Part shown: in pieces, positions 1 through 24,048 of the stretch
How the letters are laid out: each line of letters starts with the position of its first letter
How positions within the stretch are numbered: the stretch's first letter is position 1
The notes under the pieces: generated by a model
Told to the model about the DNA's origin: nothing
The model's input: the letters and a program-made list of their open reading frames with translations, nothing else
Databases searched by the model: none
Origin: Chiloscyllium plagiosum
Taxonomy: Eukaryota
Assembly (NCBI RefSeq): GCF_004010195.1
Contig: NC_057718.1
Span: forward strand, 100,001,186 to 100,025,233
Direction of reading: 5' to 3'
Length of the DNA stretch: 24,048 bases
Made by a program: the position numbers and the translations under genes

Positions 1-845
1 CCCTCTAAGCCTGCGCCTATCCAGATCCTCTATCTAAACCTGCCGCCTACTTTCTAAGGATCTGTATCCCGGCCCATTCATCTATCTGTCTCGATACATT
101 TGAAATGACGTTATCGTTCCCACCTCTACCACCTCTGCTGGCAATGTGTTCCAGGCCCCCACCACCCTCTATGTGAAGACCTGTCCAAGCATACCTCCCT
201 TAAACCTTTTCTCTCTCACTTTGAACTCATGGCCCCTAGTAATTGAGTTCCACACTCTGTGAAAAAGCTTCTTGCTGTCCACCCTGTCTATACCTCTCAT
301 GATTGTGTAGGCCTCAATCAGGTCCCCCTTCAACCTTCTTCCTTCCAATTAAAATAATCCTAATCTACTCAACCTCTCCTCATAGCTAGCATCCTCCATA
401 CCAGGCAACATCCTGATGATCCTCCTCTGCACCCTCTCCAAAGCATCCACATCCTTTTGGTAATGTGGCGACCAGAACTGTACGCAGTATTCCAAAAGTG
501 GCCAAACCAAAGTCTTATTCAACTGTAACATGACCCACCAACTCTTGTACTCAATACCCTGTCCAATGAAGGAAAGCATGCCATATGCCTTCTTGACCAC
601 TCTACTGATCTGCGTTGCCACCTTCAGGGAACAATGGATCTGAACACCCAGATCTCTCTCTACATCAATTTTCTTCAGGACTTTTCCATTTACTGTACAG
701 CTTACTCTTGATTTGGATCTTCCAAAATGCATCGCCTCACATTTGTCCGAATTGAACTCCATCTGTCGTTTCTCTGCCAACTCTCCAAGCTATCTACATT
801 CTGCTACATTCTCCAATAGTCCCCTTCACTATCTGCTACTCCACC
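1..845 (-). mobile_element. CR1-clade (HER1-like) LINE, 3' portion of ORF2 plus 3' UTR, 5'-truncated; runs off the window start
   Basis: ORF 349-780 reads QMEFNSDKCEAMHFG...ERDLGVQI...LEYCVQFWSPHYQKDVDALERVQRR..RMLPG..YEERLSRLGLF, the typical CR1 post-RT region. Colinear with 18826-19673 in this window. Confidence 0.95.
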
Positions 846-861
846 TAATACAACAGGCAAT

Positions 862-1086
862 TTAGATTAGATTAGATTCCCTACAGTACGGAAACAGGCC
901 CTTCGGCCCAACCAGTCCACACTGACCCATTTCCCTCTGAATGATGCAACTAGCAATATGGGCAATTTAGCATGGCCAATTCACCCTGACCTGCACATCT
1001 TTGTGACTGTGGGAGGAAACTGGAGCACCCGGAGGAAACCCACACAGACACGGGGAGAACATGCAAATTCCACACAGACTGTCACC
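862..1086 (-). mobile_element. HE1-like V-SINE lacking its tRNA head
   Basis: (TTAGA)n tail at 862-876, CR1-shared AACAGGCCCTTCGGCCC at 893-909, and a body colinear with the full copy at 9304-9618. Confidence 0.9.
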
Positions 1087-1149
1087 ATGCCATCCTATTC
1101 CAGCTTGGAAATACTCCAGAGATTATCGATTCAGCTGATCTCTGGAATA

Positions 1150-1560
1150 GACATTGTGCAGCCTGGGCCTATTCTCACTGGAGTTTCGGAAGAGGAAAGG
1201 TGATCTTATTAAAACTTTAAGATTCTGGGTGGGGGAGGGGGAGAGGGGGGGGCTTGACAGGGTAGAGTTTGAGAACATGTTCCCACTAGGGTCGGAATCT
1301 AGAAAAAGACGACTCGGTTTAAAATGAAAAGATCCCTGGTTGAAAGTAGAAACGTGGACTGATTTCTTCTCTCAAAGCCTTTCGGATTCTCTTTGACAGT
1401 GAGCAGTGATTACATTCATGGTTTGGTTCAAAACCTTTGATAGATAAGTATGTTGGGGCAGGCGAGCAAGTGTAATTATAGGGGCTACCAGGGTTTTATT
1501 GACTGGTGAAGCAGGCCTGAGGGGTTCAATAGCCTCACCCTGCACTTCTCATGATCTTGT
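1150..1560 (+). mobile_element. Old CR1 LINE 3' fragment
   Basis: CTGGGCCTATTCTCACTGGAGTTT...GGTGATCTTATTAAAAC (LGLFSLE..GDLI) followed by a decayed 3' UTR. Confidence 0.8.
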
Positions 1561-1665
1561 GAATGTAGGAATAGTGATAAAGCATTTAAACACAGCTTGC
1601 TGGTAATTGATTTGAATGCAAAAGTTTAGCATAAGAGACTTGGTGTTTTTCACCAGAGTCTAGAC

Positions 1666-2508
1666 TGATTGATTGATTGGTTGTTGTCACGTGTTCCCAA
1701 ATACAGTGAAAAGTGTTGTTTTGTGTTCTATACAGGCAGATCATACTACACAGGGTAGCAGAGCAGAGCGCAGAATAGAGTGTTACAGCCACAGAGAAGG
1801 TGCAGGGAGAGAGAGAGAGAGAGATCAGCATTAACGTTTGAGAGGTCCATTCAAACATTTGATAACAGGCAGGGAAGAAGCTGTTCTTTAATCTGTTTGT
1901 ACGTGTTTTCAAACTTTTATATCTTCTGCTGATGGAAGAGGGTGGAAGAGAGTATAACCAGGGTGGAGGGGTCTTTGATAATGTTGGTTGCTTTCCTGAG
2001 ACAGCAGGGAGTGTAGATGGAGTCAATGGATGGGAGGCTGGTTTGTGTGATGGACTAGGCTGTGTTCACAGCTCTCTGTAATTTCTTATGGTCTTGGGAA
2101 GGACAGTTCCCATACCAAGCTGTGATGCATTCAGATAGGATGCTTTCTGTGGTGCATCTATAAAAATTGGTAAGAGTCTTTGTGGACATGTCAACTTTCC
2201 TTAGCTTCCTGAGGAAGTTAGAGACATTGTTGTGCTTTCTTGAACATTGCTTCAATGTGGGTGGACCAGGACAGATTGTTGGTGAGCATCACTCCCAGGG
2301 ACTTGATGCTCTTGACCATTTCCACCTCAGTCCCATTGATACAGACGGGTGTGTCCTCCACTCCCCTTCCTGAAGTCAATGACCAGCTCCTTCGCTTTGC
2401 TGATGTTGATGGAGAGATGGTTGTCTTTACACCATGCTGATAAACACTCAATCTCTTCCTGTCTCATCGTTGTCTGAGATACAACCTACAACAGTGGTGT
2501 TATCAGCA
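1666..2508 (-). mobile_element. Rex1/Babar-type LINE 3' fragment (RT C-terminal half, frameshifted)
   Basis: Successive minus frames read ADNTTVVGCISDNDET (decayed FADDTTVVG), CINGTEVEMV..LGVMLTNNLSWSTHI, FLRKLRK..LTNFYRCTTESILSECITAWYGNC and RRYKSLKTRTNRLKNSFFP. The tail is (ATCA)n, seen as (TGAT)3 at 1666-1677. Confidence 0.85.
1807..1824. repeat. (GA)9 microsatellite inside the Rex1 3' UTR
   Basis: Read directly from the sequence. Confidence 0.95.
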
Positions 2509-2560
2509 CCACCATCAGGGGTAGCTGAGCATATCTTGTGAAATTTTGGAAGAGAAACCT

Positions 2561-2600
2561 GGGTAAGGGGGTGGGGGGGGGGGGGGGGGGGGTTGGTGGG
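2561..2600 (+). repeat. G-rich tract with a G20 homopolymer (2573-2592), G-quadruplex-capable
   Basis: GGGTAAGGGGGT-G20-TTGGTGGG. Confidence 0.9.
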
Positions 2601-2977
2601 AATGATTGGAACGTTGCTCCCAAAATGTGTGGAAATCATGTGGATACGGGTCACAGTTCAAATTTCTGCTAAATTGTATTCCATAATCGCATATGTAAAA
2701 TGCTCCAGGAACCAACTCAATGGGGGCAGCCTGACAGACTGCAATGGTATATTTTCTACCAGTTTAGAGTATTCCTCTATGTGGTTAAGAGCGAAAGCTG
2801 TACTAGCTTGGTTAGCACAACGGAAAACAGATATAACACTAAAGATGGGCATTTCCCTTCAGCGTAGCCAGTTTTCCACTTGTGAGTCATCAAATTTAAA
2901 ACCACCGAAAGTGACATTTTGAAAAAAAACCACCCTGAGCTGCTATGAAGCTGGTTGCTGTACCTGCCTATGAGGAC

Positions 2978-3328
2978 TTAGTGGTATTGCTACTGGTTTA
3001 GTATTCCCAGATAATATTCTGGGGACTGGGTTTTGAGCTCACTAAAATAATCTGGAATTAAGGGTTTGATGATGACCACAGCATCATGTGGTTTGCAAAT
3101 TTCTATCTTTACCTGGTCTGGTCTCCATGTGACTCCAGACCCTCAACCAATATGGTTGACTCTTAACTGTCCTCTGGTAGAATAGGGATGATCAAGGGGC
3201 GGCGCTCTGAAAGCTTGTGGTTTCAAATAAACCTGCTAGACTATAAGCTAGTGTTGTGTGACTTCTGAAATAGGGATAAGTAATTAATGTTGGCTGTACC
3301 CAGTGTTACCCACATCACGTGAATGAGT
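2978..3328 (+). mobile_element. Second SINE family (here 'SINE-B'), interrupted at 3190-3268 by a PLE fragment
   Basis: CATGTGACTCCAGACCC..CAATATGGTTGACTCTTAACTGTCCTCTGG closely matches 16959-17009. Degenerate tRNA-like head near 2978-3040. Confidence 0.7.
3190..3268 (+). mobile_element. Penelope-like family A terminal fragment
   Basis: Matches the family A end (GAAAGCT..CAAATAAACCTG..GACTATAA..GTGTTGTGTGA). Flanked by a 9-bp TSD AATAGGGAT at 3181-3189 and 3269-3277. Confidence 0.8.
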
Positions 3329-3362
3329 AGTGGAAAAAGTAGCCCTTTAAACATGAATGGAG

Positions 3363-3948
3363 CATTGCCCTTTATTTCAGTGAGGTTGGAGTATAAGAAT
3401 GGGGAAGTCTTAATGCACTGTATGAGCTATTGGTGAGACTGGAGTACTTCAAGCAGTTTGGTCCCCTTATTTAAGGAAAGACATTATTTCATTGGAGGCA
3501 ATTCAGTGGAGGGTCACTAGGATGATCCCTGGGATGGAGGGATTGTCTTATGAGCAAAGGCTAAACAGGTTGGGTCTCTACTCCCTGGAGGTGACCTCAT
3601 TGAAACTTATCGGATGCATAAGGGGCTTGATAGGGTCAATGCTCGGAGGCTGTTTCCCCTCATGGGAGAGTCTGGGACCAGAGGGTATAGTCTCAGAATA
3701 AAAGGGCACCGATTTCAGACTGAGACGGGGAATTATTTCTTCTCTCAGGGGGTTGTGAGTCTTTGGAACTCCTTGCCACAAAGAGCTGTGGAGGCACAAT
3801 CCTTGTGTATATTTAAGGCTGTGATAGATAGATTCTTGATCAGTCAGGGAAATTAAGGGTTATGGTGAAAGGGCAGGAAAGTGGATCAAAGCAGGCTCAA
3901 GAGGCTGAATGGCCTGATCCTTCTCCAATTCCTTACGGTCTATGGTCT
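3363..3948 (+). mobile_element. CR1 LINE 3' fragment
   Basis: ORFs LEAIQWRVTRMIPGMEGLSYEQRLNRLGLYSLE and KGLDRV...FFSQGVVSLWNSLPQRAVEA..FKAVIDRFL; the 3' UTR ends with GGCTGAATGGCCT. Confidence 0.92.
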
Positions 3949-4377
3949 GACACTCAGCATTCTCTGAGTAACCTGGATTTTCTTTTGTGACTTGAATGAA
4001 ATTGTGGAGAATTATGTTTGAAGATCTTTCTCCAACCCAGTGGAATTGGTGACATCTTACATTGTCCACTTTGGGCACGGCCAGTTCTGCAGGGAAAGGT
4101 CTAACACAGATGCTTGAAATATTGAAACAGAATGCACAGACACAGGCCGTTTGAGTGAAAACAAATCATAACCATGAATTGCTTATAGATATACTAGAGT
4201 TACTAAGTGCAACTTATGCTTTTCAAAAGGAAGACATTTAAGCCAAAAATGTGTAATTAGTGGCTGTCTAAAATCTCTGTGAGAATTACTCTGAGTTTCA
4301 AGAGGATTTTTGGAATGTCACATGTGAACAGAACTTTAGATAACAACACTTCAGGGGGAGAGATGTCATTCGTAATG

Positions 4378-4500
4378 GTTACCTGATGAGGGAGCAGCAC
4401 CCCAAAAGCTGGTACTTATAATTAAATCTGTTGGACTATAACCTGGTGTTGTGCGATTTTTAATTTTGTCCACCCCAGTCCAATACTGGCATCTCCACAT
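4378..4500 (+). mobile_element. Penelope-like family A terminal fragment with a decayed hammerhead
   Basis: CTGATGA at 4383-4389, with GAAA mutated to AAAA. Colinear with 6635-6754. Possible TSD TAATG at 4373-4377 and 4501-4505. Confidence 0.85.
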
Positions 4501-4639
4501 TAATGAAGAGATGGAAACTTTACAGACCATCAGGAGTGGAAAAGCCTTATCTAAGAATAAGGAGTCAATGGCCTTATGGAATGTATGTGTGGACACCACA
4601 CCATGGTATCTAACTGTACTCGGATCAGTAACAGCCTTA

Positions 4640-4730
4640 GGTACCTTCGATGACCAACATGTTCTGGAGTGGGACTTGTTCCCAGAGCCTCTGGCCTAAC
4701 GGTAAGGAGGCTACTTGTGTGCCACAATGT
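4640..4730 (-). mobile_element. Degenerate tRNA-derived SINE head
   Basis: Minus strand reads GTGGCACACAAGTAG...GGGAACAAGTCCCACTCC (decayed A and B boxes). Similar to 18660-18722. The 3' extent is unclear. Confidence 0.5.
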
Positions 4731-5539
4731 CTCCTCTTCCCCTTGCACTAATACATGTGGTCTTCCATCTTACTGGAATCTTCTGTATGGGGACCAAGGA
4801 AAGAAACAACTTCTTTAAGTACCTGCTTAAGAATATGGGCTTGGCTTCCGGGAGCAGGGAGCAGATGGAACCAGGGAAAATGGCAAAGATGAAGATCAGT
4901 CTGTAACAGTAACAACTGCAGAATGGATGGACGGTGACAATTGGAAAGCAGCTATCATCAGGGTCCCAGTGACTTACAAGCCCTGTTGTCAATCTGCAAA
5001 GTTCTATTACCTTTAAGTTTCAGTGTTAAGTATATTTTAGCATTGATTACTGTCAGAGAAAATGGGATGGAATTGGATTTTCTTTTGCTAATTGGCTTCA
5101 CCCAAGGTTAATATGTTGCCATGTAAATCAATCACATGCTAAAGAAGCCTCTCTCGAGCCACATTAAAAGCAATCAGGGTAGGCTTTTGACAGAGACAAT
5201 GCCGTGATAAAATCTGACCTTTTCATACTGTCAGATTGCGTCTGTGGTGGATGATGAGAGCTTTGTCCAAGACAGAAGACTATCTGTCATCTACTCTGCA
5301 ACGTACCAATTAACAAATGGGGTATTTTCCCAGGCAGTGTTCTGTAGTTTATACAGCTGTAATATCTCCTGTGCGAACTGCAATGGTATCGTCACTGGTG
5401 GCAGATAGCCAGCTACAGGCATATGACAATTAAATTCAAGGGTTGCATGGCATTTAGACAAAGCAAAGGAAAACTGTTACAGAAACTGTTGTTTCCCAGT
5501 CAATCGATTTCCACAATATTACAATTGCTTACTCTAGGC

Positions 5540-5692
5540 CCACACTCCAGCACAGCACTCAGGTAAGTGCTACACTGTCTGAGGGCCCAGCTTTTGGACA
5601 GACCGTTAAACACTCTTATGCATCAGTTATAAAAGTAGTGGAGAAACTGCTGAGAGGAATGGAAGAATCATCCAATCTGCTGGTGAATTTCT
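5540..5692 (+). mobile_element. Highly decayed Deu-domain SINE fragment
   Basis: CACTCCAGCACAGCACTCAGGTAAGTGCTACACTGTC..CCGTTAAAC resembles the reverse complement of 18410-18475. Confidence 0.5.
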
Positions 5693-5849
5693 CGATGAAT
5701 GATGCTGATGGCATGCGGGGATTAACACCAATTAACGGCAGGAGGTGGGGGAAGGAGGGAGATGTTCTTGTGATGAATAAATCCAATCAGCAGATACACC
5801 TCCATCTCGATACCATTGGCCAACACCACCCCCTACCTCATCCATGTTT

Positions 5850-6317
5850 TGGTTATCTCTATTCCATTTCTGCCTGTCCTCCAACACTGTACCCACCATA
5901 ATCTTGATGTCATTCAGAACTCCACTACCCTGTCTTCACCTGCAACAAGTCCATCACTGTCCGCCAATGTGTCAATCAGTTAAATAATGCCTCAATTTTA
6001 AAATTCTTATTTTTGTTTGCAAACCTGTCCAAGACCTTGCCTCTCCTCCAGCCTTACAAACCTCATCTAAGTCTGTCTCCCCCAGTTTTAATCACTCCAC
6101 TGTAACACCTGAGCTAGATGGGTGCAAGGCCCGAGGACACCTTTCCTAAATCCCTCCACCTTTCCATCTCGCTTTCTGACATTAAGATGTTCCTTAACCA
6201 AGCTCCAACATCTCGTTATGAGGCTTGGTGTCAAATTCCGCTTTCTCTTCCTTTTTTTAAGTGCACCTCTGATCACATTAGCATCAAAAGAGATTACAAC
6301 CTTGAGCCACAAGTTGT
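5850..6317 (+). mobile_element. Old L2-clade LINE 3' fragment
   Basis: CCTCAATTTTAAAATTCTTATTTTTGTTTGCAAA (the L2 'FKIL...K' region), TAAGATGTTCCTTAA..CCAAGCT and GGCTTGGTGTCAAATT, recalled as L2 3' features. Confidence 0.65.
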
Positions 6318-6580
6318 CCAGGCTGTCAAATTTCATAAACGAAGTGTGATAATGCAGAGCTTGGCAGGACAACATTGTTCCTTCAAAAAGGATATATTTC
6401 AGCACCGCCACTCTCAAAACAGAACCAATGCATAATCGCATCTCAACCATTATTAACAATCATTGATCAGTTATTTATCTTTCTTTCTATCCTCAATACA
6501 AATCTTCCAAAGGATTAATAGTACATTGAATTCTTATTGTTTTAAGGTTTTGGACCATAGGGTTCTCATTGTTACTTTCA

Positions 6581-6754
6581 ATGACACTGTGTTTGTTTGC
6601 TATAAATTCTGTGTCCTATGATCCTGCCCCACAGCTACCTGATGAAGGAGCAGTGCTCTGAAAGCTAGTAATTCCAAATAAACCAGCTGGATGAGAACAT
6701 GGTGTTGTGTGATTTTTAACTTAGTCCACCCAGTCCAACACTAGCACCTCCACA
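6581..6754 (+). mobile_element. Penelope-like family A terminal fragment
   Basis: Colinear with the reverse complement of 10196-10335. 15-bp TSD with 2 mismatches: TCATTGTTACTTTCA at 6566-6580 and TCATTGCTACCTTCA at 6755-6769. Confidence 0.9.
6636..6670 (+). ncRNA. Minimal type-I hammerhead ribozyme motif (PLE family A), core intact
   Basis: TAC-CTGATGA-A-GGAGC-AGT-GCTCT-GAAA-GC-TA-GTA. Helix I is TAC/GTA, helix II is GGAGC/GCTCT, a palindromic AGCT replaces helix III, and the predicted cut follows CUA (after 6667). Confidence 0.8.
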
Positions 6755-6826
6755 TCATTGCTACCTTCAGTGCAGCAATGAGATTTGAATCACCTATCGT
6801 TGACACCTCCAAGATTGCTAAAGTTA

Positions 6827-7159
6827 TAGAATCTCTACATTTTGGAAACAGGTCCTTTGGCCCAAAAAGTCCACACTGACCCTCCAAAGATTATCCCATC
6901 CAAACCAACTCCCCAACCCTATCCTACTCTCTATAATTACCTCTGAGTAATGCACCTAATCTACACATCCCTGAACACTATGGGCAGTTTAGCATGGCCA
7001 ATCCACCTAACCTGCACATCTTTGGATTGTAGGAGGAAACCCACGCAGACACGGGGGAAACATGCAAACTCCACACAGACAGTCACTCGAGGCTGGAATT
7101 GAACCCAGGTCCCTAGTGCTGGGAGGCAGCAGTGCTAACCACTGAACCACCGTGACACC
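6827..7159 (-). mobile_element. HE1-like V-SINE, near full length
   Basis: tRNA-like head with B box GGTTCAATTCC on the minus strand, conserved body and CR1-like tail. Confidence 0.92.
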
Positions 7160-7875
7160 TCATGTCACCAGGTTATAGTCCACCTCCATATGATCCTCCT
7201 ATCAAGTGAGAAAACAAATGAACATGTACCAAACATCTCACTGACGTCAATTCTTCCATTCAGGATCACATGGAATCGACTCTGGGATTCTCAATCTGTA
7301 GGATTTCTGAAGTTGATCCTACTTTCCCAATTTAAGGATGGCCCCCAATCTCAGAGAGGACAGAGGGAATCTCTTAAGGGCATCCTGAGGGCCCCACTGA
7401 ATAAGGGCACAATTGATGCCAGTTTGCGTGTTAACTTGCCACTAACTATGCCATGCAGTGACCCCTCATTACAACATAAACCTGACCGCGTAAACTCTGT
7501 CGCGGAGACCGAAGGAAAGCAAAAGGAGAAAGCACGTGGAAATCCACTTCAAAAGGAATCCCCAGTGCCTTTGGACAGCCCTGGCCCTCCCTGCCCAGAG
7601 ACCTGTGGCTCCAGAATTGGCCTCCAAGTCTCCTGAGGACACACACATATGTATTGTGAAGATCTGGCAAGTGTCATCCTCTGTTCAAGGGGCTGGTATC
7701 AATGACGATCTTGTTGTTACTGACCCACATATAGGATCATCAGGACAAGGTAGGCTATCCAACCCCTCAACTCTTTTACCACGATAATGTCTGATTTGAA
7801 ACTTAACTTCTTAGTCACTTTGATGAACAAGAACCTATCAATTTCAGATTTAAAACAAATGGTGAATAGACTCAA

Positions 7876-8745
7876 TTGAGCGCATATCTCCACCACTCTG
7901 AATTAGTTTCAGGATGGTGCAGGTGTGGTAGATGTTCATCACAGTCTGTCCACTCCAGGCCAGTGCCATCGTTTTTTCTATGTACATTTTGTCTTTTCCT
8001 CTTTCTCTTCTTCCTTTCTTCTTCGTCTTTGGGACTGAGCATTGTCGGCGGGGTGTTGGCTGGATCATTGGTGGTGTGGATCGGGACTCTTGGTGGTGGT
8101 AGGCCTGGACCCTGGACTGTGGTGTTGGCGGTACCCAGAATCTGGACTCCTGGTGGTGGTGGTAGGCCCTGAGCTTGGACTCCTATTGGTGGTAAGCCCA
8201 GAGCCTGGACTCCTGATGGTGGTGGTGCCCAGAGCCTGGACTCCTGGTAGTGGTGGTAGGCCTGGAGCCTGAACCCCTGGTGGTGATAGGCCCAGAGCCT
8301 GGATTCCTGATGATGGCGGTGCTCAGAGCGTGGACTCCTGATGGTGGTATGCCCAGAGCCTGGAGTCTTGGCAGCAGTGGCAGCGCCCTGAGTGGGAAGC
8401 CAGTAGACAGTAGGCCCAGAGCCTGGAGTCTTGGCAGCAGTAGCAGTGCCCGGAGCTAGGATTCTATCAGCAGTAGGCCCGGAGCCTGGAGTCTTAGTGG
8501 TGGCAGCAGCAGAGCTGGAGTCTCCTGGGGCATCAGTGTCATCATTACTGTCCCCAGAACGGGACACATTGAGGCCCAGAACATCTTGCAGAGACCTTTC
8601 AGAAGCTCTGGAGAAGAGCTTAAGACCCCAATTTGAGCAGAAGATGAACTCTTATTTAAGTAATTTTTTTGTATCTTTGTTGTAACTCAGACAAAGCACA
8701 TTTCACTATATCTTCAAGGTCTATGTGACGATAAATCATTCATTC
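7876..8745 (+). mobile_element. Putative non-autonomous composite retroelement: pyrimidine-rich leader, VNTR and Rex1-like 3' tail
   Basis: The 3' end TTTCACTATATC..TATGTGACGATAAATCATTCATTC matches the Rex1 tails at 1666-1718 and 22533-22578 (reverse complements). Possible TSD ACTCAA at 7870-7875 and 8746-8751. Confidence 0.6.
8084..8526. repeat. Minisatellite/VNTR of about 14 units of 29-33 bp
   Basis: Unit consensus is approximately GGACTCCTGGTGGTGGTAGGCCCAGAGCCT. The distal units alternate as a dimer of about 63 bp. Confidence 0.95.
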
Positions 8746-9248
8746 ACTCAAGATTATTGCCCTTATCGAAGCACTCTTGCTCGACTGATATTCTGTAAGC
8801 AAGAAGTCTCAGAAAAAAATCTTTTTAAGACACAGGAGGTTCCAGGCCAGGCCATGTCTATCAATCTGCTCAGAAAACTCTGCTCACATCTTAACAGCTC
8901 TGCAAACAATCCACAACAGCAAAGTCACACCAGCACATTCTAAATCAAGCAACAATATTCCAAATAAAACAAACTTACAATATTCTTTCTAAGAAAAAAT
9001 GTCAATCCACCCTATCTCCCAATGTCTTTGAAAGAATTCTGGATCCCAATTAATATCTTTACCAGTTCTTCCTAGGGCCACACTCTATTTCTGTACTCGG
9101 CTTTGATGAAATCTGTCATATTGTTTCCAGACAGGCTAATAAATGAGGGAAACATATTATTGCAATCGACCTCAGTGAAGGTGGCAATTAACAATTGATT
9201 GAGGATACAGTGAACAGAATACTCCCCAGAATATCCTGTTCCATTGCT

Positions 9249-9680
9249 ACCTGACAAAGGAGCAGCTAGTACTTCCAAATAAACCTGTTGGACTATAACC
9301 TGTTTTTTATTAGATTACATTACAATGTGGAAACAGGCCCTTCGGCCCAACAAGTCCACACCGACCCGCCGAAGCGCAACCCACCCATACCCCTACATTT
9401 ACCCCTTACCTAACACTACGGGCAATTTAGCATGGCCAATTCACCTGACCCTGCACATCTTTGGACTGTGGGAGGAAACCGGAGCACCCGGAGGAAACCC
9501 ACGCAGATGCGGGGAGAACATGCAAACTCCACACAGTCAGTCGCCTGAGGCGGGAATTGAACCCGGGTCTCTGGCGCTGTGAGGCAACAGTGCTAACCAC
9601 TGTGCCACCATGCCGCCCACACTGGTGTTGCGTGATTTTTAACTTTGTCCACCTCAGTCCGAAACCGGCTCCTCCACATC
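9249..9680 (+). mobile_element. Penelope-like family A terminal fragment split by an HE1 SINE (9249-9302 and 9622-9680)
   Basis: GACTATAACCTG | CTGGTGTTGCGTGATTTTTAAC rejoins the family A sequence. The hammerhead is internally deleted (GGAGCAGCTAGT). Loose flanking duplication AGAATA...CATTGCT at 9228-9248 and 9681-9700. Confidence 0.85.
9304..9618 (-). mobile_element. Full-length, CpG-rich HE1-like V-SINE
   Basis: A box TGGCACAGTGG (9597-9607), B box GGTTCAATTCC (9553-9563), and a CR1-shared tail with a GGCC-GAAG-GGCC hairpin. Confidence 0.95.
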
Positions 9681-9964
9681 AGAATACTGATGGCATTGCT
9701 TATTCTGGGCTTTGTTTGTCACTGGTTCATTGGCCACACAGTTGTCTTTTCTAGTGGTGGAATGATAATAAAGTTATTTCCACTTGGTGGTTTTAACTGT
9801 ACCTTGCACCCGCACGCACACACACAAACATGGGTGCTGAGCAATATGGGCACTCCTGCTGTATGGCAGCAGTGTGGGGGTGGGGGGAGACAAGGAAAAA
9901 AAACTGATTCAGTGAAAAGAAACAGAATACTGCTTGCGGTTTTAATGCCCTAATCTGAGGAATG

Positions 9965-10195
9965 ATTCATGGGCATTGGAGACAATTCAGAGAAACTTGT
10001 TGACCCTCAGGCATGTCGGGTCTTTCCTATGAGGAGAGGTTGAGTAGATTGGGTCTGTGCTCATTGGAGTTTGGAAGAATTAGAGGTGACCTTATTGAAA
10101 CATACAAGAGGGATGGATGTGGAGAGATCATTTCCCCTTATGGGAGACTCTAGGACCAGAGAGCATCAGCTCAAAGTAAAGGATTGTCCATTTAA
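9965..10195 (+). mobile_element. CR1 3' fragment, first half (continues at 11187-11420)
   Basis: TATGAGGAGAGGTTGAGTAGATTGGGTCTG (YEERLSRLGL)...GGTGACCTTATTGAAACATACAAG. Confidence 0.85.
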
Positions 10196-10246
10196 AGTTA
10201 AAAATCACACAACGCCAGGTTATAGTCCAACAGGTTTATTTGAAAG

Positions 10247-10281
10247 CACTAGCTTTCGGAACGCTGCTCCTTCATCAGGAA
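10247..10281 (-). ncRNA. Minimal type-I hammerhead ribozyme motif (PLE family A), core intact
   Basis: Minus strand: TTC-CTGATGA-A-GGAGC-AGC-GTTCC-GAAA-GC-TA-GTG. Helix II pairs fully (one G-U); helix I has one mismatch. Confidence 0.75.
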
Positions 10282-10659
10282 GTTGTGGAGCAGGATCATA
10301 AGACACAGAATTTATTTCAAAAGATCACAGTGTCATGCCTAGACTGCTGTTAAGATTTTCAGTTTTTAGAATGGGTTGCAGGTTTCGGTTCATTACTATA
10401 TAAATCCCAGAACTTCTTTTAAGTCACATTCTCAAGATAGCTTAAGGTTTATAAAAAATGGAGACATTTCAGCTCAGACAATATATTAAAGGTGTGAGGT
10501 TAGAGTCTGTCTGTATCCCAATCTTGAGTCAGACTGGTTCTATTTCCAAAGTATAAAATATTACATGGATTGACTGCCTGCAGATTGTGCATTTTTTGAG
10601 CAAAATAGAATGTACCTGTAAGTATAATTCTGCAGATGCAAATTCACCCCATAGACTTA

Positions 10660-10985
10660 TATGTGTGTGTACGTGCATATGAGGGAGAGAGAGAGTGTGT
10701 GAGTCTGTGCATGTGAATGTGTGCATATAAGTGCATGTGAGACAGTGTGTTTGCACGTGTGCGTGCTTGATAGAGTTTGTATGCGAGTGTGATGGAGTAT
10801 AAGCCTGTGAGAGGGTTGTGCATGGGTGTGTATGTGTGCGTATATGTGAGAGGGCGTGTGTATGTGTGCGTATATGTGAGAGGGCTTGTGCATGAGAAAG
10901 GGTCTACGTAAGTGTGTGAATAAGTAAAATTTTGTGTGCGTGTGTGCGCACTCATTTGTGTGCGCCTGTCTGTGTGTGTGTGTAG
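10660..10985. repeat. Degenerate (TG)/(CA)-rich tract with a perfect 30-bp tandem duplication
   Basis: GTGTGTATGTGTGCGTATATGTGAGAGGGC at 10826-10855 and 10856-10885. Confidence 0.92.
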
Positions 10986-11186
10986 TGCAGTGGGGTCATC
11001 TGTGGTGTGGCATGAACAGGTTGAGGCCATCACCATGGGTACCGAACTTGGCTATCAGCCTCAGTTCAGCCACTCTGCGTTGTTGCATTCCCCGAAGTCT
11101 GCCTTGGAGGATGGTCACCCGAAGATCTGAAACCAAACGTCCCTGACTGCTGAAGTGTTCCCTGACTGGGGAAATTCTTAACAATC

Positions 11187-11425
11187 TCCATTTAAGACAT
11201 AGCTGAGAAGGAATTTCTTCTCTCAGAGAGGACTGAATCTGTGGAATTATTTACTGTGGAGGGCGCTTGTGGCTGGAACATTTAGTACATTCAAGACTGA
11301 GGTAAAAAAGATTTTTAATCAGGAAGAGAATCAAGGACTAAGGGGAAAAGGCAGGAAAGTGGAGTTGAGGATTATCAGACCAGCCCTGATCTCAGTGAAT
11401 GGGGGAGTAGGCTTGATGTCTGATT
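11187..11425 (+). mobile_element. CR1 3' fragment, second half
   Basis: GAATTTCTTCTCTCAGAG..CTGTGGAATT (NFFSQR..LWN) and a 3' UTR containing GGCAGGAAAGTGGAGTTGAGG. Confidence 0.85.
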
Positions 11426-12234
11426 AACCTATCTATCTGTCTCTCGATTTCTCTGTTCCTTCATCTTATGACCTTACTTATGGAAGATGGCTCCAAAGCT
11501 ATATTATTCTTTGCATTTAGAAGTGTTTAATTGCACTCTTGAAAGTTCTAGTCTGTGTGTGTCAATATAAAGCTGTGCAGCCTAATAATTACATCAATGG
11601 GACCCTTAATAACATCCTATTTCCTATGTGTACTGTATTGCACATTGACACAAAACACAGCTGAAGTGGCCTGAGCAAACCCCTCAGTGATGTAAATTTA
11701 CCTCATGCAATATGAACGGAAAGCATGATCTCCCCATTCATTAGCGAGTAAGTCTCCAAAGCCAGATCAACCACTTCAAAGAGAATAAATGGCCTGCGCT
11801 CCAGTTGTTTGCGAAATGACTCTTTTTTTTCTCAGTTTAAGCTGAATGCTGACAGATTATCTCATTTCAGTGTCACTGCAGAGAACGGTTCAAATCATGC
11901 TCCAAAAACGAAAGTGACAGGTTACTTGAAGCTGAGCAAAACCCAAATTAGAAAAATCACAGACTTTTTTAAGTTCCCAATATTCGCAGCTATGTCATAG
12001 ATCAGAACAAATCTACACCACAATTGCATTTCTTTTCGTCTACGACTGTAAATCGAACTCCATACCTTTCACATACATTTCTTGTCTCAGACAAACCTTA
12101 TGGTAATGCTGACATTTTGTTGCATAACATTACTCAACTTAATTTTAATTGGCTTCACGCCAACACTGAGTGTTTGATTTTAGTTTGAACAATGCCCATG
12201 CAGCATATTCCTTCAAGAATGCACTTTGATTCAA

Positions 12235-12436
12235 GAATGATCAAAGTTTTCAAGATATTAAGGGGAACAGCTAGGGTAGATAAAGAGAAACTTCTTCAGC
12301 AGGTTAGAAAGTTGTGGATAGAGGGCAATGCCTAAAACTGAGAGATGGAGCTCGAAGTTGTGATCAGTACAGAAAAGATAGAAATGTGACACTCCCTTCT
12401 GCAAATAGCAACTAACTTTAGGTCACTTTTTAATTC
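12235..12436 (+). mobile_element. Old CR1 3' fragment (appears to resume at about 13370-13530)
   Basis: ATCAAAGTTTTCAAGATATTAAGGGGAACAGCTAGGGTAGATAAAGAGAAACT (I.VFKILRG..RVDKEKL). Confidence 0.7.
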
Positions 12437-12710
12437 TGTTATGATCCCAATTGATAGTAATCCTGGACACATCAGATTCTGGAGTAAAACCTGCTTTGAT
12501 AGATCATACGTTTTACTTTTAGTTTGGTTTCTCTGATAATCATTTACTGAACATAATCACATGAGGCTGTCAATGTACTTTTGACAAAAGAATATATGTT
12601 CATTGCACATAAAAATCCAAGCTATCTATATGACAACTTAGAAAAATCTTATCATAAACCACAAAAAGAAAAATTCAATCTTTTTCTCAGCAACATGCTC
12701 TGCAGACCCT

Positions 12711-12948
12711 CATGGAATCCCTACAGTGTAGAAATAGGCTTTCAGCCCATCCCATCCCTGTAACCCTGCATTTCCCATGGCCAATCCACCGAGCCTGCAC
12801 CTCTTTGTACTGTGAAAGGAAACCAGAGCACCCGGACGGAGCCCGTACAGACACGGGGAGAGTGTGCAAACTCTACAAAGGCCTGAGGGTGGAATTGAAC
12901 CTGGGTGCTGTGAGGCAGCAGTGCTAACCACTGAGCCACTGTGCCCCC
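12711..12948 (-). mobile_element. HE1-like V-SINE with internal deletions
   Basis: A box TGGCTCAGTGG and B box GGTTCAATTCC on the minus strand; the body matches the other copies. Confidence 0.9.
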
Positions 12949-13369
12949 CAAATGAGGCCCTATGATTCTTAATTTCACTTTAAAATTTCTGACTCAGTTA
13001 GTGAGGTTATTCGTTTGGTGACTTCCTGCACATTTATCAGGTGCGATTGCCTTTGTCTGTCCCAGAGAGACACAGAGCTCTGACAGCCTGGAGACTGCCT
13101 GTCAAACTGCCTGTCTGCTGGCGTGGCTCTTTCTCATTCCCTGACCAAGTTAATGCGCCTTCTTTCTTCAGGTTGAAAGGCCCCAGCGTGTGAACATTTT
13201 AACAGTACTTTCCCCACATGGTTTATCCAGTCATTTCGCATAAATCACAAGCTTTCCGGGAAACGCTATTTTGTACTCACTAATGGAGAACTGAAACAAA
13301 AAAACTCTTTAACTTTAGCATCCAAGTCTTCAAATAATGTTAATAATATATTATCAACGTTCACCACCA

Positions 13370-13530
13370 TTGTAGATACCCTCTAGTCAATGGTATCCAG
13401 GGTTGTGGGGCAAAGGTAGCGTTATGGAGCTAGGTTACAGAGCAACCATGATCTCATTGACTGGCAGAATCTCACTGAATGTCAAGACTATCTTGAGGGA
13501 CTGAATGGCCTCCTTCAGTTCCAATGATGC
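13370..13530 (+). mobile_element. CR1 3' UTR remnant
   Basis: CCATGATCTCATTGACTGGCAG...GAGGGACTGAATGGCCTCCT. Confidence 0.7.
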
Positions 13531-13614
13531 TCCTATGCCCCAGCAGTGTGGCCTATTTCTGCAAATGCTTTGCAATGGTTGACAGACTTGATCATTGTTT
13601 TTAAAGCAGGGTTT

Positions 13615-14391
13615 GGAAGAGATTTACCTGGAATGGAGGGTTTCAGTTATAAAAATAGGCTGGACAGGCTGGGGATCTTACTTCACCAGAGTGTAGGAGG
13701 TTGAGAGGTGACCTTATCGAGTCATAGAGTCATACAGCACAGAAACACACCCTTCGGTCCAACCAGTCCATACCAAACTAAACTAGTCCCACCTGCCTGC
13801 TCCTGGCCAATCCAAACCTTTCCTATCCATGTCCTTATTCACATGTCTTTTAAATGTTGTAACTGTATCCACATCCACCACTTTCTCCGGAAGTTCATTC
13901 CACACTCAAACCACCGTCTGTGTAAAACATTTGCCTCTTGTGCCTTTTTTATTTCTCTCTCCTCTCCCCTTAAAACTGTGCGCCCTAGTCTTGAAATCCC
14001 CAATCCTCGGGAAAACACAACTACCATTAACCCTATCTAGAGGTTTAAAAAATCTTGAGGGATACAGATAAGGGGAATGAGAAGGGTCTTTTCCCTGGGG
14101 TGAGGGATTTCAAAATGTGGGGGGGCATATTTTTAAGGTGAGAGGAGAAAGATTTAAAACAGACATGAGGAGTGACCTGTTTACACAGAGAGTGCTTCGT
14201 GTGTGGAATGAACTTCCTGAGGAAGTGGTGGATGTTGGGTACAGTTACAATGTTTAAAAGACATTTGGATAAGTACATGAATAGGAAAGGTTTGGAGGGA
14301 TATGGGCCAGGAGCAGGCAGGTGGGACTAGTTTAGTTTGGGATTATGGTTGGTGTGGAGCAAAGGGTTTCCGTTCTGAATGACTCTGTGAC
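13615..14391 (+). mobile_element. CR1 3' fragment (13615-13721 and 14038-14391) interrupted by an antisense CR1 3' end
   Basis: GGTGACCTTATCGAG | TAGAGGTTTAAAAAATC rejoins GDLIEV.KI. Ends in GACTCTGTGACT. Confidence 0.9.
13722..14037 (-). mobile_element. CR1 3' end of the same subfamily as its host, in inverted orientation
   Basis: Tail GAGTCATAGAGTCATA. CCAAACTAAACTAGTCCCACCTGCCTGCTCCTGGCC is the exact reverse complement of host sequence near 14305-14340. Confidence 0.9.
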
Positions 14392-14841
14392 TATATCAGA
14401 GGTAAATCCTTTTGAGGGAAACCATGGAACTTCGATTTCGCTGACAGAGGATTTTTTTTTTGTTTTAATCCTCTTTCCCTTTCTCATTATGTCTGGGGGA
14501 ATCATCAGTATCTCTGAGGGATGGTCCTCCAAGGGGGTGAGTACTCATTAGTTTCCCCAAAAGCTGACATAACAATATTATTAAGGCAGTAATAACAAGC
14601 TGTGAAGAAGAAATATAAGGCAGAATCCAGATGCCGGTTGGTCAAATGCTTGGTAGATGTAGTGAAAGGTGATGTGGATACACAATAAAAAGCTTATGAA
14701 TAATGGATAGATCCAGAAGTAGATTTTGCTGTGAATATTGTAATTGGGTAAATCAAGTATAAGTGATGTCTTTTTCTGCCTGAGACTGATACAGTTCACA
14801 TCGGCTGTCGCAGTTTCCCAAATAAAACACTCAAATGTGAC

Positions 14842-15255
14842 AACAGGATCAGAAGGAGGCCACTCAGCCCTACCAGAAGTTCTGTAACTCAGCTAGTTTA
14901 CAGCTTAGTTGTATCTTAACTCCATCCATCCTCCCTGATTCCACATCCCTTCAGACTGCTTCCTGATAGAAGGTCCATCACTGTCTGCTTTGACATTTAT
15001 AATAGACCCATCTGCTCCCCTAGCTCTCTCCCCCTCCAATCCCCCAACAGTTTTATTCAGCAGAGTTCCAGATCCCCTCGATGTTATGCTTCCTGGCATC
15101 AGCCCAGTTCAGACTTTATTGCTATGTTTGTTTGTTATGGACTGCCAAACTACCACTCCCTCTGTCCATCCTCCTCAATTTGCTCAGATTAACTTTTATT
15201 CTCCTGTACTCTAGGGTCTACAATCTGGCCTCCTCATTTGGCAACGTCAGCCCCC
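14842..15255 (-). mobile_element. Very old CR1 3' fragment
   Basis: GGAGGCCACTCAGCCC 3' motif; TGTATCTTAACTCCATC and GCAGAGTTCCAGAT match antisense CR1 ends. Confidence 0.6.
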
Positions 15256-15311
15256 ACTCTTTCAGCCCTCACTCCCTGGACCCTGGGTGGTGTGATGTGT
15301 GACTCAACTGC

Positions 15312-15762
15312 CAGGAATTGCCAGGGTTGGAGGGGTTGAGCTAGAGGGAGAGGCTGAACAGGCTGGGGCTGTTTATCATGGAGGGTCTGAGGCTGAGGGG
15401 TGACATTATTGAGGTTTATAAAGTCAGGAAGGGCATGGATTGGGTAAATAGACAAAGACTTTTTCCGAGGATGGGGGAGTCCAGAACTAGAGGGCATAGA
15501 TTTAAGGTGAGAAGGGAAAGAGTTAAAAAGGGACCCGGGTGGGGGGAGGGGGGGCTTTTTCACACAGAGGGTGGTACATGTATGGAATGAGCTGCCAGAG
15601 GAAGTGGTGGAGGCTGGTACAATTACAACACTTAAAAGTCAGCTGGATGGGTATATGAATAGGAATGGTTTGGAGGGATATGGACCAAATGCTGGTGAAC
15701 GGGACTAGATTAATTTAGAATATCTGGTCAGCATGGACAAGTTGGGCTGAGGAGTCTGTTTC
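15312..15762 (+). mobile_element. CR1 3' fragment
   Basis: ORF RLRGDIIEVYKV.KGMDWVNRQRLFPRMGESRTRGHRFKVR; WNELPEEVVEAG in the next frame. Confidence 0.92.
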
Positions 15763-16055
15763 CTCCACTCCGTTCACACATCCCACCTTCACAATCATGG
15801 CCCACTCTATATGCAATGGGTTCCCCTGCCCTCTCAATAAATACCTCCCAGAATCAGCTTGGCTTCCCATATCTGCATTCAAAAACCCTCTCTTTGACCT
15901 TACCCCCATATGAAAAAAGCCTGGAATAAAAGGCTAGTCTAATGCTACGATCAATCGTTGTAAAGATCCAACTGATTAGCGAGTTTTAAAGAAGAGTTGT
16001 AGCTCAGGTTGAGGATCTGGATGTCGGTTTGCTCGCTGAGCTGGAAGGTTCGCTT

Positions 16056-16095
16056 TCAGACATTTCGTTACCATACGAGGTAACATCGTCAGTGA
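16056..16095 (-). ncRNA. Minimal hammerhead motif (PLE family B), core intact
   Basis: Minus strand: TCA-CTGACGA-T-GTTACC-TCGTAT-GGTAAC-GAAA-T-GTC-TGA. Perfect 6-bp helix II, GUC triplet, helix I TCA/TGA. Confidence 0.8.
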
Positions 16096-16701
16096 GCCTC
16101 CGCATGAAGCACTGCTGATGTTTCCTGTTTTCTATTTATATGTTTGGGTTTATGTGGGTTGGTGATGTCATTTCCTATGGTGATGTCATTTCCTGTTCTT
16201 TTTCTCAGGGTGTGGTAAATGGGATCCATTTACACCCACCAACACACTAAAGCAGCAGCTAATGAACTTGAAAGACTCTATACAGACAACAAGCAAAACT
16301 AATATCATTTACAAAATACCGTGCAAGGGCTGTAACAAACACCACACTGGACAAACAGGCAGAAAACTAGCCACCAGGATACATGAACATCAACTAGCCA
16401 CAAAACCACATGACCCTCTCTCACTAGTATCTTTACATAGAGATAAGGAAGGACACCACTTCGACTGGGACAACACATCCTGCCTAGGACAAGCCAAACA
16501 GATACACGCACGAGAATTCCTCGAAGCATGGCTTTCCAACTGGAACTCTATCAACAAGCGCATTGACTTGGACCCCAATTATCACCCCCTGAGAAAAAGA
16601 ACAGGAAATGATATCACCATAGGAAATGACATCACCAGCCCAAAGAAACCCAAACATACAAATAGAAAGCAGGAAACATCAGCAGTGCTTCGTCTAGAGG
16701 C

Positions 16702-16741
16702 TCACTGGAGATGTTACCTAGTATGGTGACGAAACGTCTGA
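16702..16741 (+). ncRNA. Hammerhead motif (PLE family B), core mutated
   Basis: TCA-CTGGAGA-T-GTTACC-TAGTAT-GGTGAC-GAAA-C-GTC-TGA. Conserved A6 is changed to G; the palindromic ACGT is retained. Confidence 0.65.
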
Positions 16742-16847
16742 AAATAAACCTTCCAGCTCAGCGAGCAAACCTACATCCATATCCAACTGATTCACTAATG
16801 GCCTTTAGGGAAGCTAATCTACTGTCCTTATCCTGTCTGACCTACAT

Positions 16848-16958
16848 AGAAACATAGAAAATAAATAGGCCATTCAGCCCTTCAAGCCTACTTCCACCAT
16901 TCAATATGATTGTGACTGATCATCCAACTCAATCCCCTGTTCCTGCTTTCTCCTTATG
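16848..16958 (-). mobile_element. Short CR1 3' end inserted into SINE-B
   Basis: Tail CATAGAAACATAGAAA and motif AGGCCATTCAGCCC. Host CCTACAT|GTGACTCC is restored with CAT duplicated (16845-16847 and 16959-16961). Confidence 0.8.
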
Positions 16959-17835
16959 CATGTGACTCCAGACCCACAGCAATATGTTTGACTCTTAACT
17001 GCCCTCTGGGCAATTAGGGATGGGCAATAGATGCTGGGCCCAGCCTACATTGTGCACGTCCCATGAGTGAATGTTATAAACAGTGCCGCCCCCTCGCTCT
17101 GAATCGGTCAGGCGATGCTGTTTCACACAGGAACCATTCCGAGAATGTGAACAGCTGATGTGATTTGTTTTCACCACTTGGCATTTTACCGGGAAGCAAA
17201 TGCATCAATGCTCCAAATACACACTTCAAGCACAAAGAGGATTTTTTTTTGATGCCTTACTGCCTTCCTTTCCTCTCAAAGGCCATCCTCTGATCAGTGC
17301 AAACACACAGACTGAGCCAATCCTTTCATCTGTCCCGGCTTTGTGACATTATTAAAATGCAGACTATTCCAAAATAAAGCTATTAACTCAAGCCAAACAC
17401 AACACCAATTATTTTTCTGCTGTGAGCCAATCCCCCAGTAAGTAAATCACCTGATTTGCCTCATTTTCCCTGCTCCTGCGGGGAGCTGTTTATTATTTTG
17501 AAGTTCTCCTCCTGTTGTCATCATTCCCTTCTGAGCGTGTAGCTTGATCATGCATTTTCTGCTTCAGTCATTACTAATCAACAGCCCTTTTTGTCCTTTC
17601 CAGCCCAGTTTCTTTTATTCTTAAAAGGACAAGTGACCACTGGATTTAGCCCTCGGTCTTGTGTGAAACCCAAGACTCACAGACCCAACAAAGTAATTAT
17701 ATCTGTTCAAAAATTAACTCAAAGCCAGAATCCCACTAATTAAGGGCAGTATCATCTGTGCAATTATAGGTGATTCAGATTATGGGGATTCTGCAGAACC
17801 AGAGGGAGCTGAGAGATTGCTGTAACCTTCAATAG

Positions 17836-18138
17836 GGACAGTATTGTGGCTCAGTGGTTAGCACTGCTGCCTCACAATGGTAGGGACCCAGGTTCAATTC
17901 CAACCTTGGGTGACTGTGTGAAGTTTGCACGTTTGCCCTGTGTCTGTGTGGGTTTCCTCCCATAGTGCAAAGATGTGCAGTTTAAGTGGATTGGCCACGT
18001 TAAATTGCCCACAGTGTGTTGGGTGGATTACTATGGGAAATGCAGGGTGAAGGGATATATGGAAATGGGCTGCTCTTTGGAAGGTCAGTGTGGACTTGAT
18101 GGGCCAAATTGCTGCTCCACACTGTAGGGATCCTATAA
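17836..18138 (+). mobile_element. HE1-like V-SINE
   Basis: A box TGGCTCAGTGG at 17847-17857, B box GGTTCAATTCC at 17891-17901, conserved body and tail. Confidence 0.92.
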
Positions 18139-18161
18139 AGGTGAGACTTTGTAGTAAAAGG

Positions 18162-18565
18162 AAGGAATTGTATCTGCATAGCACCTTTCCTTACCTCAAT
18201 CTGCCTGAAAGTGCTTTCCAGCCAACAAGCTATTTTGAAAGTATGTTTGCTGTTGTTGTCTAGGAAGCACAGGAAACCCCCCACAAACAGCAAAGTGATA
18301 ACGACCAGAGATTTTCTGATGTTGACTGAGGGGTAAATACCAATCAGAACATGGGGGAGAGCTCACTCGCTCATTCTTCCTCTTCCTCTTTAAGAGAGTG
18401 AGAGACATGTTAACAACCCATCTGAAAGAATGTGCTTCTGGCAGTGCAGCACTCCCTCAGCACTGCATTGCACTATCAACCCAGAACACAGTGCTCAATG
18501 CTCCAGAGTGGGACTTGAACCCACAACCTGGTCATGCAGGCCCCAGAGTGGAATCACTCAGTAGC
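18162..18565 (-). mobile_element. Deu-domain SINE (SacSINE1-like), old
   Basis: B box GGTTCAAGTCC (18511-18521, minus strand), then TGCAGTGCTGAGGGAGTGCTGCACTG, TATTTACCCCTCAGTCAACATCA and an L2-like tail GGTGCTATGCAGATACAA. Family identity is from memory. Confidence 0.7.
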
Positions 18566-18659
18566 TGGAGCTCTCTCAGTTCTGTGTAATTAAGACTCAC
18601 ATGATTATAGCTCCAAGCATCTAACACTGATTTCAAGGTATTTTCTAACCACACATCTC

Positions 18660-18722
18660 TGGAGTAGTGGGACGTGAACTTGGGTCTCTTGACTCCGAGG
18701 TAGGGACATTATTGTTGCACCA
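18660..18722 (-). mobile_element. Degenerate tRNA-derived SINE head
   Basis: Minus strand GTCCCTACCTCGGAGTCAAGAGACCCAAGTTCACGTCCCAC; similar to 4666-4727. Confidence 0.5.
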
Positions 18723-18770
18723 AAATCAGCTTCCAACTCTCTTCAGCTGTGTTATTTGGATTGCCTATTG

Positions 18771-21552
18771 GAACAAAGAACAAAGAAGAACAAAGAATCT
18801 TACAGCACAGGAACAGGCCCTTCGGCCCTCCAAGCCTGCGCTGATCCAGATTCTCTATCTAAACCTGTTGCCTATTTTTTAAGGATCTGTATCTCTCTGC
18901 TCCCTGCCCATTCATGTATCTGTCTAGATACATCTTAAATGGGGCTATCGTGCCTTTCCCTACCACCTCCGCTGGCAACCTGGTCCAGGTACCCACCACC
19001 CTCTGCATAAAGAACTTTACATGCATATCTCCCTTAAACTTTTCCCCTCTCACCTTGAAGTCATGACCCCGAGTAATTGTGTCCCCCTCTCTGGGAAAAA
19101 GCTTCTTGCTATCCACCCTGTAGGGTGGACCTCTCATGATTTTGTAGACTTCAATCAGGTCCCCCCTCAACCTCTATCTTTCTAATGAAAATAATCCTAA
19201 TCTACTCAACCTGTCCTTATAGCTAGCACCCTCCATACCAGACAACATCCTGATGATCCACCTCTGCACCCTCTTCTAAGCATCCACATCCTTTTGGTAA
19301 TGTGGCAACCGGAACTGTACGCAGTATTCCAAATTTGGCCGAACCAAAGTCCTATACAACTGTAACATTACCTGCCAACTCTTGTACTCAATACCCCATC
19401 TGAAGAAGGAAAACCTGTCTTCTTGACCACTCTATTGATCTGCGTAACCACCTTCAGGGTACAATGGACCTGAACACCCAGATCTCTCTGTACATCAATT
19501 TTCCCAAGACTTTTCCATTTACTGTGTATTTGCTCTTGAATTGGATCTTCCAAAATGCATCGCCTCACATTTACCCAGATTGAACTCCATCTGCTATTTC
19601 TCCACCCAACTCTCTAGTCTATCTATATTCTGCTGCATTCTCTGACAGTTCCCTTTACTATCTGCTACTCCACCAATCTTAGTGTCATCTGCAAACTTGC
19701 TATTGAGACCACCTATACCTTCTTCCAAATCATTTATGTATATCACAAACAATAGTGGTCCCAGAATGGATCCCTATGGAACACTATTGGTCACAGGTCT
19801 CCATTTTGAGAAACTCCCTTCCACTACTATTCTCTGTCTCCTGTTGCCCAGCCAGTTCTCTATCCATCTAGCTAGGACACCCTGGACCCCATGCAACTTC
19901 ATTCTCTCCATCAACCTACCATGTTGAATCTTATCAAACACCTTACTGGAGTCCATATATATGACATCTACAGCACTTCCCTCATCAATCAACTTTGTCA
20001 CTTCCTCAAAGAATTCTATTTAGATGGTAAGACATGATCTTCCCTGCACAAAACCATGTTGCCTATCACTGATAAGCCCATTTTCTACCAAATGTAAGTA
20101 GATCCTATCCCTCAGCATGTTCTCCAGCAGCTTCCATACCACTGACGTCAGGCTTACTGGCCTATAATTACCTGGACTATCCCTGCTACCCTTCTTAAAC
20201 ATTAGCAATTTGCCAGTCCCCCGTGTTCAAGGATGCTGCAAAGAAATCTGTTAAAGCCCCAGCTATTTCCCCTCTCACTTCCCTCAGTAACCTGGGATAG
20301 ATGCCATCCGGATATGGGGACTTGTCCACCTTAATGCCTTTTAGAATACCCAACATTTCCTCCCTCCTTATGCCGACTTGACCTAGAGTAATCAAATATC
20401 TATCCCTAAACTCATTATCCGTCATGTCCCTCTCCTCGGTGAATACTGACACCAAATACTCATTAAGAATCTTACCCATTTTCTCTGAGTCTACGCATAA
20501 CTTTCCTCCTTTGTCCTTATATAGGCCAACCCTTTGTCTAGTTATCCTCTTGCTCTTTATATATGAGTAACAGGCTTTGGAATTTTTCTTAACCCTATTT
20601 GCGAAAGATATTTCATGACCCGTTTCAGCCCTCTTAATTCCTCATTTCAGATTGGTCCTACTTTTCCGATATTCTTCCAAAGCTTCATCTGTTTTCTGTC
20701 ACCTAAACCTTACGATAGCTTCCCTTTCCCTCTTGGTGATCTCATAATTTCACTTGTCATCCATGGTTCCCTAATCTTGCCATTTCTATCCCTCATTTTC
20801 ACAGCGACATGTCTGGCCTGCACTCTAATAAAACTCTCTTTAAAAGCCTCCCACATATCAAATATGGAGTTATCTCCAAACAGCTGCTCCCAATCCACAT
20901 TCCCCAACTCCTGCGAATTTTGCTACAGTTGGCCTTCCCCCAATTTAGCACTCTTCCTTTAGGACCACTCTCATCTTTGTCCATGAGTATTGCAAAACCT
21001 ACGGAATTGTGATCACTATTCCCAAAATAATCCGCTACTGAAGCTTCACCCACCTGGCCGGGCTTATTTCCCAAAACTAGGTCCCAGTATGGCCCCTTCC
21101 TGAGTTGGACTACTTATATACTGCTCTAGAAAACCCTCCTGGTTGCTCCTTACAAATTCTGCTCCATCTGAACCTCAAACACTATGTGAATCCCAGTCAA
21201 TGTTGGGTAAATTAAAATCGCTTATCACCACCACACTGTTGCTCCTACATCTTTCCATGGTCTGTTCACATATTTGTACCTCTATCTCACACTCGCTGTT
21301 GGGAGGCCTGTAGTACAGCCCCAATATTGTTACCGCGCCCTTCCTATTTCTGAGTTCTGACCATATTGCCTCACTGCTGGAGTCCTGCATAGTGCCCTCC
21401 TTCAGCACAGCTGTGATATCCTCTCTGACCAGTAATGCAACTCCTCCAGCCCTTTAACCTCCCTCTCTATCCCGCCTGAAGCATCGATATTCTGGGGTAT
21501 TTAATTGCCAATCTTGCCCTTCCCTCAACCAAGTGTCAGTAATAGCAATAAC
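18771..21552 (-). mobile_element. CR1-clade (HER1-like) LINE of about 2.8 kb: disrupted ORF2 (APE endonuclease and RT) plus 3' UTR
   Basis: APE motifs VIAITDTWL, LGLYYRPPN, VVISDFNLPNIDW and GNSDHN. RT motifs KSPYPDGIYPR, PGNYRPVSLTS, QHGFVQGRSCLT, VDVIYMDSSKVFD, SVP*GSILGP (stop in PQG) and FADD at 19684-19695. (GAACAAA)n tail at 18771-18797. Confidence 0.97.
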
Positions 21553-22358
21553 AATAGCAATATCAGAAGGTCAAGGATTTGTGTCCAGGTACTGCATGAA
21601 TCCAGAAGTGAATTAACTCACTGACAGGCGACAAATGAAAGATCGGTTTGCAGGTTATACAGCATCTTACATGGTACGGCAGATTTAGGGAAGTAAAGAA
21701 CGATTTTGGAACAAACAAAGGTTAATCGTTTCATAATTGAAAATGTAAAGGTGAAAGAAAGGTCAGTAAGGCTGACGAAAAGTTTTCTGCTGTTTGTAAC
21801 GTGACCTTGCCACAAAACGTATAGAAAATGAAGACAAGGTTGAGAACGAGAGACAAACAGAATCACAAAAATACTGACTCAACAAAGAAAGTAGGTTTAA
21901 TAGAACAAACTGTCCCAGATCCATTCGAAAATAATAGCCATTTATGAACTTAAACTGACTGCAATGCTCTTTGAACCTGGAAACTAGCATTGCTGATTTC
22001 ATTTTACATTGCAAAGCAGAGGAAAGATTTGAGCCATTTTGATTCCTGTTTGTTGATCAGTTTCTGGGTGTGATTGATAATGTTAATAAAGCGTGCTACA
22101 TTAGCAGGCTGGTCCTCTATCATTAGGATCCATTGCTTAAGCAAATAATGATTTCAACGACAAAGCTGGAAGAAAGTATTATTCCTTGTGTCACACATAA
22201 TCCTGGGGCTGTGACAATATTCATCTTTTCTCATGAATTAAAGGTTTTAATTACTTCGCTCCAGGGACCATTTCGAATTTGCCGACTCCCTCCCCCTCTG
22301 CATTTCATCCTTCATTATTCTCTTTGACACTCTGCGGATATCTGTAACGTGTTGCTGA

Positions 22359-22523
22359 ATGCTAAGTTGCCACATAGTGTTCAGGGATGTGCAGGCTAGG
22401 TGGTTTGGCCATGGGAAATGCAAGTGTGGGGGTGAGATGGGTCTAGGTGGGATGCTTTCCAGAGGGTCGGTGTGGACCCTATGGGCCGAATGGCCTGCTT
22501 CCACACCGCAGGGATTCCGTGAC
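22359..22523 (+). mobile_element. HE1-like SINE 3' half
   Basis: GAGGGTCGGTGTGGACC..GGGCCGAATGGCCTGCTTCCACAC..GGGATTC tail. Confidence 0.85.
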
Positions 22524-22532
22524 AATCAAACC

Positions 22533-22645
22533 TTGATTTGATTTATTGTCGTCACATGTACTAAGTACAGTGAAAAGGTTCATTTTGATAGCAGTGAGGG
22601 CAAGTTACAACAAGCAAGGATGTTTAGATCATAAGGGTGCTTAGA
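22533..22645 (-). mobile_element. Rex1-type 3' tail fragment
   Basis: TTGATTTGATTTATTGTCGTCACATGTACTAAGTACAGTGAAAAG is similar to 1669-1713. Confidence 0.65.
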
Positions 22646-22657
22646 AGTCAAAATTAT

Positions 22658-23243
22658 AAGTCTGTAAGTTAGTTCGCTGAGCTGGAAGGTTTATTTTCAG
22701 ACGTTTTGTCACCATGACTAGGTAGCATCATCAGTGAGCATGTCCGATGAAGCGCTGGTGGTATGTCCCACTACTCTATTTATAGGTTTTGGTTTCTTAA
22801 GATGGGTGATAGGATACATGAACACCAACTGACCATCGAAAGACATGACCCACTCTCACTAGTTTCTATATATACAGACAAACAAGGACACCACTTTGAC
22901 TGGGACAACACACACATCCTGGGACAGGCAAAACAAGGGACATGCATGAGAATTCCTGGAGGCCTGGCCATTCTAACCAGAACTCCATCAATAAACACAT
23001 CAATTTAGATCCTATCGACTTTCCTTTAAAAAAAGCAGAATCGGAAATGATATCACCCACCTTAAGAAACCAAGACCTATCAGTAGAGAGGCGGAACATA
23101 CCACCAGCGCTTCACCAGAGACTCTCACTGATGATGTTACCTAATCATGGTGACGAAACATCTGAAAACAAATCTTCCAGCTCAGCGAGCTAACTTACAG
23201 ACGTATCATCAACCTGAGCTGCAAATCTTCTCAAAAAATCGCG
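22658..23243 (+). mobile_element. Penelope-like family B element with inverted arms
   Basis: RIHEHQLTIERHDPLSLVS...GHHFDWDNTHILGQAKQ is homologous to the ORF at 16262. Inverted arms at 22660-22810 and 23052-23202. TSD AGTCAAAATTAT at 22646-22657 and AGACAAAATTAT at 23244-23255. Confidence 0.92.
23125..23165 (+). ncRNA. Minimal hammerhead motif (PLE family B), core intact
   Basis: TCA-CTGATGA(23128-23134)-T-GTTACC-TAATCAT-GGTGAC-GAAA-C-ATC-TGA, with an AUC triplet. The antisense copy at about 22697-22737 has GAAA mutated to AAAA. Confidence 0.75.
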
Positions 23244-23320
23244 AGACAAAATTATTCCTATTCTGTTCTGAGCATATACCTCCTCTAACTTATTCACATT
23301 TTAACGTACCAGAGGTCAAT

Positions 23321-23669
23321 GAAAAGAAGATTTATGAGGATGTTGCCAGGATAGTAGGCCTGAGTTCCAGGGAGAGGTTAGTCAGGATAGACCTGTATTC
23401 CTTGGAATGTAGGAGAATGATGGAGAACCTTACTGAGGCTTATAAAATCATGAGGTACATAGATAACGCATGTAATTTTTATTTCACTAATGGGAATTGA
23501 AAACTAGACAGCATAGGTTAAAGGTGAGAGGGGAAAGATTTAAGAAGGACCTGAGGGGCAACCTCTTCACACAGTGAGTGGTGCATATATGGGAGGGGCT
23601 GCCACAGAAAATGGTTGAGGCAGGTGCAATAGCAACATTTAAAAACATTGGTACATGGATGGGAGAGGT
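23321..23669 (+). mobile_element. CR1 3' fragment
   Basis: RFMRMLPG, ERLVRIDLYSLECRRMMENLTEAYKIMR, and GGTTAAAGGTGAGAGGGGAAAGATTTAAG. Confidence 0.88.
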
Positions 23670-24048
23670 TAGAACATAGAACATAGAACATAGAACAATA
23701 CAGCACAGAACAGGCCCTTCGGCCCACGATGTTGTGCCGAACATTTGTCCTAGTTTAAGCACCCATCCGTGTACCTATCCAATTGCCGCTTAAAGGTCAC
23801 CAATATTCTGACTCTACCACTCCCACAGGCAGCGCATTCCATGCCCCCACCACTCTCTGGGTAAAGAACCCACCCCTGACATCTCCCCTATACCTTCCAC
23901 CCTTCACCATAATGTTATGTCCCCTTGTAACACTCTGTTGCACCCGGGGAAAAAGTTTCTGACTGTCTACTCTACCTATTCCTCTGATCATCTTATAAAC
24001 CTCTATCAAGTCACCCCTCATCCTTCACCGTTCCAACGAGAAAAGGCC
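23670..24048 (-). mobile_element. CR1 3' end with a (TAGAACA)4 tail; runs off the window end
   Basis: ORF MRGDLIEVYKMIRG..RVDSQKLFPR..TRGH..FFTQRVVGAWNALP; perfect 7-mer tail at 23670-23697. Confidence 0.95.

What the first reader, a model, noticed from the sequence alone, without database searches (positions are those of the whole stretch)
6636..6670. Dispersed short repeat (family A) carries a minimal hammerhead ribozyme
Seen: TAC-CTGATGA-A-GGAGC-AGT-GCTCT-GAAA-GC-TA-GTA has both catalytic boxes, a 5-bp helix II, a 3-bp helix I, a CUA (NUH) site and a palindromic AGCT in place of helix III. Related copies lie at 3190, 4383, 9251 and 10247. Known: Penelope-like elements carry minimal type-I hammerheads whose palindromic helix III implies cleavage as dimers, and an extra base after CUGANGA is tolerated in some natural hammerheads. 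Inference: five copies in 24 kb suggest a very abundant ribozyme-bearing family in this shark genome. I cannot tell whether this particular family has been described.
Basis: partly seen in the sequence, partly recalled or inferred. Interest (0 to 1): 0.75.

Follow-up and report, generated by a model that had tools for sequence, protein, structure and literature searches.

The report
Penelope retrotransposon stub with minimal hammerhead
This 35-base motif matches the already described miniature self-cutting RNA (hammerhead) at the ends of Penelope-type jumping genes, and it sits in a decayed leftover end of such an element, so it is ordinary and this copy likely does not cut on its own.

Summary
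The motif at 6636-6670 is exactly as described. It fits the published minimal-hammerhead descriptor for Penelope-like elements (3 window hits; 0 hits in 1000 shuffles). Family A is the 3' terminal repeat of a Penelope-like element (PLE), not a free-standing ribozyme repeat. The copy at 10196-11186 (-) runs upstream into the end of a GIY-YIG endonuclease frame, and one 9-bp target duplication flanks the whole block. The focal copy (6581-6757) is a 5'-truncated insertion with a 15-bp duplication (13/15) and the 35-36-nt PLE 'tail'. Only 1 of 5 family-A copies fits the descriptor fully, 2 of 5 keep both boxes, and the focal copy has G.U at the conserved 10.1-11.1 pair. All five span the predicted cut, so their templates were likely uncut. 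In shark-like sequencing runs the catalytic G12 decays about as often as a neighbouring CpG, so dispersed copies look neutral. Cleavage was not tested, and helix covariation is only suggestive. No paper on this family was found, but the class is known, and this scan noted it before in this genome and at least 35 others. Verdict: new member of a known kind, low interest.

The parts
6581..6757 (+). Focal family-A insertion: 5'-truncated 3' pseudo-LTR plus tail of a Penelope-like element
   Evidence: 85% identity over 142 nt to 10195-10336(-); flanked by a duplication; family depth falls sharply after about 6758
6636..6670 (+). Minimal type-I hammerhead motif; predicted cut after 6667; G.U at 10.1-11.1
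   Evidence: descriptor from PMC4209133 Fig S7
6566..6580 (+). Left copy of the 15-bp target-site duplication (13 of 15 identical)
   Evidence: 37 of 5000 random zone pairs score as high
6755..6769 (+). Right copy of the target-site duplication; its first bases overlap the element end
6723..6757 (+). Optional 35-36-nt AC-rich PLE tail, present in 3 of 5 window copies
6676..6681 (+). AATAAA 9 nt after the predicted cut; possible poly(A) signal, function untested
   Evidence: sequence; a similar motif follows the family-B hammerheads
10196..11186 (-). Longer family-A insertion: GIY-YIG end + microsatellite-rich 3' region + pseudo-LTR without tail, inside a LINE fragment
   Evidence: 9-bp exact duplication 10187-10195/11187-11195 (28 of 5000)
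11009..11178 (-). C-terminal remnant of a PLE GIY-YIG endonuclease frame (P0001, 56 aa)
   Evidence: 54% identity over 50 aa to the C terminus of an 881-aa RT protein
10247..10281 (-). Second family-A hammerhead: both boxes, G-C at 10.1-11.1, helix I mismatch
4378..4500 (+). Family-A copy starting at about the first base of helix I, with tail; core broken; no convincing duplication
3190..3268 (+). Family-A copy starting inside box 1, no tail; 9-bp duplication 3181-3189/3269-3277
9233..9681 (+). Family-A copy with tail, broken core, split by a SINE-like repeat at about 9302-9621; 9-bp duplication 9215-9223/9680-9688

Best explanation
The motif is a minimal hammerhead carried in the 3' terminal repeat of a Penelope-like retrotransposon (likely Neptune clade), and this copy is a decayed, 5'-truncated stub likely reverse-transcribed from uncut element RNA. 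Shown: the motif fits the published descriptor; a sister copy is contiguous with a GIY-YIG C-terminal remnant inside one target duplication; the family has two 3' ends about 35 nt apart; all five window copies run across the predicted cut. Inferred from the Anolis PLE work: the element's protein nicks AT-rich DNA, starts reverse transcription at one of two internal sites 55 and about 90 nt past the cut, and stops early, leaving 80-1000-nt stubs with 9-15-bp duplications. Inferred: in source elements the motif cleaves after N17 only weakly, either when two copies pair their AGCU palindromes (4-bp helix III) or with help from the element's protein. Dispersed copies then decay neutrally, and the focal copy (single, G.U at 10.1-11.1) likely does not cut in vivo.
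For: Descriptor fit with 0 of 1000 shuffles. P0001 finds 31 relatives at E<=0.001; P0020 is an 881-aa RVT_1 protein matched at its C terminus, and P0005 has a sub-threshold GIY-YIG hit. Duplications flank 4 of 5 copies, null 21-37 of 5000 each. In other genomes, overlapping contigs and joints link hammerhead, 3' region and GIY-YIG end (tables 5 and 8). Sharp 3' ends with random flanks at the equivalents of 6722 and 6758 match the 30-40-bp tail described in PMC11167929 and PMC8557442. G12>A is 9-12% of laid depth, like the neighbouring CpG G6655>A at 12-14%. Variants above 3% fall at loop II, N17 (A or U), CpG sites and helix I, where U-A, U.G and C-G all pair. In PMC11167929, hammerhead mutants do not stop insertion in vitro and cleavage needs the protein.
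Against: No full-length family-A element was seen, because no genome is held and no contig spans the 1.1-kb stretch. The Neptune call rests on a 54%-identical homolog. Pfam gives P0001 itself no hit. Rfam finds no hammerhead. Folding does not favour the hammerhead fold: z = -0.09, and helix I probability is 0.03 in a 55-nt context. Covariation is from unphased marginal frequencies biased toward the reference. Non-ribozyme positions downstream are equally invariant, so core invariance alone is not evidence of selection. TSD search zones were chosen by eye.
Confidence: 0.85

Rival explanations
1. Family A is an independent SINE-like or retrozyme-like mini-element of 120-180 nt that is transcribed, cut and copied as its own unit by a PLE protein.
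For: The hammerhead and downstream ~85 nt carry about 25-40 times the summed contig depth of the upstream part. Hundreds of contigs end near the start of helix I with random flanks. A few contigs show go-back joints.
Against: 5' starts in the window are scattered (55, about 17, 0 and about 900 nt upstream of helix I, and one inside box 1), and one copy includes the ORF end. There are no tandem arrays in the window. The depth step is confounded by reference bias and sibling subfamilies.
Confidence: 0.1
2. The focal copy is an active ribozyme that matters to the host, for example by cutting a host transcript.
For: It is the only one of five window copies that fits the descriptor fully, and helix II is predicted at 0.70-0.95 if the RNA begins at helix I.
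Against: It differs from the sister copy at 22 of 142 positions and has G.U at 10.1-11.1. It has no intact same-strand partner in the window. Helix II probability is <=0.06 with 40-58 nt of upstream sequence. A published single min-HHR showed no cleavage. With many copies, some keep 35 nt intact by chance.
Confidence: 0.03
3. The match is a chance look-alike, or a motif that was never catalytic in this family.
For: No Rfam hit; folding energy like shuffles; 8 of 9 Xenopus dimer elements tested in a preprint did not cleave.
Against: 0 of 1000 shuffles give any descriptor hit. An unrelated PLE family in the same window has the same core with different, paired helices at the same place in its terminal repeat.
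Confidence: 0.05

Closest known systems
Minimal hammerheads (min-HHR) of metazoan Penelope-like elements (Cervera and De la Pena 2014, PMC4209133; main text parts 1-2 of 4 and the whole supplementary PDF read)
   Same: CUGANGA + one extra nucleotide, helix II of 3-7 bp, GAAA-NN-UH with a palindrome in place of helix III, short helix I, position in the terminal repeat after the endonuclease, mostly solitary truncated copies. The turtle (Chrysemys) example in Fig S3 has the same GAAA-GC-U(H) box and an AAAUAAA just downstream.
   Different: No cartilaginous fish is among the Fig S3 examples. Loop II is only 3 nt and N17 is mostly A. The focal copy has G.U where G10.1-C11.1 is typical.
Poseidon_Ac PLE of Anolis (Frangieh et al. 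2024, PMC11167929; parts 1-2 of 4 read)
   Same: Hammerhead in the terminal repeat, two RT start sites that define an AC-rich tail, AT-rich targets, insertion from uncut RNA.
   Different: Poseidon clade, whereas family A's closest full-length homolog has a Neptune-type Cys linker. There the ORF starts at stem II; here the ATG in box 1 is closed after 8 codons.
Neptune-clade EN+ PLEs (Craig et al. 2021, PMC8557442, passages; Arkhipova et al. 2013, PMC3846280, passages)
   Same: C-terminal GIY-YIG, 5' truncation, optional 30-40-bp tail, 8-10-bp target duplications in the rotifer examples.
   Different: The RT and Zn-finger-like linker of family A itself were not recovered; the focal duplication is 15 bp.
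Animal non-LTR retrozymes (Li et al. 2026, bioRxiv 10.64898/2026.07.22.740005; parts 1 and 3 of 5 and passages read; supplements closed)
   Same: Type-I hammerhead in sequence derived from PLE terminal repeats; also found in the one chondrichthyan sampled.
   Different: Retrozymes are defined as tandem arrays with at least two intact motifs; family A here is dispersed, single and mostly broken.

Membership tests
PLE minimal hammerhead | CUGANGA box plus one extra nucleotide before helix II | tested here: met
   6639-6646
PLE minimal hammerhead | Helix II 3-7 bp with loop 3-10 nt | tested here: met
   5 pairs, 3-nt loop
PLE minimal hammerhead | G10.1-C11.1 pair (usual, not part of the descriptor) | tested here: inconclusive
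   G.U in the focal copy; G-C in the 10278 copy and in 40-45% of laid depth despite reference bias
PLE minimal hammerhead | GAAA-NN-UH with palindromic 15.1-16.1 | tested here: met
   6660-6667, AGCU palindrome
PLE minimal hammerhead | Helix I of at least 3 bp | tested here: met
   3 of 3 pairs in the focal copy; 2 of 3 in the 10278 copy
PLE minimal hammerhead | Lies in the terminal repeat downstream of a PLE ORF | tested here: met
   10196-11186(-) block with one duplication
PLE minimal hammerhead | Compensatory changes within the family | tested here: inconclusive
   Unphased: 6636 U>C 21-42%, 6670 A>G 46-79%; all common combinations except C-A pair; no phased alignment beyond five window copies
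PLE minimal hammerhead | Self-cleavage after N17, as dimer or protein-assisted | not testable with these tools
   needs an in vitro assay
EN+ Penelope-like element | C-terminal GIY-YIG endonuclease | tested here: met
   P0001 54% identical to the C terminus of RVT_1 protein P0020; only the last 50 aa are in the window
EN+ Penelope-like element | Target-site duplication | tested here: met
   4 of 5 copies
EN+ Penelope-like element | Optional 30-40-bp tail | tested here: met
   two 3' ends 35-36 nt apart; 3 of 5 window copies tailed
EN+ Penelope-like element | Partial-tandem or inverted terminal repeats | tested here: inconclusive
   none for family A in the window; a few opposite-strand and go-back joints in contigs
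Neptune clade | CX2-5CxxC linker and RT phylogeny | not testable with these tools
   family A's own RT and linker were not recovered; homolog P0020 has C-x4-C-xx-C
Non-LTR retrozyme | Tandem array with at least two intact hammerheads | tested here: not met
   dispersed single copies in the window; the rest of the genome was not available

The most novel reading that the evidence does not exclude
The element's RNA starts at the first base of helix I, and the hammerhead can fold only in RNA that starts there, because the upstream leader pairs with the 5' strand of helix II. The motif would then be a position-dependent switch: competent in the 5' repeat of a tandem element, masked in the 3' repeat and in read-through host RNA. 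That would explain why insertions span the cut and why so many stubs begin at helix I. Support is thin. Contig ends and fold-back joints pile up at helix I, and predicted helix II falls from 0.70-0.95 to <=0.06 with a long leader in the focal copy. But the 7-nt leader complement in the sister copy is matched by 290 of 5000 shuffles, and that copy loses helix II even without the leader when 85 nt are folded. The start-at-helix-I half comes from earlier notes of this scan.
Probability: 0.15. Interest if true: 0.5.

Novelty: new member of a known kind. Interest (0 to 1): 0.2.

Why it matters
As it stands it adds a shark-like family to a known class and shows, within 24 kb, how such motifs spread: as truncated ends of a Penelope-like element with target duplications and an optional tail, not as working ribozymes. 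What PLE hammerheads do in vivo is still open (PMC4209133, PMC11167929). A family this abundant makes it testable from DNA alone where the RNA starts, where reverse transcription starts and whether cut RNA is ever inserted. This window does not settle that.

Tried and rejected
Rfam at E<=10: 7 matches, none a hammerhead. Whole-genome search: no genome is held, so there is no copy count and no phased covariation. Family motifs in metagenome, viral and prokaryote collections: 0 loci each. Protein-guided locus search: 99 pattern matches, 0 confirmed. Word-index protein search with P0001: none; the full HMMER search found 31. Pfam on P0001: 0 families; on P0002: 1 spurious weak hit. Expression: no RNA holder on record; a raw single-cell RNA run laid 0 reads, which the tool calls no test; two runs only guessed to be RNA hold the family, so nothing is concluded. 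Depth profiles were rejected as fine boundary evidence because they dip wherever the reference copy differs from the family. None of the loose-end rows shown lies at the cut (18 of 803 shown, 24 of 3178), which does not prove absence. Cofolding two copies did not give the hammerhead dimer as the minimum-energy form; this model has no tertiary contacts, so it is uninformative. Target duplication for the 4380 copy (260 of 5000) and for family B 16013-16784 (4785 of 5000): not convincing. An extra G before helix I was not seen in the 7 loose-end consensus rows at that boundary, but these are mixtures. Literature on this family: 'shark genome'+Penelope+hammerhead ribozyme 0 papers; ribozyme+Penelope+Chiloscyllium 0; hammerhead ribozyme+cartilaginous fish 1 irrelevant; Penelope+elasmobranch+repeat+SINE 3, listing only. 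Lunse et al. (PMC5785218) is not held and is known only through a review passage. Repbase and Dfam could not be searched, so the family may already be catalogued, and the closed bioRxiv supplements may list it.

Full report
Observation. The motif is at 6636-6670 as written. I coded the minimal-hammerhead descriptor of Cervera and De la Pena (PMC4209133, Fig S7) and ran it on both strands. It gives 3 hits (6639+, 16092-, 23128+) and none in 1000 dinucleotide shuffles. The looser two-box pattern alone gives 10 matches against a chance mean of 3.45. Hammerhead numbering puts N17 at A6667, so the predicted cut is after 6667. Rfam has no matching model at E<=10. The paper's own list of typical features is also met: an extra base after A9, and a palindrome at helix III. 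The exception is the 10.1-11.1 pair, which is G.U here.

The other copies. All four exist, but only 10278(-) keeps both boxes, and it has a U-U mismatch in helix I. The 4383 copy has lost G12 and has G at N17. The 3190 copy starts inside box 1 with G8>C. The 9251 copy has G8>A and an 11-nt deletion. So 1 of 5 fits fully. The two best copies differ at 22 of 142 positions.

What family A is. On the minus strand the 10278 copy continues upstream through about 300 nt of multicopy sequence and a CA-rich microsatellite region into an open frame, 11178-11009. That 56-aa peptide finds 31 relatives among 1.84 billion proteins. One is the C terminus of an 881-aa protein with an RVT_1 domain (54% identity over 50 aa) that has a C-x4-C-xx-C linker before a GIY-YIG-like region, the Neptune/Nematis layout. 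Another has a weak Pfam GIY-YIG hit below the cut-off (E 0.0017). Of 7 relatives looked up, 3 carried names, all sharks, which agrees with a shark-like genome. The whole block 10196-11186 sits between two exact 9-bp copies of LINE sequence, so ORF end and hammerhead repeat arrived as one insertion. In public runs, overlapping contigs and joints connect the same parts (10239-10439, 10338-10583, 10471-10677, 10598-10816, joint 10816 to 11020, 11017-11170), although no single contig spans the stretch.

Insertion anatomy. Duplications flank 4 of 5 copies: 15 bp (13 of 15) for the focal copy and 9 bp exact for three others, each reached by 21-37 of 5000 random zone pairs. The fifth is unconvincing at 260 of 5000 (zones chosen by eye around homology-defined ends). 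PLE duplications of 8-10 bp are described in PMC3846280. The family has two 3' ends. Contigs leave with random flanks at 10196-10197 (equivalent to 6722; 416 and 356 contigs in X1, 698 in X11; agreement 0.34-0.38) and at 6758 (231 contigs in X11, agreement 0.35; summed depth in X1 falls from 166,868 to 4,259). The 35-36 nt between them are AC-rich and present in 3 of 5 window copies. This matches the optional 30-40-bp PLE tail, which in the Anolis element lies between two RT start sites. All targets are AT-rich at the 3' junction.

Abundance and decay. 17,133, 14,601 and 21,432 contigs were laid on the 221-nt focal stretch in three runs. This shows a very abundant family but is not a copy number. 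Variants above 3% (40 of 48 rows shown) inside the motif fall at 2.3, loop II, the two CpG sites, N17 (A>U, 9-16%) and the helix I 3' strand. G12>A is 9.4-11.6%, close to 11.8-14.3% for the other CpG G, so inserted copies are not protected even at the general base (role of G12: PMC6155905). U-A, U.G and C-G at 2.3-1.3 and A or U at N17 are what a constrained source would allow, but the data are unphased and biased toward the reference, and downstream non-ribozyme positions are just as invariant. I count covariation as suggestive only. Across families the case is better: family B has the same core with different, paired helices.

5' side. Contigs also leave near the first base of helix I with low-agreement flanks (6637: 240, 244, 356 contigs; 10279: 656, 849, 131, 100; agreement 0.36-0.38), and several opposite-strand joints fall there. 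One window copy (4380) starts there. Sibling subfamilies with other leaders, and reference mismatches next to that position, could contribute. All five window copies contain both sides of the cut.

Folding. The focal motif is no more stable than shuffles (z -0.09). In a 55-nt context helix II has probability 0.15 and helix I 0.03, because the leader pairs with helix II's 5' strand. With only 3 nt upstream of C3, helix II rises to 0.70-0.95 in the focal copy and 0.01-0.59 in the sister copy; with 40-58 nt it is <=0.06 in both. The 7-nt leader complement in the sister copy is not significant (290 of 5000 shuffles). Cofolding did not return the hammerhead dimer, but the model lacks tertiary contacts.

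Mechanism. Shown: a PLE 3' end, truncated and TSD-flanked, spanning an intact cut site. From the literature: a single min-HHR did not cleave and dimers cleaved weakly (review passage); the Anolis hammerhead cleaves only with protein, and its mutants still insert; 8 of 9 Xenopus dimer elements were inactive. Inferred: family A's source elements use a weak, dimer- or protein-dependent cut, perhaps late in the cycle; most insertions come from uncut RNA; the focal copy is inert. Confidence is 0.85 for identity and origin. That a young family member cleaves under some condition is likely but untested.

Comparison and novelty. It meets every sequence feature of the published descriptor and the PLE insertion hallmarks I could test. 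It fails the tandem criterion for retrozymes within this window. Four searches found no paper on this family, but repeat databases and closed supplements were not seen. This scan has 768 notes with these words in at least 36 genomes, several in this genome. They are unchecked AI notes and not independent support. I took from them the idea that the RNA starts at helix I, and did not test their U6-fusion claim. Verdict: real, new member of a known kind, interest 0.2.

Noticed in passing
window 16013-16784 and 22653-23246: A second, unrelated PLE family (B): inverted terminal repeats around GIY-YIG remnants (P0002 at 16202-16726), with four hammerhead positions (16092-, 16705+, 23128+, 22734-). 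Two fit the descriptor but have lost the helix III palindrome; the other two have one core change each. The second block has a 9-bp duplication at 22649-22657/23247-23255.
   Followed up: partly
window 6676-6684, 16743-16751: Families A and B share AATAAACC shortly after the predicted cut, and the published turtle and Xenopus examples show a similar motif; possibly a poly(A) signal coupled to the hammerhead.
   Followed up: no
window 10240-10257 (-): In the sister copy the second box and the cut site can fold into a 6-bp hairpin with the bases just downstream, an alternative inactive fold.
   Followed up: partly
window 9302-9621: A SINE-like repeat with several relatives in the window is inserted into the 9251 family-A copy, so it is younger than that copy.
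   Followed up: no
proteins P0012, P0018, P0025: Predicted host proteins (a shark FAM210B isoform and two 7tm_1 receptors) include this PLE endonuclease fragment, either gene-model artefacts or exonised repeats.
   Followed up: no
window 8070-8530: GC-rich minisatellite of 30-33-nt units; already noted by the scan as e1-9101376.
   Followed up: no
window 1-830 and 18790-21540 (-): Two LINE-like fragments, 81-88% alike over their shared part, with RT-like frames.
   Followed up: no

What the first reader, a model, noticed from the sequence alone, without database searches (positions are those of the whole stretch)
7876..8745. SVA-like composite element: leader, VNTR and a tail borrowed from a Rex1 LINE
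Seen: a leader of about 200 bp with a pyrimidine tract, about 14 GC-rich units of roughly 30 bp, a linker, and a 3' end (TTTCACT.TA...TGTGAC.ATAAATCATTCATTC) matching the tail of the Rex1/Babar LINE at 1666-1718. I see no Pol III A/B boxes and no RT coding. There is a weak 6-bp TSD (ACTCAA). Known: non-autonomous elements hijack LINEs through shared 3' tails, and VNTR-cored composites are best known from hominoid SVA/LAVA. Inference: a Rex1-mobilised, VNTR-containing non-autonomous family in sharks, possibly uncharacterised.
Basis: partly seen in the sequence, partly recalled or inferred. Interest (0 to 1): 0.7.

Follow-up and report, generated by a model that had tools for sequence, protein, structure and literature searches.

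The report
Minisatellite-cored, LINE-tailed shark repeat family
This is an old, dead copy of a dispersed shark repeat in which a variable GC-rich minisatellite is joined to the tail end of a LINE jumping gene, probably a passenger that the LINE copied around the genome, although its true start and its independence from the LINE are not yet shown.

Summary
The core observation holds: 14 units of 29-33 nt (8081-8514), a linker, and a 3' end matching two LINE-type tails in the window (1/1000 and 2/1000 shuffles). Laying public runs shows a dispersed family: 75-80 contigs per DNA run carry a variant at 8637, and other contigs join VNTR to linker and tail. A whale-shark gene call over another copy reads VNTR, linker and tail in that order. 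The VNTR is truly variable: a conspecific allele is 210 nt shorter. The leader 7870-7939 is single-copy, so the 5' end is undefined. The ACTCAA duplication is chance-level (99 of 429 windows) and reads ACTCAG in two related species. No empty site: both related species carry the insertion. Best reading: an old, CpG-decayed copy, probably 5'-truncated, of a non-coding retroposon mobilised by a Rex1/Babar-type LINE (0.6). The long 3' UTR of an unseen autonomous LINE is not excluded (0.28). It is not an SVA-family member; EhSINE1 is the closer analogue. Dfam and Repbase could not be checked.

The parts
8081..8529 (+). VNTR: 14 units of 29-33 nt plus a half unit; higher-order 63- and 94-nt blocks; GGTGG-type cores in the 5' part and GGCAG/AGCAG-type cores in the 3' part, read as two outcomes of CpG decay of a GGCGG core
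   Evidence: CpG o/e 0.17, TpG 1.52; 94-nt blocks 80/94 alike; CpG-rich loose end of other copies before 8408; shorter alleles in run X7 (net 210 nt) and in organism B
8530..8689 (+). Non-repetitive linker; the most abundant part of the family
   Evidence: summed depth in bin 8640-8709 is 3876/734/3001 against single-copy flank depth of about 15/10/22-32; 75, 80 and 80 contigs carry the other letter at 8637
8689..8690 (+). Place where most family members carry about 20 more bases (beginning AAATGGYGC) that this copy lacks
   Evidence: loose ends behind 8689 in 19, 39 and 36 contigs and 7 RNA reads; same stretch read as TKNGAGFW in P0001
8690..8749 (+). LINE-type 3' tail: TCAC...GTGA stem with a one-base bulge, ATAAA, then short ATTC repeats
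   Evidence: same hairpin in 3 of 3 tails, none significant alone (z 0.31, 0.85, -1.10); depth falls to near background in bin 8780-8849
7966..8080 (+). Pyrimidine tract and transition to the VNTR; membership uncertain
   Evidence: joints 8031 to 8408 (one contig in each of 3 runs, sides 18-26 nt) and 8038 to 8623 (2 runs, sides 24-33 nt); but at 8047 only 0, 0 and 1 other contigs align, and some tract matches have unrelated loose ends
7876..7965 (.). First part of the proposed leader: single-copy at 80% likeness, probably flank; may continue the CR1 remnant on the minus strand
   Evidence: bin 7870-7939 depth 0.45/11.2/21.5; profile hit 7898-7828, E 0.18; not significant alone
7730..7867 (-). 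Left flank: decayed 3' end of a CR1-type LINE (family name recalled)
   Evidence: 0 of 300 shuffles reach the score against 2 of 12 window copies; depth peak in bin 7800-7869
8746..8751 (+). ACTCAA, proposed right TSD copy (left copy 7870-7875); not accepted, may be a decayed tail repeat unit
1662..2520 (-). 5'-truncated LINE with end of ORF2 (PF09004 domain, NSFFP motif at 1885) and a short 3' UTR (about 200 nt after that motif) without VNTR; candidate partner type (Rex1/Babar by recall)
   Evidence: (PF09004, E 9e-05)
22530..22600 (-). Second, isolated tail of the same type
   Evidence: score 58 to the LINE tail, 0 of 1000 shuffles
7872..8651 (-). Stop-free frame of 259 codons across linker, VNTR and leader; no homologue; probably not a gene

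Best explanation
The segment from about 8040-8080 to 8749 is an old, fixed, methylation-decayed copy of a dispersed non-coding retroposon family of sharks, built as GC-rich VNTR, then a linker of about 160-180 nt, then a LINE-type 3' hairpin and microsatellite tail. Mechanism: a transcript without Pol III boxes (probably Pol II; inferred) ends in the tail; the ORF2 protein of a Rex1/Babar-type LINE recognises the shared last 55 nt in trans and copies the RNA by target-primed reverse transcription (inferred from established LINE/SINE biology); frequent 5' truncation leaves copies rich in linker and tail and poorer in VNTR (depth gradient shown, cause inferred); after insertion the VNTR keeps gaining and losing units at the DNA level (shown at this locus). 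Shown: family, linkage, shared tail, VNTR variability, age. Inferred: non-autonomy, the partner's clade, the promoter. The stretch 7876-7965 is probably flank.
For:: 397, 478 and 431 contigs laid in 3 DNA runs of 3 organisms (these totals include CR1 and low-complexity matches); depth high over 8080-8746, peak in the linker, sharp drop after the tail; 75-80 contigs per run at 8637. Of 15 joints shown (236 not shown), 9 link a VNTR place to linker or tail in other contigs (8110-8705, 8115-8693, 8246-8569, 8283-8561, 8303-8500, 8435-8618, 8536-8618 and the two tract joints counted apart make the rest; strictly VNTR-to-3' joints number 6); the single hit among 1.84 billion representatives is a whale-shark ab initio gene call (cluster of 1) reading VNTR, linker, the 20-nt motif and tail in order; tail shared only over the last 55 nt, with the same stem in 3 of 3 tails and one G-C to A-U swap in this element, as expected for borrowing of a recognition signal; the LINE in the window has a short UTR without VNTR. 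RNA run: 28 reads, all under 90% alike (other copies), first mate on the minus strand over linker and tail, 3 reads with poly(A) directly behind 8746. Orthologous copy present in organisms B and C at 3.6-5% difference; most paralogues under 90% alike (227/397, 301/478, 282/431).
Against: The family's 5' end was not seen, so an RT-coding region upstream of the VNTR in full-length members is not excluded. No credible TSD. The tail match is short (score 38) and weaker than that between the two other tails (58), so the exact partner subfamily is not in the window. The hairpin is not significant against shuffles for any single tail and rests on 3 sequences. The RNA evidence is 3 poly(A) reads from about 2% of one run and may be internal priming. 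Summed contig depth is not a copy number.
Confidence: 0.6

Rival explanations
1. The VNTR, linker and tail are the unusually long 3' UTR of an autonomous Rex1/Babar-type LINE subfamily; this copy is a 5'-truncated insertion that stopped in or just before the VNTR, and the leader is flank.
For: Depth falls towards the 5' side and almost no other contig aligns at 8047 or 7870-7939, as for truncated LINE copies; no family-wide 5' end or TSD was found.
Against: The one LINE with this tail type in the window has a short UTR that shares nothing with the linker (889 of 1000 shuffles as good). At two other loci a pyrimidine-tract piece is joined to VNTR or linker, hinting at a non-coding 5' part. No RT-like sequence within 880 nt upstream of the VNTR here.
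Confidence: 0.28
2. The minus-strand frame 8651-7872 (259 codons), which follows an acceptor-like pyrimidine run near 8610, is an exonised or otherwise translated sequence, so this copy has been co-opted as coding DNA.
For: Longest stop-free frame of 101 in the window; reached by 5, 11 and 1 of 3000 shuffles under three nulls; the 210-nt allele is a multiple of three; 3 of the 5 listed orthologue differences in 7875-8047 are synonymous.
Against: No match among 8000 scored candidates, in Pfam, the PDB or the Atlas (last 75 residues). The nulls break up the pyrimidine tract, which cannot hold a stop on the minus strand, so they overstate the surprise, and the frame was picked after the fact. In organism B the net loss over the region appears to be 92 nt and the likely orthologous contig in C loses 8 nt in 8227-8654, neither a multiple of three, though the gap places were not all shown. 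Only 40 of 272 differences were listed.
Confidence: 0.06
3. Chance neighbours: a locally grown minisatellite beside an unrelated tail fragment.
For: No TSD; the window is dense with repeat fragments.
Against: VNTR-to-linker/tail joints in other contigs of all 3 organisms and the same order in the whale-shark copy.
Confidence: 0.03

Closest known systems
EhSINE1 of Entamoeba histolytica (Huntley et al. [quoted passage not shown]
   Same: Non-coding retroposon that does not meet the tRNA/7SL plus A/B-box definition, carries a variable number of internal repeats of about 26-27 nt, and shares only about 70 bp at the 3' end with its partner LINE.
   Different: 1-4 repeats against 14 or more here; TSDs and recent mobility shown there; different LINE clade and host; no sequence relationship tested or expected.
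Hominoid VNTR composites SVA, LAVA, PVA, FVA (Lupan et al. 2015, PMC4432496, abstract and Background read; Kojima 2018, PMC5753468, passages)
   Same: Central GC-rich VNTR of 30-50 bp units with non-random unit order, remodelled at the DNA level; non-autonomous; possibly a pyrimidine-rich 5' stretch.
   Different: SVA-type elements have a 5' CT-hexamer/Alu-like domain, 3' parts taken from other elements or genes, are moved by L1 and have TSDs. Here the 3' end is a sequence-specific LINE tail, no Alu-like or other donor is identified for the 5' part or linker, no TSD, and the family is old.
SINE2-5_NV / Rex1-24_NV of Nematostella (table in PMC3747384, passages)
   Same: The one Rex1-tailed non-autonomous partner listed in that review; shows that Rex1 can mobilise passengers through a shared tail.
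   Different: tRNA-derived head; no VNTR stated. The shark pairs listed there (HE1/HER1, SacSINE1, SINE2-1_CM) and in PMC5499810 (passages; 'rex' occurs 0 times) are tRNA SINEs with CR1 or L2 tails.
Bipartite non-autonomous LINEs (Kojima 2018, PMC5786205, passages and section 23 read)
   Same: Non-coding, probably Pol II-transcribed passengers with a LINE 3' end.
   Different: Reported there only from RTE, Ingi, Vingi and R2; they keep the LINE's 5' UTR. Whether VNTR or linker derive from a Rex1 5' region could not be tested.

Membership tests
SVA/LAVA VNTR composites | Central VNTR of 30-50 bp GC-rich units, variable in number | tested here: met
   14 units of 29-33 nt, 61% GC; alleles 210 nt and at least 64 nt shorter
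SVA/LAVA VNTR composites | Shared 5' CT-hexamer repeat and Alu-like domain | tested here: not met
   No hexamer array by TRF; no 7SL/SRP or other Rfam match above chance in 7600-8900; 7870-7939 single-copy
SVA/LAVA VNTR composites | L1-type 3' end: poly(A) tail and TSD | tested here: not met
   Genomic copy ends in a hairpin plus ATTC repeats; TSD at chance level and broken in two orthologues
SINE (Pol III, small-RNA head) | tRNA/5S/7SL-derived head with A and B boxes | tested here: inconclusive
   None in this copy, but the family's 5' end is undefined, so a head in full-length members is not excluded
LINE-tail-dependent non-autonomous retroposon | Dispersed copies with linked internal parts | tested here: met
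   Depth, joints and 75-80 contigs per run; whale-shark copy
LINE-tail-dependent non-autonomous retroposon | 3' end shared with a LINE and limited to the terminus | tested here: met
LINE-tail-dependent non-autonomous retroposon | Full-length members lack RT coding | not testable with these tools
   No RT in this copy; no genome held; upstream letters of other copies not shown
LINE-tail-dependent non-autonomous retroposon | Insertion hallmark: TSD or empty site | tested here: inconclusive
   No credible TSD; both related organisms carry the insertion, so no empty site was available
Rex1/Babar LINE clade (partner) | RT phylogeny places the partner in Rex1/Babar | not tested
   Only the ORF2 end is present (PF09004); the link of this domain and tail to Rex1/Babar is recalled; paper searches did not supply it

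The most novel reading that the evidence does not exclude
Sharks independently evolved an SVA-like architecture: a Pol II-transcribed, non-autonomous retroposon with a pyrimidine-rich 5' segment, a CpG-rich VNTR core and a stringent Rex1/Babar tail, which scattered hundreds of still length-polymorphic minisatellites and poly(A) signals through the genome before the sampled species split. VNTR-cored retroposons would then not be a hominoid/L1 speciality among vertebrates.
Probability: 0.3. Interest if true: 0.65.

Novelty: new variant of a known kind. Interest (0 to 1): 0.4.

Why it matters
If non-autonomy holds, it adds a vertebrate, non-L1 example of a VNTR-cored retroposon and a Rex1-type passenger without a small-RNA head, which the reviews read here do not list. 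It would let one ask whether a GC-rich VNTR is repeatedly recruited because it helps transcription or mobilisation, as reported for LAVA. It also gives a common origin for dispersed, polymorphic minisatellites in these sharks and explains spurious gene calls such as P0001. If it is a LINE 3' UTR, it is an annotation detail.

Tried and rejected
Exact-motif scans: metagenome contigs gave 11 loci, none with any BLASTN match to the window at E 0.1 (chance); viral contigs and genome contigs gave 0. The tail pattern matched only the element it was drawn from and is uninformative. Protein searches: 259-aa minus frame, none of 8000 candidates; 92-aa plus frame against longer proteins, none of 4745; P0001 found only itself among 649; Atlas gave only low scores; so no further copies with 5' sequence were obtained. 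Rfam: 6 matches, all E 1.2 or worse. No indexed RNA holder was listed for this exact copy; not used as evidence. Alternative TSDs: nothing longer than 6 nt for 3' ends 8736-8765 within 7000-8100. Continuation of the CR1 remnant into the leader: suggestive, best 7 of 300 shuffles among 12 copies tried, not accepted as shown. Host-gene exons: a splice-pattern scan gave many candidates; the two or three tested had no Pfam or PDB match, so host gene and strand are unknown. Seven look-ups of earlier scan findings showed nothing on this family. Ten paper searches listed no title or abstract start describing a shark Rex1-tailed VNTR element; this library lacks most subscription papers and Repbase Reports.

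Full report
What is in the sequence. The segment 8081-8514 holds 14 units of 29-33 nt, followed by a half unit to 8529. TRF scores it at period 30 (250) and higher at period 94 (334), and two 94-nt blocks agree at 80 of 94 positions. The array is 61% GC with CpG o/e 0.17 and TpG o/e 1.52; 5' units have GGTGG cores and 3' units GGCAG/AGCAG cores. A loose-end consensus of 11 contigs from other copies is CpG-rich, so I infer a GGCGG core that decayed by methylation. A pyrimidine tract lies at about 7966-8030. No RT was found: 27 peptides from the window's LINE and Penelope-type fragments gave one 13-residue hit, in the left flank, and Pfam was blank. Recalled A/B-box patterns gave chance-level hits only, and Rfam nothing better than E 1.2.

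The tail. The last 59 nt align with the minus-strand LINE tail at 1660-1730 (score 38, 2 of 1000 shuffles) and equally with a second tail at 22530-22600 (38, 1 of 1000); these are the two best of 1192 tiles. The two other tails resemble each other more (58, 0 of 1000). The linker has no likeness to the LINE's UTR (889 of 1000). All three tails fold the same TCAC/GTGA stem with a one-base bulge, and one pair is G-C in two and A-U in the element; no single fold beats its shuffles, and n is 3. The LINE at 1662-2520 carries PF09004 (E 9e-05) and a short UTR without VNTR. Calling it Rex1/Babar is my recall; no call gave that label.

Is it a family? No genome is held. Twenty-four runs were listed, and I laid four on 7170-9250 at 80% likeness: contigs of organism A (X7, another sample than the best holder), B (X11) and C (X20), and raw poly(A) RNA reads of A (X21). 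397, 478 and 431 contigs were laid, including matches to the CR1 remnant and the pyrimidine tract. Summed depth is at single-copy level in the flanks (about 5-15, 10, 22-32), raised over the VNTR (169-814, 56-457, 279-1344), peaks in bin 8640-8709 (3876, 734, 3001) and returns to near background after the tail. At 8637, 75, 80 and 80 contigs carry the other letter. Depth is not a copy number; I read this as at least about 80 and probably some hundreds of copies. Of 15 joints shown (236 not shown), six link a VNTR place to linker or tail in other contigs (8110-8705, 8115-8693, 8246-8569, 8283-8561, 8435-8618, and 8303-8500 at the VNTR's 3' end). Behind 8689, 19, 39 and 36 contigs and 7 RNA reads continue with about 20 bases that this copy lacks before rejoining the tail. 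Independently, the only hit for the 92-codon plus frame among 1.84 billion representatives (E 3.8e-04) is a whale-shark ab initio gene call in a cluster of one, which reads VNTR, linker, that motif and the tail in order and aligns to about 8081-8718 of the window. Linkage of VNTR, linker and tail is therefore shown.

Variability and age. X7 record 17 joins 8188 to 8392 with 0 and 1 other letters and is 210 nt shorter over 8022-8652, so the VNTR differs within organism A. X11 record 1 spans both flanks and the element, with a net 64-nt skip at 8402-8469 and 28 more gap letters at places not shown; 68 other letters in about 1,900. In C, records 8 and 15 cross both ends of the element at 4-5% difference. 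There is no empty site: the insertion predates the three organisms. Most laid contigs are under 90% alike (227/397, 301/478, 282/431), so the family is old relative to this copy.

What fails. Bin 7870-7939 has depth 0.45, 11.2 and 21.5, the locus itself and nothing more, and at 8047 only 0, 0 and 1 other contigs align. The left flank 7730-7867 is a CR1-type 3' remnant on the minus strand (0 of 300 shuffles against 2 of 12 copies); it may run on across 7876 (profile hit 7898-7828, E 0.18), which is not significant. The raised depth at 7940-8079 is largely low-complexity matching, with unrelated loose ends at 7996 and 8031. Two joints, 8031-8408 (one contig in each of 3 runs) and 8038-8623 (2 runs), with short sides of 18-33 nt, hint that the pyrimidine tract precedes the VNTR at other loci. 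The TSD is not credible: ACTCAA occurs in 99 of 429 other 400-nt windows, some 6-mer starting at 8742-8752 in 280 of 429, and 7875 is G in B and C. The 5' boundary is most likely between about 7966 and 8080.

RNA. From about 2% of one single-cell run, 28 reads were laid, all under 90% alike, so from other copies. Over linker and tail the first mate lies on the minus strand, which in most libraries means plus-strand RNA, and 3 reads carry poly(A) directly behind 8746. This fits transcription in the element's sense and ending at the tail, but it is 3 reads and could be internal priming.

Mechanism and rivals. Best reading (0.6): a non-coding passenger whose last 55 nt are recognised in trans by a Rex1/Babar-type ORF2 protein and copied by target-primed reverse transcription, with 5' truncation and later VNTR remodelling in DNA. 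Family, linkage, shared tail, variability and age are shown; non-autonomy, partner clade and promoter are inferred. Main rival (0.28): a long 3' UTR of an autonomous subfamily; the letters upstream of the VNTR in other copies were not available. Minor rival (0.06): the 259-codon minus-strand frame is used. It is longer than 2995, 2989 and 2999 of 3000 shuffles under three nulls, and 3 of 5 listed orthologue differences in 7875-8047 are synonymous, but the nulls destroy the pyrimidine tract, no homologue exists in four searches, and net losses in B and C look out of frame.

Comparison with what is known. VNTR composites are described as hominoid-specific, L1-mobilised, with a 5' CT-hexamer/Alu-like domain (PMC4432496, abstract and Background; PMC5753468, passages). 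This element shares the VNTR and fails the other two tests, so it is not a member. EhSINE1, with 1-4 internal 26-27-nt repeats, no small-RNA head and about 70 bp shared with its LINE, works more alike (PMC2996970, abstract and one section). A Rex1-tailed tRNA SINE is listed for Nematostella, and the listed shark SINEs use CR1 or L2 tails (PMC3747384 and PMC5499810, passages). Bipartite non-autonomous LINEs were reported only from RTE, Ingi, Vingi and R2 (PMC5786205, section 23). PMC6274825 (passages) describes Rex1 as having a conserved 3' UTR followed by a variable oligonucleotide repeat; PMC9004415 (passages) reports Rex1/Babar in chimaera; PMC7245038 (passages) added nothing on Rex1. Ten searches (listings only) showed no description of this family, but Dfam and Repbase could not be consulted, and an unnamed consensus may well exist there.

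Verdict. New variant of a known kind; interest 0.4, up to 0.65 if a non-coding, pyrimidine-rich 5' end is confirmed.

Noticed in passing
window 8689/8690 (loose ends): The roughly 20 bases that most family members carry just before the tail begin AAAATGGCG, which resembles a YY1 binding core and the start of some fish Rex1 elements (both recalled, not tested). Gap counts in the orthologous contigs of B and C suggest they lack it too, so the loss is old.
   Followed up: partly
window 7872-8651 (-): Of 18 stop triplets on the minus strand, 16 lie in one frame, 2 in another and none in the third; an acceptor-like pyrimidine run before AG lies near 8610-8622, where this copy differs from the family majority at five listed places.
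   Followed up: partly
window 22530-22600 (-): Isolated second tail of the same type, with about 70 nt upstream that match neither the LINE UTR nor clearly the linker (330 of 1000 shuffles).
   Followed up: partly
window 14630-14700 (-): A third, weaker tail-like match (score 33, 1 of 1000 shuffles).
   Followed up: no
window 8862-8899: Short fragment of another abundant repeat in the right flank: depth peak in bin 8850-8919 and loose ends on both sides in 10 contigs of X20.
   Followed up: no
window 16013-16784 and 22653-23209: Two fold-back units with arms of 216 and 159 nt (89% and 86% complementary) around a Penelope-like coding remnant (family name recalled).
   Followed up: no
window 5294-5412 (-): Exon-like stretch between an AG and a GTACGT with a 39-codon open frame; no Pfam or PDB match.
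   Followed up: partly
window 9116: A 14-nt insertion shared by organisms B and C relative to the window, so a deletion in the lineage of A.
   Followed up: no
P0001 (EukProt Rhincodon typus g34813.t1): A 174-residue predicted protein that appears to be a spurious gene call over a copy of this repeat.
   Followed up: yes
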